Assembly (NCBI GenBank): GCA_963774955.1
Contig: CAVZGV010000001.1
Location: 1-46,236 of the forward strand
Origin: Candidatus Falkowbacteria bacterium
Lineage (GTDB): Bacteria; Patescibacteriota; Patescibacteriia; CAIXNZ01
Length of the DNA stretch: 46,236 nt
Direction: 5' to 3'
How positions within the stretch are numbered: position 1 is the stretch's first letter; each line of letters opens with the position of its first letter. Shown here one piece after another: positions 1-46,236 of the stretch. The notes beneath the pieces were generated by a model that was given only the letters and a program-made list of their open reading frames with translations, was not told the DNA's origin and ran no database searches. The position numbers and the translations under genes are program-made.

Positions 1-992
1 TACCATTCCCGCTTTTTACACCAACAGAAAAGTCAGACACTGATCCCTGGATACACCATGACAAGGTTGCGGCTTTGTACGGATCTATCCCTGAACGGCG
101 GGCCTTGCAGATCGGCATGGTGTCCCGTGGATTTTTGCAATCACGCGGGCTTGACCTGCTGGATTTCAAGCTGGAAATGGACAAAGACGGCAGAATCGGC
201 GATGAACCGCCGACACCTGATTCCAGTCGGATCGTGGATCTGGCCAACAGGATCGCCATGACCGAAAAGAAAAAGTTGGCTCCTTCACTGGACAAGGAAT
301 ATGTACGTTCTTGGGGTAAAACCAAAGGCATGCATCAGATGGACGCTTTAAGCGCAGAAGACATTGCCATGGTGCAAAGCTGGGGCCTACCCGACGATGT
401 AGCTCAGATGACAGCCATGATTTATCGCTACATTTTCTGGCGGGTCAGTGACATGAAACTGGAAAGATTTCAGAAGGAAGTTATGGGCATTCCTGATGCC
501 CGGCCGCCCAAGGTCAAGATCGCTGTGGTCATCGGCAGTAAAAGCGATCGGGATCAATGTCATCTAGGCTTGTCTCATCTTAAGTCCTATCAGGCTGATG
601 GATCAGCTGAGGTTGAACTTCATGTCATCAGCTGTCATCGCAATCCTGAAAAGCTCCAGGCTTTTGCCGAACTGACAAACGCGGATGTCATCGTTGCCGG
701 AGCAGGTTGGGCAGCGGCTTTACCCGGTATTTTAAAGGCTCTGCTGCGCAAGTCAGGAAAAGAAATACCGGTCATCGGCGTGGCTTTTGCCAACGAAGAT
801 CCCAGAAAGACACTGGCTGCTCAATTGTCCATCACTGAACTGCCTGGCAGTCCGGTGATCGTAGACAAAAACGGCCAGGCCTTTACTGGAGCAGACGGAT
901 TTTTCGCGGCCTGCGATATGGCAGTCAATGGGGAATTCTTACCCCAAAAGCCAGGCGCAAGCAAACCGGCAGAATTTAATCTGCCCTTATAA
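1..992 (+). CDS. purC-purE: Bifunctional PurC (SAICAR synthetase, C-terminal part) fused to a PurE-like domain; 5' end lies outside the window
   Basis: Frame 3 is open from nt 3 (PFPLFTPTEKSDTDPW...), so the TTG at 75 in the ORF track is not the true start. LLDFKLEMD...EPPTPDSSR matches the PurC C-terminal core. KIAVVIGSKSDRD...ISCHRNP...VIVAGAGWAAALPG...PVIGV matches the PurE fold. Confidence 0.8.
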   Translation, partial: PFPLFTPTEKSDTDPWIHHDKVAALYGSIPERRALQIGMVSRGFLQSRGLDLLDFKLEMDKDGRIGDEPPTPDSSRIVDLANRIAMTEKKKLAPSLDKEYVRSWGKTKGMHQMDALSAEDIAMVQSWGLPDDVAQMTAMIYRYIFWRVSDMKLERFQKEVMGIPDARPPKVKIAVVIGSKSDRDQCHLGLSHLKSYQADGSAEVELHVISCHRNPEKLQAFAELTNADVIVAGAGWAAALPGILKALLRKSGKEIPVIGVAFANEDPRKTLAAQLSITELPGSPVIVDKNGQAFTGADGFFAACDMAVNGEFLPQKPGASKPAEFNLPL

Positions 993-1006
993 GTCTTATC
1001 GTGCCA

Positions 1007-1033
1007 AAGGGCCCCACTCGCGGGGCCCTTTTT
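1007..1033 (+). terminator. Rho-independent terminator of purC-purE
   Basis: 9-bp stem AAGGGCCCC/GGGGCCCTT with loop ACTCGC, followed by a T run. Confidence 0.8.
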
Positions 1034-1040
1034 AAATTAA

Positions 1041-1125
1041 ATTACAAATCTACAAATATTATACAAATTATTACAAATAAATTGTCAATTTGTAGTTATT
1101 TGTAACTGATTTGTAAATTTGTAGC
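1041..1125. repeat. Empty word-array palindrome: 4x TACAAAT then 4x ATTTGTA
   Basis: TACAAAT starts at 1043, 1051, 1062, 1072. ATTTGTA starts at 1088, 1098, 1109, 1117. Spacings mirror each other (8, 11, 10 versus 10, 11, 8) around a centre near 1083. Confidence 0.85.
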
Positions 1126-1183
1126 TTTATCTGTTAAAATAAGAGTACAATCATGGGAATAAATCTGACCATGATTTTATATT

Positions 1184-3187
1184 ATGAAGCAATACAAATT
1201 ACACTCAGAAGAATTTTGTCCGGCGAATTTCAAGATTGATTATCAGACAGAATTAAATAAGGAGCAATTGGACGCGGTCCTGCATGGCGATGGACCGTGT
1301 TTGGTTTTGGCCGGGGCCGGCTCAGGTAAAACTCGAACTTTGGTTTATCGGGTGGCTTATTTGATTGAAAAGGGCATTGATCCCAAGAATATTCTTTTAG
1401 TTACTTTTACCAATAAGGCTTCCAGAGAAATGTTAAATCGGGTGGAGGTTTTGCTTAAATGTCAGCCCAAAGGATTATGGGGGGGGACTTTTCATCACAT
1501 TGGTAATGCCTTGTTGAGGCGGTATGCGACCAAACTTGGTTATACCAATAAATTTAATATTTTGGATTCAGAGGATTCCAAAACAATGATTAAGGCGGTA
1601 ATGGGGGAAATGGGTTTGAATTTTAAAGAAAAGTATTTCCCAAAACCCGATGTAATTCGCGGGGTAATTAGTTTTTGCGCCAATTCACAGAAATCTGTCA
1701 GTGAAGTATTTGCTACCAAATATCGTTACCTGGATGAACAGTTAATCCCGATTATTGAAAATATTGCCAAAGAATATGCTCTGAAAAAAGCCAATAGCAA
1801 TACTATGGATTTTGACGATTTACTTACAAATTGGCTTAAACTTTTGCAGGAACATCCTGATGTAAAAAATAAATTAGCCAGCCAGTTCAAATATATTTTG
1901 GTTGACGAATACCAGGATACTAATAAAATTCAAAGCGAAATTATTTATGAATTGGCTTCGGTCCATAACAATGTTTTGGTGGTAGGGGATGACTGTCAGT
2001 CAATTTATTCATTCCGCGCCGCAGATATCAGCAATATTTTAAGTTTTCCCGAAAGAATGCCGGGCACGAAGATTTATAAACTGGAAACTAATTATCGTTC
2101 CTCTCCGGAAATTTTAGCTTTGGCTAACCAGTGCATCGGCAATAATTTAAACCAATATCAGAAAGCCTTGCATTCATTGCGCGAGCAAATGGCCCGGCCA
2201 GCTTTGGTTTCAGTGCAGGATGATAAGCAACAGGCTGAATTTGTCTGCCAGCGGATATTGGAATTGCAGGAAGAGGGTGGCTCTCTGAATGATGTCGCAA
2301 TTTTGTTCAGGTCATCATTTCAGGTCATGGAAATGGAATTGGCATTGAACAAAAAAAGTATTCCATATCAAATGCGCGGCGGTATTCGTTTTTTTGAGCA
2401 GGCTCATATTAAAGATGTGGTCGCATATTTGAAAGTTTTTAATAATCATCATGATGAACTTTCCTGGAAAAGAATTTTATTGCTTTATGACGGTATTGGC
2501 CTGGTCAATGCCGATAAGATTTGGAAAGAAATTAACCAAATAAGTGACATCAAAAAGACACTGGATCGCCTGCCGAATCTGGCAACTTCGGAAAAGGTCA
2601 GCCGAAGTTTGGATAAAATTAGGCATTTGTTTAAGGGCTTAATTGAGCAGGAGAAAGATTTTATTGCTACAGCTATCAGGCAAATTATCAAGTCTGATTA
2701 TGAAGTCTATATTAAAAATAATTATGATAATGCCAAGGACCGTTTGGAAGATTTAATGCAGCTTTCCAATTTTGCCCTAAGTTATGACAAACTGGAAGAT
2801 TTTTTGGCTGATGTCTCTTTGTCCGAAGGGTTTCGCGGGGAACAGATTGAAGGCTATCAGGACGGTCCGGATGAATCCATTGTTTTAAGCACTATTCATC
2901 AGGCTAAGGGTTTGGAATGGAAACATGTTTTTGTCATTGGTTTGGTTGAAGGCCAGTTTCCGCATTATAAAGTTTATGACCATCCGGAAGAGCTGGAAGA
3001 AGAAAGGCGTTTATTTTACGTGGCAGTAACCCGCGCTAAAGATGAATTGTATTTAACTTATCCCATATTTTCCTTTTCATTTACTACCGGTCAAAATATC
3101 AATAAGCGCTCAACGTTTATTTCGGAACTTGATGACAGTTTATTTGAAGTCTGGCAAGTAAATGAAGAAAATGAAAAAGATTACTGA
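1184..3187 (+). CDS. uvrD: UvrD/PcrA/Rep-family ATP-dependent DNA helicase
   Basis: Walker A AGAGSGKTRTL, motif II VDEYQDTN, VVGDDCQSIYSFRAA, TIHQAKGLEW, YVAVTRAKDELYL. Confidence 0.93.
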   Translation: MKQYKLHSEEFCPANFKIDYQTELNKEQLDAVLHGDGPCLVLAGAGSGKTRTLVYRVAYLIEKGIDPKNILLVTFTNKASREMLNRVEVLLKCQPKGLWGGTFHHIGNALLRRYATKLGYTNKFNILDSEDSKTMIKAVMGEMGLNFKEKYFPKPDVIRGVISFCANSQKSVSEVFATKYRYLDEQLIPIIENIAKEYALKKANSNTMDFDDLLTNWLKLLQEHPDVKNKLASQFKYILVDEYQDTNKIQSEIIYELASVHNNVLVVGDDCQSIYSFRAADISNILSFPERMPGTKIYKLETNYRSSPEILALANQCIGNNLNQYQKALHSLREQMARPALVSVQDDKQQAEFVCQRILELQEEGGSLNDVAILFRSSFQVMEMELALNKKSIPYQMRGGIRFFEQAHIKDVVAYLKVFNNHHDELSWKRILLLYDGIGLVNADKIWKEINQISDIKKTLDRLPNLATSEKVSRSLDKIRHLFKGLIEQEKDFIATAIRQIIKSDYEVYIKNNYDNAKDRLEDLMQLSNFALSYDKLEDFLADVSLSEGFRGEQIEGYQDGPDESIVLSTIHQAKGLEWKHVFVIGLVEGQFPHYKVYDHPEELEEERRLFYVAVTRAKDELYLTYPIFSFSFTTGQNINKRSTFISELDDSLFEVWQVNEENEKDY

Positions 3188-3411
3188 TTATGATGATAGT
3201 GACGGTGATAGTGATGATGGTGACACGATTGATTATGATTCTGACCAGCCGTTTAAGAAACATGAGTTTTTGAGGACGATAAAGTACGATTAATTCAGAG
3301 ATATACAGAAAATATTTTAGCAGGGAAAAAATTATAACTACTTATACCTCACTTTAGTGTGCGTCGTCCACTCAGTTCGGTGCCTGCTAAAGCAGGGTAT
3401 AAATTATATTT

Positions 3412-3438
3412 AAAAAAGCCGAGGTGATGAGCCTCGGC
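3412..3438 (-). terminator. Rho-independent terminator of the 3449..3919 gene
   Basis: 7-bp stem GCCGAGG/CCTCGGC. The plus-strand A6 run gives a T run on the minus strand. A near-identical copy lies at 4142-4168. Confidence 0.75.
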
Positions 3439-3448
3439 CTTGTCGGTT

Positions 3449-3919
3449 TTATTGAGATCTGATGGTTGCGCCTTTGAAAGGCCAACCTACACAGACAAAG
3501 ACATTGACTTTTTTGCCGGCGGAATTATCTGCTTTAATTTCAAATTTGGCGCAATCGCTTGAGGAACAGCCGCGTAAACCTACGGCTAGCCAATCCTTGT
3601 CCAGAATTTCTACATTGGTAAATCCTTGATTTTTCAACGCCCTAACAGCTATTTCCGAATTGACCAGTGTTCCTCTGAATAGTATTAGGACTAAGGTGAT
3701 CAGGATTCCTATAATGGCAAGAGTCTGCGCCAGTTTAATTAATGGGAAGTCGGTTTTTTTCCCCATTACTTCATGATTCCCGTGGTTATTTGATGCCGGG
3801 ATGTTTAGTTTACCCGTTTTTAAGTATTCGGGATGATTATCAAGTACTAGATTAAGGGCAGCGGTTAATGCATCATTATATTCGGTAAAAAAGCTATTAT
3901 TATTTACTTCCTTAACCAT
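3449..3919 (-). CDS. Hypothetical single-pass membrane protein
   Basis: ORF-track entry 3449..3928 starts at TTG. An ATG at 3919 (MVKEVNNN...) lies 5 nt after the stop of the upstream small ORF. One hydrophobic helix (LAQTLAIIGILITLVLILF). No motif recognised. Confidence 0.6.
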   Translation of the reverse strand: MVKEVNNNSFFTEYNDALTAALNLVLDNHPEYLKTGKLNIPASNNHGNHEVMGKKTDFPLIKLAQTLAIIGILITLVLILFRGTLVNSEIAVRALKNQGFTNVEILDKDWLAVGLRGCSSSDCAKFEIKADNSAGKKVNVFVCVGWPFKGATIRSQ

Positions 3920-3924
3920 TGTAC

Positions 3925-4017
3925 TCAAGGTGATTTCGCGGGGACTTTTTCTCTGGAGAAAGTCTCTATTTTTTGGGCTAAAATGATTACGGTTGCACTG
4001 TGGCGTTTGATTTCCAT
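3925..4017 (-). CDS. 30-aa upstream small ORF (MEIKRHSATVIILAQKIETFSREKVPAKSP), not in the ORF track
   Basis: AGGAGG lies 6 nt upstream of the ATG at 4017. Its TGA stop overlaps the TTG at 3928 (TTGA). The downstream gene has no Shine-Dalgarno of its own. Confidence 0.4.
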   Translation of the reverse strand: MEIKRHSATVIILAQKIETFSREKVPAKSP

Positions 4018-4087
4018 TGGATCCTCCTATTCCTCTTTATCTTTTCTTTATTGTTTTTTAATTTTTTAAATTTCAAATTTATCACCA

Positions 4088-4116
4088 ATATTAACATATA
4101 ATTTAATTTATGTCAA
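4088..4116 (-). promoter_or_regulatory. Sigma70-type promoter TTGACA-N17-TAATAT
   Basis: Minus strand reads TTGACAtaaattaaattatatgtTAATAT, upstream of the small ORF and membrane gene. Confidence 0.6.
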
Positions 4117-4141
4117 GTTTCGTACAAGATTGATCTGAATT

Positions 4142-4168
4142 AAAAAAGCCGAGGTGATGAACCTCGAC
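4142..4168 (-). terminator. Terminator of 4190..4510; degenerate copy of the 3412-3438 terminator
   Basis: taaaaaagccgaggtgatgaAcctcgAcTttgtGg differs from the 3411-3446 copy at 4 of 36 positions. The stem is weakened by one mismatch. Confidence 0.55.
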
Positions 4169-4189
4169 TTTGTGGCGTGGATTTTGATT

Positions 4190-4510
4190 CTATAGCTCGA
4201 TTTGATCAGGCCGGCAGTTGTTGAGATGAGCCAACGCGGCTTTGGCAGTTTCCGGTTTTAGCTCGCGGACAAAGACGTCACGCCAGTCGTCATGATCTTT
4301 GGTGACCTGGGGGGCAATCACGAAGTCCTGGCCTTCGGGGATTTCTTGAAATTTTACCCCTTCTAAGTCAGCTCCGAGTTTGGTGAACAGAATTACATTG
4401 AATCCTGTTCCACTTCTGGGCATCAGCTCAACGGCTGTTCTGACTGGCTCAGTCCAACCCATGTAAACAAATGCCATTTCCTGCGCCTTGCTCTGCTCTA
4501 GTCCCGCCAT
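4190..4510 (-). CDS. Hypothetical protein (106 aa)
   Basis: Full ORF with GGAGGG Shine-Dalgarno before the ATG, plus its own promoter and terminator. Visibly more GC-rich than its neighbours. No motif recognised. Confidence 0.6.
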   Translation of the reverse strand: MAGLEQSKAQEMAFVYMGWTEPVRTAVELMPRSGTGFNVILFTKLGADLEGVKFQEIPEGQDFVIAPQVTKDHDDWRDVFVRELKPETAKAALAHLNNCRPDQIEL

Positions 4511-4578
4511 GTTCTCCCTCCTTTGTGAATTTTTTGACAGACTAAATTATAACCTTATATTTGGATATTTTGATTATA

Positions 4579-4607
4579 TTTATATCATAGATTTTTAGCA
4601 TTGTCAA
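4579..4607 (-). promoter_or_regulatory. Sigma70-type promoter TTGACA-N17-TATAAA
   Basis: Minus strand reads TTGACAatgctaaaaatctatgaTATAAA. Confidence 0.6.
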
Positions 4608-4653
4608 AATTGTTTCTGCTTCATAAATATCTGAATTTGGTGTATAATAAAAA

Positions 4654-4702
4654 TAGATTTTGGATTCTAGATTTTAAGTTTTAGTTAGCAATCCAAAATC
4701 TA
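4654..4702. repeat. Word palindrome (TAGATTTTGGAT / ATCCAAAATCTA) in the likely 5' leader of the macro-domain gene
   Basis: 12-bp perfect inverted repeat, 4654-4665 against 4691-4702. An alternative register pairs GGATTCTAGATTTT with AAAATCTAGAATCT. The same word family occurs inside folD (7541-7582). Confidence 0.8.
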
Positions 4703-4729
4703 GAATCTAAAACACTAAAATCTAACCAT

Positions 4730-5224
4730 ATGATAGACATCGAAATCCAAAAAGGCGACATAACCAAAGTCCAGGCAGATGCCATTGTTAATCCGGCCAA
4801 TGCCATGGGCTGGATGGGCGGGGGATCAGCTAAGGCCATTAAAAATGCCGGCGGAAAGATCATTGAAGATGAAATAGTTAATAAAGCTCCTTTGGAAGTT
4901 GGGCAAGCTTTGGCTACCACGGCCGGCAAATTACCGTATAAGGCAGTTATCCATGCAACTACCATGGAAACTCCGACTGAAAAGGCTCTGGATTATAATG
5001 TTGAAATGGCGGTGCGCGGGGCTTTGCTTTTGGCTGATGATCAGGGCTTTAAAACTATTGCTATGCCGGGATTGGGTACGGGCATAGGTGATTTTCCCAA
5101 AGACAAAGCAGCCAAGATTATGATCGCAGAAATTAAAAAGCTAAATCCGATAAATTTACAGAAAGTAATTTTGATTGATCTTGACGAAAAGTTGGTAGAG
5201 GCCTGGCAAAAGGAATTGAAATAG
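4730..5224 (+). CDS. Macro-domain protein (ADP-ribose binding/hydrolase family)
   Basis: GDITKVQADAIVNPAN...GGGSAKAI...AVIHATT...IAMPGLGTGIGDFP are canonical macro-domain motifs. Confidence 0.85.
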   Translation: MIDIEIQKGDITKVQADAIVNPANAMGWMGGGSAKAIKNAGGKIIEDEIVNKAPLEVGQALATTAGKLPYKAVIHATTMETPTEKALDYNVEMAVRGALLLADDQGFKTIAMPGLGTGIGDFPKDKAAKIMIAEIKKLNPINLQKVILIDLDEKLVEAWQKELK

Positions 5225-5265
5225 GGAGTGGGATTTAGGATTAGAAAAATATTTTGTTTTTAGAT

Positions 5266-5300
5266 AAAAAAATGAGGCTCCTGGTTGAGAGCCTCTTTTT
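5266..5300. terminator. Bidirectional terminator between convergent genes
   Basis: 7-bp stem GAGGCTC/GAGCCTC flanked by an A run and a T run. Confidence 0.75.
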
Positions 5301-5315
5301 CGTTGGTCGGAAAGC

Positions 5316-5741
5316 TTAGGAGTTTTCCCCTGAACAGTGCTTTCTGAGGTGTAATATCAAGGGAAAGCCAATCATAAATGCTGTGAAAGCCAGAGTCAAA
5401 AGCCACATGGAAAAAATAAACGGGTCGAAAAAATGTTTTTGGAATTGTGGCTGGTTGACAAAGATCGCATACAGGCCGCCGAAAGTTACCAAGGCGTAAT
5501 AGAACGCGATGCAATCGGTAGCGATATGCACAAATTTTCTGGACAGGTTTTTAGTGTGTTGGTGGAAGAGTTTAATAAATCTTCCAATCATCATTGTCAT
5601 GCCCCAGGCTAAAGCCGGTCCGAAAATAAGGACGATCCAGAGGCCCTGGACAGGGTTGTTGACCGTGATCCCATAGTAGTAGCAAATGCCGGTGCCCAGA
5701 GTAAAAATCCATAAAAATAAAAAAGTTTTCATGTCTTTCAT
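5316..5741 (-). CDS. Hypothetical integral membrane protein (about 4 TM segments)
   Basis: Start moved to the ATG at 5741 (MKDMKTF...), which follows GGAGGA. Four hydrophobic segments. Confidence 0.6.
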   Translation of the reverse strand: MKDMKTFLFLWIFTLGTGICYYYGITVNNPVQGLWIVLIFGPALAWGMTMMIGRFIKLFHQHTKNLSRKFVHIATDCIAFYYALVTFGGLYAIFVNQPQFQKHFFDPFIFSMWLLTLAFTAFMIGFPLILHLRKHCSGENS

Positions 5742-5816
5742 TGCAATTTCCTCCATGATTCATTTGTTTCAAATAACAGATGATTGTTACATTTTATTCA
5801 AATTTATGATAGCCTA

Positions 5817-5845
5817 ATAATAGCATATTATATTGTATTTGTCAA
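5817..5845 (-). promoter_or_regulatory. Sigma70-type promoter TTGACA-N17-TATTAT
   Basis: Minus strand reads TTGACAaatacaatataatatgcTATTAT. Confidence 0.6.
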
Positions 5846-5846
5846 G

Positions 5847-5882
5847 TAAAAAGCGGGCTCCGCGAGGCGGGGTCCGCTTTTT
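5847..5882 (-). terminator. GC-rich hairpin terminator; copy 1 of 3 of a conserved terminator/-35 cassette
   Basis: agcgggctccgcgaggcggggtccgct forms an 11-position stem, with an A run before it and a T run after it. It abuts the TTGACA at 5840-5845. Copies lie at 6629-6657 and 7069-7100. Confidence 0.65.
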
Positions 5883-5900
5883 GGTTACATTTTTTTGACC

Positions 5901-6011
5901 TTACTTGACCCGTTTTTTGAGCCTGCGAGTGTAGAACTGGTGCAGACCCCAGCAGATTCCGCCGGTAACGGCCAAAATTGAGATTCCCTTATCCAGAATG
6001 ACTTGTTTCAT
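5901..6011 (-). CDS. 36-aa small hydrophobic protein (MKQVILDKGISILAVTGGICWGLHQFYTRRLKKRVK), not in the ORF track
   Basis: AGGAGGTG Shine-Dalgarno 5 nt before the ATG. It has its own promoter (6036-6064) and terminator (5847-5882). Confidence 0.55.
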   Translation of the reverse strand: MKQVILDKGISILAVTGGICWGLHQFYTRRLKKRVK

Positions 6012-6035
6012 TTTTCACCTCCTTGTGAATACTAT

Positions 6036-6064
6036 ATAATAGCATATTTTACTATCTTTGTCAA
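6036..6064 (-). promoter_or_regulatory. Sigma70-type promoter TTGACA-N17-TATTAT
   Basis: Minus strand reads TTGACAaagatagtaaaatatgcTATTAT. Confidence 0.6.
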
Positions 6065-6099
6065 GTTAAAAGCATCACGAAGAGCTTGTAAAATACACG

Positions 6100-6129
6100 A
6101 AAAAAAACGCTCCCAGGTTAGGGGAGCGT
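6100..6129 (-). terminator. Terminator of 6135..6566
   Basis: Stem ACGCTCCC/GGGAGCGT. The plus-strand A7 run gives a T run on the minus strand. Confidence 0.75.
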
Positions 6130-6134
6130 CAGGA

Positions 6135-6566
6135 TTATTTGCTAAACAGCCACTTTAGCTCGGCGTTACATTCTGCAAGAACGATTTTTAGCTGTTTAAG
6201 CTTTTTTTTGTCTTCACGAATGCGAGTTTTCAGTTTGGAAATTTGGCAATTTGCACAATCTTTTTTATCACGAAGATTGTAGGCTGCCATAGTTTTTTCG
6301 TAGGAGTCTATCTCTTCTATTTTTTTTTCGAGACAGTATTCGGCATATTTGGCTTTGGGGCCGATGCGGCCTTCGTAAAGCTTTACGGTTACTTGGCCAA
6401 GACCTTTTGGCTGAAAAATGATCCAATAATAGTAACCATAGTGCCAGCGACTTTTTTTGACTATGCCGAAGATAGCGTTACCGATACCTAATCCTTTGCG
6501 GCTACATTTGAGAAAAACAACATCTCCTGGCTTGTAAAGCGGTGACGGCAAGCTTCTCTTAGCCAT
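6135..6566 (-). CDS. Hypothetical protein (143 aa), C-terminal coiled-coil-like region
   Basis: Full ORF with GGAGG Shine-Dalgarno, plus its own promoter and terminator. No motif recognised. Confidence 0.6.
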   Translation of the reverse strand: MAKRSLPSPLYKPGDVVFLKCSRKGLGIGNAIFGIVKKSRWHYGYYYWIIFQPKGLGQVTVKLYEGRIGPKAKYAEYCLEKKIEEIDSYEKTMAAYNLRDKKDCANCQISKLKTRIREDKKKLKQLKIVLAECNAELKWLFSK

Positions 6567-6598
6567 TTTAACCTCCTAAGTAAGTACGTGTTGCCATA

Positions 6599-6626
6599 AA
6601 TTTATCATAAAATTAAATTTTGTCAA
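6599..6626 (-). promoter_or_regulatory. Sigma70-type promoter TTGACA-N16-TAAATT
   Basis: Minus strand reads TTGACAaaatttaattttatgaTAAATT. Confidence 0.5.
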
Positions 6627-6628
6627 GT

Positions 6629-6657
6629 AAAAAGCGGGCTCCCGAAGGGGGTCCGCT
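6629..6657 (-). terminator. GC-rich hairpin terminator; copy 2 of the conserved cassette
   Basis: agcgggctcccgaagggggtccgct preceded by a plus-strand A run. TTGACA (6621-6626) is adjacent. Confidence 0.65.
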
Positions 6658-6670
6658 TATATGTGCTGTT

Positions 6671-7003
6671 TTACTTTTTTGAGCTTTTTTGTCCTGTTTT
6701 TCTCTTAGGCTTTTTGTCGAATGGCGCAGGATATTTTTTAAAAAGAGTATTTAGCTCTTTTTTTGTTGGTATCCTGGGTTCAAATAGAAATAGTATAAGT
6801 TTGCGCCGCATCTGATCAGCCGTCGGGTTTTTAATCAAAGAACAAAGATTAAGCTCATAATAACTCTTGCATTTGGGACAGCGGTACACCTGAATAATGT
6901 ATTCTTCGTTGCAGGCGCATCTGCCTTTTCTTTTAATTTTGCCAGGTTTTAATACTCCTTGGCATTTGTTAACGCCGCAAGTCAGTTTTGGTTTCGGTTC
7001 CAT
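6671..7003 (-). CDS. Hypothetical zinc-ribbon-like basic protein (110 aa)
   Basis: Cys pairs CGVNKC...CAC...CPKC, a Lys-rich C-terminal tail, and GGAGGA Shine-Dalgarno. Confidence 0.55.
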   Translation of the reverse strand: MEPKPKLTCGVNKCQGVLKPGKIKRKGRCACNEEYIIQVYRCPKCKSYYELNLCSLIKNPTADQMRRKLILFLFEPRIPTKKELNTLFKKYPAPFDKKPKRKTGQKSSKK

Positions 7004-7036
7004 CTTTCCTCCTTAATGAAATTATGTATCTGCAGT

Positions 7037-7066
7037 AATTTAATCATTACATTAGGCCTTTGTCAA
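7037..7066 (-). promoter_or_regulatory. Sigma70-type promoter TTGACA-N18-TAAATT
   Basis: Minus strand reads TTGACAaaggcctaatgtaatgatTAAATT. Confidence 0.5.
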
Positions 7067-7068
7067 TA

Positions 7069-7100
7069 AAAAAAGCGGGCTCCGTGAGGTGGGGTCCGCT
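7069..7100 (-). terminator. GC-rich hairpin terminator; copy 3 of the conserved cassette
   Basis: agcgggctccgtgaggtggggtccgct. It lies downstream of the 59-aa ORF that ends the glyA-folD operon. Confidence 0.65.
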
Positions 7101-7111
7101 ATAGTTTTTTA

Positions 7112-7291
7112 CTATTCTATTCTAGGTGGAATAGGCGCTTCTTCCGGCAAAGATGCAAATTCATCGCTCTCAAGCTCAAGTCTTTGCAGCAGAGAGTCTG
7201 TCAGCAGCTGCCTTTGTTTTTGATCGCGTCGGATCATGATAATTGACAATATAACAGCCAAAACAGCTAGTACCAATAACACAATTTTCAT
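7112..7291 (-). CDS. 59-aa small membrane-anchored protein (MKIVLLVLAVLAVILSIIMIRRDQKQ...), not in the ORF track
   Basis: The ATG at 7291 lies 20 nt after the folD stop and follows AAAGGAGGG. N-terminal TM helix. Confidence 0.55.
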   Translation of the reverse strand: MKIVLLVLAVLAVILSIIMIRRDQKQRQLLTDSLLQRLELESDEFASLPEEAPIPPRIE

Positions 7292-7310
7292 TTTGAACCC
7301 TCCTTTGATT

Positions 7311-8093
7311 CTAATTTATCATTTTGACCAAATTTTGCAAGAGCATGGCCACGGTCAGGGGACCGACGCCACCGGGAACAGGGGAACGCCAGCTAGCCTT
7401 GACATCACAGGACGGGTCAATGTCGCCAACAGTCTTACCTTCAATTTTGGAAATACCAACGTCAATTAAGACGGCATCTTTTTTGATCATGTCTGGTTTT
7501 ATATAATTAGGCTGACCGAGGGCGACGATAAGTATATCTGATTTTAGATTTTGGATTTTGGATTTTGGATTTAGGTTTTGAATATTTGAATCGGGAAGTA
7601 ATTTTATAAATGGTTTTGTGAATTCATCAGAATTTGAAAGTATTGTAACATTTTTATTTTTCAAATCAATTTTAGTTTCTTTTAGTAATTCCATAATGCC
7701 CAAGGCAGTCGGGGAAGTAAAAGGGGAATTGAGCTGAAAGCCGTCAATGTCTTTGCCGGAATCAATCGCGCTGATGATTTTATCTGTATCTAAGCCTTCA
7801 GGTAAAGGCAGTTGAACTAAAATGCCTTGAATGTCTGTATCTTTATTTAAAAATTTAATGGCTTCGATTATTTGTTCTTCTTTATATGTGGTTGGAAAGA
7901 GATAGGAACTAAAATTAATACCAGCTTCCAGACAGGCTTGCTCTTTAAGTTTAAGATAAAGTTTTGAGGCTTCGTTGTCACCAACTAAAATAGCAGCCAG
8001 ACCTGGTTGGTCGTTCATTGTAGCCACTTTGGCTTTGACTTGGGTAAGGATTTTATCGGCAAGGATTTTGCCGTTAATAAGTTGAGCTGGCAT
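7311..8093 (-). CDS. folD: FolD-like methylenetetrahydrofolate dehydrogenase/cyclohydrolase with a degenerate NADP-binding segment
   Basis: SKLYLKLKEQA, LVQLPLP, DIDGF and PVPGGVGPLTVAML are FolD motifs. Start set at MPAQLINGKILA (8093); the track's upstream extension looks non-coding. The G-R-S-x-x-V-G-x-P loop reads SNSDEFTKP, and the following strand is replaced by NIQNLNPKSKIQNLK. Confidence 0.8.
   Translation of the reverse strand: MPAQLINGKILADKILTQVKAKVATMNDQPGLAAILVGDNEASKLYLKLKEQACLEAGINFSSYLFPTTYKEEQIIEAIKFLNKDTDIQGILVQLPLPEGLDTDKIISAIDSGKDIDGFQLNSPFTSPTALGIMELLKETKIDLKNKNVTILSNSDEFTKPFIKLLPDSNIQNLNPKSKIQNLKSDILIVALGQPNYIKPDMIKKDAVLIDVGISKIEGKTVGDIDPSCDVKASWRSPVPGGVGPLTVAMLLQNLVKMIN
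7541..7582. repeat. 7-nt tandem array ATTTTGG (3 perfect plus 3 degenerate units) inside the folD coding sequence
   Basis: attttag attttgg attttgg attttgg atttagg ttttgaa. On the coding strand this encodes ...NLNPKSKIQNLK.... It shares the word AGATTTTGGAT with the 4654-4702 palindrome. Confidence 0.85.
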
Positions 8094-8233
8094 AATGTTA
8101 TGTAAGGATAAAAAACCCACTTTGTCTGTTACGATATTTAAGAGAAGTGCGAAGTATGTGGGTGTAATGGATTCCACGCTTCGCTCTGAATGACAAAGTG
8201 TGTTTTTATCGTCAAAAATTAGCGTTATTCGCG

Positions 8234-9478
8234 TTATTCTAAGCCCATATAGATGGGGAATTTACGGGTTAAACTTTTTACCAATATTTGAATTTTCTTT
8301 TTTATATTCGCATTATTCGGATTTTTCAGAATATCACAGATCGCCTGGCCGATCAGTTTCATCTCATCTTCTTTCATGCCACGGGTGGTTAAAGCCGCAG
8401 TCCCGAGTCTTAAGCCGGAAGGATCCTGGGCCGGTCTGACATCAAAAGGAATTAAATTTTTATTAACATAAATACCGACTGCTTGAAGTAAGGACTGGGC
8501 CTGGCCGCCGGTTAAGCTAATTGAGGTCATATCCAGTAAAATTAAATGAGTATCAGTGCCGCCGGAAATAAGTTTGATTTCATTATTAACAAAAATCAAA
8601 GCCAGAATTTTAGCGTTATTGATGACCTGCTGTTGATATTTTTTAAATGATGCCAAACTAGCCTCCTTGAAACAGACGGCTTTGGCGGCAATTATATTTT
8701 CCAAAGGTCCGCCCTGGATGCCAGGGAAAACTGCTTTATCAATCTGCTCGGCTAATTTTTTAGTACATAGAATCAAGCCGCCGCGGGGTCCGCGTAAAGT
8801 TTTATGTGTAGTAGAAGTAACAACGTCGGCAAAGGGGACCGGATCCGGATGCAATCCTGTCGCCACTAACCCGGCAAAATGAGCCATATCAACTAAAAGA
8901 TAAGCGCCAACTTCATTGGCGACCTGGCGGAAGCGGTCAAAATTAATTTGGCGCGGATAAGCCGAACCGCCGGCAATGATTAGTTTGGGTTTATGAATCT
9001 TGGCCAGCTTTGAAAGATCATCATAATTAATAAGTTGAGTCTCTTTATCAACCCCGTAAAAATAGACATCATAAAATTTACCGGTCTGATTAACTTTGGC
9101 GCCGTGGGATAAGTGCCCGCCTGAAGCCAGATCCATGGCTAGAATTTTATCGCCGGGATTTAATAGCGCTAAGTATACCGCCTGGTTGGCCTGACTGCCT
9201 GAATGCGGTTGGACATTGGCATGTTCGGCTCCGAAGAGTTTTTGGACCCGGGAAATAGCCAATGTTTCAATCTGATCAATAATTTCATTGCCTGAATAAT
9301 AACGCTTACGCGGATAACCTTCAGCGTATTTATTGCTCAAAGCAGTTCCCATAGCTTCCAAAACAGCGGGTGAGGCATAGTTTTCCGAGGCAATCATAGC
9401 CAAACCATCCTGTTGTCTTTTGGTTTCAGCCGTGATTAAATTGGCGATTTGCTTGTCTTGTTTGGTTACAAATTTCAT
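8234..9478 (-). CDS. glyA: Serine hydroxymethyltransferase
   Basis: Full-length match to the SHMT pattern (NKYAEGYPRKRYYSG, VQPHSGSQAN, TSTTHKTLRGPRGG). Confidence 0.95.
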   Translation of the reverse strand: MKFVTKQDKQIANLITAETKRQQDGLAMIASENYASPAVLEAMGTALSNKYAEGYPRKRYYSGNEIIDQIETLAISRVQKLFGAEHANVQPHSGSQANQAVYLALLNPGDKILAMDLASGGHLSHGAKVNQTGKFYDVYFYGVDKETQLINYDDLSKLAKIHKPKLIIAGGSAYPRQINFDRFRQVANEVGAYLLVDMAHFAGLVATGLHPDPVPFADVVTSTTHKTLRGPRGGLILCTKKLAEQIDKAVFPGIQGGPLENIIAAKAVCFKEASLASFKKYQQQVINNAKILALIFVNNEIKLISGGTDTHLILLDMTSISLTGGQAQSLLQAVGIYVNKNLIPFDVRPAQDPSGLRLGTAALTTRGMKEDEMKLIGQAICDILKNPNNANIKKKIQILVKSLTRKFPIYMGLE

Positions 9479-9515
9479 GATTGTCAGATATTAATTTCTA
9501 ATTTGAATTAATGTA

Positions 9516-9544
9516 ATTCTAATATTTTTTTTGATTTTTGTCAA
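9516..9544 (-). promoter_or_regulatory. Sigma70-type promoter TTGACA-N17-TAGAAT for glyA-folD
   Basis: Minus strand reads TTGACAaaaatcaaaaaaaatatTAGAAT, about 35 nt upstream of the glyA ATG. Confidence 0.6.
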
Positions 9545-9546
9545 AA

Positions 9547-9579
9547 GAAAAAGCCCCGAGCTTTTTCAAACAAGGGGCT
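9547..9579 (-). terminator. Hairpin plus T run; terminator-like on the minus strand
   Basis: AGCCCC...GGGGCT stem with a 16-nt loop. The plus-strand A run gives a T run on the minus strand. Confidence 0.45.
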
Positions 9580-9935
9580 GGATTTGGCAGGGAAGCCACG
9601 AGGCTTCCCGTTTGATTTCCAATAACAGTTTGGGGTTGCTTTTGTAAGCAGGATTTATAGCTCCGAGCAGGTGCAGGTGAGCTTAAATATGCCCAAATTG
9701 TTATTGGTATCATCTTAAGTATAAGGAACAACTTTTTAGCTGGATCAGCTACAAAAGGGAATTTGATGGGCCAGCAGGGTTACTGCTGGCCATGATAACT
9801 GGCAAATTTTTAGGTTCAGCGCATTTGGGTTTAAAAGTTGAAAGGAGGCTTTTAAGGGAATTTGGGGATTCCGGTTTTATGCGCCTTATCTTGCTTTACC
9901 GCCTAAAAAATCTGCCAGTAATATCTTTTTGAACT
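9580..9935. ncRNA. Candidate structured ncRNA of unknown class (strand unresolved)
   Basis: 47% GC in 9581-9700 against 15% in the adjacent spacer 9481-9540. A 16-bp long-range helix (9619-9634 with 9692-9707) encloses two hairpins (9637-9650, 9659-9683). Further perfect hairpins are GGGAAGCC/GGCTTCCC, GGCCAGCAG/CTGCTGGCC and AGCTG/CAGCT. The 11-mer AAGGGAATTTG is repeated at 9755 and 9854. There is no convincing ORF. Confidence 0.4.
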
Positions 9936-10066
9936 AAATAAAACCGCAATTTGCGGAATTACGAAAGCCCCTACATAAAGTATGGGCTTCTGGAATTAAT
10001 ATTAATATATTTTAAAAATAATATCAAGATGTTTATCCACAAGGTGATTATTTTAAGAATAGAGGG

Positions 10067-11629
10067 TTATAAAAATTTAGTCATATAAGTATCATTAAGC
10101 TTATACCCAAGCTTTTTATAATATTCCCTGACACCAATGCCGGAAATGACCGTAATTTTGGGAAAATGATGTTTTCGGGCAATTATTTCCGCTGCCTTGA
10201 TCAGCCTTTTGCCAAAGCCCATATGCTGAACTGCTTTTGATTTACCGCCAACGGGAATTAATTTGCCATAAGTATGAACTTCGCGGATAATGGCGGAGTT
10301 TTTTAATTCAGGTAATTCCCTGATTAAGTTTTGATCGGGCTTAAGCGGAATCCTCAATCTTAATAAAGCAAATAAAGTTTTGCCGTCTTTTGATTCATAA
10401 CTTAAAAAATATTCCCAGCCATTGGAAGCACGATACTTTATAACTTTCAACTTTATTAATTTTTCACTTACTATTTGGTTACGGGCTTCTCTGCATCTGA
10501 TGCATTGGCAAATATTGCCGGCTTGATTAAAAATCATTTGTCTCAAATTGGAAATTTTATTGCCCGATACAATACTGACATCAGGGATGTCGCGAATTAA
10601 ACGGCTGATTCTGACATAAGGCGGAATATTTTTTTTAATTTTAATCAGTAAATCCAGGAGTTGCTTGTCAGTGTAAGCTTTAAACTTGCCCTTCTTATAC
10701 CAGCCATAAAGTTGGGAATTTTTGGTAACAACACAGGGATATATTTTAAGCATGTCAGGTTGAAAGTCCTGATCTGAAAATAATTTTTTAAACATGGCTT
10801 CATCTTTGGCCGGAGTCGCACCGGGTAAATTCGGCATCATGTGATAGGAGATTTTGAAACCGGCGTCTTTGAGTAATTTGGTTGCCTCAATTATTTGTTT
10901 AACCAAATGTCCGCGATGTCCCAGTTTTAAAATTTTATCGTCAATTGACTGAACGCCAATTTCAACACGAGTTGCGCCCAGTTCACGCATGCGTTTGATT
11001 TCAGCAACATCAATATAATCAGGTCGGGTTTCTAAGGTTAAACCAATGACCCGATGCTTTGTAGTTTCGTTCCATTTTTGTGCTTGATCTAAATTTTTGG
11101 CTACTTTGCCGTTAAAAGCATCAAAACATCGCTTAACAAACCAGGTCTGATATTTATGAGGTAAATATGACCAGGTTCCGCCCATGACAATTAATTCGCA
11201 TTTATCAGTGTCATGTCCTGTCATTTTTAAAGCCTTCAATCTCATTTCCACCTGTTTATACGGATCAAATTTATTTAAAATAGCCCGCATAACTGCCGGT
11301 TCATTGGATAAATATGACTTGGGCATGTTTTTTTCCGACGGGCACCAGACACATTTGCCGGGACAGGGCCAGGGTTTGGTTAAAACCGCAATAACCGCCA
11401 CTCCTGATAAAGTCCTGATTTCGCGTTTTTTCAGCAAAGATTCTGTTTTAAGGTTAGCCTTAATCTTTCCTTTTTTAAGCAAATTGTGATAAGCTTTAAG
11501 TAAGTTAATCCTAGAGGGAGTGGCAATACTAAAACCGCTGGATAATTTTTTAATTACAGCATTAAGCTCCTTTTGGTCGGATATTCTGGTTTTTAACAGT
11601 TTTAGGATGATTTGGTTAATTATATTCAT
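10067..11629 (-). CDS. elp3: Bacterial Elp3 homologue (radical-SAM plus GNAT tRNA wobble-uridine modification enzyme)
   Basis: Radical-SAM cluster motif CPGKCVWCP, central TIM-barrel-like region, and a C-terminal GNAT (QHMGFGKRLIKAAEIIA...GVREYYKKLGY). The 520-aa length fits Elp3. Confidence 0.85.
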   Translation of the reverse strand: MNIINQIILKLLKTRISDQKELNAVIKKLSSGFSIATPSRINLLKAYHNLLKKGKIKANLKTESLLKKREIRTLSGVAVIAVLTKPWPCPGKCVWCPSEKNMPKSYLSNEPAVMRAILNKFDPYKQVEMRLKALKMTGHDTDKCELIVMGGTWSYLPHKYQTWFVKRCFDAFNGKVAKNLDQAQKWNETTKHRVIGLTLETRPDYIDVAEIKRMRELGATRVEIGVQSIDDKILKLGHRGHLVKQIIEATKLLKDAGFKISYHMMPNLPGATPAKDEAMFKKLFSDQDFQPDMLKIYPCVVTKNSQLYGWYKKGKFKAYTDKQLLDLLIKIKKNIPPYVRISRLIRDIPDVSIVSGNKISNLRQMIFNQAGNICQCIRCREARNQIVSEKLIKLKVIKYRASNGWEYFLSYESKDGKTLFALLRLRIPLKPDQNLIRELPELKNSAIIREVHTYGKLIPVGGKSKAVQHMGFGKRLIKAAEIIARKHHFPKITVISGIGVREYYKKLGYKLNDTYMTKFL

Positions 11630-11639
11630 GGTTTTAGGT

Positions 11640-11675
11640 TACAAATTTAACAAATAAATACAAATTATTACAAAT
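11640..11675. repeat. Left word array (TACAAAT-type, 4 units at about 10-nt spacing) flanking the GxxExxY ORF
   Basis: Units start at 11640, 11649 (variant AACAAAT), 11659 and 11669. The array abuts the ATG at 11676. Confidence 0.8.
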
Positions 11676-12125
11676 ATGCCGACAGATAATAAAATAATTT
11701 ATAAAGAATTAAGCTTTGAAATCGTTGGTGTTCTTTTTGATGTATATAATGAATTAGGTTTTGGCTATCAGGAAAAATATTATGATGATGCAGTAGCCAA
11801 GGGTTTAGCGTTAAGACACCTGAATTTTCAAAGACAAGTTTCTTTTAATGTTATGTATAGGGGGAATATCATTGGTAAATCAAGGCTTGATTATGTGATT
11901 GAAAATAAAATTGTTTTAGAATTGAAAGTTGGAAAATATTTCACAAAACAGGATTTTAATCAGGTTAAAGGTTATTTACAAACAACAAATATGAAATTAG
12001 CTATTTTAGCGATTTTTACATTTAAGGGCGTGAGATTTATAAGAATTTTAAATGAAAATGATAAATTTCAAGAAGCAAAAGTAGATTTAGATCTAAATAA
12101 AATTAAGAAACTTTTTAAATACTAA
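11676..12125 (+). CDS. GxxExxY protein (PD-(D/E)XK nuclease superfamily)
   Basis: Signature GYQEKYY within ...VYNELGFGYQEKYYDDA.... The downstream D...ELK core (LDYVIENKIVLELKV) is typical of the family. Confidence 0.8.
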   Translation: MPTDNKIIYKELSFEIVGVLFDVYNELGFGYQEKYYDDAVAKGLALRHLNFQRQVSFNVMYRGNIIGKSRLDYVIENKIVLELKVGKYFTKQDFNQVKGYLQTTNMKLAILAIFTFKGVRFIRILNENDKFQEAKVDLDLNKIKKLFKY

Positions 12126-12162
12126 TTCGTAATTATTTCGTCACAATATTTGTATATTTGTA
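12125..12162. repeat. Right word array (ATT(C/T)GTA-type, inverted relative to the left arm)
   Basis: attcgta at 12125, atttcgt at 12135, atttgta at 12148 and 12156. These are the reverse complement of the left-arm word. Confidence 0.8.
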
Positions 12163-12171
12163 GCTTAGCTT

Positions 12172-12903
12172 ATGAAGAAAGAAACTGCGTTAAAAATTAT
12201 AAAGGCTAATAAAATTCTGTATAACGAGATTGCCAGGAATTTTAGTGAGACCAGATATAATGTCTGGCCTGAATTTGAATACTTTAAAGGATATTTGCAC
12301 GATGGTCAAGCTATTATGGATCTTGGTTGCGGTAATGGTCGTCTTTTGGAATTGTTAAAAGATTACAAGGTTGATTATCTGGGCGTTGATTTTTCTGAAA
12401 ATCTAATTCGTGAAGCCCAAGCTAAATGGCCGGGCAAACATTTTAAGTCTGCTGATATCTTGGAATTGAATAATTTAAAGGAAAAATTCGATTTGGTTTT
12501 TTGTGTAGCCACTTTACACCATATCCCTTCAGATAAGTTGCGCCAGCAGGTATTAACCAATATAAAAAGTGTTTTAAAACCAGACGGCAAATTGCTGATG
12601 ACCAACTGGAATTTGTGGCAAACCAAGTATCTTAAATATATCATTAAACACACGCTTTTAAAACTGACTGATCCTGACAAGGAAGAAAACGGAGTTTTAA
12701 ACGACGAACTGGACTTTCAGGATGTCTATATCCCGTGGCAGAAAAAGTATCAGCGTTATATTCATGCTTTTACGGAAAGGAATATTGCTGGTCTTTTGAA
12801 AAAATCAGGGTTTGAAATTATTAAAAATGTTTCTAATAGCAGGAATATTATTACTGTCGCCAAAATAAAATTAGAAACTCGAAAGTCTAAAGATGAAGTT
12901 TAA
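12172..12903 (+). CDS. Trm9/ALKBH8-like class I SAM-dependent methyltransferase
   Basis: YNEIARNFSETRYNVWPEFEYF, DLGCGNGR, FDLVFCVATLHH, LKPDGKLLMTNWNLWQ, DVYIPW and QRYIHAF parallel yeast Trm9 motifs (YNEIAPHFSQTRYKPWP, DVGCGNGKY, ...HH, CWALEQ, DVFVPW, RYYHLY). Confidence 0.7.
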   Translation: MKKETALKIIKANKILYNEIARNFSETRYNVWPEFEYFKGYLHDGQAIMDLGCGNGRLLELLKDYKVDYLGVDFSENLIREAQAKWPGKHFKSADILELNNLKEKFDLVFCVATLHHIPSDKLRQQVLTNIKSVLKPDGKLLMTNWNLWQTKYLKYIIKHTLLKLTDPDKEENGVLNDELDFQDVYIPWQKKYQRYIHAFTERNIAGLLKKSGFEIIKNVSNSRNIITVAKIKLETRKSKDEV

Positions 12904-12911
12904 ATAAATTT

Positions 12912-13574
12912 ATGCATGAGGGTTTACAACAAAAAATCGAAACACCTGAGAAGAAAATAGAAACGGATATCGTCAGTAATTATCCTTTTTTAGCGGCCAG
13001 GATGGAACGGTTGAAACAACCTGTCCATTATGATGAAAGTCATTTGACGCATCTGGCTAATTGTCAACAAGAGCTCGAGATGATGAAAAGTGAGTTTTAT
13101 AATTTAGATATGAATGAAGCTGATAAACAAAAATATTTTGATCTTGTTAGAAACGCCCTGAATTTACATGAAATAAGTAAGGTTGTGGACTCTGGAGAAG
13201 TTGAAGGTGTTGATGATAAGGCAATGAATGAAGAAAGATCAGGCCAAATTATTAAGACTAAGTATTCTGAATTAGGTATTAACAACGAAGCTGACGCCAA
13301 ATTAGTGTCGTTTCTGGTGAGCAACTATCATCTGCTCAATGAATTATTTACTAAAAAAATTAATCCGGAAGAGATTGGCTCCAAAATATCCGGATTTAGT
13401 TCTCAATTAGATATTAAGCCAGGAAATCTTTTAGAGCTTTTACGTATACTCAGTAATGCTAATAATTTAAGCGCCATTGAAGTAAAAAACAGAAATGAAG
13501 GCAAGAAATATAGCAGGGAAAAAGTTAAAAGTTTAATTGATGGCGTTACTGAACAGGTAAGGGATTTACTTTAA
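12912..13574 (+). CDS. Hypothetical protein A (220 aa; acidic, helix-rich by composition)
   Basis: Long ORF starting 8 nt after the methyltransferase stop. No motif recognised, no signal peptide or TM segment. Confidence 0.6.
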   Translation: MHEGLQQKIETPEKKIETDIVSNYPFLAARMERLKQPVHYDESHLTHLANCQQELEMMKSEFYNLDMNEADKQKYFDLVRNALNLHEISKVVDSGEVEGVDDKAMNEERSGQIIKTKYSELGINNEADAKLVSFLVSNYHLLNELFTKKINPEEIGSKISGFSSQLDIKPGNLLELLRILSNANNLSAIEVKNRNEGKKYSREKVKSLIDGVTEQVRDLL

Positions 13575-13608
13575 TTTAAATAAACAAAAATATTTTGAAT
13601 ACCTTTTT

Positions 13609-15150
13609 ATGAGTTTAGAAGCATTACCAAAAAAAAGATACGAAGCACCGAAAATTAAAAAAATAGAATTTAAATCAGATCAGGACAAAGAGTCTTTGGA
13701 TGAAATTTTAGTTTCTAAGGAAGTTGCTAATATAAAAAAAATAATAAATAAATCCTCTGAGGATTCAAAGGGTTCTGTATTGGTTGAGAGGCTTTTCCCG
13801 ATTAATCGTGATAAAGTAACACCCGAAGTATTTGCCAGAGCCTTTAATAAGATCATGGCTGCTAAGTCAGAATTATCAGCTTATGAAAAAGCCGGCTTAT
13901 TCAGAAAGGCTTTGGAATATTTTGCTAAAGAAAGAAAAGAGTCATATCCCATCGGACATGCCTGCGGTTCTGAAGCTTTGAAAGGAATTATTGCCCATGG
14001 GGAAATTATAGGCGGCGGTACCGGTGAAGTAGGTGAGGCCTCGGGTATGGCCCGTTCCGGCAAACAAAAACAAAATAATATTTCGGTAGCGGAAATGAAT
14101 CATCCTACTGCTGATTATGTTGAGGCCTTGTACGCCAAACTGGGAGCCAGTCAGGAAGTTATTGATGAAGTTTTGACCATCGATGCAGATAAAATTGATA
14201 ATAAAGGTCCGTTAGATGATTTCATCAATATTTATTTGTCCAATGCCAGTCTGGAGTCCGTACTTGAGTCTTTAGGGCGTTCGGTCGGTAAATCTCCGGA
14301 TGAATTTGCGACCCTATTAAAAGAGGAGATTTTTAAAGATGAGAATATCACCCTAACAAAAGATTTAATTCTTAATTCTCCGGAAATTAAGAAACTTATT
14401 TTGAACAAAACTTCAGAGTCAGTCAGCCGCAAGCATTACAAAACTTTTGAAACAGAAAAGCGCGATTACGAAGCTTACACTGAAATTTTAAATAAAATGA
14501 ATTCTGGGCAATTCCCAGAAGTAACTTTTAAAGGCAGAGTATATTCCGAACCCTGGGAAATTATTAATTTAAATCACGGCATACGAATTCCCCAAAACAC
14601 AGAGGAAAAAGTTTTGCTTGAATTACAGAATCAGTATGCTTGGTATTTAAAGCCATATTCAGACCCAGATAAGCCTGGGATTAAACAGCCCGCTAATTTT
14701 GTTTTACCGTTAGATAAGGATTCTGCAGAATACCAGCAAGTCAAGGAGGAATTATTTGCAGTGATTAAAGATGAAGTCCGGAAAAATATAGCAGGACTTT
14801 TATACCCTTATGAAGGTAAAAGTGAACAGGCAATTAAAAACAAGAAAAGATTGACAGAATTATCCAGCCAATATCCCTGTATATTTATGGCTGAAGGTAA
14901 ATCATATAAGGACCAAGGCTTAACTTATACTCAAAAAGAGGGCCAAAGGCCGGTGCCCTTTTTCCCGGCTGAGGAAAGAATTTTGGCTGATATTCCGTTA
15001 GTACAAGTTTCTGAAATTATGGTGCCTTTTAAGAAAATGCCCGAAGTCATGGGCTTGCTTATTAAAAAATTCGGTCAAGTACCAGAAAATATTCAAATTA
15101 CGCCGTTAGAATATCTGGAAATTAAACGACTTATTGACCATCAGCTTTAA
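13609..15150 (+). CDS. Hypothetical protein B (513 aa)
   Basis: Long ORF. Gly-rich segment YPIGHACGSEALKGIIAHGEIIGGGTGEVGEASG. No family recognised. Confidence 0.6.
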   Translation: MSLEALPKKRYEAPKIKKIEFKSDQDKESLDEILVSKEVANIKKIINKSSEDSKGSVLVERLFPINRDKVTPEVFARAFNKIMAAKSELSAYEKAGLFRKALEYFAKERKESYPIGHACGSEALKGIIAHGEIIGGGTGEVGEASGMARSGKQKQNNISVAEMNHPTADYVEALYAKLGASQEVIDEVLTIDADKIDNKGPLDDFINIYLSNASLESVLESLGRSVGKSPDEFATLLKEEIFKDENITLTKDLILNSPEIKKLILNKTSESVSRKHYKTFETEKRDYEAYTEILNKMNSGQFPEVTFKGRVYSEPWEIINLNHGIRIPQNTEEKVLLELQNQYAWYLKPYSDPDKPGIKQPANFVLPLDKDSAEYQQVKEELFAVIKDEVRKNIAGLLYPYEGKSEQAIKNKKRLTELSSQYPCIFMAEGKSYKDQGLTYTQKEGQRPVPFFPAEERILADIPLVQVSEIMVPFKKMPEVMGLLIKKFGQVPENIQITPLEYLEIKRLIDHQL

Positions 15151-15201
15151 TATTTTAAATTATAAAAAATTAAATTTGCTAAGAAAATTATAGATTAGAT
15201 T

Positions 15202-16719
15202 ATGCCAAAATTTGAACAAGCAGTTAACCCTAATTCTACAAATAATCAAATTCCAAAAAGTAGAAAATATAAAAGTGGAAGATTCGTGGGGGTAAAAGAC
15301 GGTCCTGGTGGCACAAAGGATTATTCGCAGGCAGTTGAAATGCTAGTAGATGCTCAGAAGAGTGTCAGCTTGAATTGGCAGGAAGGGGTCCGTCAGCCCG
15401 ATGTATTAAAGGGGAATTATTTTGGTATTGATGAAGATTTACTTGATGATAACATGGCCAATAAATATTGCAATCATTTAATAACGGCCTTAGAGCGTTT
15501 CGGAAAAAACAATGACAATGATCATGACGTTTTGTCTCAATTGTCATTTAAAGCTGGGTTTTCGATTGACGCAGGAGAGATTGAAGAAGCTGAGAATAAT
15601 TCGGAATTAAAAAAAGTTATTGTCGATAAGATGAATGAAAAGGAGGCATTTACAGCCTTATTTATTAAATTAGGCAAGGAAAAGTTTCCTGATGTAAAAA
15701 TTAGTGATGATATTAGGACTGAATACTTACATATTAACAAACCAGGAAATTTGCCGATTTTAGGTATAATTGATGCTAATGAAATGCAATCAGTTAGCGA
15801 TGAGAAGTTGTATGATGAAATAGAAGATTTAATTAGGATTAATGCCAATATAAATGCTAATAATTCTTCAGTTAAATTTTTAAATAATGAAAAGTCTTTG
15901 GAGTCTCAGGAGAGTATTGGAAAAATACCCGTTACTAATGAAAGTCTTTACAAATTAGTATTAATGCGTGAAGCGCTAAAAGATAAAATTCAGGCAAAGG
16001 ATAAAAGGTTAGAGGAAATGAAGGAAAATTTGGCAGGAGTAAAGATTAGCGGTGAACTATCACCGGAAGGCAAAAAAAGATTTGAAGAAAAAAAGAAAGA
16101 ACATGAAGAACAACGCGCAAAACAGCTCAAAGATGTTAGGGCGAAAATAGAAACAATGGGTTCTGAAAATAAAGAACAGGAAAGAGAAATTAAGATTCCC
16201 AGAGGTTGGACCTACTTGAAACATGGTTCTAATTTTATGAATTGGGCAGGAACTGATTTGTTTAACTCAGATCAGATAGTTATGAAAAATTCTTTGTCTG
16301 CTATAAGTAAAGAGGCGTGGGAAAGGGATGCGGCCATAACAACCGGTGATTATAATACCACAAAATCTTATTCTCGAGTTTCAAAACCAGCCGGGATGTC
16401 AGAAGAACAATTTGCCAAATTAAATAAACCGTTGGAAATAAGAGTTTTATTTTACAAAGATCATATTAGACGCAAAACAGATCCTGAATATGCCAAAACG
16501 CTAGACGAGAAAACAAAAGAGTTGATATCCGTGTATTATTTTAAAAATATTCAACATGGAAGGCATGAACTTGTTCCCAGAAAAGAAGTATTAATTAAAC
16601 TCGATCATAAAATTGAAAACGGGATAGATGTTTTTTATTTTGTACCCCAATCAGTATTAGAGGCTTATGAAAAAGAAGCTGGTGTAAAGGTCAATAAGAA
16701 ATTAGAGATGAATTCATAA
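15202..16719 (+). CDS. Hypothetical protein C (505 aa) with a central charged coiled-coil-like region
   Basis: Long ORF with a KE-rich stretch (KRFEEKKKEHEEQRAKQLKDVRAKIE). No family recognised. Confidence 0.6.
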   Translation: MPKFEQAVNPNSTNNQIPKSRKYKSGRFVGVKDGPGGTKDYSQAVEMLVDAQKSVSLNWQEGVRQPDVLKGNYFGIDEDLLDDNMANKYCNHLITALERFGKNNDNDHDVLSQLSFKAGFSIDAGEIEEAENNSELKKVIVDKMNEKEAFTALFIKLGKEKFPDVKISDDIRTEYLHINKPGNLPILGIIDANEMQSVSDEKLYDEIEDLIRINANINANNSSVKFLNNEKSLESQESIGKIPVTNESLYKLVLMREALKDKIQAKDKRLEEMKENLAGVKISGELSPEGKKRFEEKKKEHEEQRAKQLKDVRAKIETMGSENKEQEREIKIPRGWTYLKHGSNFMNWAGTDLFNSDQIVMKNSLSAISKEAWERDAAITTGDYNTTKSYSRVSKPAGMSEEQFAKLNKPLEIRVLFYKDHIRRKTDPEYAKTLDEKTKELISVYYFKNIQHGRHELVPRKEVLIKLDHKIENGIDVFYFVPQSVLEAYEKEAGVKVNKKLEMNS

Positions 16720-16740
16720 TTTAATATAAAATTTAAAAAT

Positions 16741-18180
16741 ATGGACCTATCAAAACTTAAAAAAATCCACATTATCGGCATCGGCGGCATCGGCATTTCA
16801 GCCGTGGCCAAGCTTTTATTAACTCAGCATAAAATTGTGACTGGTTCAGATGTGCATGACTCCGATATTATTGAAACTCTAAAGAATTTTGGAGCGCAGA
16901 TTAATATTGGCGCCCATAATGCCAATAACGTGGCTAAAGACGTCGGGTTGGTTATTTATTCAGACGCGGTACCGGAAGATAATATTGAAAGGCAAGTAGC
17001 TAAACAGCAGAAGATTCCAAGCTTAAGCTATTTTGAATTTTTGGGCGAATACAGCCAGGATAAATATACCATTGCTATTTCCGGCTGTCACGGCAAGACC
17101 ACGACTACGGCTTTAACCGGTTTGATTTTGGATAATGCAAATTTTGACCCGACCGTAATTGTCGGTTCTAAGGTTAAGAATTGGGACGGAAATTTACGTG
17201 TCGGCGGTTCTGATTATTTTGTGGTTGAAGCTGATGAATATCGGGCGCATATGCTCCAATTAAATCCCAAAGCAATTATTCTGACCAATATTGAATTTGA
17301 CCATCCTGATTTTTATAGCGATTTGAATCAATATGTTGAGACGTTTCAGGAATTTATCAATAAGTTACCCCCGGCAGGATATTTCATTTATAATCTTGAC
17401 GATCAGATTTTACATGAACGCATTGAAAAACCCAATTGCCACGTGCTGACTTATGCTTTGGAAAACCAGGCTGCGGATCTAATTGTTAAAAATATTAAAA
17501 TCGATCATAACCGTCAAATTTTTAGACCTATATATAAAGGTCAGGAACTTCGTGATTTTAATCTGCAGGTCCCCGGCAAATTTAATATTTCCAATGCTTT
17601 AGGCGCAACTTTGCTGGCTTTGGAATTGGGCGTCAGTCCTGATGTTATCAAGGACACTTTGGCGCAGTACACCGGCGCCTGGCGCAGATTTGAAATTATC
17701 GGCAAAATGTCCGGTTTAACAGAAGACAAAAACGGCGCCTTAGTAATTTCTGATTATGCCCACCATCCGACTGAAGTAGCCAAGGTTATTCAGGCAACCA
17801 AGGAATTTTATCCTGACAAGCGATTACTCGTGGTTTTTCAGCCGCATCAGGTCCAAAGAACCAGAGAGCTTTTTGATGACTTTGTAAAAATCTTTGCCCA
17901 AAGTCCGGCTGAAGTTATTATTTTATCAGAAATATATGATGTGGCCGGCCGGGAAGAAAAAGATGTGACTAAAAGAGTTAGTGCTAATGATTTATTGGAT
18001 AAGATAATTTTAGTGGAAAGCAAGAAATTGGTGCAAGGTGTAGTCACTTCATTATATTATTATGCCAGTGACCTGATTGAAACCAAAGCCAAGATTTTAA
18101 GCGAAGTGCAGGCTGATGATGTGGTCCTGATTTTGGGGGCAGGGGATATTGACCAAGTTGCCAGGCAACTTGTTAAATAA
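16741..18180 (+). CDS. murC: UDP-N-acetylmuramate--L-alanine ligase
   Basis: IHIIGIGGIGISAVA, ISGCHGKTTTTA and DYAHHP motifs; Mur ligase length. Confidence 0.93.
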   Translation: MDLSKLKKIHIIGIGGIGISAVAKLLLTQHKIVTGSDVHDSDIIETLKNFGAQINIGAHNANNVAKDVGLVIYSDAVPEDNIERQVAKQQKIPSLSYFEFLGEYSQDKYTIAISGCHGKTTTTALTGLILDNANFDPTVIVGSKVKNWDGNLRVGGSDYFVVEADEYRAHMLQLNPKAIILTNIEFDHPDFYSDLNQYVETFQEFINKLPPAGYFIYNLDDQILHERIEKPNCHVLTYALENQAADLIVKNIKIDHNRQIFRPIYKGQELRDFNLQVPGKFNISNALGATLLALELGVSPDVIKDTLAQYTGAWRRFEIIGKMSGLTEDKNGALVISDYAHHPTEVAKVIQATKEFYPDKRLLVVFQPHQVQRTRELFDDFVKIFAQSPAEVIILSEIYDVAGREEKDVTKRVSANDLLDKIILVESKKLVQGVVTSLYYYASDLIETKAKILSEVQADDVVLILGAGDIDQVARQLVK

Positions 18181-18301
18181 CAAATAGCCATATTTAAATA
18201 TCAAATAAATCTTAAGTATCAGATTACAAACACTTTAGGATATTGAGATTTGGAGTTTGAAACTTGTTTGATTATTGGTACTTGGTTATTGGTAATTAAT
18301 C
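18181..18301. repeat. AT-rich word-repeat insert between the murC stop and a relic murC 3' end
   Basis: The right end ...gattattggtacttggttattggtaattaatcac resembles the right end of the 22412-22488 element (...gattggtagcaaattagtggattagtaattatcac). Confidence 0.6.
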
Positions 18302-18343
18302 ACAGGGGATATTGATAGAGTGGCGAGAGAACTGGTTAAATAA
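18302..18343 (+). pseudogene. Relic duplicate of the murC 3' end (TGDIDRVARELVK*)
   Basis: 33 of 42 nt are identical to 18139-18180 (AGDIDQVARQLVK*), including the stop. Five of the nine differences are synonymous. Confidence 0.8.
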
Positions 18344-18366
18344 TTAAATGTTAATAATCAAAAAAT

Positions 18367-18867
18367 ATGGCCATAAAATCGGCTTTTAAAAAAGTTCGCG
18401 ATATACCTTACAGAATTCCGGTTGTTTTGGGTGAAAAAGATGATTGTTGCAGCGGTAAAAACAAGGAGCTTAAAGATTTATTAAATAAACAGGGCTTGGA
18501 AGTTCGCTACCGGGTTTGCGGTTTTTTATGGAGTTCCCTTGATTTACCCAAAAAAGTGTCAAAAATTCCTCATGAGGATTACAGTACTCATTTATATCTG
18601 GAAGCTTTAATCAATAAGAAGTGGGTTATTATTGACGCAACTTGGGATTCTGGCCTTAAATCTATTTTCCAGATTAATAAATGGGACGGCAAATCAAATA
18701 CGCAAATAGCAGTTAAGCCAATCGAGATTTTTTCTCCTCAGAAAAGTGCTGACATTATGAATAGCGAGAATTATGAAGAAATGAAACATGATCGTAAAGT
18801 AAACGGGAAATTTTATACAGCCTTAAATAAATGGCTTGAAGAAGTTAGACGAAAAAGTAAAATATAA
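18367..18867 (+). CDS. Transglutaminase-like (papain-fold Cys-His-Asp) domain protein
   Basis: CCSGKNKELKDLLNKQGLEVRY ... HLYLEALINKKWVIIDATWD fits the transglutaminase-core C...H...D spacing. Confidence 0.6.
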   Translation: MAIKSAFKKVRDIPYRIPVVLGEKDDCCSGKNKELKDLLNKQGLEVRYRVCGFLWSSLDLPKKVSKIPHEDYSTHLYLEALINKKWVIIDATWDSGLKSIFQINKWDGKSNTQIAVKPIEIFSPQKSADIMNSENYEEMKHDRKVNGKFYTALNKWLEEVRRKSKI

Positions 18868-18883
18868 TTAAAACGAAAAAATT

Positions 18884-19255
18884 ATGTCAGAAAAATTAGA
18901 AGGCAATCCTTCGCCTCAAGAAAGGAAACCTCTAGAATATCTTTGGACCAGTGAACAACTATTAGCACCGGAAGTCGGTGCGGTTCAGCTGGGTGAATTA
19001 GAAATAGGGAAATACCAGGAATTGCGGTCCAAAATGATTAAAGAAGCAGAAAGACGAGGGATAAAAAATCCGCTCCTGGTTGTAGATTTGATCTTTAAAG
19101 AAAGTAAGGTCTCAGAGTTTGGATCCAAAGGCCAGCCTTATCCGATAACAGAGGCCGAATGGGAAGCTTTTGTTAATGATATTCCTGAATTTAACGGTGA
19201 CAAAATTCCCAAGGTTTACATGGTTGACGGTGAAAAATATACAGCGCCGATATAA
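18884..19255 (+). CDS. Hypothetical protein (123 aa)
   Basis: ORF 17 nt downstream of the previous gene. No motif recognised. Confidence 0.5.
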   Translation: MSEKLEGNPSPQERKPLEYLWTSEQLLAPEVGAVQLGELEIGKYQELRSKMIKEAERRGIKNPLLVVDLIFKESKVSEFGSKGQPYPITEAEWEAFVNDIPEFNGDKIPKVYMVDGEKYTAPI

Positions 19256-19290
19256 ATTTTAACGTTATAATTAATTATTTAATTTTTAAG

Positions 19291-19794
19291 ATGAAAAAAA
19301 TATTTCTAATCGCATTTGCGGCTTTATTGTTAGGCGGGTGTAACGTGCCAGCCGGGCAAAATCCTGCAAATAGCAATATCAATTCGCCGGCTACCAATGG
19401 AGCGCCGACAGTATCCAGTAATAATAAGCTGGATTTAAGTAATCAAAACTTATCCAAAGTGCCTGATCATGTTTTTAACATGACTAATCTGGAAGAACTG
19501 AATATCAGTAACAACAAAATTACTGGTGCAATCCAATCGCAAATCAATCAACTGAAAAATCTTAAAGTTTTAAATGCCGGCAATAACCAGATGACCGGAG
19601 TGCCGGCTGAAGTCGGACAGCTTTCAAATTTAGAGGTATTGGATTTATCTAATAACCAGTTAACCGGATTGCCTAACGAGCTTGGCAATTTGAAAAATTT
19701 AAAGGCATTTAATATTTCAGGGAACAATTATTCTACGCAGGATTTGAATGGAATTATACAGAATTTGCCGGCCAGCGTGAATATAATTAAATAA
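19291..19794 (+). CDS. Leucine-rich-repeat lipoprotein
   Basis: Signal peptide with lipobox LLGGC. About five LRR units (LxxLxLSNNxLTGxP). Confidence 0.8.
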   Translation: MKKIFLIAFAALLLGGCNVPAGQNPANSNINSPATNGAPTVSSNNKLDLSNQNLSKVPDHVFNMTNLEELNISNNKITGAIQSQINQLKNLKVLNAGNNQMTGVPAEVGQLSNLEVLDLSNNQLTGLPNELGNLKNLKAFNISGNNYSTQDLNGIIQNLPASVNIIK

Positions 19795-19822
19795 AAAAAC
19801 CGCCAAGGCAAGGCCTTGGCGG
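19793..19822. terminator. Hairpin between convergent genes; the T run is on the minus strand only
   Basis: 9-bp stem CCGCCAAGG/CCTTGGCGG, preceded by A7 on the plus strand. Confidence 0.65.
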
Positions 19823-19850
19823 AAGTAGTTAGTCTGCTTAGTCCTGGTCG

Positions 19851-20024
19851 TTACTTCTTTTTGTAGAAGATACTGATGAATACGTAAGGACTCCCAGGTC
19901 CGGAGGAAGACTGTAACACTCGTGTGATTTCGATATTTCCAGAGCTCTGGAGCCAGTCGTTGATATCTTTTTCCAGAGGAGCTGGGTTAGAATCACCTCG
20001 ACTAAAAATTTTTACTTGTTCCAT
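19851..20024 (-). CDS. Small protein, possibly Cse60-like (57 aa)
   Basis: Start set at MEQVKIF after GGAGGG. The pattern VKIF...LEKDINDWL...IEI...ISIFY resembles the about 60-aa Cse60 family from memory. Confidence 0.4.
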   Translation of the reverse strand: MEQVKIFSRGDSNPAPLEKDINDWLQSSGNIEITRVLQSSSGPGSPYVFISIFYKKK

Positions 20025-20094
20025 CCTTGAACCCTCCAATTTTTTTGAAAATGAATGCTTTAATATACTATTTCGGTGAGATCAGATTGCGGTT

Positions 20095-20358
20095 TTAGCC
20101 CTTGACGTAGTCGATGATGTTGACGACGATCGAGATGATGAATAGCAGGCCGGCCAAGCTGGACAAGGCACTCGCGACGACCATCGGCGCAACGCCTTTG
20201 AAGAAGGATTTGAATGATCCTTCGATGTCCATTTCGATCCCATTTGACATCATGCCTTTCATCCCTTTCATCCTGCGGATCTGGTTGTAGAAGGCATAGC
20301 CGCCGAAACCGACCATCAGGATCAGCCATAGCCACCAAGTCGTTCCAATAAACGCCAT
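20095..20358 (-). CDS. Small membrane protein (87 aa, 2 TM segments)
   Basis: Start set at MAFIGTTWW after AGGAGGAG. Two hydrophobic helices. Visibly GC-richer than its surroundings. Confidence 0.55.
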   Translation of the reverse strand: MAFIGTTWWLWLILMVGFGGYAFYNQIRRMKGMKGMMSNGIEMDIEGSFKSFFKGVAPMVVASALSSLAGLLFIISIVVNIIDYVKG

Positions 20359-20428
20359 TTTTTTCTCCTCCTTGTTTCCTTTTTTCAAAAATTTTGACGA
20401 TTTTGCCATCCTATTTGGGTAACATTTT

Positions 20429-20457
20429 ATATTAACATATTTTAGAATTTTTGTCAA
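20429..20457 (-). promoter_or_regulatory. Sigma70-type promoter TTGACA-N17-TAATAT
   Basis: Minus strand reads TTGACAaaaattctaaaatatgtTAATAT. Confidence 0.6.
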
Positions 20458-20464
20458 TAGTTAA

Positions 20465-20797
20465 ATGAAAACAACAGGCTTGAATATAAAAAGAGATAAA
20501 TATAAATCCAGCCGCGGAGGCTATTCGCGCCTCTTTGATATTTGTTGCCGCCAGTGCGGCAATTTTATTTTAGTGTACCAAAAAGACGGGCCAGGCAATC
20601 TGCATCGCCTGTATCTGGACAGGATCCTGGAGCCCGCTGAACTAGTAGGCTTGCAGTATCATAGTCTAAAAGATATTGATGTGTTAAAATGTAAAAAATG
20701 CCAAGCCCTGCTGGCCTCAGCCTATCTTTATCCCAAAGAAAAGCGTCCGGCTTTCAGACTGTTTCAAAACGCGATTATTAAACAATTAAAGAAATAG
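20465..20797 (+). CDS. Hypothetical zinc-ribbon protein (110 aa)
   Basis: CRQCG ... CKKCQ, two CxxC pairs. Confidence 0.5.
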   Translation: MKTTGLNIKRDKYKSSRGGYSRLFDICCRQCGNFILVYQKDGPGNLHRLYLDRILEPAELVGLQYHSLKDIDVLKCKKCQALLASAYLYPKEKRPAFRLFQNAIIKQLKK

Positions 20798-20802
20798 TAG
20801 AA

Positions 20803-21429
20803 ATGGAGAAAAAATTTGCAAACATAGATAAACAGAACGAATTTAAAGTGGATACTTCACGTATATCACCTGATATTAATGTGGAGGAATTTTTAAAATC
20901 ATTAAAAGAACTTCAGGTGCCGTGTCCCTGGGGTGATTTAAGTATAGGTGAGGGTATGGAGGAAGCCTTGCCCGGTATCCCAGACTCCAAGTTAATTCCA
21001 CGCATACCTTTGGCCTTATCTTTGGGTTGCGGACAATTTCCCGACATAAACGCTTATCGTTCCATTGTCAGGGCAGATGAATTTGGCAAAATAGTATATA
21101 CTGATATAAAGTATCCGCAAATTGTAACTGCCGATGATGATTATATCAGTTTGGATTTAACCAAGCCTAAATCAATAAATCTCTTCGGTTTTAAAGTCCA
21201 GGCGATAATGAGTATCAGCGTTTTTACGTATGATGGTCATGGCGTGGAATTTTTGGATAAGCAAAATGAAATGGCTGCCGCCCAAGCTTTGAATGAAATG
21301 CTGATGCCAGGAGGCATAATAGCCTCTGATAGCCTCGGCAGTTCCAGATTTGAACAAATATTTATAAAAAAATTCGGTTACAAACAAATCAGGAATGCCA
21401 ATTCAATAATTTTACAAAAACCGTTTTAA
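20803..21429 (+). CDS. Hypothetical protein with a possible Rossmann-type methyltransferase fold
   Basis: LSLGCGQFPD (motif I-like), VYTDI, ISLDL, LNEMLMPGGIIA. These are weak matches. Confidence 0.4.
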   Translation: MEKKFANIDKQNEFKVDTSRISPDINVEEFLKSLKELQVPCPWGDLSIGEGMEEALPGIPDSKLIPRIPLALSLGCGQFPDINAYRSIVRADEFGKIVYTDIKYPQIVTADDDYISLDLTKPKSINLFGFKVQAIMSISVFTYDGHGVEFLDKQNEMAAAQALNEMLMPGGIIASDSLGSSRFEQIFIKKFGYKQIRNANSIILQKPF

Positions 21430-21442
21430 GGTTTTTTGCATT

Positions 21443-22408
21443 ATGACTAAACAATTAGAACAATTGGAGATACTCTTAGGCAAACCAGTCCAGACTGACG
21501 TGCCTTTAGCTAAATACACAACTTTTAAAATCGGCGGGCCAGCTAAGTATTTTTTTATTGCTAATGATAATGAGGATCTGGTGCGGGCCATAACCTTTGC
21601 CAAGAAATTAAAAATTCCGGCCTATGTTTTGGGAGGGGGCAGTAATGTTTTAATTTCTGATAATGGCTTTGACGGCTTAGTAATAGTAAATAAAGCCAAG
21701 GATATAATTATAAAAAAAGACCATAAAGTAGTAGCTGACGCCGGTGTTAACCTGATGGAACTAGTCAATAAAACTGTCGCTGAAGGTTTGAGTGGTTTAG
21801 AATGGGCGGCAGGCATCCCCGGTTCTGTCGGCGGGGCTGTGCGCGGCAATGCCGGTGCTTATCGCGGGGAAATAGCTGATAATTATATTGGCGCAGAAGT
21901 TATGCGCGGGGGCAAACAATTTATTTTAAAAAAGGAACAATGTAAATTCGGTTACCGCGATTCTATTTTTAAACATAATAAGGATTTAATCATAACCGCG
22001 GAATTTCAGCTGGCCAAAGGGGACAAGGCTAAAAGCCAGGCTCAGATTAAAGAGATTCTGGAACAGCGCCAGACAAAACAGCCTTTACAATATCCCTCAG
22101 CCGGCAGTATTTTTACCAATATACTAATTAATGATGAAAATAAGGATGTGGTGGCTAAGCTGGGTAATTTGCCGGCCGAGTATTTAGAGTATAAAAAAGT
22201 ACCGGCTGCCTGGTTAATAGAACAGTCTGATTTAAAAGGAAAGACGATTGGCGGTGCTCAGGTTTCTGACAAGCATGCAAATTTTATTGTAAATACGGGT
22301 AAGGCAACGGCCAATGATGTAATCCAGCTGATAAGTTATATTAAAATGAAAATTAGAAATACTTATAGCCTTGAACTGATGGAGGAAATTGAATACGTTG
22401 GATTTTGA
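21443..22408 (+). CDS. murB: UDP-N-acetylenolpyruvoylglucosamine reductase
   Basis: TFKIGGPAKYF, LGGGSNVL, GIPGSVGGAVRGNAGAY, YRDSIFK, SAGSIF. Confidence 0.93.
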   Translation: MTKQLEQLEILLGKPVQTDVPLAKYTTFKIGGPAKYFFIANDNEDLVRAITFAKKLKIPAYVLGGGSNVLISDNGFDGLVIVNKAKDIIIKKDHKVVADAGVNLMELVNKTVAEGLSGLEWAAGIPGSVGGAVRGNAGAYRGEIADNYIGAEVMRGGKQFILKKEQCKFGYRDSIFKHNKDLIITAEFQLAKGDKAKSQAQIKEILEQRQTKQPLQYPSAGSIFTNILINDENKDVVAKLGNLPAEYLEYKKVPAAWLIEQSDLKGKTIGGAQVSDKHANFIVNTGKATANDVIQLISYIKMKIRNTYSLELMEEIEYVGF

Positions 22409-22411
22409 GTT

Positions 22412-22488
22412 GTTACGTATCTACGAAGTAATCTATAGATCTACAGATTCGTAGATTGGTAGCAAATTAGTGGATTAGTAATTATCAC
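22412..22488. repeat. Empty word palindrome (TCTACGAA / TTCGTAGA family) directly after murB
   Basis: 9-bp perfect inverted repeat, 22419-22427 against 22448-22456. Central 10-nt palindrome ATCTATAGAT. Units of about 10 nt. Right end ...agtaattatcac. Confidence 0.75.
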
Positions 22489-22651
22489 ATAAAAAAAGGC
22501 GGGCTGCCCTGACAGAGAGAAGGAGGAGGAAAGACTCCATCAGCGACAGCTCTAGCCAAGCGGGGAAGCCAATCTTCCCATTAGCTAAGCTGAATATATA
22601 ATAGATATATTGTTTAGTCAATCCGGCTATATATATTTTTATCGATGTTAA

Positions 22652-22676
22652 CCAGGGAAAAATCCCTGGCTTTTTA
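22652..22676 (+). terminator. Rho-independent terminator
   Basis: Stem CCAGGGA/TCCCTGG, loop AAAA, then cTTTTT. Confidence 0.75.
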
Positions 22677-22690
22677 TTTAAAATTATAAT

Positions 22691-22719
22691 TTGACAATTG
22701 GCCAGGAATTCAATAAGAT
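22691..22719 (+). promoter_or_regulatory. Sigma70-type promoter TTGACA-N17-TAAGAT for the sensor kinase
   Basis: TTGACAattggccaggaattcaaTAAGAT. Confidence 0.55.
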
Positions 22720-22790
22720 TATTATTGTTCTTTGGACAATTGCTAGGGAAACTTAGCTAAAAATATTTAACTATTTTCAAGGAGGATCAG

Positions 22791-24761
22791 ATGAGAAGAA
22801 AAGCAGATAAACTTCAGGAGTTGATGAAAATTCCCGGCTTGTTGAAAGAAATCTTGGAAACCAGTGTTCAGGGCATTATCATTTTAAGACACGACAAAAA
22901 AACACTTACGACCGTGACTTTTTATGCCAATGAGCGGGCAGGAACGATTATCGGGGTTAAGGCTTCTGATCTGATTGACATTGATCCTGCCGAATATCTT
23001 CATCCAGAAGATGACAAAGTGGCGCAAATTGAGCTCTACACCAAAGTTTTGACGGGACAGTCAGTCGAGATGGGCCTGAAATTACTACCTCATGACGGCC
23101 TCAATCGTTCCATCAAAGTTATGATGGAAAGAATCAGCCAGACTGAGACAGAATCTTACGTTCTTTGTCTCCTGACTGATTTATCCGAACAGGAAGAGTC
23201 CAACTTTAAACTGAAACAAAACGAGAAGTTTTTCCGAAATTTTTTGGAAAGACTGCCAGCTTTAGTTTTTGTTTTGGAGGATGACGGCACTATCAGTTAT
23301 GCTAATCAGGCAGCGGTGAAGCTGACTGGTTATAGTTCAGAACCAATTGGCAGACTGAATGTCATGTCCATCCTTGATAGAGATGGGCAGATACTGCTCC
23401 TCCAAACAAGACAAGAACTGGATGAAGGTAAAAGTCCCGGCATTAAACCTTTCAAAATCAAAACTGTCAACGGTGATTATATCCCCGTCGACGGTACGGC
23501 TGTAACTCTGATAGTCGGTTCGGTGGTAAAGTTCGTGGGGATAGCGGTCGATGTCAGTGGCAGGATCGAGGCGGAACAGGAACGAGAAAAGATGCGACTG
23601 AAACTTATTCAAACCCAAAAGTTTGAAAGTTTGGGGGTAATGGCCGGCGGGGTTGCTCATGATTTTAATAATATCCTGACCGGAGTCCGCGGCTATCTTG
23701 GCTTGGCTCAACGAACCATACCGTCCGACAGTTCTTCGCAAAAACATCTGCAGTCGATTGATGACCTGATCATCAAATTAACCGATCTGGCCAACCAGAT
23801 GATGGTCTACGCGGGAATCCGTAAGTTCAGCATCAAATCTTTTCATTTTAATGAGCTTATCAAGGATATGGTGCTGATGCTGCAGAGTTCGATTTCTAAA
23901 AAAACGAATTTGCGGCTTAATCTGGAACCTCATCTGCCGTTTATTACCGGTGACATCACTCAGGTTCGTCAGGTAATTATGAATCTGGTTATCAATGCTT
24001 CTGAAGCCTGTGGGACCAACACCGGTGATATTCTGGTTTCGACCAAAAAAGTTTGGTTGCCTGAATCTTCAAAGCATCTGCTTCCGGAACAGATTGTTGC
24101 CGGAGATTACATTTTGCTCGAAATAACTGATACCGGCTGCGGCATGGATGCGGAAACTCTGCATAAAATGTTCGATCCCTTTTTCAGTACCAAGTTTACT
24201 GGCCGAGGCCTTGGGCTGGCCGCTGTTTTGGGAATTATTAAAGGGCATCGCGGCGGCATTAATGTTTATAGCGTGCCCGGGCAGGGAACTACAATTAAAG
24301 TATATTTCCCTGTTTTAGAAGAAAATCAATCTCTGCCGGCTGTAGATTCCGAGGTCTCGCAGACCGAATTTCAGATAAAACGGCGGCTGTCCGGTAAAAC
24401 AATACTGGTAGTTGATGATGAGATGGTTATTCGCGACACCTTCAGCCAGTATTTGTTTTTATACGGTTGCGAAGTTTTAGTTGCTGAAGACGGCTTAGCA
24501 GGTCTGGCCATGTACTTAAAGTATTGCGACAAGATTGATGTAGTGATCTTGGACCTGACTATGCCAAATCTCAGCGGCAAAGAAGTTCTCATTGAAATCA
24601 AAAAGCGGAATCCTCTCGTTAAAATCATTTTAATGAGTGGTTGGGCTGAGGAAGAGGCTTTGAAAAGCTTCAGGCATGGGGATGTGGCTGCTTTTATGCC
24701 CAAGCCGCCAATCTTCGAGGACTTGATAGCAAAATTGCTGGAAGTCCTGGGTGCCAACTAA
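22791..24761 (+). CDS. Hybrid sensor histidine kinase (PAS - PAS - HisKA - HATPase_c - receiver)
   Basis: H-box GGVAHDFNNILT, N-box VIMNLVINASEA, G1 DTGCGMD, G2 GRGLGLA. C-terminal receiver ILVVDDE...DLTMPNLSG...K. AGGAGG Shine-Dalgarno. Confidence 0.88.
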   Translation: MRRKADKLQELMKIPGLLKEILETSVQGIIILRHDKKTLTTVTFYANERAGTIIGVKASDLIDIDPAEYLHPEDDKVAQIELYTKVLTGQSVEMGLKLLPHDGLNRSIKVMMERISQTETESYVLCLLTDLSEQEESNFKLKQNEKFFRNFLERLPALVFVLEDDGTISYANQAAVKLTGYSSEPIGRLNVMSILDRDGQILLLQTRQELDEGKSPGIKPFKIKTVNGDYIPVDGTAVTLIVGSVVKFVGIAVDVSGRIEAEQEREKMRLKLIQTQKFESLGVMAGGVAHDFNNILTGVRGYLGLAQRTIPSDSSSQKHLQSIDDLIIKLTDLANQMMVYAGIRKFSIKSFHFNELIKDMVLMLQSSISKKTNLRLNLEPHLPFITGDITQVRQVIMNLVINASEACGTNTGDILVSTKKVWLPESSKHLLPEQIVAGDYILLEITDTGCGMDAETLHKMFDPFFSTKFTGRGLGLAAVLGIIKGHRGGINVYSVPGQGTTIKVYFPVLEENQSLPAVDSEVSQTEFQIKRRLSGKTILVVDDEMVIRDTFSQYLFLYGCEVLVAEDGLAGLAMYLKYCDKIDVVILDLTMPNLSGKEVLIEIKKRNPLVKIILMSGWAEEEALKSFRHGDVAAFMPKPPIFEDLIAKLLEVLGAN

Positions 24762-24769
24762 ATTTAAAT

Positions 24770-24796
24770 CGGATCAGGGAACTGGTCCGGTTTTTT
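24770..24796 (+). terminator. Rho-independent terminator of the kinase gene
   Basis: 8-bp stem CGGATCAG/CTGGTCCG (one G-U pair), GGAA loop, T6. Confidence 0.75.
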
Positions 24797-24798
24797 AA

Positions 24799-24827
24799 TT
24801 GACTAATAGTCAATGATTTTGTATAAT
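24799..24827 (+). promoter_or_regulatory. Sigma70-type promoter TTGACT-N17-TATAAT for gatC
   Basis: TTGACTaatagtcaatgattttgTATAAT. Confidence 0.6.
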
Positions 24828-24845
24828 ATTAGTAAATTTAATTAT

Positions 24846-25130
24846 ATGAAGCTATCAAAAGCAGAAGTCGAAAAAATTGCCAAGCTTTCCAGGCTTGAAT
24901 TAACCGAGTCAGAAAAGGATAAATTTGCTGACCAAATGTCGGCTGTTTTAGATTATGTCGGCAAACTGGAAAAGGTTAATACTGATAATGTGGAAATGAC
25001 TGCGCAAGTTACCGGGCTGGAAAATGTGTATAGAGAAGATAAGGCTGAGCAGTGTGATTATCAGGAGGATTTGGTTAAACAAGCCGCAGAACACGAGGAT
25101 AATCTGATTAAGACTAAGTCTGTGTTCTAA
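24846..25130 (+). CDS. gatC: Glu/Asp-tRNA amidotransferase subunit C
   Basis: MKLSKAEVEKIAKLSRLELTESEKDKF...LDYV..L..V is the GatC pattern. The ATG at 24813 in the ORF track lies inside the promoter. Confidence 0.88.
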   Translation: MKLSKAEVEKIAKLSRLELTESEKDKFADQMSAVLDYVGKLEKVNTDNVEMTAQVTGLENVYREDKAEQCDYQEDLVKQAAEHEDNLIKTKSVF

Positions 25131-25180
25131 GGTTGTATGAAGTTCTATTGGGTTGTATTAGGTTATATAAAGTTGCAAGT
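25131..25180 (+). repeat. Left array: 5 units of a 10-nt word (ggttgtatga / agttctattg / ggttgtatta / ggttatataa / agttgcaagt)
   Basis: Starts at the nucleotide after the gatC stop, with an exact 10-nt phase. Confidence 0.85.
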
Positions 25181-25189
25181 TTAATAAAT

Positions 25190-25720
25190 ATGAAAATAGA
25201 AACAAACATGTACCAGGCTCCTTACGAAAAATTAATTGTATATAAACAAATTTGTGAATTGCGAAAGCTTATATATAAATATACTGTGCCATTTGCCAGG
25301 TCTGAACCACGTCGTGCATCGCAAATGAGGGATGCTTCCAGATCCGCAAAACAAAATTTTAAAGAAGGTTATCAAAGAGGGTCAATACGAATTTTTATTA
25401 ATTCTTGCAAAATAAGCTATGGGTCGTTGGAAGAGTTGATAGGCGATATAGATGATTGTAATGAGGATGGATTATTCAGCCTAGAAATCTACAATTTACT
25501 GAATGATTTAGCTAAGAAAACCCATTATTTACTAAATAATTATATCCAATCTTTATATAAAATAGAAAAAGAGGGAACTTGGAAAGTTATTCACCCCAAA
25601 AGCAACCTAATAAAACTTCATAAACCATCATATAACCTCATAAAACCACATGGACTTAAACCAACTAACAATCAAACAAGCCACTCAGATGCTAAACAAG
25701 AAAGAGATTTCCAGTACTGA
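25190..25720 (+). CDS. Four-helix-bundle protein (23S rRNA intervening-sequence protein family)
   Basis: YKQICELRKLIYKYT..F...EPRRASQMRDASRSAKQNFKEGY.RGS...FINSCKISYGSLEEL is the family pattern. The C-terminal about 40 aa is read-through of the right array and overlaps gatA by 71 nt, so the true end is uncertain. Confidence 0.75.
   Translation: MKIETNMYQAPYEKLIVYKQICELRKLIYKYTVPFARSEPRRASQMRDASRSAKQNFKEGYQRGSIRIFINSCKISYGSLEELIGDIDDCNEDGLFSLEIYNLLNDLAKKTHYLLNNYIQSLYKIEKEGTWKVIHPKSNLIKLHKPSYNLIKPHGLKPTNNQTSHSDAKQERDFQY
25601..25650 (+). repeat. Right array: about 5 units of the reverse-complement 10-nt word (taaaacttca / taaaccatca / tataacctca / taaaaccaca)
   Basis: The reverse complement (tgaagtttta, tgatggttta, tgaggttata...) matches the left-array consensus TATGANGTTNTA. 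The array decays into the first gatA codons. Confidence 0.85.
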
Positions 25721-27107
25721 CTTGGTCAAAGATTGCATTAAACGCATTGCCAAGACTGATAAAAAAGTCCATGCTTTTTTGAATACAAATTTTGAACAAG
25801 CGCAAAGTGCTGCCAAGGAGGTGGATAAGAAGATAAAAAAAGGCGAACACTTAAATACATTAGAGGGAATTCCTTGTGGTATTAAAGACTTGATTTTAAC
25901 CGAAGGTATTGTGACGACAGCCTCATCTAAAATGTTACAGAATTATAAGCCTTTATTTGACGCCACGGTTATAAAAAAACTTAAGGAAAATGGGGCAATT
26001 ATACTGGGTAAACATAATTGTGATGCCTGGGGACATGGGTCATCAACTGAAAATTCAGATTATGGTCCCAGTCATAACCCTTGGGATTTGGAACGTGTTC
26101 CGGGCGGTTCTTCCGGCGGTAGCGCGGCCAGTGTAGCAGCTGATCAAGTTATTTATTCATTAGGTACTGATACTGGCGGTTCAATCCGTCATCCTTCCAG
26201 TTTATGCGGCGTAGTCGGGTTGAAACCAACTTATGGCCGGGTTTCCCGTTTTGGCGCCATTGCTATGGGATCTTCTTTAGATCAAATCGGACCGATAACC
26301 AAGACAGTAGAGGATGCTGCCATTATTATGAATGTAATATCAGGTATAGATAAACTGGACGGAACCTCCGTGCCCAAGCCTGTTCCTGATTATACCAAAA
26401 ATTTACAGCAGGGAATTAAGGGCCTGAAAATTGGGGTGCCCAAGGAAGCTTTTGTTGAAGGCCTAGATCCTGAAGTTAAACAGCTGATTCAGCTTGCGAT
26501 TAGAGATATGGAAAAGGAGGGAGCTGAGATTCAGGAAGTTTCCTTGCAGACTTTACCTTATGGTTTGGCTTGTTATTACATAATTATGCCCTCAGAAGTT
26601 AGTTCCAATCTGGGCCGATATGATGGCATCCGTTACGGTTATCAGGATAAAGACGCCAAAGATCTGTTTGAAATTTATACCAAGTCCCGAGCCAAGGGTT
26701 TTGGCGCTGAAGCTAAACGCAGAATCATGATCGGTACATATGTTCTTTCCGCCGGTTATTATGATGCTTATTATAAAAAAGCCATGCGCGTCAGAACTTT
26801 GATCAAGCAGGAATTTGATAATGTTTTCAATAATGTTGACTTGTTATTAATGCCGACTTCACCGCGGCCAGCCTTTAAAATAGGGGAGAATATCAATGAT
26901 CCTTTGACTATGTACTTGGAAGATATTTATACTGTAACCATTAACTTGGCAGGAGTGCCTGCAATTTCCGTGCCTTGTGGATATATAAATAATTTACCGG
27001 TGGGCATGCAGTTAATTGGTAATCAGTTTGATGAAGAAACGATTTTCCGCGCCGCGTATGCGTATGAGCAGGCAAACGGCTGGAATAAAATTAAACCCAA
27101 ACTATAA
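25650..27107 (+). CDS. gatA: Glu/Asp-tRNA amidotransferase subunit A
   Basis: Amidase signature GGSSGGSAASVAA...GTDTGGSIR; full-length GatA pattern. Confidence 0.95.
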   Translation: MDLNQLTIKQATQMLNKKEISSTDLVKDCIKRIAKTDKKVHAFLNTNFEQAQSAAKEVDKKIKKGEHLNTLEGIPCGIKDLILTEGIVTTASSKMLQNYKPLFDATVIKKLKENGAIILGKHNCDAWGHGSSTENSDYGPSHNPWDLERVPGGSSGGSAASVAADQVIYSLGTDTGGSIRHPSSLCGVVGLKPTYGRVSRFGAIAMGSSLDQIGPITKTVEDAAIIMNVISGIDKLDGTSVPKPVPDYTKNLQQGIKGLKIGVPKEAFVEGLDPEVKQLIQLAIRDMEKEGAEIQEVSLQTLPYGLACYYIIMPSEVSSNLGRYDGIRYGYQDKDAKDLFEIYTKSRAKGFGAEAKRRIMIGTYVLSAGYYDAYYKKAMRVRTLIKQEFDNVFNNVDLLLMPTSPRPAFKIGENINDPLTMYLEDIYTVTINLAGVPAISVPCGYINNLPVGMQLIGNQFDEETIFRAAYAYEQANGWNKIKPKL

Positions 27108-27172
27108 AGAATTATAGTATCGCAGTACTTAAACTCTCTAGCACTTAAATTCTTAAACGCTTTTAAATAAAG

Positions 27173-27204
27173 AAGCCCCTCCCGCGTTGCGAGAAGGGCT
27201 TTTA
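27173..27204. terminator. Bidirectional terminator between gatA and the proB-like gene
   Basis: Imperfect 13-position stem AAGCCCCTCCCGC/GCGAGAAGGGCTT, with a T run downstream and an A run upstream. Confidence 0.65.
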
Positions 27205-27954
27205 TTATATAAAAATGGTGCCGAAATTTTCATGTCGGTTGCCGTTTAAACGGTCTAATGCCTGCAAAATAAAGTCGGATTCTGCAGCCGGCGCTAAAAT
27301 TGTTTTTATCCCGGACAACGCCAGCTCATGAGCAATTTTAATTTTAAAATTGATGCCGCCGCTTTTTTTCCCCAATGAGCTGCAGCCATGAACTTGATTG
27401 CTAAACTGTTCATAATTTTCGTTGCTAACCAGAGGTACAACTTTTTTGTTCTGGTCAAGAAGTCCAGCTTGGTCAATCCCAATGACCACTGCATCGATTT
27501 TTACTCCCGCCAACTGACAAATCATTTGAGTCAGGGCATCGTTGTCTTCACATATATTTAATGCTTCTAATTCCTTATTACTGGTGGCGTCATTGGCATT
27601 AAATATTAAGACAACTTTTTCTTGAGCCGCTTCTGTGATGACTGAGGTCAAAACAGTCGCATTGGCAAAATCAAGGTCAGTAACTAAAATCTGCCCGCAC
27701 TCTGTCTTTAGCTGATCAAAATAATGTTTGTAGAACCTCATTAATTCAGGCTGGCCCACGACGGCTCTTAAATTATCAGAACGGTGGAGATGAGGGTCAG
27801 AGGCTACTGCTCCGGAACTGACCAGAATACAGGCTGTATTATTTGTGACTAAAAAATGAAGTTGTCGGCAAACATCAGCAATCAGCTGCTGCTTAATATT
27901 ACCCAGCCCGTCTGTTAAAAGTCCTGAACCTAGCTTGATAATTATCCTGTCCAT
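27205..27954 (-). CDS. proB: Amino-acid kinase family protein, glutamate 5-kinase-like (no PUA domain)
   Basis: Start set at MDRIIIKLGSGLLTD after AGGAGG. LVSSGAV, VVGQPELM, FNANDA...EDNDALT and GGINFKIKIA parallel ProB motifs. No proA in the window. Confidence 0.6.
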   Translation of the reverse strand: MDRIIIKLGSGLLTDGLGNIKQQLIADVCRQLHFLVTNNTACILVSSGAVASDPHLHRSDNLRAVVGQPELMRFYKHYFDQLKTECGQILVTDLDFANATVLTSVITEAAQEKVVLIFNANDATSNKELEALNICEDNDALTQMICQLAGVKIDAVVIGIDQAGLLDQNKKVVPLVSNENYEQFSNQVHGCSSLGKKSGGINFKIKIAHELALSGIKTILAPAAESDFILQALDRLNGNRHENFGTIFI

Positions 27955-27988
27955 ATTTGTGACCTCCTGGATTTTAAAGAACACTAAA

Positions 27989-28017
27989 AATTTAGCAAAA
28001 AAATGAAGGCAAGTCAA
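27989..28017 (-). promoter_or_regulatory. Sigma70-type promoter TTGACT-N17-TAAATT
   Basis: Minus strand reads TTGACTtgccttcatttttttgcTAAATT. Confidence 0.55.
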
Positions 28018-28020
28018 TGA

Positions 28021-28055
28021 AAAAAAATAACCCCCGCACCGTATGGCGCTGGGGG
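28021..28055 (-). terminator. Terminator of 28065..28646
   Basis: CCCCC...GGGGG hairpin. The plus-strand A7 run gives a T run on the minus strand. Confidence 0.7.
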
Positions 28056-28064
28056 CTTTGAGTT

Positions 28065-28646
28065 TTACTCAATTTCATAAAGATCTTTGTTTCTTTGGTT
28101 GATGGCACAGCCATTGTTATTTATCCCATAAATACCAAGTCCTGTGTGCATTTGGGGTTTTCCACCAAGCTGCACTTGGATGTAATGCTTGAGCTCGGTG
28201 ATGCATTTTACAGTGCCGTCAGTATTGAGCGTTTCAGCATAAACTCCGTAAACCGGTTCGTCTTTGCAAGGAGGATTGCTGGGATCTTGGCAAACAGGAT
28301 CCTGAGAAGGACGATAGATTGCAAAAGCAGCATGCCCGCTGTCGAATTTTGTGGTATGAATTTTGAAAGTATGGGTGAAAGCTTTGAGCTTTTCGTCCCA
28401 TTTTAGCTGCTGTGATTTGCCGTCAGCTGTGAACATGGTAACCTTGTCACTGGCTTTGAGCGGAATGTCCAGCAAGGTCTTGTCGACCTGTTGATTCCCA
28501 TAGGAGCCTAGGCCATTGCCGCCGCTGTCACCGCTGACCACGATGCGGACGGTATAGGTTTTTGCTCCGTTGGAATTCGCATTAGCAAAAACGATGAGAA
28601 AAAGAATCCCTACAAGAAACAAAGATCCCAAAAGTTTTCTTTTCAT
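28065..28646 (-). CDS. Secreted hypothetical protein (193 aa)
   Basis: N-terminal signal peptide MKRKLLGSLFLVGILFLIVFANA, and several Cys residues. No family recognised. Confidence 0.6.
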   Translation of the reverse strand: MKRKLLGSLFLVGILFLIVFANANSNGAKTYTVRIVVSGDSGGNGLGSYGNQQVDKTLLDIPLKASDKVTMFTADGKSQQLKWDEKLKAFTHTFKIHTTKFDSGHAAFAIYRPSQDPVCQDPSNPPCKDEPVYGVYAETLNTDGTVKCITELKHYIQVQLGGKPQMHTGLGIYGINNNGCAINQRNKDLYEIE

Positions 28647-28697
28647 CGATTTCTCCTTGAACTGAATTTGCTATAAGTTTGTCATATAATTCATATT

Positions 28698-28730
28698 TTG
28701 TCAATAGTTCAAATGATTATCTATTGACAA
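28698..28730. promoter_or_regulatory. 10-bp perfect inverted repeat TTGTCAATAG-N13-CTATTGACAA in a divergent intergenic region
   Basis: Each arm carries TTGACA on one strand, giving back-to-back -35 boxes or an operator. Confidence 0.5.
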
Positions 28731-28752
28731 ATCATTATAATTATGCTAAAAT
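28724..28752 (+). promoter_or_regulatory. Sigma70-type promoter TTGACA-N17-TAAAAT for the 864-aa surface protein
   Basis: TTGACAaatcattataattatgcTAAAAT. Confidence 0.6.
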
Positions 28753-28799
28753 AAGCTATTGCTAATAATTTTAAAATAATCAATAATAAATATAATAAT

Positions 28800-31394
28800 A
28801 TGTTGAAAAGAATATCAATCATTTTAGCTAAATTTAGCTTACTTTTAGTCATTACTTTCCTGGGAGTCTTTTTGGCTCTGCCTTCTTTGGCAAAGGCGGA
28901 AACAGACACTTATGCCACTTTGGTCATCCAGGCTAAGGATGCCAATGGTAATAAAATGACCAATATCAATGTTAATATATATCAGCAATTGACAGATATT
29001 AACAATAATCCCGTCCAAGGTAACCGTATTTTAGACGGATATATCAATGAAACTGGTCAAACAACCATAAAATTCAGAAATGACCCGGCTAATAATCTAA
29101 ATGTTGTTTATGAATATTCACAGACCTGGCGCGATTTTGAAAAATTTTATTTATATGATCAAAAAATAAACGGTGCGGAAACCGTTAATTTAACTTTGAC
29201 TTTCAGTTCTGCCCGTATTGTGCTTAAAGATAAACAGAGCAATTTATTGAAAGATCAGGGCTATGATGTTTATTCTGCATCAGTTGATGAATCCGGTAAA
29301 AAGGTTGCTTTCCGTCAGCTGTATGGTTGGCAAACTACCGGTGTTTTAGGTTATAAAATATATTATTTTGTGCCCGGGGATTATATTGTCAGAGTTTTAA
29401 ATAAAGATTACTTATTTACTGTCACTAAAAACAACCAGACAAATTTTGAAATAATTGTTGAAAAAGAAGTTCCTCAGACTCCCGTTGGTGATACTTATGC
29501 CAATTTAACTGTGGTTTCCAAGTCCGCAACCGGAGAAAAAATCTCCAATATCAGCTTTGTGGTTTATGAACAAAAAAACGATATAAATAATAAGCCGGTT
29601 TTCGGTGATCGTTTGGCCGAAGGCTATATTGGCAATATCGGCAATACCGTGGTCAAAATCAAAATGAATGACGCAGACACTAAAGCTGTGGCCATTGAAT
29701 ATGCACGTGAATGGCGCAATGACGCCAGGTTTTCTTTGTGGAATCAAACTATTAAGGCGAATGAATATCGGGAATCTGTTCTGACTTTTAGTACAGTCCA
29801 GATTGTCCTGAAAGATGTTAACAGCCAATTATTGAAAGATTTACCTTTTGATATTTATTCTACGGTTGCCGATGTTTACGGGAAAAAAGTCGCCAAAGAC
29901 AATCTTTATGCCTGGCAAAAAACTGGCTTAACCGGCGCTGCCAGCTTTGTTTTAATTCCCGGTGATTATATCTTGAGGATTAAATTCCCTGAAATTAACA
30001 ATAATAATATCAAAGCCCTGGATTATGGTTTTACCACTTATCAGAATTATCAGACTGAAATTAATTATTACCTGGCTGATATAAAAGTCGCCTCTAAATT
30101 TAATAACAATAATTTAAAACAAAATACAGACTTTAAGCTGTATGTTAAGGATTGGGATGGTGACGTCTGGACCTATAAAGAGTTGGGTACTTATAATACC
30201 GGCGACAGTGTTAAGCGCTTGTATGTGCCCGGCGGCGATTATAAGATTGCCTTTAAAGACAGTTTGGGTAATTTTAATAATGAAACAGAATTCCATTTAG
30301 ATCGGGGACAGGAAAAGGAGTTTGGTCAAAATTCTGGAGTATTTTATTTTATTTTGAAAGATATCTTCAATGAACCTGTTAAAGGTCAGCGAGTCAGTCT
30401 GTATAAAATTGTTAATGGCCAGAAAACCGATCGTTTGTTTTGGGGGGTGACTGACAATCAGGGTTTAGTCCAATTATCTTTGGGTACAGGTATGTATCAG
30501 GTTGAAATTGACGGTATTTACAACGGCTTAAATTATTCAACTCAGCCTTTTAATGTCTATGAAAATATTTCTACCAGTTATGAATTTAAACTGGCAAAAA
30601 CCAACCTGCACCTGCAGAATAAATATTATCAGGATTTGAAAAATCAGCCGTTTACCCTGTATAAATATGCGACTGATGTTAATAATAATATGATAGCCGG
30701 AGCTGAAATCGGCGTTTTTTCAACCGGTTATAACGGTTATGCCGATATTTATCTGCCCGGAGGCAGTTATGTCCTAAAAACAGCCGGTACGAATCAGATT
30801 TTTCTGGTTTCGGTCCAGGATCAGAAATACAATGACATTTACCTGATCTTAAATCAAGTTTCAGCTTCTTATAGTACAAATACTACAACTAGTACAAGTA
30901 CTACAACCTCAACACCTGCAACGACTACGAGTAATACAAGTTCCAATTTAAACTATTCGTCAGTAAGTAGTGATTCTAATAATTTGTACGCTAAAGACAG
31001 TGACGGTGATGGTTTGGCTGATTTTGAGGAATATTATATCTGGAAGACAAATGCTTACGATATTGATTCTGACAGTGACGGTTATTCTGACAAAACAGAA
31101 ATTCAGAATAATTATAATCCCAGTGGCAGCGGCAGATTTTATTGGACAAATTTTTCTTATGGCAAACCCCGCACCTGGTCACCAGCAATGGAAAAGGACA
31201 AAGCTGCTTATTTGAAAGCAGAATTGGTTTATCGTTTAGGCCACAGTATCGGTGTGGCAGCCAAAGACTGGAGTACGCTAGTGAACTCATATATTTACGG
31301 AGGCTATACAATTGATGAAATTAAAGATACTTTGGTTTATGGTCCGGGCCAGGTTCATCCGACAATTCCGGCCTCATTATGGAGAAAAAGATAA
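28800..31394 (+). CDS. Large secreted/cell-surface protein with repeated beta-sandwich-like modules, a Thr/Ser linker and TSP3-type Ca-binding repeats
   Basis: Signal peptide. Two about 195-aa paralogous modules. Linker STNTTTSTSTTTSTPATTTSNTSS. DSDGDGLADFEE and DSDSDGYSD. Confidence 0.75.
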   Translation: MLKRISIILAKFSLLLVITFLGVFLALPSLAKAETDTYATLVIQAKDANGNKMTNINVNIYQQLTDINNNPVQGNRILDGYINETGQTTIKFRNDPANNLNVVYEYSQTWRDFEKFYLYDQKINGAETVNLTLTFSSARIVLKDKQSNLLKDQGYDVYSASVDESGKKVAFRQLYGWQTTGVLGYKIYYFVPGDYIVRVLNKDYLFTVTKNNQTNFEIIVEKEVPQTPVGDTYANLTVVSKSATGEKISNISFVVYEQKNDINNKPVFGDRLAEGYIGNIGNTVVKIKMNDADTKAVAIEYAREWRNDARFSLWNQTIKANEYRESVLTFSTVQIVLKDVNSQLLKDLPFDIYSTVADVYGKKVAKDNLYAWQKTGLTGAASFVLIPGDYILRIKFPEINNNNIKALDYGFTTYQNYQTEINYYLADIKVASKFNNNNLKQNTDFKLYVKDWDGDVWTYKELGTYNTGDSVKRLYVPGGDYKIAFKDSLGNFNNETEFHLDRGQEKEFGQNSGVFYFILKDIFNEPVKGQRVSLYKIVNGQKTDRLFWGVTDNQGLVQLSLGTGMYQVEIDGIYNGLNYSTQPFNVYENISTSYEFKLAKTNLHLQNKYYQDLKNQPFTLYKYATDVNNNMIAGAEIGVFSTGYNGYADIYLPGGSYVLKTAGTNQIFLVSVQDQKYNDIYLILNQVSASYSTNTTTSTSTTTSTPATTTSNTSSNLNYSSVSSDSNNLYAKDSDGDGLADFEEYYIWKTNAYDIDSDSDGYSDKTEIQNNYNPSGSGRFYWTNFSYGKPRTWSPAMEKDKAAYLKAELVYRLGHSIGVAAKDWSTLVNSYIYGGYTIDEIKDTLVYGPGQVHPTIPASLWRKR
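28908..29981 (+). repeat. Internal tandem duplication (module 1 28908-29396; module 2 29493-29981)
   Basis: TYATLVIQAKDANGNKMTNINVNIYQQ...PGDYIVRV aligns with TYANLTVVSKSATGEKISNISFVVYEQ...PGDYILRI. Confidence 0.7.
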
Positions 31395-31411
31395 ATTAGT
31401 AAGATAAAAAA

Positions 31412-31447
31412 GGCGATCCTAACATAAGGGTCGTCTTTTTGTTTTTT
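31412..31447 (+). terminator. Rho-independent terminator
   Basis: 8-bp stem GGCGATCC/GGGTCGTC (two G-U pairs) followed by a long T run. Confidence 0.7.
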
Positions 31448-31498
31448 CCTTATCTTTGCTATAATATAGGTAACTAAATTTTAAATTTAATTAACTGT

Positions 31499-32758
31499 AT
31501 GCTTAAAAAAGTCTATATTATTTTAGCCTTATTAATTATTTTACCTTTAAATTCATTGGCGGCTGATTTAACCTATGATTTGGGCATCAATAGCAATGAT
31601 ATCAGTTTTTCTAAGACATTGGTCGCATATCAGCAAGTCAGAGTTTACGCCGCAATCCATAATTACGGACAAGAAGACGTGGCCGGTTATGTTACTTTTT
31701 ATCAGGGTGATGTGCTGATCGGCAGTTCTCAGGTAGTTTCTGTGCGGGCTGGTGGTTTGGCTGATGAAGTTTATGTTGACTGGGCTGTACCTGTTGGCAA
31801 TTTTAATATCAGAGCGGAAATTAAAGGCCAGGATCCGAAAGATGAAAATCCGGCTAATGATCTGACAGTAACTTCCATGTATATACCCTTACCTGATAAT
31901 GACCGGGATGGCGACCCTGATCCGAGTGATACTGATGATGATAATGACGGTCTGACTGATGATCAGGAAGAAAAGAGAGGTTCTGATCCTTTAAATCCTG
32001 ATTCTGATAATGACGGTTGTTTGGATAATGAAGATGATTTCCCTTTAGATCCGAATCTATGCGTGGACACTGATAATGATGGTATAGACGATAAAATTGA
32101 TACTGATGACGATAATGACGGTCTGACTGACCTTAAAGAAAAACAATTAGGTACAAATCCTTTAAATTCTGATAGTGATGGTGACGGGGTTAGCGATGCC
32201 TTAGATGCTTATCCCTTAGATCCTAATCGCAGTAAAAAGACAGTGGTTACTAAAATTACTGCCAACGGCAATACAAATACTAATCTCAATAGTAATGTTA
32301 ATGCTAATCTCGATGTCACTGCTGATATGAATCTGGAGGAAAATATCAATGACGACTTTGTTAATGAGGACATTATAGATTTAAATAGTTTAGATGGTAA
32401 TGTCTTAAGTCAGTCCGTGGACATTACTTTTAGTCAAAAAGAATGGAATTCTTATGTTTTTAGACCAAAAATTAGGGGGATTTTAGATACTAACCTGACC
32501 TATCACTGGGATTTTGGCGATGGGTCTTATAGCAGCAGTCAGGTGGCTGAACATCGTTATGAAAATTCCGGTAAATATGAAGTCAGGCTGAAAGTGACCG
32601 GGGCCAATGACTTGTCTGTAGTCTCGAGTAAAAAAATATCAATTTCATTTTTTAATCTTGGTAATTTTAACTTAATTATAAGCCTCGGTGGACTTTCTGT
32701 TCTTTTGTTGATTGTATTAATATTGCTATTGTTTAAAAGGAATAAACATGAAAAATAA
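31499..32758 (+). CDS. Surface protein: signal peptide, CARDB-like domain, TSP3-type Ca-binding repeats, PKD domain, C-terminal TM anchor
   Basis: DxDxDGxxD repeats (DNDRDGDPD, DDDNDGLTD twice, DSDNDGCLD, DSDGDGVSD). WDFGDGS...YENSGKYEVRLKV is PKD-like. LSVLLLIVLILLLF forms the anchor. Confidence 0.75.
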   Translation: MLKKVYIILALLIILPLNSLAADLTYDLGINSNDISFSKTLVAYQQVRVYAAIHNYGQEDVAGYVTFYQGDVLIGSSQVVSVRAGGLADEVYVDWAVPVGNFNIRAEIKGQDPKDENPANDLTVTSMYIPLPDNDRDGDPDPSDTDDDNDGLTDDQEEKRGSDPLNPDSDNDGCLDNEDDFPLDPNLCVDTDNDGIDDKIDTDDDNDGLTDLKEKQLGTNPLNSDSDGDGVSDALDAYPLDPNRSKKTVVTKITANGNTNTNLNSNVNANLDVTADMNLEENINDDFVNEDIIDLNSLDGNVLSQSVDITFSQKEWNSYVFRPKIRGILDTNLTYHWDFGDGSYSSSQVAEHRYENSGKYEVRLKVTGANDLSVVSSKKISISFFNLGNFNLIISLGGLSVLLLIVLILLLFKRNKHEK

Positions 32759-33686
32759 TATTTATGAGGTAATAATTATTGGCTCTGGACCGGCTGGTAT
32801 GACAGCCGCGATTTATTGTGCCAGAAAAGGCATGTCCACTTTGATTATCGGTAAAGATATCGGCGGACAGATGGCTAAAAGCGCTGAGATCGCAAATTAT
32901 CTGGGTTTTGGTATGTCTACTGGTACTGACTTAACTAAAGCTTTTCATGAGCATGTTAAAAAATTTACCAATATTGAACATATCCACGATGTTTTGTTAA
33001 GATCTTAAATTGGTACCGTCTACAAATAAGTCCAAGTTATTAAAGTAATAACTACCGGTAAAAAAGAATATCAGGCAAAATCATTAATTATTGCATCAGG
33101 ACGTAATCCTCGCCAGCTCAATGTTCCCGGCGAAATGGAATATCGTAACAAAGGCGTGTCTTATTGTGAAACATGCGATGGTCCTTTATTTAAAAATAAA
33201 GTCACAGCTGTTATTGGTGCGGGTAATTCAGCTTTGGAAACAGTCATAAGTTTGGCCGCAATTTGTCCGACCGTTTACATTGTTAATATCGGGACGCAAT
33301 TGGGCGGAGATAAGATTTTGCAGGATAAGGTCAAGGCATTAAAGAATGTACAAATCATAAATAATGCCCAGACTCAGGAAATTATCGGGGACAAATTTGT
33401 CACTGCCTTGAAATATAAAGACACGACAACAAAGAAATTTAAAGAAATTAAGGTCGCTGGTGTTTTTATAGAAATTGGTTGGGTACCTTCAATTGATTTT
33501 GATAAGCTGACGAAAAAAAATAAACTTCATGAAATTATAATTGATAAACAAGGACGAACCAGTATCCCCGGCATTTTTGCGGCAGGGGATATAACTGATA
33601 CTGGTTATTGGCAAATTATTATTGCTGCCGGTGAAGGGGCCAAAGCGGCGTTATCTTCGTATCAGTACTCGACAAATTTGAAATAA
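32748..33686 (+). pseudogene. trxB: Thioredoxin reductase interrupted by two in-frame TAA codons
   Basis: One reading frame carries IIIGSGPAGMTAAIY...HIHDVLLRS*IGTVYK*VQVIKVITTGKKEYQAKSLIIASG...CETCDG...GAGNSALE...FAAGD. The stops are at 33006-33008 and 33027-33029. Confidence 0.7.
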
Positions 33687-33731
33687 ATTGATATTATTTA
33701 AAATCAAATTATCAAGTCATGGAGGTTTAAT

Positions 33732-34082
33732 ATGAAATTAGGCATAATTACGGAATTACCTTACAAAAACAAAGGGGCGTTAATCAAATTTCTGAAAGCT
33801 CAGAAATTTGATTATAAAATGCAGGTCAGAAATAATCCTGGTGATAAAGCCGCGGCCTGGCGTTTTGACCGGACGAGTAAGGCTATAATAGCCATTACTG
33901 AAAATTCGAATTTCCGTCTGGGACATTGTGTGGTTTGCGGTCAGAAAATACCTCGAAAGCGTTTATTGGCTGATCCCGAAACCGTGTGGTGCATTGAATG
34001 CGCCAAAAAGATGGACCAAAAGTCCAACGAAAATTGGTTGCAAACGTTGATAACAAAATTTTTAAAAGGGAAGTCCCCGTAA
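33732..34082 (+). CDS. DksA/TraR-type C4 zinc-finger protein
   Basis: CVVCGQKIPRKRLLADPETVWCIECA. GGAGG Shine-Dalgarno. Confidence 0.65.
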   Translation: MKLGIITELPYKNKGALIKFLKAQKFDYKMQVRNNPGDKAAAWRFDRTSKAIIAITENSNFRLGHCVVCGQKIPRKRLLADPETVWCIECAKKMDQKSNENWLQTLITKFLKGKSP

Positions 34083-34084
34083 AT

Positions 34085-34109
34085 GGCTCCGTGATCCGGA
34101 GTCGTTTTT
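34085..34109 (+). terminator. Rho-independent terminator
   Basis: GGCTCCG/CGGAGTC stem followed by T5. Confidence 0.65.
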
Positions 34110-34139
34110 ATTTATCCACAGTTTTGGCATGCGCCTAAT

Positions 34140-34168
34140 TTGACAATAAAAAAGTGTGGCTATATAAT
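34140..34168 (+). promoter_or_regulatory. Consensus promoter TTGACA-N17-TATAAT of the csoR-cop operon
   Basis: TTGACAataaaaaagtgtggctaTATAAT. Confidence 0.7.
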
Positions 34169-34196
34169 ACCTATACCTGGGGTGGGGGTATTGATA
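34169..34196 (+). promoter_or_regulatory. Putative CsoR operator (G/C tract flanked by AT-rich pseudo-palindrome)
   Basis: acctATACCtggggtgggGGTATtg lies immediately downstream of the -10 box and resembles known CsoR operators of the TACCC...GGGTA type. Confidence 0.6.
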
Positions 34197-34235
34197 ACTA
34201 ATAATTAATAACTTAAAACTAATAACTTAGAGCTT

Positions 34236-34508
34236 ATGAAGGATTTAAAAAAAGAGACATTGATCAGTTTTAAAAAAGCCCAGAGTCATTTGGGGAAAAT
34301 AATCAGCATGATGGAGGATGACAAGTATTGCATAGATATTATGCAGCAGAATCTGGCTGTGATCGGACTGCTAAAATCTGCTCATCAAAAACTGATGGAG
34401 GGCCATTTAAACTCCTGTTTTAAAAATGCAATGGCTTCGAAAAATACTAAGCTGCAGAAAAAAATGACAGCAGAGATTCTTGATGTTACCAAATTATTTT
34501 ATAAATAA
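34236..34508 (+). CDS. csoR: CsoR/RcnR-family metal-sensing repressor
   Basis: KKAQSHLGKIISMMEDDKYCIDIMQQ...AHQKLMEGHLNSC carries the C-H-C ligand pattern of Cu(I) CsoR. Confidence 0.85.
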   Translation: MKDLKKETLISFKKAQSHLGKIISMMEDDKYCIDIMQQNLAVIGLLKSAHQKLMEGHLNSCFKNAMASKNTKLQKKMTAEILDVTKLFYK

Positions 34509-34509
34509 T

Positions 34510-34848
34510 ATGTTTAAACAAATCGGTATCTTTTTAACAGTAGTCTGCATAACTGGACTTAGTTTCTGGGTTGCTTTGACTTGGATTAATTATAGTAATC
34601 CTCAGTTTAACAGTCTGAGTCCGGAACAAATGTATCAAACCTTAAAAATAAACAGATTCTATGCCATCGCCCAAGCCCAAGCGGCTGGAGATTATAAATG
34701 TTGCATTGAACCGCCGTGCACTATGTGCTATGACGGACCGACCAAATGGAATCATAACCAGCCTGGCAAATGCTTTTGCGATGAATTTATTGCCAGGGGA
34801 GAAGACCCATGTCCGCAATGCGAGGGTGCTCTTTGCAAAGATGATTAA
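34510..34848 (+). CDS. Membrane-anchored Cys-rich protein (112 aa, 10 Cys in the last 55 aa)
   Basis: The ATG lies 1 nt after the csoR stop. TM helix IGIFLTVVCITGLSFWVAL. CCIEPPCTMCYDG...KCFCDEF...DPCPQCEGALC. Confidence 0.6.
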   Translation: MFKQIGIFLTVVCITGLSFWVALTWINYSNPQFNSLSPEQMYQTLKINRFYAIAQAQAAGDYKCCIEPPCTMCYDGPTKWNHNQPGKCFCDEFIARGEDPCPQCEGALCKDD

Positions 34849-34871
34849 ATTATTTAAATTAATATTTTAGT

Positions 34872-36203
34872 ATGAGTATAACAATAAAATTCAAGATCAT
34901 CGGTATGCATTGTTCCAGCTGTAAGTCGCTGGTTGAAGCTGATATCCAGGCTTTGCCTGGTATTAATCGAGTCAGCGTAGATTATCAAAACGGCAAGGCT
35001 GAGGTAATATTCGAAGAAGACAAAGTCAGTCTTGATGATATTTTTATAGCCATAAAAAAATTGAATTATCAGCCTGTTTTGCCTGGTAATGATGAAGCTA
35101 ATGAAGCTCAAAAGCCGTCTCCGTTTTGGTATGGGTTGGCTATTCCTGGTATTCTGTTTTTTCTAATCACAGTTTATTTTATTTTCCGTAGTCTGGGCGG
35201 TTTTGAGGTTTTTAGTAAATTAAATGAAGGCCATGTCGGTTTTGGCCTGATTTTTATTATTGGACTTTTGGCAGGATTTCATTGTATTGGCATGTGCGGT
35301 TCAATTGTTGTTACTTATTCAACTTTATGCCTTGGCGAAAATAAAAAGTCCTTATGGCCGCATTGGCAGTATAATTTAGGCAGAATAATTTCCTATACTG
35401 TAATCGGCGGTATCCTCGGCGGATTCGGAGCCTTTTTCGGTATCAATCCGGTATTTAATGGGGTTATAATGATAATAGCCGGAGTTTTAATGTTTTTCCT
35501 GGGATTATCTTTGATTTTTAAATGGTCAATTTTGGATAAATTAAAATTGCAAACACCGCAATTTATCGCTAAATATATTTTCAGCCAAAAGAATAAAAAG
35601 TCAGCTCCTTTTATCATCGGTCTTTTAAACGGTTTTATGCCCTGCGGACCATTGCAAGCCATGCAATTATACGCTTTAACCTCGGGGAATGCTTATAAAG
35701 GTGCCTTGAGTTTATTGCTTTATGCCCTGGGGACTTCGTTTTTAATGTTTGGCTTTGGCGCGTTCTTATCTTTTATTTCTCAAAAACAGATCAAGAATAT
35801 TTTAAAGTTTTCTGGTGCGTTGGTTATCGTTTTGTCATTGCTTATGGTTAATCGCGGTTTGGCAAATTTCAATATTAATTTTAGTTTGCCGACTGTTAAT
35901 GTTCAACAACAAAATACTATCAATAACGGGCAATTACAGGAAGTGAAAATGGATGTAACTTATTATGGTTATGTCCCCAATGTTTTGTATGTGAAAAAGG
36001 GTGTACCGGTTCGTTGGGTAATAAATGCTAAACAGCTGTCCGGTTGCACTAATCAAATCCTGCTGCCAGACTATAATATCAGCAGAAATTTAGTTGCCGG
36101 TGAAAATATTATTGAATTTACTCCGGATAAACTTGGAGAAATTAAGTTTTCCTGCGGGATGCGCATGGTTTGGGGTAAATTTATTGTAACAAAAGAAAAT
36201 TAA
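34872..36203 (+). CDS. HMA domain - polytopic membrane domain (DsbD_2/TauE-like, paired Cys motifs) - C-terminal cupredoxin-like domain
   Basis: [12 protein letters not shown] (MxCxxC), GFHCIGMCG and GFMPCGPLQ. The C-terminal about 100 aa has a beta-rich pattern ending in [11 protein letters not shown]. Confidence 0.65.
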
Positions 36204-36222
36204 TTATTCATTTTTACGATTT

Positions 36223-38445
36223 ATGACTAAAAAAACTTACAATATTGAGGGCATGGATTGTGCTTCCTGTGCCATTATGATAGAAAAAGCGTTAAATAAA
36301 ACGCCCGGGATTAAAAAAGCTGTGGTTAATTTAATGACTGAAAAGGCTATTATCGAAACTGATAAGGAGGTTCCGGTTACGCAGCTGCAAAAAGCCGTTG
36401 CCAGCGCGGGTAATTATAAATTAATTAATCCTGCAAACGCCGGCTCAGTGGAAATGCAGGGACATGATCATAGTAAGATGCTTAAAGAAACCCAATTAAA
36501 GACATTGAAGAATAAAATGTTCTTTGGTTTGGTTTTTTCGGTTCTGCTCATGATCCTGGGGCTGGCTAAATTTTTTCCTTTCTTGAAGGATATTTCTAAC
36601 CAAACTATTTTCGCGTTTTCGTTAATCTTGGCGACACCAGTTCAGATTTGGCTGGGCTCCCAATTCTATAAGGGCATGTGGGGCAGTTTGAAAAATTTCA
36701 AGGCCAATATGGATACTTTAATAGCTGTAGGTACTTCGGCCGCATATTTTTACTCTTTAACAGCTACCTTATTCCCAGCTTTTTTTAGCAGCGCTGGGCA
36801 GGAAGCTGTTATATATTTTGACACTTCAACTGTTATCTTAACCCTTATAATTCTCGGCAGATATTTAGAAGCCAAGGCCAAGGGCAGAGCCTCTGAAGCG
36901 ATTAAACGTTTACTTACATTACAGGCTAAAACAGCCAGGATTTTGGTTAACGGACAGGAAAAAGAAATATCCATAGATGCTGTAAAAGTCGGAGATTTGA
37001 TTGTTGTTAAGCCCGGAGAAAAAATACCTGTTGACGGCAGGATCACTGAAGGTCAGTCAGCCATTGATGAAAGCATGATTACCGGTGAAAGTATTCCTGT
37101 TGATAAAATAAAAGGTGATAAGGTAATTGGCGCTACTATCAATCGAATGGGAACTTTCGTTTTTAGAGCGGAAAAAGTCGGTAAGGAAACTGCGTTGGCA
37201 CAAATAATTAAGTTGGTTGAAGACGCTCAAGGCACTAAAGCGCCTATTCAGCGTTTAGCCGATGTTATTTCCGGTTATTTTGTTCCGGTAGTAATATTGA
37301 TTGCCTTGGTTTCATTTATTATTTGGTTGATTTTGGGGCCGAGTTTTGCTTTTGCCTTAATTATCGCCGTTACTGTTTTAATCATTGCCTGTCCTTGTGC
37401 TTTAGGCTTGGCAACGCCAACTGCGATTATGGTCGGGACCGGCAAGGGAGCTGAAGAAGGTATTTTAATCAAAGACGCGGAAAGTTTGGAAAAATTGCGG
37501 CAGATAGACGTGATCATTTTTGACAAAACCGGAACTTTGACTCAGGGTGAACCTCAAATGACCAAGTATTCTGATCCGGAAACTTTATTGCTGGCCTATG
37601 CCTTGGAATCAAAATCAGAACATCCTTTGGCCAAGGCAGTTTTAAATAAAGCTAAAGCTGAAAATCTGGAATTAAAAAAAGTTACCAATTTTCAGGCCCA
37701 ATTGGGTTTTGGTGTCCAGGGTATGATTGATAATACAAATTATTATCTGGGAAACTTAGAGTTGCTTAAAAATAAAGGCATTATTATCCAGGACAATGAT
37801 TTGCTGATAATTTCCGGTTTGGAACATCAAGGCAATACTGTTTTACTTTTGGCTAATGAGCAAAAGTATTTAGGCTTTATTGCCTTGGCCGATCAGATTA
37901 AGCCTGAAGCCAAAGAAGCTCTAGCTAGATTAAATAAAATGCAGATTAGACCGATTTTAATGACCGGAGATAATATGCGTACAGCCGAAGTCATTGCGAC
38001 ATTGTTAAATATAAAAGATTGGCAAGCCAAGGTGAAACCTGAGGATAAATTGAAGAAGGTTAAAGAGCTTCAAGCCCAGGGCTTGAAAGTTGCCATGGTC
38101 GGCGATGGTATTAATGATGCGCCTGCCTTAACTCAGGCAAATATTGGTTTAGCTATGGGCACCGGTACTGATGTGGCCATAGAATCAGCCGATATCGTAA
38201 TTTTAAAAGGGGACATTAATAAGGTTGTGAAGGCAATATATTTAAGCAAAAAGACCATGTCTACAATCAAAGGCAATCTGTTTTGGGCGTTTATTTATAA
38301 TATAATCGGCTTGCCTATTGCCGCTGGGGTTTTGTATCCTTCTTTCGGGATTTTATTATCTCCCATGATTGCCGCCGGAACAATGGCTTTCAGCTCAATT
38401 TTTGTGGTTTTGAACTCCTTGCGCCTGAAACAGGTCAAGCTTTGA
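36223..38445 (+). CDS. copA: Copper-translocating P1B-type ATPase
   Basis: N-terminal GMDCASC, TM CPC motif, [20 protein letters not shown]. Confidence 0.93.
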
Positions 38446-38512
38446 CAAGATATTGCCAAATATGTAAATGGCGTGTAAAATTACATTATAATTTATTAAT
38501 TTAATTTATCTT

Positions 38513-39487
38513 ATGAAAAAAAGTCTTGTCATTTTAGGATTAATAATGGCCTTGGGGCTGGCTGGCTGCAGTCTGACAAATAGCACTAAAGCCAAGACAA
38601 TTACCCCTGATGAAGCCAAGATTAAGGCAGAAAAATTTATTAATGAAAATTTGATTCAACCAGGAACTTCAGTTACAATTGGTGATGTTACCGAGGAAAA
38701 TGGACTTTATAAATTTAACGTCAATCTTCAGGACGGTCAGTCGGTTGAGTCTTTTATGTCCAAAGATGGCAGCAAATTTTTTCCGCAGTCATATGATGTA
38801 GATGTCGCCGCAGATGCAAACACCAATTCTCCGGACAGCAGTAATCCTCCGGTCAGCCAGAACGTGCCTAAAAATGATAAGCCGGTGGTGGAACTTTTTG
38901 TTATGGCTTACTGTCCTTATGGCACTCAAGAAGAAAAAGGCATTTTACCGGTTGTCAATACACTGAACAACAAAATCGATTTTAAAGTGAAATTTTGCGA
39001 TTACGCTATGCATGGCAAACAGGAAATAGATGAACAATTAAACCAGTATTGTATTGAGACAGAGCAAGCTGACAAGTTTTTAAGCTATTTAAAGTGTTTC
39101 TTGGACGCTGGCAACAGCGCTGACTGTCTTAAATCAACCGGAATTAATCAGGCAAAATTGAAAACTTGCGTAACTACTACTGACAACAAATACAAAGTTA
39201 CTGCTAACTTTAATGATCAAAGCACTTGGCTTAGCGGTCAATATCCTTTATTTGATGTTTATAAGGATGATAATACCAAATATGCCGTTCAAGGTTCACC
39301 GACTTTAATTATTAATGGTGTTCAAGCATCAGCCGGACGGGATGCCTCAAGTTTATTAAAAGCAGTTTGTGATGCATTTGAGACACCACCGGAAGAATGT
39401 AATACCCAGTTATCTACCACTGCACCTTCAGCCGGATTTGGTTTTGATGCTACAGGTCCGAATTCAGCAGCCAGTTGCGGAAACTAA
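38513..39487 (+). CDS. Lipoprotein with a DsbA/thioredoxin-like domain (CPYG in place of CxxC)
   Basis: Lipobox LAGC. VELFVMAYCPYGTQ ... VQGSPTLIINGV has the normal DsbA-like order. Confidence 0.6.
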   Translation: MKKSLVILGLIMALGLAGCSLTNSTKAKTITPDEAKIKAEKFINENLIQPGTSVTIGDVTEENGLYKFNVNLQDGQSVESFMSKDGSKFFPQSYDVDVAADANTNSPDSSNPPVSQNVPKNDKPVVELFVMAYCPYGTQEEKGILPVVNTLNNKIDFKVKFCDYAMHGKQEIDEQLNQYCIETEQADKFLSYLKCFLDAGNSADCLKSTGINQAKLKTCVTTTDNKYKVTANFNDQSTWLSGQYPLFDVYKDDNTKYAVQGSPTLIINGVQASAGRDASSLLKAVCDAFETPPEECNTQLSTTAPSAGFGFDATGPNSAASCGN

Positions 39488-39529
39488 TAGCTAAATTTTT
39501 TGAAAGTTATTTAATTAATTTAATATTTT

Positions 39530-40285
39530 ATGGAAAATTCAAATTTGTCCTCAGCTGTTAAAAACAACAAGGAGTTTGTTTACGGCTTGATTTCTGGCTT
39601 GGCCGTAATCAGTACAATAGGTCTTATCGGACTTTTAATTTACATTTTTACTGGTGGTCGTTCAGCTTGCTTAGCCGGCGACGGCAGTTCTGTTGCTGCA
39701 GTGAAAGCTGCCAAAAACTTTGAGACCTGTCTGGCCTCAACAAAATATGATGCCAAAATTCAGGCCGACCAAAATTTAGGCACTCAATTGGGTGTTAACG
39801 GCACACCGGCAAGCTTTATTAACGGTTATTTTGTATCAGGTGCCTTGCCCATTGAGATGATTAATCAGGTGATTGATAAAATCTCAGCAGGGGAAGAACC
39901 GAATCTTGACTTTATGTTAGATGAAACGACTGGTAAGGTTGTTAAGGTCGAAATGCCGCAAATTACAGACAGTGATCATGTTGTCGGAGCAAAAAATGGT
40001 AAAATTACCATTGTTGAATTTTCAGATTTTGAATGTCCATATTGCAGTCGATACAAGGCAACCACGGATCAGCTTTTGAAAAATAATCCTGAGGTAACCT
40101 TGGTCTTTAAACATTTTCCTTTAAGCTTTCATCAGTATGCCAAACAGGCGGCTGTAGCCTCAGAATGCGCCAATGAACAGGGTAAATTTTGGGAAATGTA
40201 TGATAAGTTATTCGGATATAATCAGTCAGGTACATTAAATACCGAAAATATTAAAAAGGCAGCAGTTGATCTTGGTTTAAAATAA
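39530..40285 (+). CDS. Membrane-anchored DsbA-family thiol:disulfide oxidoreductase with apparently permuted segment order
   Basis: After a TM anchor comes the segment that is normally C-terminal (FETCL...LGVNGTPASFINGYFVSGALP). The normally N-terminal part follows (ITIVEFSDFECPYCSRY...GKFWEMYDKLF...AAVDLGLK*). Confidence 0.65.
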   Translation: MENSNLSSAVKNNKEFVYGLISGLAVISTIGLIGLLIYIFTGGRSACLAGDGSSVAAVKAAKNFETCLASTKYDAKIQADQNLGTQLGVNGTPASFINGYFVSGALPIEMINQVIDKISAGEEPNLDFMLDETTGKVVKVEMPQITDSDHVVGAKNGKITIVEFSDFECPYCSRYKATTDQLLKNNPEVTLVFKHFPLSFHQYAKQAAVASECANEQGKFWEMYDKLFGYNQSGTLNTENIKKAAVDLGLK

Positions 40286-40303
40286 ATCAGGACCAGACAT
40301 AAG

Positions 40304-40329
40304 ACCGCCCTTGATTTGGGCGGTTTTTT
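40304..40329 (+). terminator. Rho-independent terminator of the cop/dsb operon
   Basis: Stem ACCGCCC/GGGCGGT followed by T6. Confidence 0.8.
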
Positions 40330-40369
40330 GTTGTAAACTGGTTATATTGGTAATTGAGTTAATAGTAAT

Positions 40370-40984
40370 ATGAGTATTTTTTCATTCAATCGGGAGCGAA
40401 AATATCAGCTATTTATTGAGTTAATGAAGCCTCACCTAGAGACTTCTATTTTAGATGTTGGTTTTACAGAAGAAGAATATCGACCAAGTGATAATATTCT
40501 GGAAAAATCATATGCTTTTTCTGAAAAAATAACGGCCTTGGGCATTGACCAGCCCGTAAAATTTTCAGCCCGATACCCTAAAGTCAAGGCGATTGTTTAT
40601 GACGGCAAAAAATTTCCCTTTAGTGACTCTCAATTTGATCTGTGCTGGTCTAATGCTGTTTTGGAGCATGTCGGCGGAGAAGAGGCTCAAGTTTTATTTT
40701 TGCAGGAAATTAAACGAGTGGGCAAAAAGGCTTTTATATCCACACCGAATAAATGGTTCCCGCTTGAATTACATACTAAATTTCCTTTACTACACTGGTT
40801 ACCAAAAGTAATGTTTGATAAGATTTTAACGCTTACAGGTAAATCCTGGGCAGCCGGGGATTATATGCATCTTTTAAGTTTAAAACAAGTACAAGTTCTG
40901 ATTGCTAAAGCCGGGATTAAGGATTGTCAGATAATAAAGAATAAATTTCTATTTTGGACGATTGATTTTGTAATTATATTATAG
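40370..40984 (+). CDS. Methyltransferase-domain protein (class I SAM-dependent-like)
   Basis: ILDVGF..., FDLCWSNAVLEHV and KRVGKKAFISTPN fit a Methyltransf_11-like pattern. Motif I is degenerate. Confidence 0.5.
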   Translation: MSIFSFNRERKYQLFIELMKPHLETSILDVGFTEEEYRPSDNILEKSYAFSEKITALGIDQPVKFSARYPKVKAIVYDGKKFPFSDSQFDLCWSNAVLEHVGGEEAQVLFLQEIKRVGKKAFISTPNKWFPLELHTKFPLLHWLPKVMFDKILTLTGKSWAAGDYMHLLSLKQVQVLIAKAGIKDCQIIKNKFLFWTIDFVIIL

Positions 40985-41005
40985 TTAACTGTTAAAAGTT
41001 ATTAA

Positions 41006-41053
41006 GGAGAGTTCGCCTATCCCGCGAAGCGGGATGCCGCTCCGCGGCAGTGG
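41006..41053 (+). pseudogene. 5' relic of a tRNA-Ser-like gene (acceptor 5' strand plus D-arm start) interrupted by a 30-nt double-hairpin repeat
   Basis: GGAGAGTTCGCCTA[R1]GTGG. With R1 removed it reads GGAGAGTTCGCCTAGTGG, compared with GGAAGGTTCGCCTAGTGG in the intact tRNA-Ser. Confidence 0.6.
41020..41049 (+). repeat. R1: 30-nt GC-rich double-hairpin repeat (tcccgcgaagcgggatgccgctccgcggca)
   Basis: 27 of 30 nt identical to R2 at 41474-41503. Hairpins TCCCGC-gaa-GCGGGA and GCCGC-tcc-GCGGC. Confidence 0.8.
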
Positions 41054-41074
41054 TTGTAAAATAATTTAAAATTA

Positions 41075-41371
41075 ATGAAATTTATTGTATATATAATTCA
41101 AAGCCTAAAAAATGGCAGATATTATATCGGACATACTAATGATATTACAGATAGATTGCGAAGGCATAATCATGGTTTAGTAAAATCAACCAGATATTTT
41201 ATTCCATGGGAAATTGTATATATTGAAAAATATAATACAAAATCTGAAGCATATAGGAGGGAATTGGAAATAAAAAGATATAAAGGAGGAATTCTATTTA
41301 AAAGGTTACTTGGACAATTTGAGAAAATAATGAGAAAGCCTAAAACTACAAAGTTATTATTGAAATATTAG
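41075..41371 (+). CDS. GIY-YIG nuclease-domain protein (98 aa)
   Basis: YIIQSLKNGRYYIGHTNDITDRLRRHN...E..IK matches the GIY-YIG motifs. The stop lies 2 nt before the tRNA. Confidence 0.85.
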   Translation: MKFIVYIIQSLKNGRYYIGHTNDITDRLRRHNHGLVKSTRYFIPWEIVYIEKYNTKSEAYRRELEIKRYKGGILFKRLLGQFEKIMRKPKTTKLLLKY

Positions 41372-41373
41372 AT

Positions 41374-41458
41374 GGAAGGTTCGCCTAGTGGCCTATGGCG
41401 CACGCTTGGAAAGCGTGTTACCCGCAAGGGTTCGTGGGTTCAAATCCCACACCTTCCG
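41374..41458 (+). tRNA. tRNA-Ser (anticodon GGA), 85 nt, CCA not encoded
   Basis: Hand-folded cloverleaf: acceptor GGAAGGT/ACCTTCC, D stem GCC/GGC, anticodon stem CACGC/GCGTG, loop TTGGAAA, long variable arm ACCC-GCAA-GGGT, T arm GTGGG-TTCAAAT-CCCAC. Confidence 0.9.
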
Positions 41459-41473
41459 CTTTTAATTATATTG

Positions 41474-41503
41474 TTCCGCGAAGCGGAATTCCGCTCCGCG
41501 GCA
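41474..41503 (+). repeat. R2: second copy of the 30-nt double-hairpin repeat (ttccgcgaagcggaattccgctccgcggca)
   Basis: Direct repeat of R1. It sits immediately 5' of the tRNA 3' relic. Confidence 0.8.
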
Positions 41504-41555
41504 GAAAGTTTGTTGGGTAGAAATGCCCTCGGGAGTTCGAATCTCTCACTCTCCG
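41504..41555 (+). pseudogene. 3' relic of the same tRNA-Ser-like gene (from the anticodon loop to the acceptor 3' strand)
   Basis: GAAA-GTTTG, variable arm TTGGGTAGAAATGCCCTC, T arm GGGAG-TTCGAAT-CTCTC, then ACTCTCC-G. ACTCTCC is the exact complement of GGAGAGT at 41006. No D-stem 3' strand or anticodon-stem 5' strand was found. Confidence 0.6.
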
Positions 41556-41688
41556 CCTTCGCTACGCCGTAGCTCGTTAGAGCGTGGGCGAGCAATTACT
41601 AAATTTCACTCGGCATAGCTTCGGCGTTATTAATCCGCAGTTGAGAAAATAATTATATTTGAGGCTTCACAAAATCAAACCCCACGTT

Positions 41689-41922
41689 ATGTACTATGTT
41701 TATTCATTAAAATGTAGGGATGGGTATTATATCGGTTGTACAAATAATTTAGATGACAGATTGTTAAGACATAAAAATGGGCATGTACCTGCAACCGTGA
41801 ATCGTCTCCCAGTAGAATTAGTTTTCTATTTTGCTATTGTTGACAAACATAAAGCTTTTATTTTTGAAAAGTACTTAAAGTCAGGCTCTGGACGAGCTTT
41901 TATAAATAAACATTTGGCTTAA
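41689..41922 (+). CDS. GIY-YIG nuclease-domain protein (77 aa from MYYVYSL)
   Basis: YYVYSLKCRDGYYIGCTNNLDDRLLRHKNG...E..LK. Start moved to the ATG at 41689. Confidence 0.8.
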   Translation: MYYVYSLKCRDGYYIGCTNNLDDRLLRHKNGHVPATVNRLPVELVFYFAIVDKHKAFIFEKYLKSGSGRAFINKHLA

Positions 41923-41926
41923 ATTA

Positions 41927-42400
41927 ATGACCAAACCAAAATACTCACTCGCTCATAAAGACGATGAAATGGTAGAACTGGTAAAAAAGACCGATCAAAA
42001 GACCTTGGCTGTCTGGGCTATTAATTGCGCTGAACGTGTACTGCCATATTTTAAGAAAAAGTATCCGAATGATCAACGACCTCAACAATCTCTTATAACT
42101 CTCAAGACTTGGCTTAAAACAGGCGTCTTTAAAATGTCAGTTATCCGCAAAGCTTCTTTAGACGCCCATGCAGCTGCTAGGGAAGTAGGCGAGGACAGTC
42201 CGGCTCGTTCAGCTGCGCGTGCCTGTGGTCAGGCTGTAGCAACTGCCCATGTGCCCAGACATGCGTATGGTTCAGCCATATACGCACAACAGGCTATTTT
42301 TAGAACCTCCAACCCAGATGTGGCTGATATTAAAGTAGCGAAAGAACGCGATTGGCAATACCAGCATTTAATAAAGTTAAGAATAAAATCAGTTAATTAA
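41927..42400 (+). CDS. Helical protein resembling Imm-5-like putative immunity proteins
   Basis: LAVWAINCAERVLPYF...DQRPQQSLITLKTWL...LDAHAAAREVGEDSPARSAARACGQAVATAHVPRHAYGSAIYA matches the pattern recalled for that family. Confidence 0.45.
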   Translation: MTKPKYSLAHKDDEMVELVKKTDQKTLAVWAINCAERVLPYFKKKYPNDQRPQQSLITLKTWLKTGVFKMSVIRKASLDAHAAAREVGEDSPARSAARACGQAVATAHVPRHAYGSAIYAQQAIFRTSNPDVADIKVAKERDWQYQHLIKLRIKSVN

Positions 42401-42414
42401 ATTTTTCTAGAATT

Positions 42415-43173
42415 ATGATAATCAAAAAACCTAAGAAAGCCACATTTTTGGTTTTAGTTGTAGGTCTTAGTATGTCACTTATAATCTGGATCGGTTATGA
42501 GTATTCACTATCTGATGATCCTAAAGGCGAGGTAAATATCGTTAAACAAATTATTTATCAGGCCGCAGCAGCAGTCATTCCGATTCATCCGGCTGTTGAT
42601 TTAGAAGTAGCATTTCACCGCCAGGAACATGCGCTTTCGTGCGAAGTGGCAGCTTTGCGCATGGCTTTGCTTTATAGAGGCTTTAATGTAACTGAGAATG
42701 AATTAATCAGTCAATTGCCGATATCTGACCCGGATCCGCGTAACTTAAAAGAGAATACCTGGGGTGATCCAAATTTGGGCTTTGTCGGCAATATAAATGG
42801 CAGGATGCCAAATACCGGTTATGGTGTTTATGAACAGCCTATTTATGATTTGGCATCAAAGTATAGTTCGGCTAGGATTATTACTAACGGCACCATTGCT
42901 GATTTAACTACAGAATTATCTAAGGGGAATCCGGTCGTGGTTTGGGGGGTGATAGGCACGGGCAAAGACATCTCCTGGCAAACTCCTGAAGGAAAAATTA
43001 TTACTGCCAAGCTGGATGAACATGCCCGAACTCTAATTGGTTTTACAGGCAGTTCAGATAATCCCAAGTTAATGATTCTTTTAGACCCGATTTACGGCGA
43101 AATCAGATTATCCATTAGTGCTTTTCAAAAAAACTGGGAAATGCTTGCTAAAAAGGCAGTAGTTATCTATTAG
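42415..43173 (+). CDS. Membrane-anchored C39-like (C39_2) cysteine peptidase domain protein
   Basis: N-terminal TM helix. FHRQEHALSCEVAALRMALLYRGFNVTE holds the catalytic Cys context, with H and D candidates later. Confidence 0.65.
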   Translation: MIIKKPKKATFLVLVVGLSMSLIIWIGYEYSLSDDPKGEVNIVKQIIYQAAAAVIPIHPAVDLEVAFHRQEHALSCEVAALRMALLYRGFNVTENELISQLPISDPDPRNLKENTWGDPNLGFVGNINGRMPNTGYGVYEQPIYDLASKYSSARIITNGTIADLTTELSKGNPVVVWGVIGTGKDISWQTPEGKIITAKLDEHARTLIGFTGSSDNPKLMILLDPIYGEIRLSISAFQKNWEMLAKKAVVIY

Positions 43174-43232
43174 ATTCTTTAAAAATATTGGTAAAATTAA
43201 TACGTTAATAAAATATTCACCTCAAATATCCC

Positions 43233-45374
43233 ATGCTATCACCATCTCAAATTTTAAAAGATAAATTCGGTTATGAATCGTTTAGATTTAACCAGGAAGA
43301 AATTATAAATACAATTCTGCAGAGGCAGGATGTTTTTGTTTTAATGCCGACCGGCGGCGGTAAATCTATTTGTTATCAAATTCCGGCGTTAATATTACCG
43401 GGACTGACAGTTGTTATTTCGCCTTTAATATCGTTGATGAAAGATCAGGTGGATGCCCTGAGGGTAAATGGAATTAATGCCTCTTATTTAAATTCTTCAC
43501 TTTCAGATGAAGAATCTTTCGCTGTCTATGAACAACTTGAGCAGGGAAGTCTTAAACTTCTTTATGTAGCGCCTGAACGGTTATTTAATAACAACGGTCA
43601 ATTTATTAATTTTTTAAAAAGTTTAAACGTGACTTTATTTGCCATTGACGAAGCTCATTGTATTTCGCATTGGGGGCATGATTTTCGGCCAGAATATCGG
43701 ATGCTTTCATCTCTGAAAAATGATTTTCCCGAAGTCCCGATTATTGCTTTAACAGCTACTGCTGACCAGCTTACCCGCGAGGATATTTTAGATAAATTAA
43801 AATTAAATATAGATAAAATTTTTATATCCAGCTTTAACCGTCCCAATATCCATTACTTTGTGGAACCAAAGCGGGGTATGTATGATCATCTGTTGGATTA
43901 TTTGGCCTTGCACCGTGATGATTCTGGTATTATCTATGTTTTATCCCGCAATTCCACTGAGACTTTAGCTGATAAACTCAAGCGTAACGGATTTTTAGCC
44001 CAAGCTTATCACGCCGGCATGAGTAACGATGACCGTAATGAATGTCAGAATTTATTTGCCAAAGATGAAATTAAAATAATTGTAGCCACCATTGCTTTTG
44101 GTATGGGTATAAATAAATCAAATGTTCGTTTTGTGATTCATGCTGATCTGCCGAAAAATATTGAAAGTTATTATCAGGAGACAGGACGGGCAGGCAGAGA
44201 TGGCCTCAGAAGCGATGCGATTTTATATTTTAGCGGTGGCGATGTTATAAAACTTAAAAATTTCGCCATGGTGGCTGGAAATCCGGAACAATCTCGGATC
44301 ATGCTGAGAAAACTGTCACAAATGGCGGCACTTTGCGAGGGGCATGAATGTCGTCGCAAAGCCATACTTAATTATTTTGGCGAACAAGCTCCTGATCAAT
44401 GTGCTAGTTGCGATATCTGTCTGAGTACCCGTGAAAAATATGAGGCTACAGTCATTGCGCAAAAAGCCCTCTCAGCCGTGGCTGAATTGGGCAGTCGTTT
44501 TGGACTTACCTACGTTGTGGATTTTTTACGCGGTTCAAAATCAGCAAAAATAAAAGACCATCATAAAAATTTCAAATCTTACGGTAGTGGCGATGATATT
44601 ACTAAAACAGACTGGTTTTGCTATTTACGTGATTTAATTTCCCTTGGTTATCTCAAACAAATCGGTGCTGAGTATCCGATTCTTAGTCTGACAGAAAAAA
44701 GCTCCTTAGTACTTAAGGGTAATGAACCGGTTTATTTTTTCAAAACGATTTCTAAAAAAGAAACCGCCTTGGGGGAAATGCCCTATGAAAAAGAATTATT
44801 GGCTGAACTTAAACAAGTGCGTAATAATTGGGCACGGCAAGAAGATGTTCCTGCCTACATTATTTTTTCAGACGCTACTTTACTGGAACTGGCAACTTAC
44901 TTACCGCAAACTGAAACAGAGATTAGAAAGATTTCCGGGTTTGGCGATGTCAAGCTGGCAAAATACGGCAAGCCGTTTCTGAATGTGGTTGTTACTTATT
45001 GTAATCAACATTCCTTAAGTTCCAAAATTTCCGAAAAAGTTCCCAAGCGTGAAAAAAAAGTGCCACGTGAATCTGATTCTGTTACTAAGGCGACTTCATA
45101 CGACATGTTTAAAGAGGGCAAGACGATTTCTGAAATTGCCTCAATCCGCAAGTTATCACTTACAACCATTGAAAACCATCTGGCCTTTTACATTTTGGAA
45201 GGCAAATTAAAAGTACATGACCTGGTCCCACTGAACAAAATTTCCAAAATTACCGCAGCGATTGAAAAACATGGCCCGGAATTATTAAATCCTTTGAAAG
45301 AAGCGCTGGGTGAAGATGTCAGTTATGGTGAAATCAAAGCGGTAATTAATCACCTGAAAAGCGTTCAGGTTTGA
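43233..45374 (+). CDS. recQ: ATP-dependent DNA helicase RecQ with HRDC and a C-terminal HTH extension
   Basis: LMPTGGGKSICYQIPAL, DEAHCISHWGHDFRPEY, TATA, QETGRAGRDG, and a Zn motif C...C..C..C. Confidence 0.93.
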   Translation: MLSPSQILKDKFGYESFRFNQEEIINTILQRQDVFVLMPTGGGKSICYQIPALILPGLTVVISPLISLMKDQVDALRVNGINASYLNSSLSDEESFAVYEQLEQGSLKLLYVAPERLFNNNGQFINFLKSLNVTLFAIDEAHCISHWGHDFRPEYRMLSSLKNDFPEVPIIALTATADQLTREDILDKLKLNIDKIFISSFNRPNIHYFVEPKRGMYDHLLDYLALHRDDSGIIYVLSRNSTETLADKLKRNGFLAQAYHAGMSNDDRNECQNLFAKDEIKIIVATIAFGMGINKSNVRFVIHADLPKNIESYYQETGRAGRDGLRSDAILYFSGGDVIKLKNFAMVAGNPEQSRIMLRKLSQMAALCEGHECRRKAILNYFGEQAPDQCASCDICLSTREKYEATVIAQKALSAVAELGSRFGLTYVVDFLRGSKSAKIKDHHKNFKSYGSGDDITKTDWFCYLRDLISLGYLKQIGAEYPILSLTEKSSLVLKGNEPVYFFKTISKKETALGEMPYEKELLAELKQVRNNWARQEDVPAYIIFSDATLLELATYLPQTETEIRKISGFGDVKLAKYGKPFLNVVVTYCNQHSLSSKISEKVPKREKKVPRESDSVTKATSYDMFKEGKTISEIASIRKLSLTTIENHLAFYILEGKLKVHDLVPLNKISKITAAIEKHGPELLNPLKEALGEDVSYGEIKAVINHLKSVQV

Positions 45375-45402
45375 TCCATCAGGCTTGGGTATACTAAAGG
45401 AG

Positions 45403-46236
45403 TTGGAACAAGAGTAAGATAAAAATAACTAATAATTAACTCTTGTTCTATGATCGCTTTATTAAAACAAATACCTTCGGAAACAAAAATTAAGAAAGAA
45501 TTAAGGAAAGTACTTTTCGGCAAGAATATGTTTTGCCCATTCTGCCATTCAAGGAAAGTATTTAGGTCAGAAAAGCGATATCGTTGCAGAAGGTGCAGGA
45601 AACCTTTCAATTTGTTATCAGCAACTTGGCTTAGTAACATGAAATTATCCCTGCGGACATTTTGGGCCTTGCTTTGGTGCTGGACTCAACAAATTCCCGT
45701 TTTGCAGAGTTCAAAATTGTGCCACATGAGCGAACCAACGGTTTATCACTGGTTTAGGGAATTCAGGGTGCATTTGCCCCAATTTGAGCCTATTTTACAA
45801 GGTACGATACAAATGGATGAAGCATATTTCAAAAGGTTATCGCTGCTATTGGCAAAACAAGTTGGCACTAAAAAGTTAGCTTATCAAATTATATTTAAAA
45901 ACTCTGTAAACAAAACTGAAACTACTCAATTCCTATTTCAGCATGTACAACCTAAAAGTAGATTGCAAACTGACGGCTCTAGCATTTACAAGAATATTAA
46001 TCAGTGGTGGCAAGTAAAGCACAAAAGGGATATCCATAAAAAATGGGAATTCAGTTTGACTTCAGAAATCGAAGGCATGTTTGGAAATCTTCGTACTTTT
46101 ATCCGTCGGATGTATCATCATACGACCCCGGAATATCTTCCGGAATATGTGAGTGAATTTTGCATCAGATTTTCCTCACCTGAAATCTTCGATTCTCCGC
46201 TAACTTACCTTAAGAACTCTATTACTCTTGTTCCAA
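45403..46236 (+). mobile_element. IS1595-family insertion sequence; 15-bp perfect terminal inverted repeats; the right end coincides with the window end
   Basis: IRL TTGGAACAAGAGTAA at 45403-45417. IRR TTACTCTTGTTCCAA at 46222-46236. Confidence 0.8.
45450..46236 (+). CDS. IS1595/ISXO2-like DDE transposase; open to the end of the window and absent from the ORF track
   Basis: MIALLKQIPSE...CPFCHSRKVFRSEKRYRCRRCRKPF (Zn ribbon)...IQMDEAYF...TDGSSIYKNI...MFGNLRTFIRRMYHH. There is no stop before nt 46236. Confidence 0.8.
   Translation, partial: MIALLKQIPSETKIKKELRKVLFGKNMFCPFCHSRKVFRSEKRYRCRRCRKPFNLLSATWLSNMKLSLRTFWALLWCWTQQIPVLQSSKLCHMSEPTVYHWFREFRVHLPQFEPILQGTIQMDEAYFKRLSLLLAKQVGTKKLAYQIIFKNSVNKTETTQFLFQHVQPKSRLQTDGSSIYKNINQWWQVKHKRDIHKKWEFSLTSEIEGMFGNLRTFIRRMYHHTTPEYLPEYVSEFCIRFSSPEIFDSPLTYLKNSITLVP

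Follow-up and report, generated by a model that had tools for sequence, protein, structure and literature searches.

Copies of the murC 3′ terminus recur at module edges behind an intact murC in related Patescibacteria

The 42 bases at positions 18302–18343 (forward strand) of a 46,236-nucleotide stretch of DNA from Candidatus Falkowbacteria bacterium (the window) are a genuine non-coding leftover of the 3′ terminus of murC, lying 121 bases past the real murC stop. Comparison with related genomes indicates that this layout recurs, in strict orientation and only at murC. On balance, we consider it probable that it results from repeated recombination at the murC end, used as an att-like site: arriving DNA would bring a replacement gene end, and the former one would be displaced. 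To our knowledge, the Candidate Phyla Radiation (Patescibacteria) combines tiny genomes with few recognised mobile elements and no genetic tools, and we know of little that explains how these bacteria acquire accessory and defence genes.

Results

A displaced murC terminus follows the intact gene

The murC gene (UDP-N-acetylmuramate–L-alanine ligase; 16741–18180, forward strand) is intact, encoding 479 aa with all three Mur ligase Pfam domains and 86% identity to a Parcubacteria MurC. Its live end at 18139–18180 (GCAGGGGATATTGACCAAGTTGCCAGGCAACTTGTTAAATAA; peptide AGDIDQVARQLVK, then stop) is matched at 33 of 42 nucleotides by the relic (ACAGGGGATATTGATAGAGTGGCGAGAGAACTGGTTAAATAA), which has no start codon (an in-frame TAA lies 9 nt upstream), reads TGDIDRVARELVK up to its own TAA at 18341–18343, and includes a 30-nt conserved core starting at 18311 (ATTGATAGAGTGGCGAGAGAACTGGTTAAA). 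The first-pass annotation had noted this resemblance from the sequence alone, and we find, as it did, that five of the nine differing bases are synonymous. The similarity also stands apart: the runner-up forward-strand match to the live 42-mer in the window reaches 25/42, and an independent repeat search recovered the same pair (41 nt, 80%, spacing 163, direct). Scored with a position-weight matrix of the core, the relic reaches 41 bits, whereas the live end in the window scores about 21.

Alignment of the live end with the relic contains a 13-nt exact direct repeat, CAGGGGATATTGA, with its left copy at 18140–18152 and its right copy at 18303–18315 (both forward strand). The left copy is a switch point from own-clade sequence to a foreign terminus: upstream of it MurC follows the clade of loci L001 and L003, and downstream it is of the L005/L006/L009 type. 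In the MurC tree the window groups with L001, L003 and L008 (support 100/98), and L005, L006 and L009 form a separate clade, a placement with which the window's live terminus is phylogenetically incongruent. This "Q-type" terminus (18153–18180, forward strand; ..DQVARQLVK, then stop) matches that of L005 at 28 of 30 nt and shares the identical 23-nt GACCAAGTTGCCAGGCAACTTGT with L006 and L009, despite a gene body only 73% identical to those of the three loci. It holds a perfect 19-nt palindrome (CAAGTTGCC-A-GGCAACTTG, 18154–18172), is predicted to form a hairpin as RNA (−9 to −13 kcal/mol), and shows about 9 differences from the 30-nt common core.

The relic peptide, in turn, equals the MurC C-terminus of the closest relatives (86% and 82% identity), ending ...GAGDIDRVARELVK, and orthologous relics are present in L003, L008, L167 and L001. 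A comparison of murC 3′ regions among relatives, proposed beforehand, thus came out in favour of the relic (DRVARELVK) as the own-clade version, with the live end DQVARQLVK matching a different MurC clade and not the closest relatives. By sequence affinity, then, the present terminus is a foreign allele and the relic the own-clade allele; the foreign stretch of ~28 nt could be a short conversion patch acquired in a separate event. The earlier proposal that an insertion brought its own gene end is upheld insofar as the relic is displaced and the live terminus comes from elsewhere, but the insertion is not recent in this genome, since the block of palindrome and relic is common to six loci (the window, L003, L008, L167, L086 and L087).

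The palindrome, H, is the AT-rich, cargo-less 121-nt segment between the two ends (18181–18301, forward strand), which is CA-rich in its left arm, GT-rich in its right arm and predicted to fold into one long imperfect hairpin (−22.8 kcal/mol, z = −1.98). It contains no ORF and has no Rfam match. Homologues occupy the same position in L003, L008, L086, L087, L006 and L167, where the 17-pair outer stem is conserved, yet with little covariation. Past the relic, a spacer at 18339–18365 (forward strand) resembles a left-arm remnant, its 27 nt being 74% complementary to the right arm of H (18264–18290) in the repeat search. The idea that the right end of H carries a motif shared with other palindromes did not survive: GGTAATTAATCAC has 18 matches (≤3 mismatches) against 20.4 expected, which is no enrichment, and the second exact copy, at 45341, falls within coding sequence.

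Beyond the spacer lies a variable accessory island (18367–21429) between murC and murB, an interval whose content differs in every relative. In the window it comprises a first gene of 166 aa (18367–18867, forward strand; no Pfam family), a 123-aa ORF, an LRR lipoprotein and other ORFs. Its conserved far flank is murB (21443–22408, forward strand; a 321-aa ORF), whose equivalents in relatives carry FAD_binding_4 and MurB_C; upstream of murC are Elp3-like, Trm9-like and unknown ORFs. The relic and the 166-aa gene form a block common to the window and L001, in which 894–1455 of L001 aligns to +123..+675 of the window at 81.5% and the alignment begins exactly at the left edge of the relic.

The layout recurs at related murC loci

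We compared a related set of 31 Patescibacteria murC loci (MurC at least 72% identical) with more distant loci. Across the related loci, the core position-weight matrix identified 52 copies, namely the 31 live ends and 21 further copies, all of them downstream of murC and on its strand (0 inverted, 0 upstream); the same matrix gave 4 matches in 2.8 Mb of distant loci. At 124 more distant murC loci, no relic of the gene's own tail scored above 23/36. Each relic-bearing related bacterium (uncultured) holds one to three relics, L005, L010 and L101 have none, and murC is intact at every related locus except for apparent frameshifts in L167. Among 336 ORF ends from the window and the related loci, a downstream copy of at least 25/36 was found for murC only, barring one unrelated match of 27/36; upstream controls reached a maximum of 26/36, once. 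The first-pass annotation had suggested a search for further gene-end relics; none was seen at any other gene end in about 370 kb. The architecture was seen in NCBI MAGs, JGI metagenomes, ENA and Logan, that is, in independent assemblies.

A succession of live end, ORF(s), relic, ORF and relic is found in L001, L086, L090, L092, L093 and L088, and the modules between murC and murB range from the cargo-less palindrome through single genes to a restriction-modification (R-M) unit. Cargo examples include a MazG-like protein, a GNAT acetyltransferase, the R-M unit and a HATPase+DUF4325 protein. Module homology breaks at both relic edges: the block common to the window and L001 starts at the relic's left edge, homology between L086 and L087 ends at the relic TAA, and six loci with homologous H and relic continue into six unrelated downstream sequences. 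A 256-aa ORF stands directly behind the live end in L104 and behind a relic in L087. The arrangement in L003 resembles a pair of tandem end-plus-H units, and L086 holds a 127-nt former murC 3′ region with H and relic 2.6 kb downstream of the live gene, behind the R-M cassette. The cassette ORF of L093 is an orphan. The closest MazG-like homologue is again in a murC island (L167), and another lies at a non-murC locus that has no core (L168). Logan contigs from four runs confirmed a single arrangement of the L001 array, with no alternative joints, excised circles or empty sites among them.

Relic cores are conserved with no codon periodicity

The consensus of the final 30 nt of murC is ATTGATAAGGTGGCGAGGGAATTGGTTTAA. 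Between genomes, relics are 84% identical to one another and live ends 71%, and relics resemble each other more than their own live ends. Per-position conservation of relics is 80–99%, with third codon positions no lower than the others, and in live ends conservation drops at third positions as usual; relics are also better conserved than the adjacent H element. The alignments therefore indicate a relic core conserved without codon periodicity and better than the translated live ends, although not all relics are maintained, since those of L006, L093 (+637) and L096 are clearly decaying.

Relic lengths are mostly 28–31 or 35–43 nt, with others of 12, 51, 85 and 106–127 nt; the 28–31 nt class may consist of decayed 41-nt copies. 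Such a spread is more in keeping with homology-driven or illegitimate joining than with crossover at a fixed point, and the implied crossover position varies, from the left edge in the window to at or after the stop codon in L001. The conserved core is unstructured (fold z about 0), with neither tyrosine-recombinase-type dyad symmetry nor an attC-like fold.

Searches for an enzyme, a donor or another identity

A crude motif screen of the 31 loci (≤6 kb flank) and the 46-kb window found no recombinase, nor did scans of individual cassette ORFs and about 30 window genes. Recombinases were likewise absent among the 25 commonest of the 98 Pfam families matched by 139 island ORFs; because inspection covered these 25, a single-copy integrase could escape. 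No mobility genes were seen in the inserts; R and M genes occur together in the L086 cassette only, and the window insert has no gene. Viral-contig scans with K-type core patterns or the Q-type terminus found no phage or plasmid attP, and we found no report of murC as an attachment site in the literature searched.

Several other identities were considered and rejected. A dif site lies at the replication terminus and spans 28 bp, composed of a XerC arm, a 6-bp spacer and a XerD arm; this identity, and with it Xer/dif elements such as IMEX and pdif modules, was set aside because GC skew stays positive throughout the window and never switches, and the core is without dyad symmetry. A known or structured RNA is not indicated, there being no Rfam match and an unstructured relic core, and a consensus scan calls neither a promoter nor a terminator at the relic or at the live end.

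Discussion

Under recombination at the murC terminus, the last 30–40 nt of murC in this Patescibacteria clade would act as a reusable attachment or junction sequence. DNA with its own copy of the murC end would recombine with the resident terminus, and, because that DNA carries a terminus copy, the essential gene would always be re-completed; the earlier terminus would be left downstream as a relic. Repeats of this process could build an array of murC, module, relic, module and relic up to murB, with the cargo-less 121-nt palindrome H as the module in the window. The murC end would be a reusable docking point in that each leftover marks the edge of an inserted module. The 30-nt core may be kept as a recombination site for a candidate enzyme encoded elsewhere in the genome, and we infer a site-directed recombination analogous to attL/attR accretion or to an integron array. 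A more specific form of this idea, which we regard as possible but put forward tentatively, is that an undescribed, integron-like cassette platform of Patescibacteria uses the final 30 nt of murC for its recombination. Single accessory and defence genes would be stacked behind the essential gene by a recombinase or nuclease whose own gene lies elsewhere, each cassette closed by a sequence-conserved copy of the murC terminus, and the C-terminal MurC allele could be exchanged through deletions between copies.

The main competitor dispenses with a dedicated site and enzyme, and we judge it somewhat unlikely. Acquired (for example, transformed) DNA with a murC 3′ fragment would integrate by homology-driven or illegitimate insertion with long target duplication, using RecA-type recombination either as a Campbell-like single crossover or with one long and one short homologous arm; whatever length of murC was carried would be duplicated, and relics would be passive scars, available later as short, portable arms of homology. 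Duplication lengths of 12 to 127 nt, the variation of implied crossover positions by locus, the shifted copy in L091 (−12..+36 around the stop codon), the failure of the motif screen and the commonest Pfam families to yield a recombinase at any locus, and the presence among the cassettes of one complete R-M unit, a classic cargo for such insertions, all speak for it. However, passive scars are expected to decay neutrally, and most relics outdo live ends and neighbouring non-coding DNA in conservation, with no periodicity; furthermore, 30–40 nt at 75–90% identity make a poor RecA substrate, and neither the restriction to a single gene end nor the clustering of lengths near 30 and 40 nt is explained. 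A homing-type nuclease encoded elsewhere (e.g. one of the small PD-(D/E)XK or GIY-YIG enzymes that these genomes commonly encode) that cuts the common murC terminus seems to us improbable. In that scheme repair would copy the donor's resistant terminus together with cargo, and one-sided annealing at the relic would produce the duplication; the Q-type terminus could be a cleavage-immune allele, because about 9 of its 30 positions differ from the common core, and PDDEXK_3 genes occur in the window (11676–12125) and in the islands of four relatives. No nuclease gene, however, adjoins any relic, and both a free-standing homing endonuclease and the homing with co-conversion suggested by the first-pass annotation run against the window itself, where the insert at 18181–18301 has no ORF and the flank is duplicated, not replaced as is normal in homing.

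The remaining alternatives fare worse. It is quite improbable that the relic core persists chiefly because it acts in cis on expression of the next module (as a promoter-like TTGATA-N18-TTTAAT, or as an insulator), with its position at module edges reflecting selection for expression and not recombination. The core does have TTGATA followed 18 nt on by TTTAAT or TTAAAT, short relics start 1–2 nt before TTGATA, and the relic and its downstream gene move together in the window and L001. The second hexamer, however, is without the key A at position 2, for which reason a sigma-70 rule calls no promoter; the 18-nt spacer equals the hexamers in conservation, something that a promoter does not need; and neither the origin from the murC end nor the homology breaks at both edges are accounted for. 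Local tandem duplication of the murC end and its downstream spacer with divergence in place would fit the direct orientation of copies 163 nt apart and the tandem appearance of L003. We disfavour it as very improbable: the live copy shares 28 of 30 nt with the other clade's terminus despite a gene body at 73%, and the relic matches its own clade; relics of different genomes are closer to each other than to their own live ends; and the cargo flanked by relics is unrelated. Finally, a chimeric join of two strains' murC ends during assembly is hardly conceivable. Logan contigs do break at or near the murC end, so the assembly graph branches there, but the same architecture emerges from other sites and pipelines (L003 from JGI is identical to L004 from Logan; also L008, L087 and L167), the exact word common to the join is only 13 nt, too short for a k-mer misjoin, and a Logan contig with identical MurC continues for 137 nt after the stop, covering H and entering the relic.

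The murC locus is a defined, recurrent entry point for foreign genes beside an essential conserved gene, and a natural example of such a gene staying intact while serving as a docking site. Its short conserved junction sequence is searchable genome-wide and testable biochemically. A dedicated enzyme, if one exists, would represent a new small site-specific integration system and make the murC terminus a candidate landing pad for genetic manipulation; if there is none, the arrays would be an unusually clear natural record of the reuse of one site by long-target-duplication insertion.

Comparison with known systems

A close precedent is the tandem accretion, through attL/attR repeats, of elements integrated at housekeeping-gene 3′ ends, such as ICESt1/ICESt3 and their decayed CIME and microCIME derivatives at fda or tRNA-Lys in streptococci (PMC7563491 and, cited in it, Bellanger et al. 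2011). Similarly, the murC loci show direct repeats that come from the target gene's 3′ end and lie on its strand (21 downstream copies, each of them forward), a gene that stays intact (the L167 frameshifts apart) with a replacement end apparently supplied by incoming DNA, several elements stacked in tandem with internal repeat copies, and many units without a recombination gene; the 163-bp unit of the window resembles a microCIME. In contrast to ICE/CIME accretion, no integrase was seen at the 31 murC loci. The units there are very small, 0.12 kb to a few kb and usually with a single gene; repeat length varies from 12 to 127 nt; and the bacteria belong to an ultra-small Patescibacteria lineage for which no conjugative partner is known.

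Insertion with long target duplication (Nobusato et al. 2000; Furuta, Abe and Kobayashi 2010, PMC2853133) is recognised in PMC2853133 by inserts with no mobility genes and with R and M genes both inside. The murC arrays share with it inserts in which no mobility genes were seen, repeats of >30 bp of which empty genomes have one copy (the 256-aa ORF of L104 versus L087; relic-free L005, L010 and L101), the frequent overlap of repeats with a gene 3′ end, variable repeat lengths and R-M among the cargo (L086). They differ in that one target is reused clade-wide to build arrays, most cargo is not R-M, and the duplicate is conserved between genomes beyond neutral expectation.

Integron arrays provide a further parallel, being compact series of one-gene cassettes that mostly share one orientation, with a short recurring element closing each, into which new units seem to enter beside a fixed anchor. 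The murC loci nonetheless differ from integrons: no intI lies nearby and no recombinase adjoins murC at any locus; attC is a structure-conserved imperfect palindrome that folds into a single-strand hairpin, whereas the murC core is sequence-conserved, unstructured and coding-derived, and the anchor is the end of an essential gene. In the orphan-module arrays of rhs and cdiA, an incoming 3′ end likewise replaces the functional one and the old end persists as a non-expressed remnant. Those arrays, however, displace a variable toxin domain with its immunity gene and use an internal conserved core as the repeat, whereas the murC arrays would displace the conserved terminus itself and leave the protein essentially unchanged. 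The best reading of the murC arrays, taken against these systems, is as a variation on the known phenomena of gene-3′-end integration and "long target duplication".

A second murC terminus downstream of the gene

The window derives from a Patescibacteria/CPR genome of low GC content (38%), and its murC (16741–18180), for which a Parcubacteria MurC is the nearest relative in the databases (86% identity), carries all three Mur-ligase Pfam domains within the open reading frame. The last 42 nt of the gene (live terminus, 18139–18180) encode AGDIDQVARQLVK, and a second copy, termed the relic (18302–18343), encodes TGDIDRVARELVK; 33/42 bases are identical, and five of the nine mismatches leave the amino acid unchanged. 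The first-pass annotation had described this displaced copy after the stop codon, and the duplication is genuine and far above chance: across the window, the runner-up same-strand match to this 42-mer reaches 25/42, and a repeat finder independently recovered the pair 18139–18180/18302–18343. The relic has no start codon and has an in-frame TAA 9 nt upstream. Between the copies lies H, a 121-nt AT-rich spacer (18181–18301) that forms a single long imperfect hairpin (−22.8 kcal/mol, z = −1.98). A right-end motif previously proposed to be common to H and other palindromes was not enriched, and this reading was rejected. The right-end 13-mer of H, GGTAATTAATCAC, has an exact second copy (45341–45353) in the 3′ end of a 713-aa ORF, where it encodes ..AVINH..; this is probably a chance match.

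The relic is native and the live end foreign

Judged from protein endings, phylogeny, DNA matches and the position of a sequence switch, the relic is the terminus of the window's own clade and the live terminus is foreign. The MurC proteins nearest to the window's, at 86% and 82% identity, both terminate in ...GAGDIDRVARELVK, the relic peptide, and the live-type ending ...DIDQVARQLV(K) is found in proteins just 74–76% identical to the window MurC. A maximum-likelihood MurC tree built without the last 14 residues grouped the window with relatives L001, L003 and L008 (support 100/98) and placed L005, L006 and L009, which have the live-type ending, in a separate group. Gene bodies of the window and these latter three loci are only 73% identical; the window terminus, however, matches L005 at 28/30 nt and shares an identical 23-nt stretch, GACCAAGTTGCCAGGCAACTTGT, with L006 and L009. 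Own-clade sequence gives way to foreign sequence at a 13-nt exact repeat, CAGGGGATATTGA (18140–18152 and 18303–18315). Which allele matches the clade was a check put forward in the first-pass annotation; it is the relic, and the annotation's core proposal, that an insertion brought its own gene end and displaced the old one, is backed by the foreign live end and native relic.

Relics recur at murC across the clade

Loci whose MurC reaches 72% identity or more, 31 in all (NCBI MAGs, JGI and ENA metagenomes, Logan assemblies), were each scanned for repeats of their murC tail, and relics were found in many. A position-weight matrix constructed from relics gave 52 matches in these loci, comprising 31 live ends and 21 additional copies; all 21 lie beyond the 3′ end of murC and on its strand, and the scan returned no reverse-strand or upstream copies. 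The matrix matched four times in 2.8 Mb of distant loci, and none of 124 murC loci from more distant bacteria held own-tail copies above the noise level (>23/36). In a search for other gene-end relics covering the 46-kb window and ~325 kb of related loci, downstream end copies occurred at murC only, among 336 ORF ends (close loci and window). Gene-end relics are specific to murC and to the window's clade. Contigs mapped onto L001 agree with the array order and contain no population variants of it. Short-read unitig contigs of L166 and Logan ERR12035938 end 25 nt and 137 nt past the murC stop, consistent with assembly-graph branching at a shared terminus or relic in mixed populations.

murC-end copies bound small modules

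The copies bound small modules. L001 reads murC, MazG-like ORF, relic, GNAT acetyltransferase, relic, two ORFs, relic; L086 reads murC, 128-aa ORF, N4/N6 DNA methyltransferase, MutH/Sau3AI-like nuclease, relic, followed by an ORF, a 127-nt former murC 3′ region, H and a relic. Layouts in L088, L090, L092 and L093 resemble these, and the first module is an H-family palindrome alone in the window, L003, L006, L008, L087, L111 and L167. Cargo, where identified, is accessory or defence-like. The first three L086 ORFs form a complete restriction-modification cassette (7456–9320), exactly between the live murC end and a relic with the K-type core described below (~9332). The interval between murC and murB (21443–22408, forward strand) is otherwise hypervariable, its simplest form being murC, short spacer, zinc-finger gene, murB (L005, L010, L101). 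In L008 (~7545–7600, ggccttcgccaaccgaagttgg...) and L167 (~2490–2560, CTCGTCTCGGCTTC...GCGAGACGAAGC), H is broken by GC-rich mini-hairpins that look like small nested insertions.

Inter-locus homology stops at relic edges. The window and L001 share a block (81.5% over 562 nt) that starts exactly at the relic left edge, to the left of which lies H in the window and the GNAT gene in L001; L086 and L087 have 171 nt in common, made up of H and relic, with homology stopping at the relic TAA. Six loci with homologous H and relic continue into six unrelated sequences, and a 256-aa gene occurs directly after the live murC end (L104), after a relic (L087) or after other ORFs (L089). Measured against murC, relics end at the stop codon or at most ~20 nt beyond, and start 28–31 nt (six copies) or 35–43 nt (nine copies) before it, with outliers at 12, 51, 85 and 106–127 nt; the sequence of several 30-nt relics suggests 41-nt copies that lost their G-run through mutation to A/T. 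In L091 the duplicated target is shifted (+436 to +484 past the murC stop): after a 127-aa cassette ORF, the repeat holds ~12 nt of Q-type murC end (GCAACTTGCGTAA) and ~36 nt of post-stop spacer (TGATCAATTATTAATAATC...).

Further features lie elsewhere. A PDDEXK_3 gene (11676–12125) between Elp3-like and Trm9-like genes is flanked by TACAAAT/ATTTGTA word arrays (11630–12170); a 43-nt inverted repeat pair (25122–25164, 25604–25646) encloses an ORF in the gap before a 485-aa ORF at 25650; and an ORF running past the window end (45450–46236, start MIALLKQIPSETKIKKELRKVLFGKNMFCPFCHSRKVFRSEKRYRCRRCRKPF...) resembles the N-terminal zinc-ribbon of an IS1595-family transposase. L005 has a 23S_rRNA_IVP gene between gatC and gatA.

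The relic core is conserved without a coding signature

A 30-nt consensus, ATTGATAAGGTGGCGAGGGAATTGGTTTAA (K-type core), fits most relics and is also the live end in L092, L094–L097, L103 and L104. Relics from different genomes share 84% identity, versus 71% for live ends of the same genomes, and relics match their own live ends at 73%. Per-position conservation of the core is 80–99% and lacks codon periodicity: on a 0–9 scale, third positions score ~8.7 and first and second positions ~8.4, whereas translated live ends dip at third positions (~6.1 vs 8.6). The eight bases 5′ of the core (CAGGGGAT) are only ~60% conserved and farther flanks are at random level; orthologous relics are 76–95% conserved versus 47–83% for adjacent H. 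As RNA the core is unstructured, and it drew no Rfam match and no promoter or terminator call. Maintenance is not universal, since copies in L006, L093 (+637) and L096 are visibly decaying. Relics are either under constraint or drawn from a recent common source.

Within the last murC codons, the Q-type part of the window's live end (18153–18180) contains a perfect 19-nt palindrome, CAAGTTGCC-A-GGCAACTTG (18154–18172), which requires both the K/R-to-Q and E-to-Q substitutions. At MurC identities of 74–76%, L006 and L009 carry the same palindrome and L005 a version with one base changed. Folded as RNA, it gives a hairpin (−9 to −13 kcal/mol). It may act as a terminator-like hairpin or a protein-binding site, or may be an allele escaping a factor that acts on the K-type core.

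Mechanism and history

In the model that we propose, DNA bearing a copy of the gene's 3′ terminus would recombine with the resident terminus, re-completing murC and leaving one copy behind; repeated rounds would build an array of modules and relics. The static structure is as expected from such a process, and two versions of it fit. We favour site-directed recombination at the core, carried out by an enzyme whose gene lies elsewhere, a reading we hold with modest confidence, because conservation of the core exceeds coding and neutral expectation, a single gene end is used, polarity is strict and modules break at both relic edges. Against it stand variable duplication lengths, inconsistent implied crossover positions and a core without dyad symmetry. 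Nor was a recombinase seen in the individually scanned cassette ORFs, ~30 window genes, a crude motif screen or the 25 commonest of 98 Pfam families (139 island ORFs), although a single-copy integrase would escape the last survey. The other version, homology-driven or illegitimate insertion with long target duplication (PMC2853133), we regard as less likely.

Other candidates were rejected or are weak. Tandem duplication in place conflicts with the allele incongruence, and an assembly chimera conflicts with the finding of the same architecture in independent assemblies. Homing with co-conversion of the flank, entertained in the first-pass annotation, is weak on two counts: the insert holds no nuclease gene, and replacement would be predicted where duplication is seen. 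A dif/Xer site is excluded by flat GC skew across the window, and no phage attP was found in viral contigs.

The H-plus-relic unit is common to the window, L003, L008 and L167, and therefore predates their divergence. In L003, the sequence found after the live end of the window (CAAATAGCC...) instead lies behind a relic, which suggests that copy–copy recombination can lose units and so would make a live end out of a former relic. A later conversion patch of ~28 nt may account for the Q-type terminus. Together, the data support extending the single relic first noted to cassette arrays that recur across the clade at the murC terminus.

Site-directed recombination at murC would work in the manner of attL/attR accretion, known with its CIME/microCIME remnants from the 3′ ends of genes (PMC7563491), and would bear a loose resemblance to integrons. 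The murC arrays belong, as a variant, with known gene-3′-end integration or long-target-duplication phenomena.

Follow-up and report, generated by a model that had tools for sequence, protein, structure and literature searches.

A four-helix-bundle gene between inverted word arrays in the gatC-gatA spacer of a Candidatus Falkowbacteria genome: a possible IVS-like cassette riding in an operon

Genes of the four-helix-bundle (4HB) or 23S rRNA intervening sequence (IVS) protein family occur in several genomic settings. [quoted passage not shown] These IVSs are sense-oriented in a transcribed, tolerant site, they are sporadic among relatives, and versions without ORF exist. Genes of the family were also reported in rRNA insertions of CPR bacteria (bioRxiv 10.1101/2024.02.27.582315) and within cas operons, where the gene was treated as a candidate for a Cas-associated function and flanking repeats were not described (PMC3936711). 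Avd of the diversity-generating retroelements (DGRs) binds a specific RNA element adjoining its own gene, and in the DGR RNA, sequences on either side of the core are complementary to each other (bioRxiv 10.1101/2023.10.23.563531). Homopentamers were described for XCC0516 and Avd, and the latter binds nucleic acid. No function is known to us for this protein family beyond that of Avd in DGRs. Its scatter over rRNA genes as well as cas and housekeeping operons has attracted notice but, to our knowledge, no explanation.

Three further systems resemble the locus described here in their repeats. The Drosophila Foldback (FB) transposons have terminal inverted repeats which consist of tandem short units with 10-, 20- and 31-bp periodicities. 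Their arms are variable and unequal in length, and their loop occurs with or without coding sequence. FB elements are eukaryotic, kilobase-scale and transposase-dependent. The parC site of plasmid R1 consists of two sets of five 11-bp direct repeats, which flank a promoter and function in partition. ParR, which is encoded alongside, reads them cooperatively; it is a small multimeric protein, namely a ribbon-helix-helix dimer. REPIN-RAYT systems consist of a single protein gene between inverted repeats, with ORF-less doublets of the same repeat in intergenic regions (PMC3116915, PMC3337134).

Here, we analyzed the spacer between gatC and gatA in a Candidatus Falkowbacteria genome, within a 46-kb stretch of DNA which is called the window in the following. 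gatC (24846 to 25130, + strand, 94 aa; TIGR00135 84.9 bits, PF02686 63 bits) is the upstream host gene and ends with a stop codon at 25128-25130. The downstream host gene gatA (25650 to 27107, + strand, 485 aa; TIGR00132 624 bits, PF01425 494 bits) starts with the ATG at 25650. The neighborhood comprises a histidine kinase / response regulator, gatC, gatA and an amino-acid kinase. In front of gatC, an ORF with HATPase_c, Response_reg and PAS domains (22791-24761) is followed by a hairpin on the + strand (24766 to 24793; a 12-pair stem, then TTTAATTG). This terminator-like structure is the putative end of the histidine-kinase transcription unit. Directly downstream lies the promoter-like site TTGACT-17-TATAAT (24799 to 24827, + strand), which agrees with the consensus at 11 of 12 positions. 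It is the sole good sigma-70-type match upstream of gatC and likely represents the start of a common gatC-4HB-gatA transcript. The other promoter-like match on the + strand before gatA is weak (9/12) and is located within gatC (25076-25103), which also contains one terminator-like site. Neither kind of site was found on the + strand in the interior of the cassette. Shine-Dalgarno motifs are uncommon in the genome (3 of 30 genes), and between 24700 and 25900 no Rfam family matched even at E ≤ 1. In contrast to the rRNA IVSs, whose host site is an rRNA helix, the 4HB gene studied here resides in the spacer of an mRNA operon.

An earlier note on this DNA assigned the ORF in the spacer to the 4HB/23S rRNA IVS family. 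The assignment is confirmed by profile scores above the cut-offs (PF05635: 53.3 bits, cut-off 33.8, residues 13-116; TIGR02436: 49.4 bits, cut-off 24), and the predicted fold agrees with it. The AlphaFold2 monomer model (pLDDT 95.3) contains helices at residues 10-29, 34-56, 60-86 and 92-122. Foldseek matched the structures 2GSC of XCC0516 (TM 0.77-0.93) and 2RLD (TM 0.68-0.87) as well as Avd (4DWL/8UB7; TM 0.56-0.85, sequence identity about 7-13%), and the profile match to 2GSC reached E = 4e-10. The solved relatives XCC0516, BT_0352 and Avd (2GSC, 2RLD, 4DWL) were deposited with five chains each. A polar motif, R...S...N..E-G, is located on helix 2 in the family (PMC3936711). It is present here as well: R45, S46, K48, Q49, N50, E53, G54 and Y55 are invariant among 30 relatives, and S46-N50-E53-G54 align with S-N-E-G of XCC0516. 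With Avd (PDB 4DWL, 8UB7) the protein thus has a homologous, basic fold in common, which is pentameric in Avd. However, none of the three adjacent genes (gatC, gatA, histidine kinase) encodes a reverse transcriptase, and the flanks are periodic arrays instead of an Sp stem-loop.

In Pfam, PF05635 is the sole match of the protein, and no RAYT domain (HUH / Y1 transposase) was found. Profile and Foldseek comparison revealed no nuclease or recombinase domain, and PADLOC no defense-system family at E ≤ 0.01. No relative turned up in the IMG/VR viral contigs when these were scanned with the family alignment, and hence nothing points to a phage as vehicle. Neither the window's GatA nor the 195-aa ORF had an exact match; a 176-aa form of the ORF was present on one 2.1-kb Logan contig.

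The conserved part of the 4HB gene extends from 25208 to 25600 (+ strand, 131 aa, pI 9.05). Its conserved start codon is the ATG at 25208 (MYQAPYEKL), not the TTG at 25133 and not the ATG at 25190. The latter is in frame but not conserved and lies in an A-rich leader (25177 to 25207), which is poorly conserved in the alignment. At the other end, the ORF reads through the right array into gatA (25601 to 25720) and overlaps it by 71 nt, as had been described. The coordinates were correct, but the overlap has no conserved meaning: the orthologues are shorter (130-141 aa), and neither the C-terminal ~40 residues of the window ORF nor the gatA overlap are conserved. Aligned orthologues terminate before the right array or a few codons into it. 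In three of them the stop codon lies within a stretch which is deleted in the window. According to this alignment, a deletion of about 18 nt removed the ancestral stop codon, which is retained in the close relatives compared (133-141 aa), leaving the tail as a lineage-specific accident. Purifying selection acts on the ORF; among the orthologues there is one pseudogene, whose neighbors are intact.

The gene is bracketed by two inverted periodic arrays. The left array (25131 to 25176, + strand) begins at the first base past the gatC stop codon. It comprises four 10-nt units of the word GGTTNTATNA (25131-25170; in order GGTTGTATGA, AGTTCTATTG, GGTTGTATTA and GGTTATATAA) and the inner half-word AGTTGC (25171-25176). 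The right array (25602 to 25647, + strand) starts with the inner half-word GCAACC (25602-25607), which is followed by four units (25608-25647; in order TAATAAAACT, TCATAAACCA, TCATATAACC and TCATAAAACC) of the word TNATANAACN, the reverse complement of the left word. Only the two nucleotides AC separate it from the gatA ATG. The arrays are therefore mirror-symmetric, each with four full units and one GGTTGC-type half-unit. Five phased units after the gatC stop codon and about five reverse-complement units ending at the gatA ATG had been proposed before; these features are all present at the given coordinates, and only the unit counts had to be corrected. Both arrays were detected by TRF with period 10. 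A likeness of the word (GTAACC/GGTTGG) to the 3' end of 16S rRNA (helix 45) was considered and dismissed as too short for meaning.

Chance low-complexity sequence in an AT-rich spacer, beside an unrelated small ORF, might give a similar picture, as the genome has a G+C content of 38% and A/T-rich spacers yield many weak repeats in TRF. However, a three-unit pattern with up to two mismatches has six matches in the window, all of them in the two arrays, with 0.01 expected, and 7 of 14 occurrences of the single-unit word on both strands fall into the element. The arrays are also conserved in nine orthologues, and about 90% of related loci show the same architecture. By pattern statistics, word conservation and the array survey described below, the chance reading is refuted, and we give it practically no weight.

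The survey covered 70 related loci of many phyla, among them Omnitrophota, Planctomycetota, Bacteroidota, Margulisiibacteriota and CPR. TRF detected 9-11-nt arrays in 64 of 69 left and 62 of 70 right flanks. The period is 10 in about 83% and 9 in about 14% of the arrays, and it is equal on both sides in 51 of 56 loci. Five is the modal copy number (54 of 126 arrays) and 4-6 copies are found in 89 of 126, but arrays of 7-15 copies exist; the median length is 49 nt. The copy number on one side does not correlate with that on the other (rho = 0.05), and arm lengths differ freely between the sides. Left arrays start at a median of 3 nt past the upstream stop codon, and this tight placement may perhaps be the sole tolerated insertion point. 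Right arrays begin where the 4HB gene ends, at its stop codon or overlapping it (median -2.5 nt). The cassette has the same strand as the upstream gene in 63 of 66 loci and as the downstream gene in 63 of 67 (~95%). Its flanking operons are functionally unrelated and include gatCA, accBC, pilus genes, glycosyltransferases and cas genes. The words are specific to the cassette lineage, while a GGTT core recurs across phyla. Array pairs with matching words but without ORF are located in six contigs of relatives; in the 46-kb window, TRF showed no such solo doublets.

From these sequences we conclude that inverted periodic arrays are a family-wide property of these genes, which the earlier note had overlooked. 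No description of such arrays was found in the literature; this coverage was incomplete and an earlier description is possible. By the profile of this subfamily alone, the PF05635-type family comprises at least 6183 clusters at 50% identity. As in the case of the 23S_rRNA_IVP genes of cas operons (PMC3936711), the gene is inserted between genes of the same orientation within a conserved operon. In Pseudanabaena, where the order is cas6/4HB/cas4, short-period tandem arrays flank the gene as well, but these have a 7-nt period and a different, partly direct geometry. FB transposons are alike in their repeat-built, unequal arms, although there is no homology and FB elements have no operon context. 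With parC the cassette has in common that there are two clusters, each of about five repeats spaced by a helical turn; in parC, however, the repeats are direct, they lie on both sides of a promoter and their role is partition.

The crystallized archetype of the family, XCC0516, has the same cassette architecture as judged from its locus. Its orthologues in Xanthomonadales are located between accB and accC, with 30-nt arms which are 87% complementary, and the right arm reaches precisely to the accC ATG. The arrays consist of only about 3 words with period 8-11. The word reads GGGAATC/GATTCCC in Xanthomonas and Dyella versus GGGATTC/GAATCCC in Rhodanobacter, and it has changed in concert in all copies of both arms. 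In predicted folds the arms are paired (z = -5.1), and the Xanthomonas element folds on the antisense strand with a stability that matches or exceeds that on the sense strand. The accB/accC junction looks stably inherited across genera. One word per subunit of the pentamer would be a speculation which fits the modal five copies only. It is weakened by the ~3 words of the Xanthomonadales, the cyanobacterial 7-nt arrays and the arrays of 7-15 copies.

Translational coupling across a looped-out cassette would fit the window and Xanthomonas, where the right arm ends at or beside the downstream ATG. Most other loci fit poorly, with right arrays ending at a median of 18 nt before the next ATG. By eye, GGAG-like motifs are seen in several of these spacers.

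Among the relatives of the window, the gatC-gatA spacer is variable. Two relatives with 91% identical GatA differ in that L099 carries the cassette and L090 lacks it. The spacers of L087, L089, L095 and L102 differ again, with an ORF-less array pair in L087 and only 29 nt in L102. Overall, the spacer of a close relative may contain the cassette, a pair of arrays lacking the ORF, hairpin repeats or an ORF of unrelated sequence, or no more than 29 nt. Among relatives farther away (50-55% identity), gatC and gatA abut or overlap. The order gatC/4HB/gatA is also found in one further locus (L008), despite only 53% identity of GatA and 60% of the 4HB protein. Such sporadic presence among close relatives looks as expected of an inserted element. 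A comparison of gatC-gatA loci in related genomes had been suggested in the earlier note, and presence/absence polymorphism was indeed found. A mobile cassette, one of the two options put forward there, fits the varying spacer and the recurrence of the same layout in dozens of operon junctions.

The mobility could be that of a DNA element, as in foldback transposons or REPIN-RAYT systems. The arrays would be terminal inverted repeats composed of sites in tandem to which a recombination or transposition machinery binds, and the 4HB protein would be the end-binding factor or a cargo. RNA pairing would then be incidental, and the sense orientation would reflect the need of a promoterless gene for read-through. 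The polymorphism and the repeated use of the gatC/gatA junction are consistent with this, as are the concerted evolution of the word within an element and the Xanthomonas folds without strand preference. The same word in inverted orientation on both flanks is expected for a reader of double-stranded DNA. Moreover, ORF-less doublets of the same word occur in the same contigs, like REPINs beside RAYT (PMC3116915). However, the protein lacks a detectable nuclease or recombinase domain, and no transposase, target-site duplication or near-identical or recent duplicate copies within one genome were seen. Some junctions such as accB/accC look stably inherited across genera, the 9-nt period of about 14% of the arrays would be out of helical phase on B-DNA, and IMG/VR viral contigs contain no related gene. 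We therefore regard a DNA-level element as possible but on the whole doubtful. The likeness to REPIN-RAYT extends to the single protein gene between inverted repeats, a residence that looks long and largely vertical, and repeats that evolve in concert; ORF-less doublets were seen in contigs of relatives but not in the window. In contrast to RAYT, the cassette protein is a four-helix bundle without HUH or tyrosine-transposase motifs, and in place of single REP palindromes there are 9-10-nt words arrayed in tandem.

As in IVSs, complementary termini enclose the ORF: in the nested register, 33 Watson-Crick and 2 G-U pairs are formed at 46 positions, though as a weak stem without covariation. It had been objected that the complementary blocks are not perfectly nested (order A-B on the left, A'-B' on the right). 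The pairing of 35 of 46 positions and the mirror symmetry of the arrays contradict this. The impression arises because all units are alike and several registers pair about equally. In the window's family, non-partner in-phase registers reach 0.72-0.78 versus 0.74-0.80 for the best one, and therefore the stem has no unique register. With -40.3 kcal/mol, the arm duplex is far more stable than shuffled arms (-20.7 ± 3.8 kcal/mol), so that complementarity above shuffled controls, which the note had made a test of its proposal, was found; the strongest of ~2300 other segments of 85 nt in the window, however, reaches almost the same value (-40.2). Folding of the region, likewise suggested there, showed paired arms in the MFE and centroid structures, but the fold of the whole element is unexceptional (z = -1.6). 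The predicted stem is weak and consists of 3-bp A/U helices which are broken by mismatches. In comparison, the Coxiella IVS stem comprises 28 bp and is nearly perfect, whereas the arms of the cassette are periodic 10-nt word arrays with regular mismatches, located at the same positions in every unit.

Among nine orthologues, 25 of the 46 arm pairs are invariant. Covariation of the nested stem amounts to 0.051 versus 0.072 for shuffles, of which 497 of 500 are at least as high. Due to the lack of compensatory changes, an RNA stem is not demonstrated in this orthologue set. The word, in contrast, is well conserved. Mean pairwise identity is 84% for the left array (7 orthologues) and 86% for the right array, versus 49-53% at third codon positions (53% in gatA). 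It follows that the word itself seems to be under selection and that arm complementarity largely results from this. Consistently, the left-right complementarity of 0.76 compares with 0.69 from the shared word within an array.

In the related loci, mismatches compatible with G-U pairing are modestly more frequent on the sense strand (165 versus 100 on the antisense strand), and in 47 of 66 loci the sense strand gives the stabler duplex (p = 5.5e-5). Part of this excess could be due to a mutation bias linked to transcription, or to a single position that recurs (inner GGTTGC/GTAACC). The asymmetry is not decisive because four-fold degenerate sites show a T>A skew, a single class of mismatch (left G : right T, 131) dominates, and the antisense folds of Xanthomonas are equally stable.

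The other option of the earlier note, an RNA-processing module which separates the gatC and gatA messages, found no support, as no selected stem emerged: covariation is missing and the complementarity hardly exceeds the likeness of words within an array. In its pure form, this reading says that the arrays only form a stem for RNase III, which separates the two messages and releases the 4HB mRNA, and that periodicity is a by-product of the origin of the arms through slippage. It can draw on the excision of IVSs with this gene family by RNase III (PMC4990558), the arm pairing in MFE and centroid folds, the sense orientation in ~95% of loci, the G-U excess on the sense strand and the concerted change of the word between Xanthomonadales genera, by which complementarity was kept. 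However, a stem requires complementarity only, yet the word is conserved (84-86% versus ~50%) and its GGTT core recurs across phyla. Variable positions lack compensation, each unit has its mismatches at the same places, arm lengths are freely unequal, the stem in the window is thermodynamically marginal, and the intact 4HB ORF is left unexplained. We consider this reading unlikely.

A domesticated 4HB protein might also bind the arrays as operator-like sites and tune an essential downstream gene (gatA, accC), as a regulatory module maintained by the host. The basic protein, the right arm ending at or beside the downstream start codon, the purifying selection on the ORF and its stable retention at accB/accC across Xanthomonadales genera agree with such a role. 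But the flanking operons are functionally unrelated, close relatives lack the cassette, ORF-less copies exist, and one orthologue has decayed to a pseudogene next to intact neighbors, which makes a host regulator very improbable.

The reading which we prefer, with slightly better than even confidence, is that the segment is a resident copy of a widespread IVS-like cassette riding in operons. Such a cassette is a 4HB gene bracketed by inverted arrays, each typically with about five copies of a lineage-specific 9-10-nt word. Its entry into the gatC-gatA spacer would date to the ancestor of a small clade of Parcubacteria, and today the promoter-like site at 24799-24827 would drive its transcription along with that of gatC and gatA. 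The arrays are assumed to be the functional ends of the cassette, with selection acting on the word and not merely on arm-to-arm pairing. As reader of the word, the cassette's own basic, multimeric 4HB protein would be the most economical candidate. In the operon transcript, the inverted flanks of the same word could fold back and loop the cassette out as in rRNA IVSs, and RNase III or ribosomes may act on this fold. The base of the fold would hold the gatC stop codon and the gatA start codon, and we propose that the insertion is therefore tolerated by the host operon.

A broader reading is more tentative, and we would rather doubt it than not. PF05635 proteins would then be sequence-specific readers of word arrays, and gene and arrays together would form a self-contained selfish unit without transposase, of a kind not seen before, which settles in operons and rRNA genes and is retained by fold-back hostage-taking or coupling. 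If true, this unit in operon junctions and rRNA helices would have given rise to the ORF-bearing IVSs. The fold-back arms would hold the expression of a neighboring essential gene hostage to, or coupled with, the cassette protein, and the modal five words per array would mirror the pentameric ring.

A practical point for annotation concerns false N- or C-terminal extensions, which gene callers often derive from the arrays; the window gives an example. Screens for CRISPR association may catch these cassettes as passengers. Since XCC0516 shares the architecture, the hypothesis can be tested in Xanthomonas, which is cultivable and genetically tractable. The flanking word is a candidate, testable ligand for the 4HB protein. 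By the pair of inverted word arrays, the sense orientation in ~95% of the operon loci and the ORF-less derivatives, the scatter of this family turns into a definable genetic element, and the mRNA-borne cassettes are thereby linked to the 30-year-old puzzle of the IVSs.

The 4HB (four-helix-bundle) ORF of the window lies in a 519-nt spacer between gatC (24846-25130, + strand; TIGR00135) and gatA (25650-27107, + strand; TIGR00132), both of which are securely identified. A terminator-like hairpin (24766-24793, + strand) closes the upstream histidine-kinase gene, and a promoter-like site near consensus, TTGACT-17-TATAAT (24799-24827, + strand), is located ahead of gatC. Within the cassette (left array, 4HB ORF and right array), a search of the + strand for promoter-like or terminator-like sites found none, and an Rfam search of this region matched no family. 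The left array (25131-25176, + strand) follows the gatC stop codon without a gap and consists of four 10-nt units, GGTTNTATNA, and the inner half-word AGTTGC. It is followed by an A-rich leader and the + strand 4HB ORF, which matches PF05635 (53.3 bits) and TIGR02436 (49.4 bits). The right array (25602-25647, + strand), GCAACC and four units TNATANAACN, ends 2 nt short of the gatA ATG. A three-unit word pattern has six matches in the window against 0.01 expected, all of them inside the two arrays. The 4HB ORF between periodic inverted arrays, as described in the earlier note, and its family are thus confirmed; the period of 10 and the inversion hold, while each array has four units and a half-word instead of five units. 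The arms were thought to be imperfectly nested, which was not borne out. They are mirror images, and the nested register pairs 35/46 positions (33 Watson-Crick and 2 G-U pairs). Because all units are alike, other in-phase registers pair nearly equally well. The window also contains a tandem 7-nt repeat (GATTTTG x6, 7540-7580, TRF score 61) within or adjoining the minus-strand ORF 7311-8177, a repeat that bears no relation to the cassette word.

The nearest database relatives of the window are Parcubacteria assemblies. Close homologues of the 4HB protein (81-90% identical) are mostly 130-141 aa long and start at the ATG matching 25208. In three aligned homologues the stop codon stands directly 5' of the right array, and in the related proteins P0001 and P0002 the reading frame enters this array by a few codons. 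The 176/195-aa ORF of the window does cross the right array and overlap gatA by 71 nt, as had been noted, and the window has a deletion of ~18 nt just before the array, where the three homologues carry their stop codon. From this comparison we regard the long ORF as a lineage-specific read-through and not as a design feature. Odd N- and C-terminal extensions (LREVA, SRNLS, ATLATLATS) occur in P0013, P0022, P0025, P0030, P0038, P0065 and P0068 of the protein set of 4HB relatives (A2). Since their codons match the GAGGTTGC / GCAACCTC words, they are read as translated flanking arrays and appear to be gene-calling artefacts, like the 176-aa ORF. Leaders are A/T-rich in this genome and a Shine-Dalgarno-type motif (GGAG/GAGG/AGGA, within about 22 nt 5' of the start) was found in 3/30 window genes; the 4HB gene and gatA, which lack it, are therefore normal in this respect. 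The AlphaFold2 model of the window protein is a confident four-helix bundle (pLDDT 95.3), which superposes on XCC0516 (2GSC; TM 0.77-0.93) and also on BT_0352 and Avd. These three structures have five chains each as deposited, and XCC0516 and Avd were described as homopentamers (PMC4990558; bioRxiv 10.1101/2023.10.23.563531). The protein is basic (pI 9.05) and shares 21 invariant, mostly polar residues with 30 relatives, among them R45, S46, K48, Q49, N50, E53, G54, Y55, E76, D80, D83, C84 and D87. Signatures of nucleases, recombinases or defence systems were sought in it and none was found. The subfamily profile detected 6183 clusters at 50% identity.

For comparison across the family, the family alignment was scanned against one genome per species. 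The scan revealed 80 loci from Omnitrophota, Planctomycetota, Bacteroidota, Ignavibacteriales, Margulisiibacteriota, Saccharibacteria, Parcubacteria and others. Nearly all have an upstream array with the core GGTT(A/G/T)(C/A) and its reverse complement downstream; in a more distant subgroup the upstream core is GGGTTAG. TRF detected 9-11-nt arrays in 64/69 left and 62/70 right flanks, compared with 14/70 and 14/63 control segments 1 kb off, where several matches are further arrays of the flanking kind. By TRF, about 83% of the arrays have a period of 10 and about 14% one of 9; the median length is 49 nt and the modal copy number 5 (54/126 arrays; 4-6 copies in 89/126). Left and right arrays agree in period in 51/56 loci, without correlation of copy number between the two sides (rho = 0.05). 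From the upstream stop codon to the left array the median distance is 3 nt, and this array ends ~15 nt 5' of the 4HB start. The right array starts on or across the 4HB stop codon (median -2.5 nt), and a median of 18 nt separates its end from the next ATG. The cassette lies on the strand of the upstream gene in 63/66 loci and of the downstream gene in 63/67. Host operons are diverse, including gatCA, pilB/pilC-like genes, radical-SAM/glycosyltransferase pairs and response regulators. Some contexts recur in Omnitrophota and relatives: the 4HB gene between radical-SAM and glycosyltransferase genes (loci L034, L040, L066), between pilB-like and pilC-like genes (L029, L043) and between pilC-like and pilin-like genes (L018, L085).

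Two word types, each with its own protein subtype, occur together in one genome in three cases (L057 and L071, L035 and L069, L014 and L077). Inverted array pairs of the same words but lacking an ORF are present elsewhere in cassette-bearing contigs (L066 3682-3786 and 4511-4617; L071 5813-5913; L057 5056-5248; also L063, L032 and L017). In L017, an ORF-less hairpin of a very different 10-nt word (GAAATTTNTA... / ...AAATTTC; 1880-1986) adjoins a 4HB cassette with GGTTAC words. Judged by such sequences, periodic-word hairpins may be a class broader than the GGTT type.

All close homologues with readable context are located between gatC and gatA (L001/L007, L002-L005, L006, L104, L105, L099); L106-L108 are truncated upstream and show the order 4HB, gatA. 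L010 contains a frameshifted pseudogene copy (2919-3455; stop after 33 codons), which retains gatC, gatA and both arrays; in two units of its left array the GGTT core is replaced by TCCT and GGCT. Relatives were also scanned with GatA, with identities given relative to the window. L099 (GatA 91%) carries the cassette, whereas L090 (also 91%) has a 157-nt spacer (577-733) with G+C-rich hairpins and no 4HB gene. L008 repeats the order gatC, 4HB, gatA with GatA 53% and 4HB 60% identical and a different word, GTTACTANNA. Presence therefore varies among close relatives, in line with the polymorphism expected of a mobile cassette, and the junction has either served repeatedly as an insertion site or seen the cassette exchanged. 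The spacer of L087 (75%; 1392-1497) holds an ORF-less inverted array pair of another word (ATTTTAG / CTAAAAT, period about 8-9), which looks like a hairpin-only form of the same kind of element. L095 (76%; 516-642) has a 127-nt G+C-rich spacer with hairpins, L089 (71%; 1111-1494) an unrelated 127-aa ORF with no match in Pfam, and L102 (72%) 29 nt only; at GatA 50-55%, gatC and gatA abut or overlap in several relatives. In general, small insertions seem to have a hotspot at this junction. The hairpin-forming sequences of L090 and L095, e.g., AACCCCCTCTTT / AAGGAGGGGGTT, contrast with the 38% G+C of the window and look like another family of miniature repeats.

The architecture recurs in an independent lineage, the Xanthomonadales: Xanthomonas, Rhodanobacter and Dyella carry orthologues of XCC0516, the crystallised archetype of the family, between accB and accC (L110-L118). 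In Xanthomonas arboricola (L110 2484-2933, LR877306.1) the arms GGGAATCGGGAGTGGAGAATCGGGAATCGG and CCCATTCCCCATTCTCGACTCCCTATTCCC, built of the GGGAATCGG word, measure 30 nt each, with 87% complementarity. The left arm begins 6 nt 3' of the accB stop codon and contains the 4HB start codon; the right arm extends exactly to the accC ATG. The word is GGGAATC/GATTCCC in Xanthomonas and Dyella but GGGATTC/GAATCCC in Rhodanobacter, a concerted switch in every copy of both arms. Folds predicted for either strand pair the arms (z of -5.1 for the sense and -6.5 for the antisense strand). In Pseudanabaena galeata, a plasmid-borne relative with 31% identity (L109 2260-2960, NZ_CP112875.1) has cas6 on one side and cas4 on the other in a type I-D operon, which echoes the occurrence of 4HB family genes in such operons reported earlier (PMC3936711). 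Its flanks are 7-nt tandem arrays (CTAAAAG ~14x upstream, CCAAAAG ~10x downstream), with inverted GCTTTTAG copies still further upstream. These arrays resemble cyanobacterial STRR heptamer repeats, and their geometry is unlike that of the 10-nt inverted arrays.

Among seven orthologues, array identity (left 84%, right 86%) matches gatA codon positions 1+2 (85%) and far exceeds third positions (49-53%). Among nine, 25/46 nested pairs are invariant, variable columns are the mostly unpaired word positions 1, 5 and 9, and two pairs only show two-sided change. Covariation of the nested stem in this set was not found (score 0.051 against a shuffled mean of 0.072; 497/500 shuffles at or above the observed value). 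In 44 elements, identity is 0.76 for the best left-right register, 0.69 from unit to unit within an array and 0.60 for other in-phase registers. Taken together, these comparisons show that the word is conserved as sequence, and the complementarity of the flanks is largely a by-product of the same word in opposite orientations. Such a pattern is the signature of a sequence-specific reader, as opposed to a stem kept by pairing alone. A bare RNase III stem ranks third among the explanations. It has a precedent in rRNA IVSs (intervening sequences), where the same gene sits in the loop and the complementary termini are cut by RNase III (PMC4990558). The flanks in the window are indeed complementary, but their stem is weak: -40 kcal/mol is equalled by unrelated window segments, and the whole-element fold has z = -1.6.

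Other observations also suggest an involvement of RNA. Cassettes are almost universally in sense orientation, although a promoterless gene dependent on read-through transcription would explain this equally well. The sense duplex is stabler in 47/66 loci (p = 5.5e-5), and mismatches compatible with G-U pairing in the sense transcript are in modest excess (165 vs 100). A single class (left G : right T, 131), however, dominates this excess, part of which could stem from mutation, with a T>A skew at four-fold sites. In the homologue Avd, the pentamer binds one specific RNA element, which adjoins the Avd gene (bioRxiv 10.1101/2023.10.23.563531; 8UB7 and others). A model of DNA ends, foldback/REPIN-like, is placed second. 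As to the spread of the cassette, neither a transposase nor target duplications nor recent duplicates were seen, and stable inheritance is suggested at some junctions, e.g., accB|accC.

Already known are ORF-bearing IVSs and Avd, as well as the scatter of the gene family over cas operons and rRNA insertions of CPR (PMC4990558, PMC3936711, bioRxiv 10.1101/2024.02.27.582315). Full-text literature searches of incomplete coverage did not find the inverted periodic arrays described as an architecture common to these genes, nor their strict placement in sense within operons, the doublets without an ORF or the extension to XCC0516. The best-supported reading of the window segment is a resident copy of an IVS-protein-family cassette riding in operons, with the word arrays as its putative functional ends. 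The cassette would be co-transcribed with gatCA, and by folding back its flanks could loop the insert out of the operon transcript. The probable reader of the words is the multimeric protein encoded by the cassette itself, and RNA fold-back together with this reading, as IVS-like processing or coupling, is the explanation that we place first.

Follow-up and report, generated by a model that had tools for sequence, protein, structure and literature searches.

Within the genome of an uncultured, ultra-small CPR bacterium, a tRNA-Ser(GGA) gene was found to be interrupted by a hairpin module (R1), a 98-aa GIY-YIG open reading frame (ORF), a different intact tRNA-Ser(GGA) and a second copy of the module (R2). 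We consider it probable that the locus records the splitting of a resident tRNA-Ser(GGA) gene, here termed type B, and its functional replacement by a selfish, homing-like cassette. An earlier examination of the 46,236-nt stretch of DNA analysed here (the window), hereafter the sequence-only reading, had described the pair of tRNA relics, the two repeats, the GIY-YIG ORFs and the intact tRNA-Ser(GGA), and all were present where it had placed them. Its proposal that a GIY-YIG element had targeted a tRNA-Ser gene and carried in a replacement tRNA gained support from an empty site in the relative L206, from the different allele that the cassette carries and from dozens of similar loci.

Layout of the split tRNA-Ser(GGA) gene

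All features described here are on the + strand. On the left flank, a methyltransferase gene (40370–40984, 204 aa; Pfam Methyltransf_11), whose orthologue borders the empty site, precedes the 5′ relic. The first part of this relic (41006–41019, GGAGAGTTCGCCTA) corresponds to positions 1–14 of type-B tRNA-Ser(GGA), that is, the 5′ strand of the acceptor stem and the start of the D-arm. R1 (41020–41049), a 30-nt GC-rich double-hairpin module (77% GC), follows between D-loop positions 14 and 15, after which the relic continues for 6 nt as GTGGTT (41050–41055; D-loop positions 15–20 of the same tRNA type) and ends. R1 thus sits inside the relic and not at its edge, where it had previously been placed; GCCTA-GTGGTT is uninterrupted tRNA sequence in L001, in support of this continuation past R1.

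The first GIY-YIG ORF (GIY1; 41075–41371, 98 aa; Pfam PF01541) encodes a Slx1/UPF0213-like protein consisting of a catalytic domain and a basic C-terminal tail, and its stop codon lies 2 nt from an intact tRNA-Ser(GGA) of another type, type C (41374–41459; ARAGORN; Rfam, 53.8 bits), the putative replacement copy. A spacer (41460–41473) then ends in TTG, which homologous junctions in L001 and L004 identify as a probable remnant of the 5′ side of the anticodon loop (positions 32–34). It is followed by R2 (41474–41503; 67% GC), located between anticodon positions 34 and 35, and by the 3′ relic (41504–41555), which runs from position 35 to the end of type-B tRNA-Ser(GGA), as judged by its match to the L206 tRNA. 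The cassette extends over about 41020–41503, and this insert of roughly 0.5 kb codes only for a GIY-YIG protein and a tRNA.

Directly after the old tRNA 3′ end lies a GC-rich hairpin leader (41556–41688), with a motif common to the spacers of GIY2 homologues, and then the second GIY-YIG ORF (GIY2; 41689–41922; Pfam, 43 bits), which belongs to another subfamily and encodes 77 aa from the ATG at 41689 within a frame open from 41659. Leader and GIY2 make up a second cassette, lodged between the old tRNA 3′ end and the start of an Imm5-like gene on the right flank (41927–42400; Pfam Imm5_like, 1.7e-41). Upstream of the 5′ relic, a consensus scan returned a promoter-like match (40955–40982; 9/12 matches), a weak lead that could represent the old tRNA promoter, now driving the relic, GIY1 and the tRNA. 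Promoter-like sites were rarer in the region than in shuffled sequences, and the same scan detected no terminator after R.

Sequence comparison confirmed 41006–41019 and 41504–41555 as the two ends of one tRNA-Ser(GGA) gene. The acceptor strand of the 5′ relic is exactly complementary to ACTCTCC at 41548–41554, and the 3′ relic starts at anticodon position 35 (GA-AA-GTTTG) and proceeds through the variable arm and T arm to ACTCTCCG. Against the L206 tRNA, 14 of 14 bases of the 5′ relic and 49 of 52 of the 3′ relic were identical, and the 5′ relic also matched the intact tRNAs of L203, L001 and L004 at 14/14 positions. Such words are not common in this DNA: allowing up to two mismatches, the relic 14-mer occurs in the window at just two sites, the relic and the intact tRNA, and the 25-mer at the 3′ end of the 3′ relic is unique in it. 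An Rfam model that includes a plastid tRNA gene in reverse complement matched both the 3′ relic and the 3′ half of the intact tRNA. The sequence-only reading had started the 3′ relic in the anticodon loop, at the classical position of tRNA introns; the loop is correct, but R2 falls between positions 34 and 35, not between 37 and 38.

Between them, the relics lack positions 21–34 (the 3′ strand of the D-stem and the 5′ strand of the anticodon-stem). Neither a continuous nor an intron-containing tRNA was recovered from them by ARAGORN at default settings, with the intron option or after four in-silico deletions, each of which left the default search blank; when joined via the middle of the intact tRNA, they gave a valid tRNA-Ser score. 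Poor models of Pro and Arg tRNAs, returned from excision constructs at a lowered ARAGORN threshold, were disregarded. At L001 and L004, the junctions homologous to the R2 site read ..TTAGCTTG-R-GAAAGCGTG, and in the window the TTG before R2 fits another tRNA allele. The two loop sites, the loss of positions 21–31 of the old tRNA and this TTG from another allele together suggest more than one event rather than a simple insertion.

The empty site and related loci

The replacement proposal had pointed to relatives as a place to look for an intact GGAGAGT..ACTCTCC tRNA-Ser(GGA) at an empty site, and such a gene, bare of any cassette, was found between the methyltransferase and Imm5-like genes of L206. 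This relative is collinear with the window (ATPase, DsbA, methyltransferase, tRNA, Imm5, C39 and RecQ; 71–85% protein identity); its methyltransferase gene (79% identity) ends 71 nt before the bare tRNA, and the ATG of its Imm5-like gene (75% identity) lies 1 nt after it. At the L206 site no GIY-YIG gene was detected by tblastn, no hairpin module was present and the GIY2 hairpin leader was likewise absent. L203, the closest relative found (C39, 83% identity), also carries the same tRNA type intact, bare and without a module.

The locus is occupied in the window, L001, L004, L005 and L006, and bare with an intact tRNA in L206 and L203. Among the occupied loci, L005 has an intact tRNA of type A; L001 has an intact type B together with type-A relics; L004 has an intact type B together with several layers of other relics; and the window and L006 have an intact type C together with type-B relics, L005 and L006 bearing a single relic each. 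At the sequence level, a serial replacement of tRNA type A by B and of B by C is seen at this one syntenic locus. The type-C tRNA of the window differs by one base from the tRNA beside the homologous GIY-YIG gene in L006, and the allele beside the ORF differs from the resident allele that was split, as in co-conversion or replacement.

To place the locus among others, we sampled 69 non-redundant homologous GIY-YIG loci, chosen by protein alone. A tRNA gene lay on the same strand within 260 nt downstream of the GIY-YIG gene at 54 of these (38 Ser, 13 Tyr, 2 Thr and 1 Pro), and in 46 of the 54 a hairpin-bearing 5′ copy of the start of that same tRNA was found within 300 nt upstream; most of the remaining eight had a relic of another allele or the mirror form. 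tRNA genes for Ser, Tyr, Thr, Pro, Lys and Gln all showed the design, which occurred in either polarity and in tandem arrays, and the GIY-YIG family was found at ≥7 tRNA species and a tmRNA. Break points were confined to three cloverleaf loops, with those in the T-loop belonging to 3′-type cassettes. Older relics in tandem arrays contained more, and larger, inserts. In the open-access full-text literature that we searched, neither GIY-YIG cassettes in bacterial tRNA genes nor these hairpins had been described.

GIY1 is 65–74% identical to its syntenic homologues in L001, L004, L005 and L006, compared with 61–80% for the flanking DsbA, C39, Imm5 and RecQ proteins. Being about as diverged as its flanking genes, GIY1 may be an old resident of the locus that was lost in L206 and L203; if the 5′ relic recombined with the intact tRNA, the gene would be cleanly removed, which offers a ready route to such loss. 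These observations favour an alternative that we judge unlikely but that deserves to be taken seriously, in which no recent invasion occurred: the GIY-YIG gene would have been passed down vertically beside tRNA-Ser(GGA) for a long time, possibly in domesticated form, and local duplication and gene conversion among tRNA-Ser alleles would have produced the relics. It would also accommodate the retention of intact ORFs and catalytic residues across this divergence, and the finding that nearest-neighbour GIY-YIG proteins of at least 75% identity almost always share the same tRNA type. It fits poorly, however, with the absence of the cassette from the two closest relatives, whose bare tRNA is of the same allele as the one found split in the window, and with the spread of the family over so many tRNA species and a tmRNA, in both polarities and in arrays. 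One GIY-YIG pair with 81% identity was located at different isoacceptors, and domestication leaves the loop-specific break points and the hairpins unexplained.

Double-hairpin modules and GIY-YIG nucleases

R1 and R2 differ at 3 of 30 positions, two of which form a compensatory pair, and their GC content stands against about 37% for the region. They are the sole module matches in the 46-kb window, where none was expected, and both are at relics. The two-hairpin fold is backed by covariation in a curated alignment of 27 modules, in which two 6-bp stems have 97.8% of cells paired and 28 doubly changed cells fall in three pairs (0/500 shuffles as high), and the loops vary freely. A single long hairpin was thermodynamically possible but was rejected, its covariation being no better than that of shuffles. 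The hairpins may fold on the sense strand, for which the sequence evidence is suggestive but weak: across all hairpin-like windows, G–T exceeded A–C mismatches by 22 to 12 in a noisy count that includes many false windows, and the 27-module alignment has 6 G–U cells on the sense strand, its non-standard cells being the recurrent C–T of a CCCCGC..GCGGTG variant.

Inserted modules were located in the D-loop or, following the first or second anticodon base, in the anticodon loop, and hairpins were also nested within the loops of older hairpins. A 30-mer identical to R1 was found between anticodon positions 34 and 35 of tRNA-Ser relics beside GIY-YIG genes (L020 and L090). In the relics examined, the tRNA sequence continued for just 4–10 nt past the module, and all of them bore one, including young relics identical to the adjacent tRNA. 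Since all relics have a module and both modules of the window are at relics, we argue that the module comes with the cassette. The repeats had been regarded as simple bounds of the element; they are better described as a hairpin module that is widespread and marks disabled tRNA fragments at their loop positions. Module type tracked GIY-YIG clade, even among tRNA-Ser loci, a link that could merely reflect host lineage. No flanking duplications were visible around the modules, and none of R1, R2 and the GIY2 leader was assigned to an Rfam family at permissive thresholds. In L134, L135 and L191, the motif of that leader, TTCG-hairpin-CTTCGGCG-T..TCCGC, also occurred in the spacer that separates the tRNA 3′ end from the GIY2 homologue.

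Among the matches listed, many phyla contain dispersed copies of a related, symmetric 30-nt module (TCCCGC-N3-GCGGGA, twice), with several copies in some MAGs (the counts being minima and possibly biased). It was found in intergenic DNA and inside long ORFs, where it often lies in frame as SRxAGSRxAG, and no GIY-YIG gene was present within 4 kb of it.

The dispersal of this symmetric relative away from GIY-YIG genes, among the matches listed, favours an explanation that we find rather improbable, namely that the modules move autonomously, as REP-like or double-hairpin elements, and colonise dead fragments of tRNA genes without any tie to GIY-YIG genes, their junction position being secondary. 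Nested hairpins and the more numerous and larger inserts of older relics would then reflect ongoing secondary insertion, and mitochondrial double-hairpin and GC-cluster elements behave in this way (PMC2800124, PMC4478555). Colonisation of this kind does not sit easily with a module in every relic, even in those free of substitutions, nor with the presence of just two modules in the window, both in relics, and none in the bare tRNAs of L206 and L203; the constant distance from module to relic end and the correspondence of module type to GIY-YIG clade also speak against it. Successive REP-like insertions, which the sequence-only reading had listed as an alternative to replacement, are partly right, in that they suit the hairpins.

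Both ORFs scored above the PF01541 cut-off of 22.6 bits (ORF1, 59 bits; ORF2, 43 bits). Look-ups of the exact GIY1 and Imm5-like proteins of the window returned no recorded sequence. Residues Y6, Y17, G19, R27, H31 and E63 were invariant in 31 homologues, ORF2 included, and we take these to be equivalent to Y6/Y17/R27/E75 of I-TevI. GIY2 has 32% identity to GIY1, and its close homologues are located downstream of tRNA-Ser genes in L134 and L191; the second ORF belongs to a separate cassette type, which attaches after the tRNA 3′ end. In a phmmer search of the PDB, GIY1 matched 1zg2 (E 1.9e-6) and 1ywl (4.5e-4), with SLX1 next, and a Foldseek search with its AlphaFold model (pLDDT 88) returned UPF0213 1zg2 at 5.7e-5 and Slx1/HIGLE at 1e-3 to 8e-3, compared with 0.3 for I-TevI and 0.7 for UvrC. 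On the basis of sequence and predicted structure, the nuclease groups with the Slx1/UPF0213 (YhbQ-like) structure-specific nucleases and not with I-TevI. A DNA-binding domain such as those of I-TevI and Seg proteins was absent, the 77–98 aa consisting of the catalytic domain and an 18-aa basic tail of low confidence. A nuclease that is a catalytic domain only is atypical of site-specific homing enzymes, which counts against the homing reading.

Proposed mechanism and known systems

The cassette would consist of the GIY-YIG gene, the type-C tRNA-Ser(GGA) and double-hairpin modules at both junctions. Its nuclease would break the DNA of tRNA genes at loop-coding positions, and its substrates may be hairpins or cloverleafs that the sense strand forms; action on DNA structure is suggested by the lack of a DNA-binding domain together with the resemblance to structure-specific nucleases. 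The break would then be repaired by copying the cassette from a donor. With the missing tRNA portion, or an entire tRNA, supplied by the cassette, function of the essential gene would be maintained, the ORF would come to lie in the tRNA transcription unit and the displaced relic would remain. In the window, the old 5′ end (positions 1–20, with R1 between 14 and 15) would have been left upstream and the 3′ end (35 onwards, after R2) downstream, the second cassette, of hairpin leader and GIY2, having attached after the latter. The hairpin module would belong to the cassette junction, where it divides what was once the target, now in the relic, and the nuclease may also bind it. We infer this mechanism, including cassette mobility, DNA cleavage and the role of the hairpins, from anatomy. 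At many loci, moreover, the relic is identical to the intact tRNA, and a nuclease aimed there should cut the restored gene too, a further point against the homing reading.

A broader proposal can be offered only tentatively. The loci may represent an undescribed class of selfish element, in which minimal, Slx1-like nucleases would recognise structure and not sequence. Their cuts in tRNA and tmRNA genes would fall in the loops of a sense-strand cloverleaf, and likewise in those of older hairpins, and the elements would spread by ‘split-and-restore’ in either polarity. The module would be an obligatory partner, serving as landing pad, junction seal or immunity device, and the symmetric 30-nt module would be a non-autonomous, REP-like derivative.

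By analogy, the closest counterparts appear to be SegB of phage T4 and the double-hairpin and GC-cluster elements of mitochondria. SegB is a free-standing GIY-YIG homing endonuclease encoded in a tRNA gene cluster; the conserved T-loop motif of tRNAs is part of its recognition site, and the enzyme drives the co-inheritance of its own gene and adjacent tRNA genes, with loss of recipient tRNA markers (PMC2330249). The GIY-YIG genes of the window are similarly lodged among tRNA genes, but SegB, a phage protein, leaves neither partial tRNA duplicates nor hairpin modules, whereas the window-type proteins, of 77–98 aa, are close to being catalytic domains only, fall in the Slx1/UPF0213 group and belong to bacterial chromosomes. 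SegB is also larger than the proteins of the window and has a DNA-binding region.

In the mitochondrial atp6 gene of Allomyces, a mobile endonuclease ORF reportedly replaces the end of the host gene, as Paquin, Laforest and Lang are said to have described in 1994. As in our proposal, that element carries a copy of the target part that it displaces, such that the gene is functional and the old part becomes a relic. The Allomyces target is an organelle protein gene; those of the window-type cassettes are tRNA genes, which undergo 5′, 3′ and whole-tRNA replacement with break points in loops. To our knowledge, only 3′ replacement is known for mitochondrial endonuclease ORFs of the atp6 type.

The modules resemble mitochondrial double-hairpin elements, yeast GC clusters and the repetitive hairpin-forming elements of sponges in being short and GC-rich within an AT-rich genome, and in having one or two hairpins with conserved stems and variable loops (PMC2800124, PMC4478555). 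Like them, they are found alone, in tandem or nested within one another, and their sites include spacers, structural RNA genes and ORFs. The Allomyces elements lack flanking duplications (PMC2800124), and GC-rich palindromes flank tRNA genes in Neurospora mitochondria, according to a statement cited in PMC4478555. Unlike the mitochondrial elements, the window-type modules are bacterial, 30–36 nt long and placed precisely where disabled tRNA fragments bordering a nuclease cassette encode loops, with only two copies in this 46 kb. They also recall REP/REPIN sequences and RAYT in the pairing of short palindromic doublets with a dedicated nuclease-type gene, but here that gene encodes a GIY-YIG nuclease, no HUH/Y1 transposase is present and modules are not dispersed in the window. 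CPR rRNA genes are reported to contain insertion sequences, and introns with homing endonucleases (PMC11270868); these share with our loci the organism group and the invasion of structural RNA genes by endonuclease-encoding elements, but lie within the rRNA genes, whereas the window-type cassettes are free-standing, duplicate part of a tRNA and have hairpin modules.

Archaeal split tRNAs and small bulge-helix-bulge introns located at non-canonical sites likewise involve tRNA genes in pieces, with short structured inserts in the D, anticodon and T loops. It could be supposed that the relics are exons of a functional split or intron-containing tRNA, with R1 and R2 acting as archaeal-type pairing or splice signals or with the 460-nt insert as an intron. 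The perfectly complementary acceptor strands, the start of the 3′ piece in the anticodon loop, the ability of the near-palindromic R1 and R2 to pair with each other and the location of the hairpins at loop positions, like small archaeal introns, all lend themselves to this idea. We nevertheless regard it as highly improbable, because the window pieces are incomplete (positions 21–34), an intact gene with the same anticodon lies between them and default ARAGORN finds no valid tRNA after any in-silico excision; in addition, L005 and L006 have only a single relic, the insert lies between 34 and 35 instead of 37 and 38, R has no match in Rfam and no splicing endonuclease is implicated. The decayed intron that had been offered as an alternative is not supported.

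Since tRNA genes are well-known targets of integrating elements, which restore the gene from a partial copy that they carry, the duplication might be the att-site footprint of an integrase-mediated island or prophage targeting the tRNA gene. This is very hard to reconcile with so small an insert, encoding only the GIY-YIG protein and a tRNA, with neighbours (DsbA, methyltransferase, Imm5-like, C39 peptidase and RecQ) that include no recombinase, and with the occurrence of both 5′ and 3′ duplications that break in loops and share no fixed 3′ core. An artefact of assembly or binning can be all but dismissed: the DNA evidently comes from a CPR genome assembled from a metagenome, and repeats can cause contigs to be wrongly joined, but the same architecture recurs with diverged sequences in dozens of independent assemblies from different projects, and the flanks are collinear with L206.

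With replacement by a cassette as the preferred reading, the loci would give a bacterial counterpart to a link between GC-rich double hairpins and mobile endonuclease ORFs that is otherwise known from mitochondria, a counterpart open to reconstitution with defined DNA, and would give UPF0213/YhbQ-type GIY-YIG proteins a concrete biological context, none having been found described. By using the transcription unit of an essential, single-copy tRNA gene, such an element could survive in tiny, streamlined genomes. Breaks and inserts only in loops, the loops of older inserts included, point to a possible structure-directed rule of insertion, which would, if confirmed, be a new targeting principle. 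In the annotation of MAGs, those of CPR bacteria included, spurious N- or C-terminal extensions of ‘GIY-YIG family proteins’ currently arise from translation of the relics and hairpins, and the tRNA fragments can mislead tRNA counts.

Structure of the split locus and its empty counterpart

All features between window positions 40700 and 42600, read from ARAGORN, an ORF listing, Pfam and Rfam, lie on the + strand. A methyltransferase gene (end 40984) is followed by the 5′ relic of a tRNA-Ser(GGA) (GGAGAGTTCGCCTA, 41006–41019), the 30-nt GC-rich double-hairpin module R1 (TCCCGCGAAGCGGGATGCCGCTCCGCGGCA, 41020–41049), the D-loop sequence GTGGTT (41050–41055) and an AT-rich leader. GIY-YIG ORF 1 (GIY1; 98 aa, 41075–41371; PF01541, 59 bits) comes next, with an intact tRNA-Ser(GGA) (41374–41459; Rfam 53.8 bits) starting 2 nt past it; a 14-nt spacer ending in TTG leads to the second module, R2 (TTCCGCGAAGCGGAATTCCGCTCCGCGGCA, 41474–41503), and to the 3′ relic (GAAAGTTTG, variable arm, T arm and ACTCTCCG; 41504–41555). 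Beyond a 133-nt GC-rich hairpin stretch lies GIY-YIG ORF 2 (GIY2; 41689–41922; 43 bits), and an Imm5-like gene begins 4 nt further on. R1 is an insertion within the 5′ relic at 14|15, because GCCTA|GTGGTT forms an unbroken D-loop sequence; R2 lies between anticodon bases 34 and 35.

A split tRNA-Ser with paired modules had been described in a sequence-only reading, and accurately so: the module occurs just twice in the 46 kb (0 expected in a window scan), and the relic 14-mer and 25-mer are uncommon words in the window. ARAGORN at default settings called no tRNA in deletion constructs of the locus, so no continuous or intron-containing tRNA model explains it; a tRNA was called when both relics were bridged by the middle of the intact tRNA.

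Homologues of the C39 peptidase downstream pointed to a related contig, L206, that shares the window's gene order (ATPase, DsbA, methyltransferase 79%, Imm5 75%, C39 74%, RecQ 85%). The interval from its methyltransferase stop to its Imm5 ATG, an empty site, contains just 71 nt of spacer plus an intact GGAGAGT...ACTCTCC tRNA-Ser(GGA) (GGAGAGTTCGCCTAGCGG...GGGAGTTCGAATCTCCCACTCTCCG); no GIY-YIG was found in L206 by tblastn, and the hairpin module was also absent. The window 5′ relic matches this tRNA at 14/14 positions and the 3′ relic at 49/52, and the same tRNA type is intact and bare in L203, the closest relative found (C39 83%). The relics are therefore the two ends of the resident tRNA, and what is extra in the window is everything from R1 to R2 (the cassette) plus the block 41556–41926.

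Directly downstream (41927–43173), the Imm5-like putative immunity protein adjoins a C39-like peptidase; contig L001 lacks Imm5 at this point and L203 carries different genes, so the neighbourhood itself is variable. The first kilobase of the window (1–1000) has 51% GC compared with ~37% elsewhere, with no Rfam family at threshold.

Allele succession and occupation of other tRNA genes

Synteny with the window (upstream DsbA; downstream Imm5, C39 or RecQ) extends to the contigs carrying the closest GIY1 homologues, and L001, L004, L005 and L006 all share the window's split-tRNA and GIY-YIG design, with differing combinations of three tRNA-Ser(GGA) alleles: type A, type B (the split resident of the window) and type C (intact in the window). 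L005 has a 22-nt 5′ relic identical to its adjoining intact type A tRNA, with a D-loop module and no 3′ relic on inspection of the locus. In L001 type A relics lie to either side of the GIY gene together with an intact type B; L004 has an intact type B and several layers of other relics, one with a T-loop insert; and in L006 an intact type C, one base different from that of the window, accompanies a 41-nt type-B-like 5′ relic whose module sits at 34|35. Resident alleles have therefore been displaced repeatedly at one locus. The window junctions imply more than one event: two loop sites are involved, positions 21–31 are lost, and the TTG matches a different allele.

GIY1 is 65–74% identical to its syntenic homologues and the flanking proteins fall in the same range (61–80%), which is compatible with recent gain in the window's lineage or with old presence and loss. 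The cassette may thus have been long present and cleanly lost from L206 and L203; recombination between a relic and the intact tRNA would remove it precisely.

Scanning metagenome contigs with the GIY-YIG protein alignment only gave 69 non-redundant loci, at 54 of which the ORF is followed within 260 nt by a same-strand tRNA (Ser-GCT 17, Ser-GGA 16, Tyr-GTA 13, Ser-TGA 4, Thr 2, Ser-CGA 1, Pro 1). An upstream copy (≤300 nt) of the first 12 nt of the tRNA, with ≤2 mismatches, was present at 46/54; the apparent exceptions were mostly relics of another allele, tRNAs overlapping the ORF end, or mirror forms ordered intact tRNA, ORF, hairpin, 3′ relic. The proposal that a GIY-YIG element occupies a tRNA-Ser gene and carries a replacement tRNA is borne out by the empty site and by recurrence. 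Lys and Gln tRNA genes are likewise occupied. In L209 (244–1040), between smpB and infC, an 89-aa GIY-YIG ORF with a GC-rich hairpin leader lies directly past the 3′ end of the tmRNA gene (Rfam 121.7 bits), whose tRNA-like end appears also to be used as a cassette site. Among the matches listed, L031 and L063 carry tRNA-Cys fragments with a module, near which no GIY-YIG gene was detected.

Tandem arrays occur at some loci (L175, L202, L173/L198, L048), with more inserts in older relics. The order tRNA–GIY–3′ relic–GIY–3′ relic is seen in L202 (1–1185) and L048 (5395–6100), two [5′ relic + module + spacer] units precede an intact tRNA-Ser(CGA) in L082 (5480–5723), and an older 5′ relic lies upstream of the current one in L053 (7400–7700); such arrays indicate repeated events at one gene.

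The best GIY1 homologues are annotated from Parcubacteria/Patescibacteria MAGs and the window has ~37% GC; its source is a CPR bacterium. Gene callers often append the translated relic and hairpins to the protein as a spurious extension at its N or C terminus (proteins P0011, P0019, P0037 and P0061; the L175 GIY C-terminus), MERSHSGLVRLL.. and ..GRGAAAAA being examples of such translation.

Junctions, modules and nuclease

Each relic was aligned to its neighbouring tRNA. D-loop modules follow nt 14 or nt 19–23, anticodon-loop modules follow anticodon base 1 (Ser, Tyr) or base 2 (Thr, Pro), and the relic continues for just 4–10 nt beyond the module; 3′-type cassettes break in the anticodon loop or T-loop. 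Some modules are nested within the loops of others (L125, L132, L136, L153, L164), and hairpin loops in L159, L165 and L170 hold AT-rich DNA. Every junction therefore falls where a folded tRNA or hairpin is single-stranded. The junctions of the aligned relics showed no visible target-site duplication.

Across 27 aligned modules from protein-selected loci, a two-hairpin fold (6-bp stems, 3-nt loops) was 97.8% paired, with 28 doubly changed cells at three pairs, a value reached by 0/500 shuffles. A single long hairpin, the thermodynamic optimum for R1 and R2, was rejected as it gave no gain over shuffles. GNA predominates in the first loop and TNC in the second, so that each DNA strand shows one GNA-loop hairpin and the module has dyad symmetry; Hirao and colleagues reportedly described GCGAAGC as a highly stable DNA mini-hairpin. 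Other GIY-YIG clades, even within tRNA-Ser loci, are accompanied by a second module type, CCACCGCC-N4-GGCGGGG, in which an A-G mismatch recurs, host lineage being a possible confounder. Among the matches listed, the R1 30-mer recurs identically in L020 and L090, at 34|35 of tRNA-Ser relics and adjoining diverged GIY-YIG genes.

The leader of GIY2 type (window 41556–41640; spacers of L134, L135 and L191) starts right after the ..CCGCC of the tRNA and shares the motif TTCG-hairpin-CTTCGGCG-TGACGnAGTCCGCC, to which the window copy adds a further insert; past its tRNA, L005 carries a comparable run of hairpins and no GIY2.

Residues Y6, Y17, G19, R27, H31 and E63 do not vary across the GIY-YIG alignment. 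By sequence, the closest proteins of known structure are BH0048 and EF2693, both of UPF0213, with Slx1 next, and the AlphaFold model (pLDDT 88; low in the C-terminal 18 residues) matches BH0048, Slx1–Slx4 and HIGLE ahead of I-TevI and UvrC. Neither sequence nor model contains a DNA-binding domain, which, with the Slx1-like relatives, favours structure-selective cutting; selection of DNA structure rather than of a long sequence would be the more plausible mode.

Anatomy, empty site, recurrence, loop-restricted junctions, module covariation and nuclease fold class together support a selfish cassette living in tRNA transcription units, which splits the gene and supplies either a whole tRNA or the part that is missing. 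The nuclease would make breaks in the tRNA gene that would be repaired by copying from a donor, and the module may seal the junction, disrupt the target or serve as a nuclease substrate; a weak point is that this gives no account of the restored tRNA's immunity. The split-and-restore logic resembles that of mitochondrial mobile ORFs which replace gene ends, and the murC case raised in the sequence-only reading might also be likened to it. Functionally, the closest precedent is the GIY-YIG homing enzyme SegB of T4, which has a site that includes the tRNA T-loop motif and carries neighbouring tRNA genes along (PMC2330249). In composition and fold, and in lacking flanking duplications, the modules resemble mitochondrial double-hairpin elements, GC clusters and repetitive hairpin elements (PMC2800124, PMC4478555). 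Insertions bearing endonucleases are known in CPR rRNA genes (PMC11270868). The window locus is one case of a widespread and apparently undescribed arrangement; neither these modules nor GIY-YIG cassettes lodged within bacterial tRNA genes were found described in the open-access literature.

A dispersed symmetric module

Among the matches listed (L008–L122), a 30-nt symmetric module, TCCCGC-N3-GCGGGA-TCCCGC-N3-GCGGGA, keeps its stems unchanged and its loops vary freely (for example, L008:1205, L022:4005, L028:1418, L040:6104 and L044:2869). It occurs in MAGs from many phyla, including at least Patescibacteria, Saccharibacteria, Lentisphaeria, Kiritimatiellae, Ignavibacteria, Chitinophagales and gammaproteobacterial bins, with several copies in some of the MAGs listed. 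Within the same matches, 15/48 copies lie inside stop-to-stop ORFs of ≥150 codons (on L008, L028, L041, L043, L049, L054, L056, L091, L093 and L120), 11 of these 15 in the frame reading SRxAGSRxAG. Judged from the reading frame, this looks like a tolerated in-frame insertion of 10 residues, reminiscent of Rickettsia palindromic elements. Also among the matches listed, the Lentisphaeria copies have ggatattggatattc-type repeats to either side (L039, L047, L058, L083, L085, L087, L118, L119), and in Kiritimatiellae the module forms the centre of a conserved repeat of greater length, ..cctttagc[tc]cgcgg-module-taac..gcagtg (L027, L029, L084, L092, L099, L100), so that it sits within larger lineage-specific repeat families.
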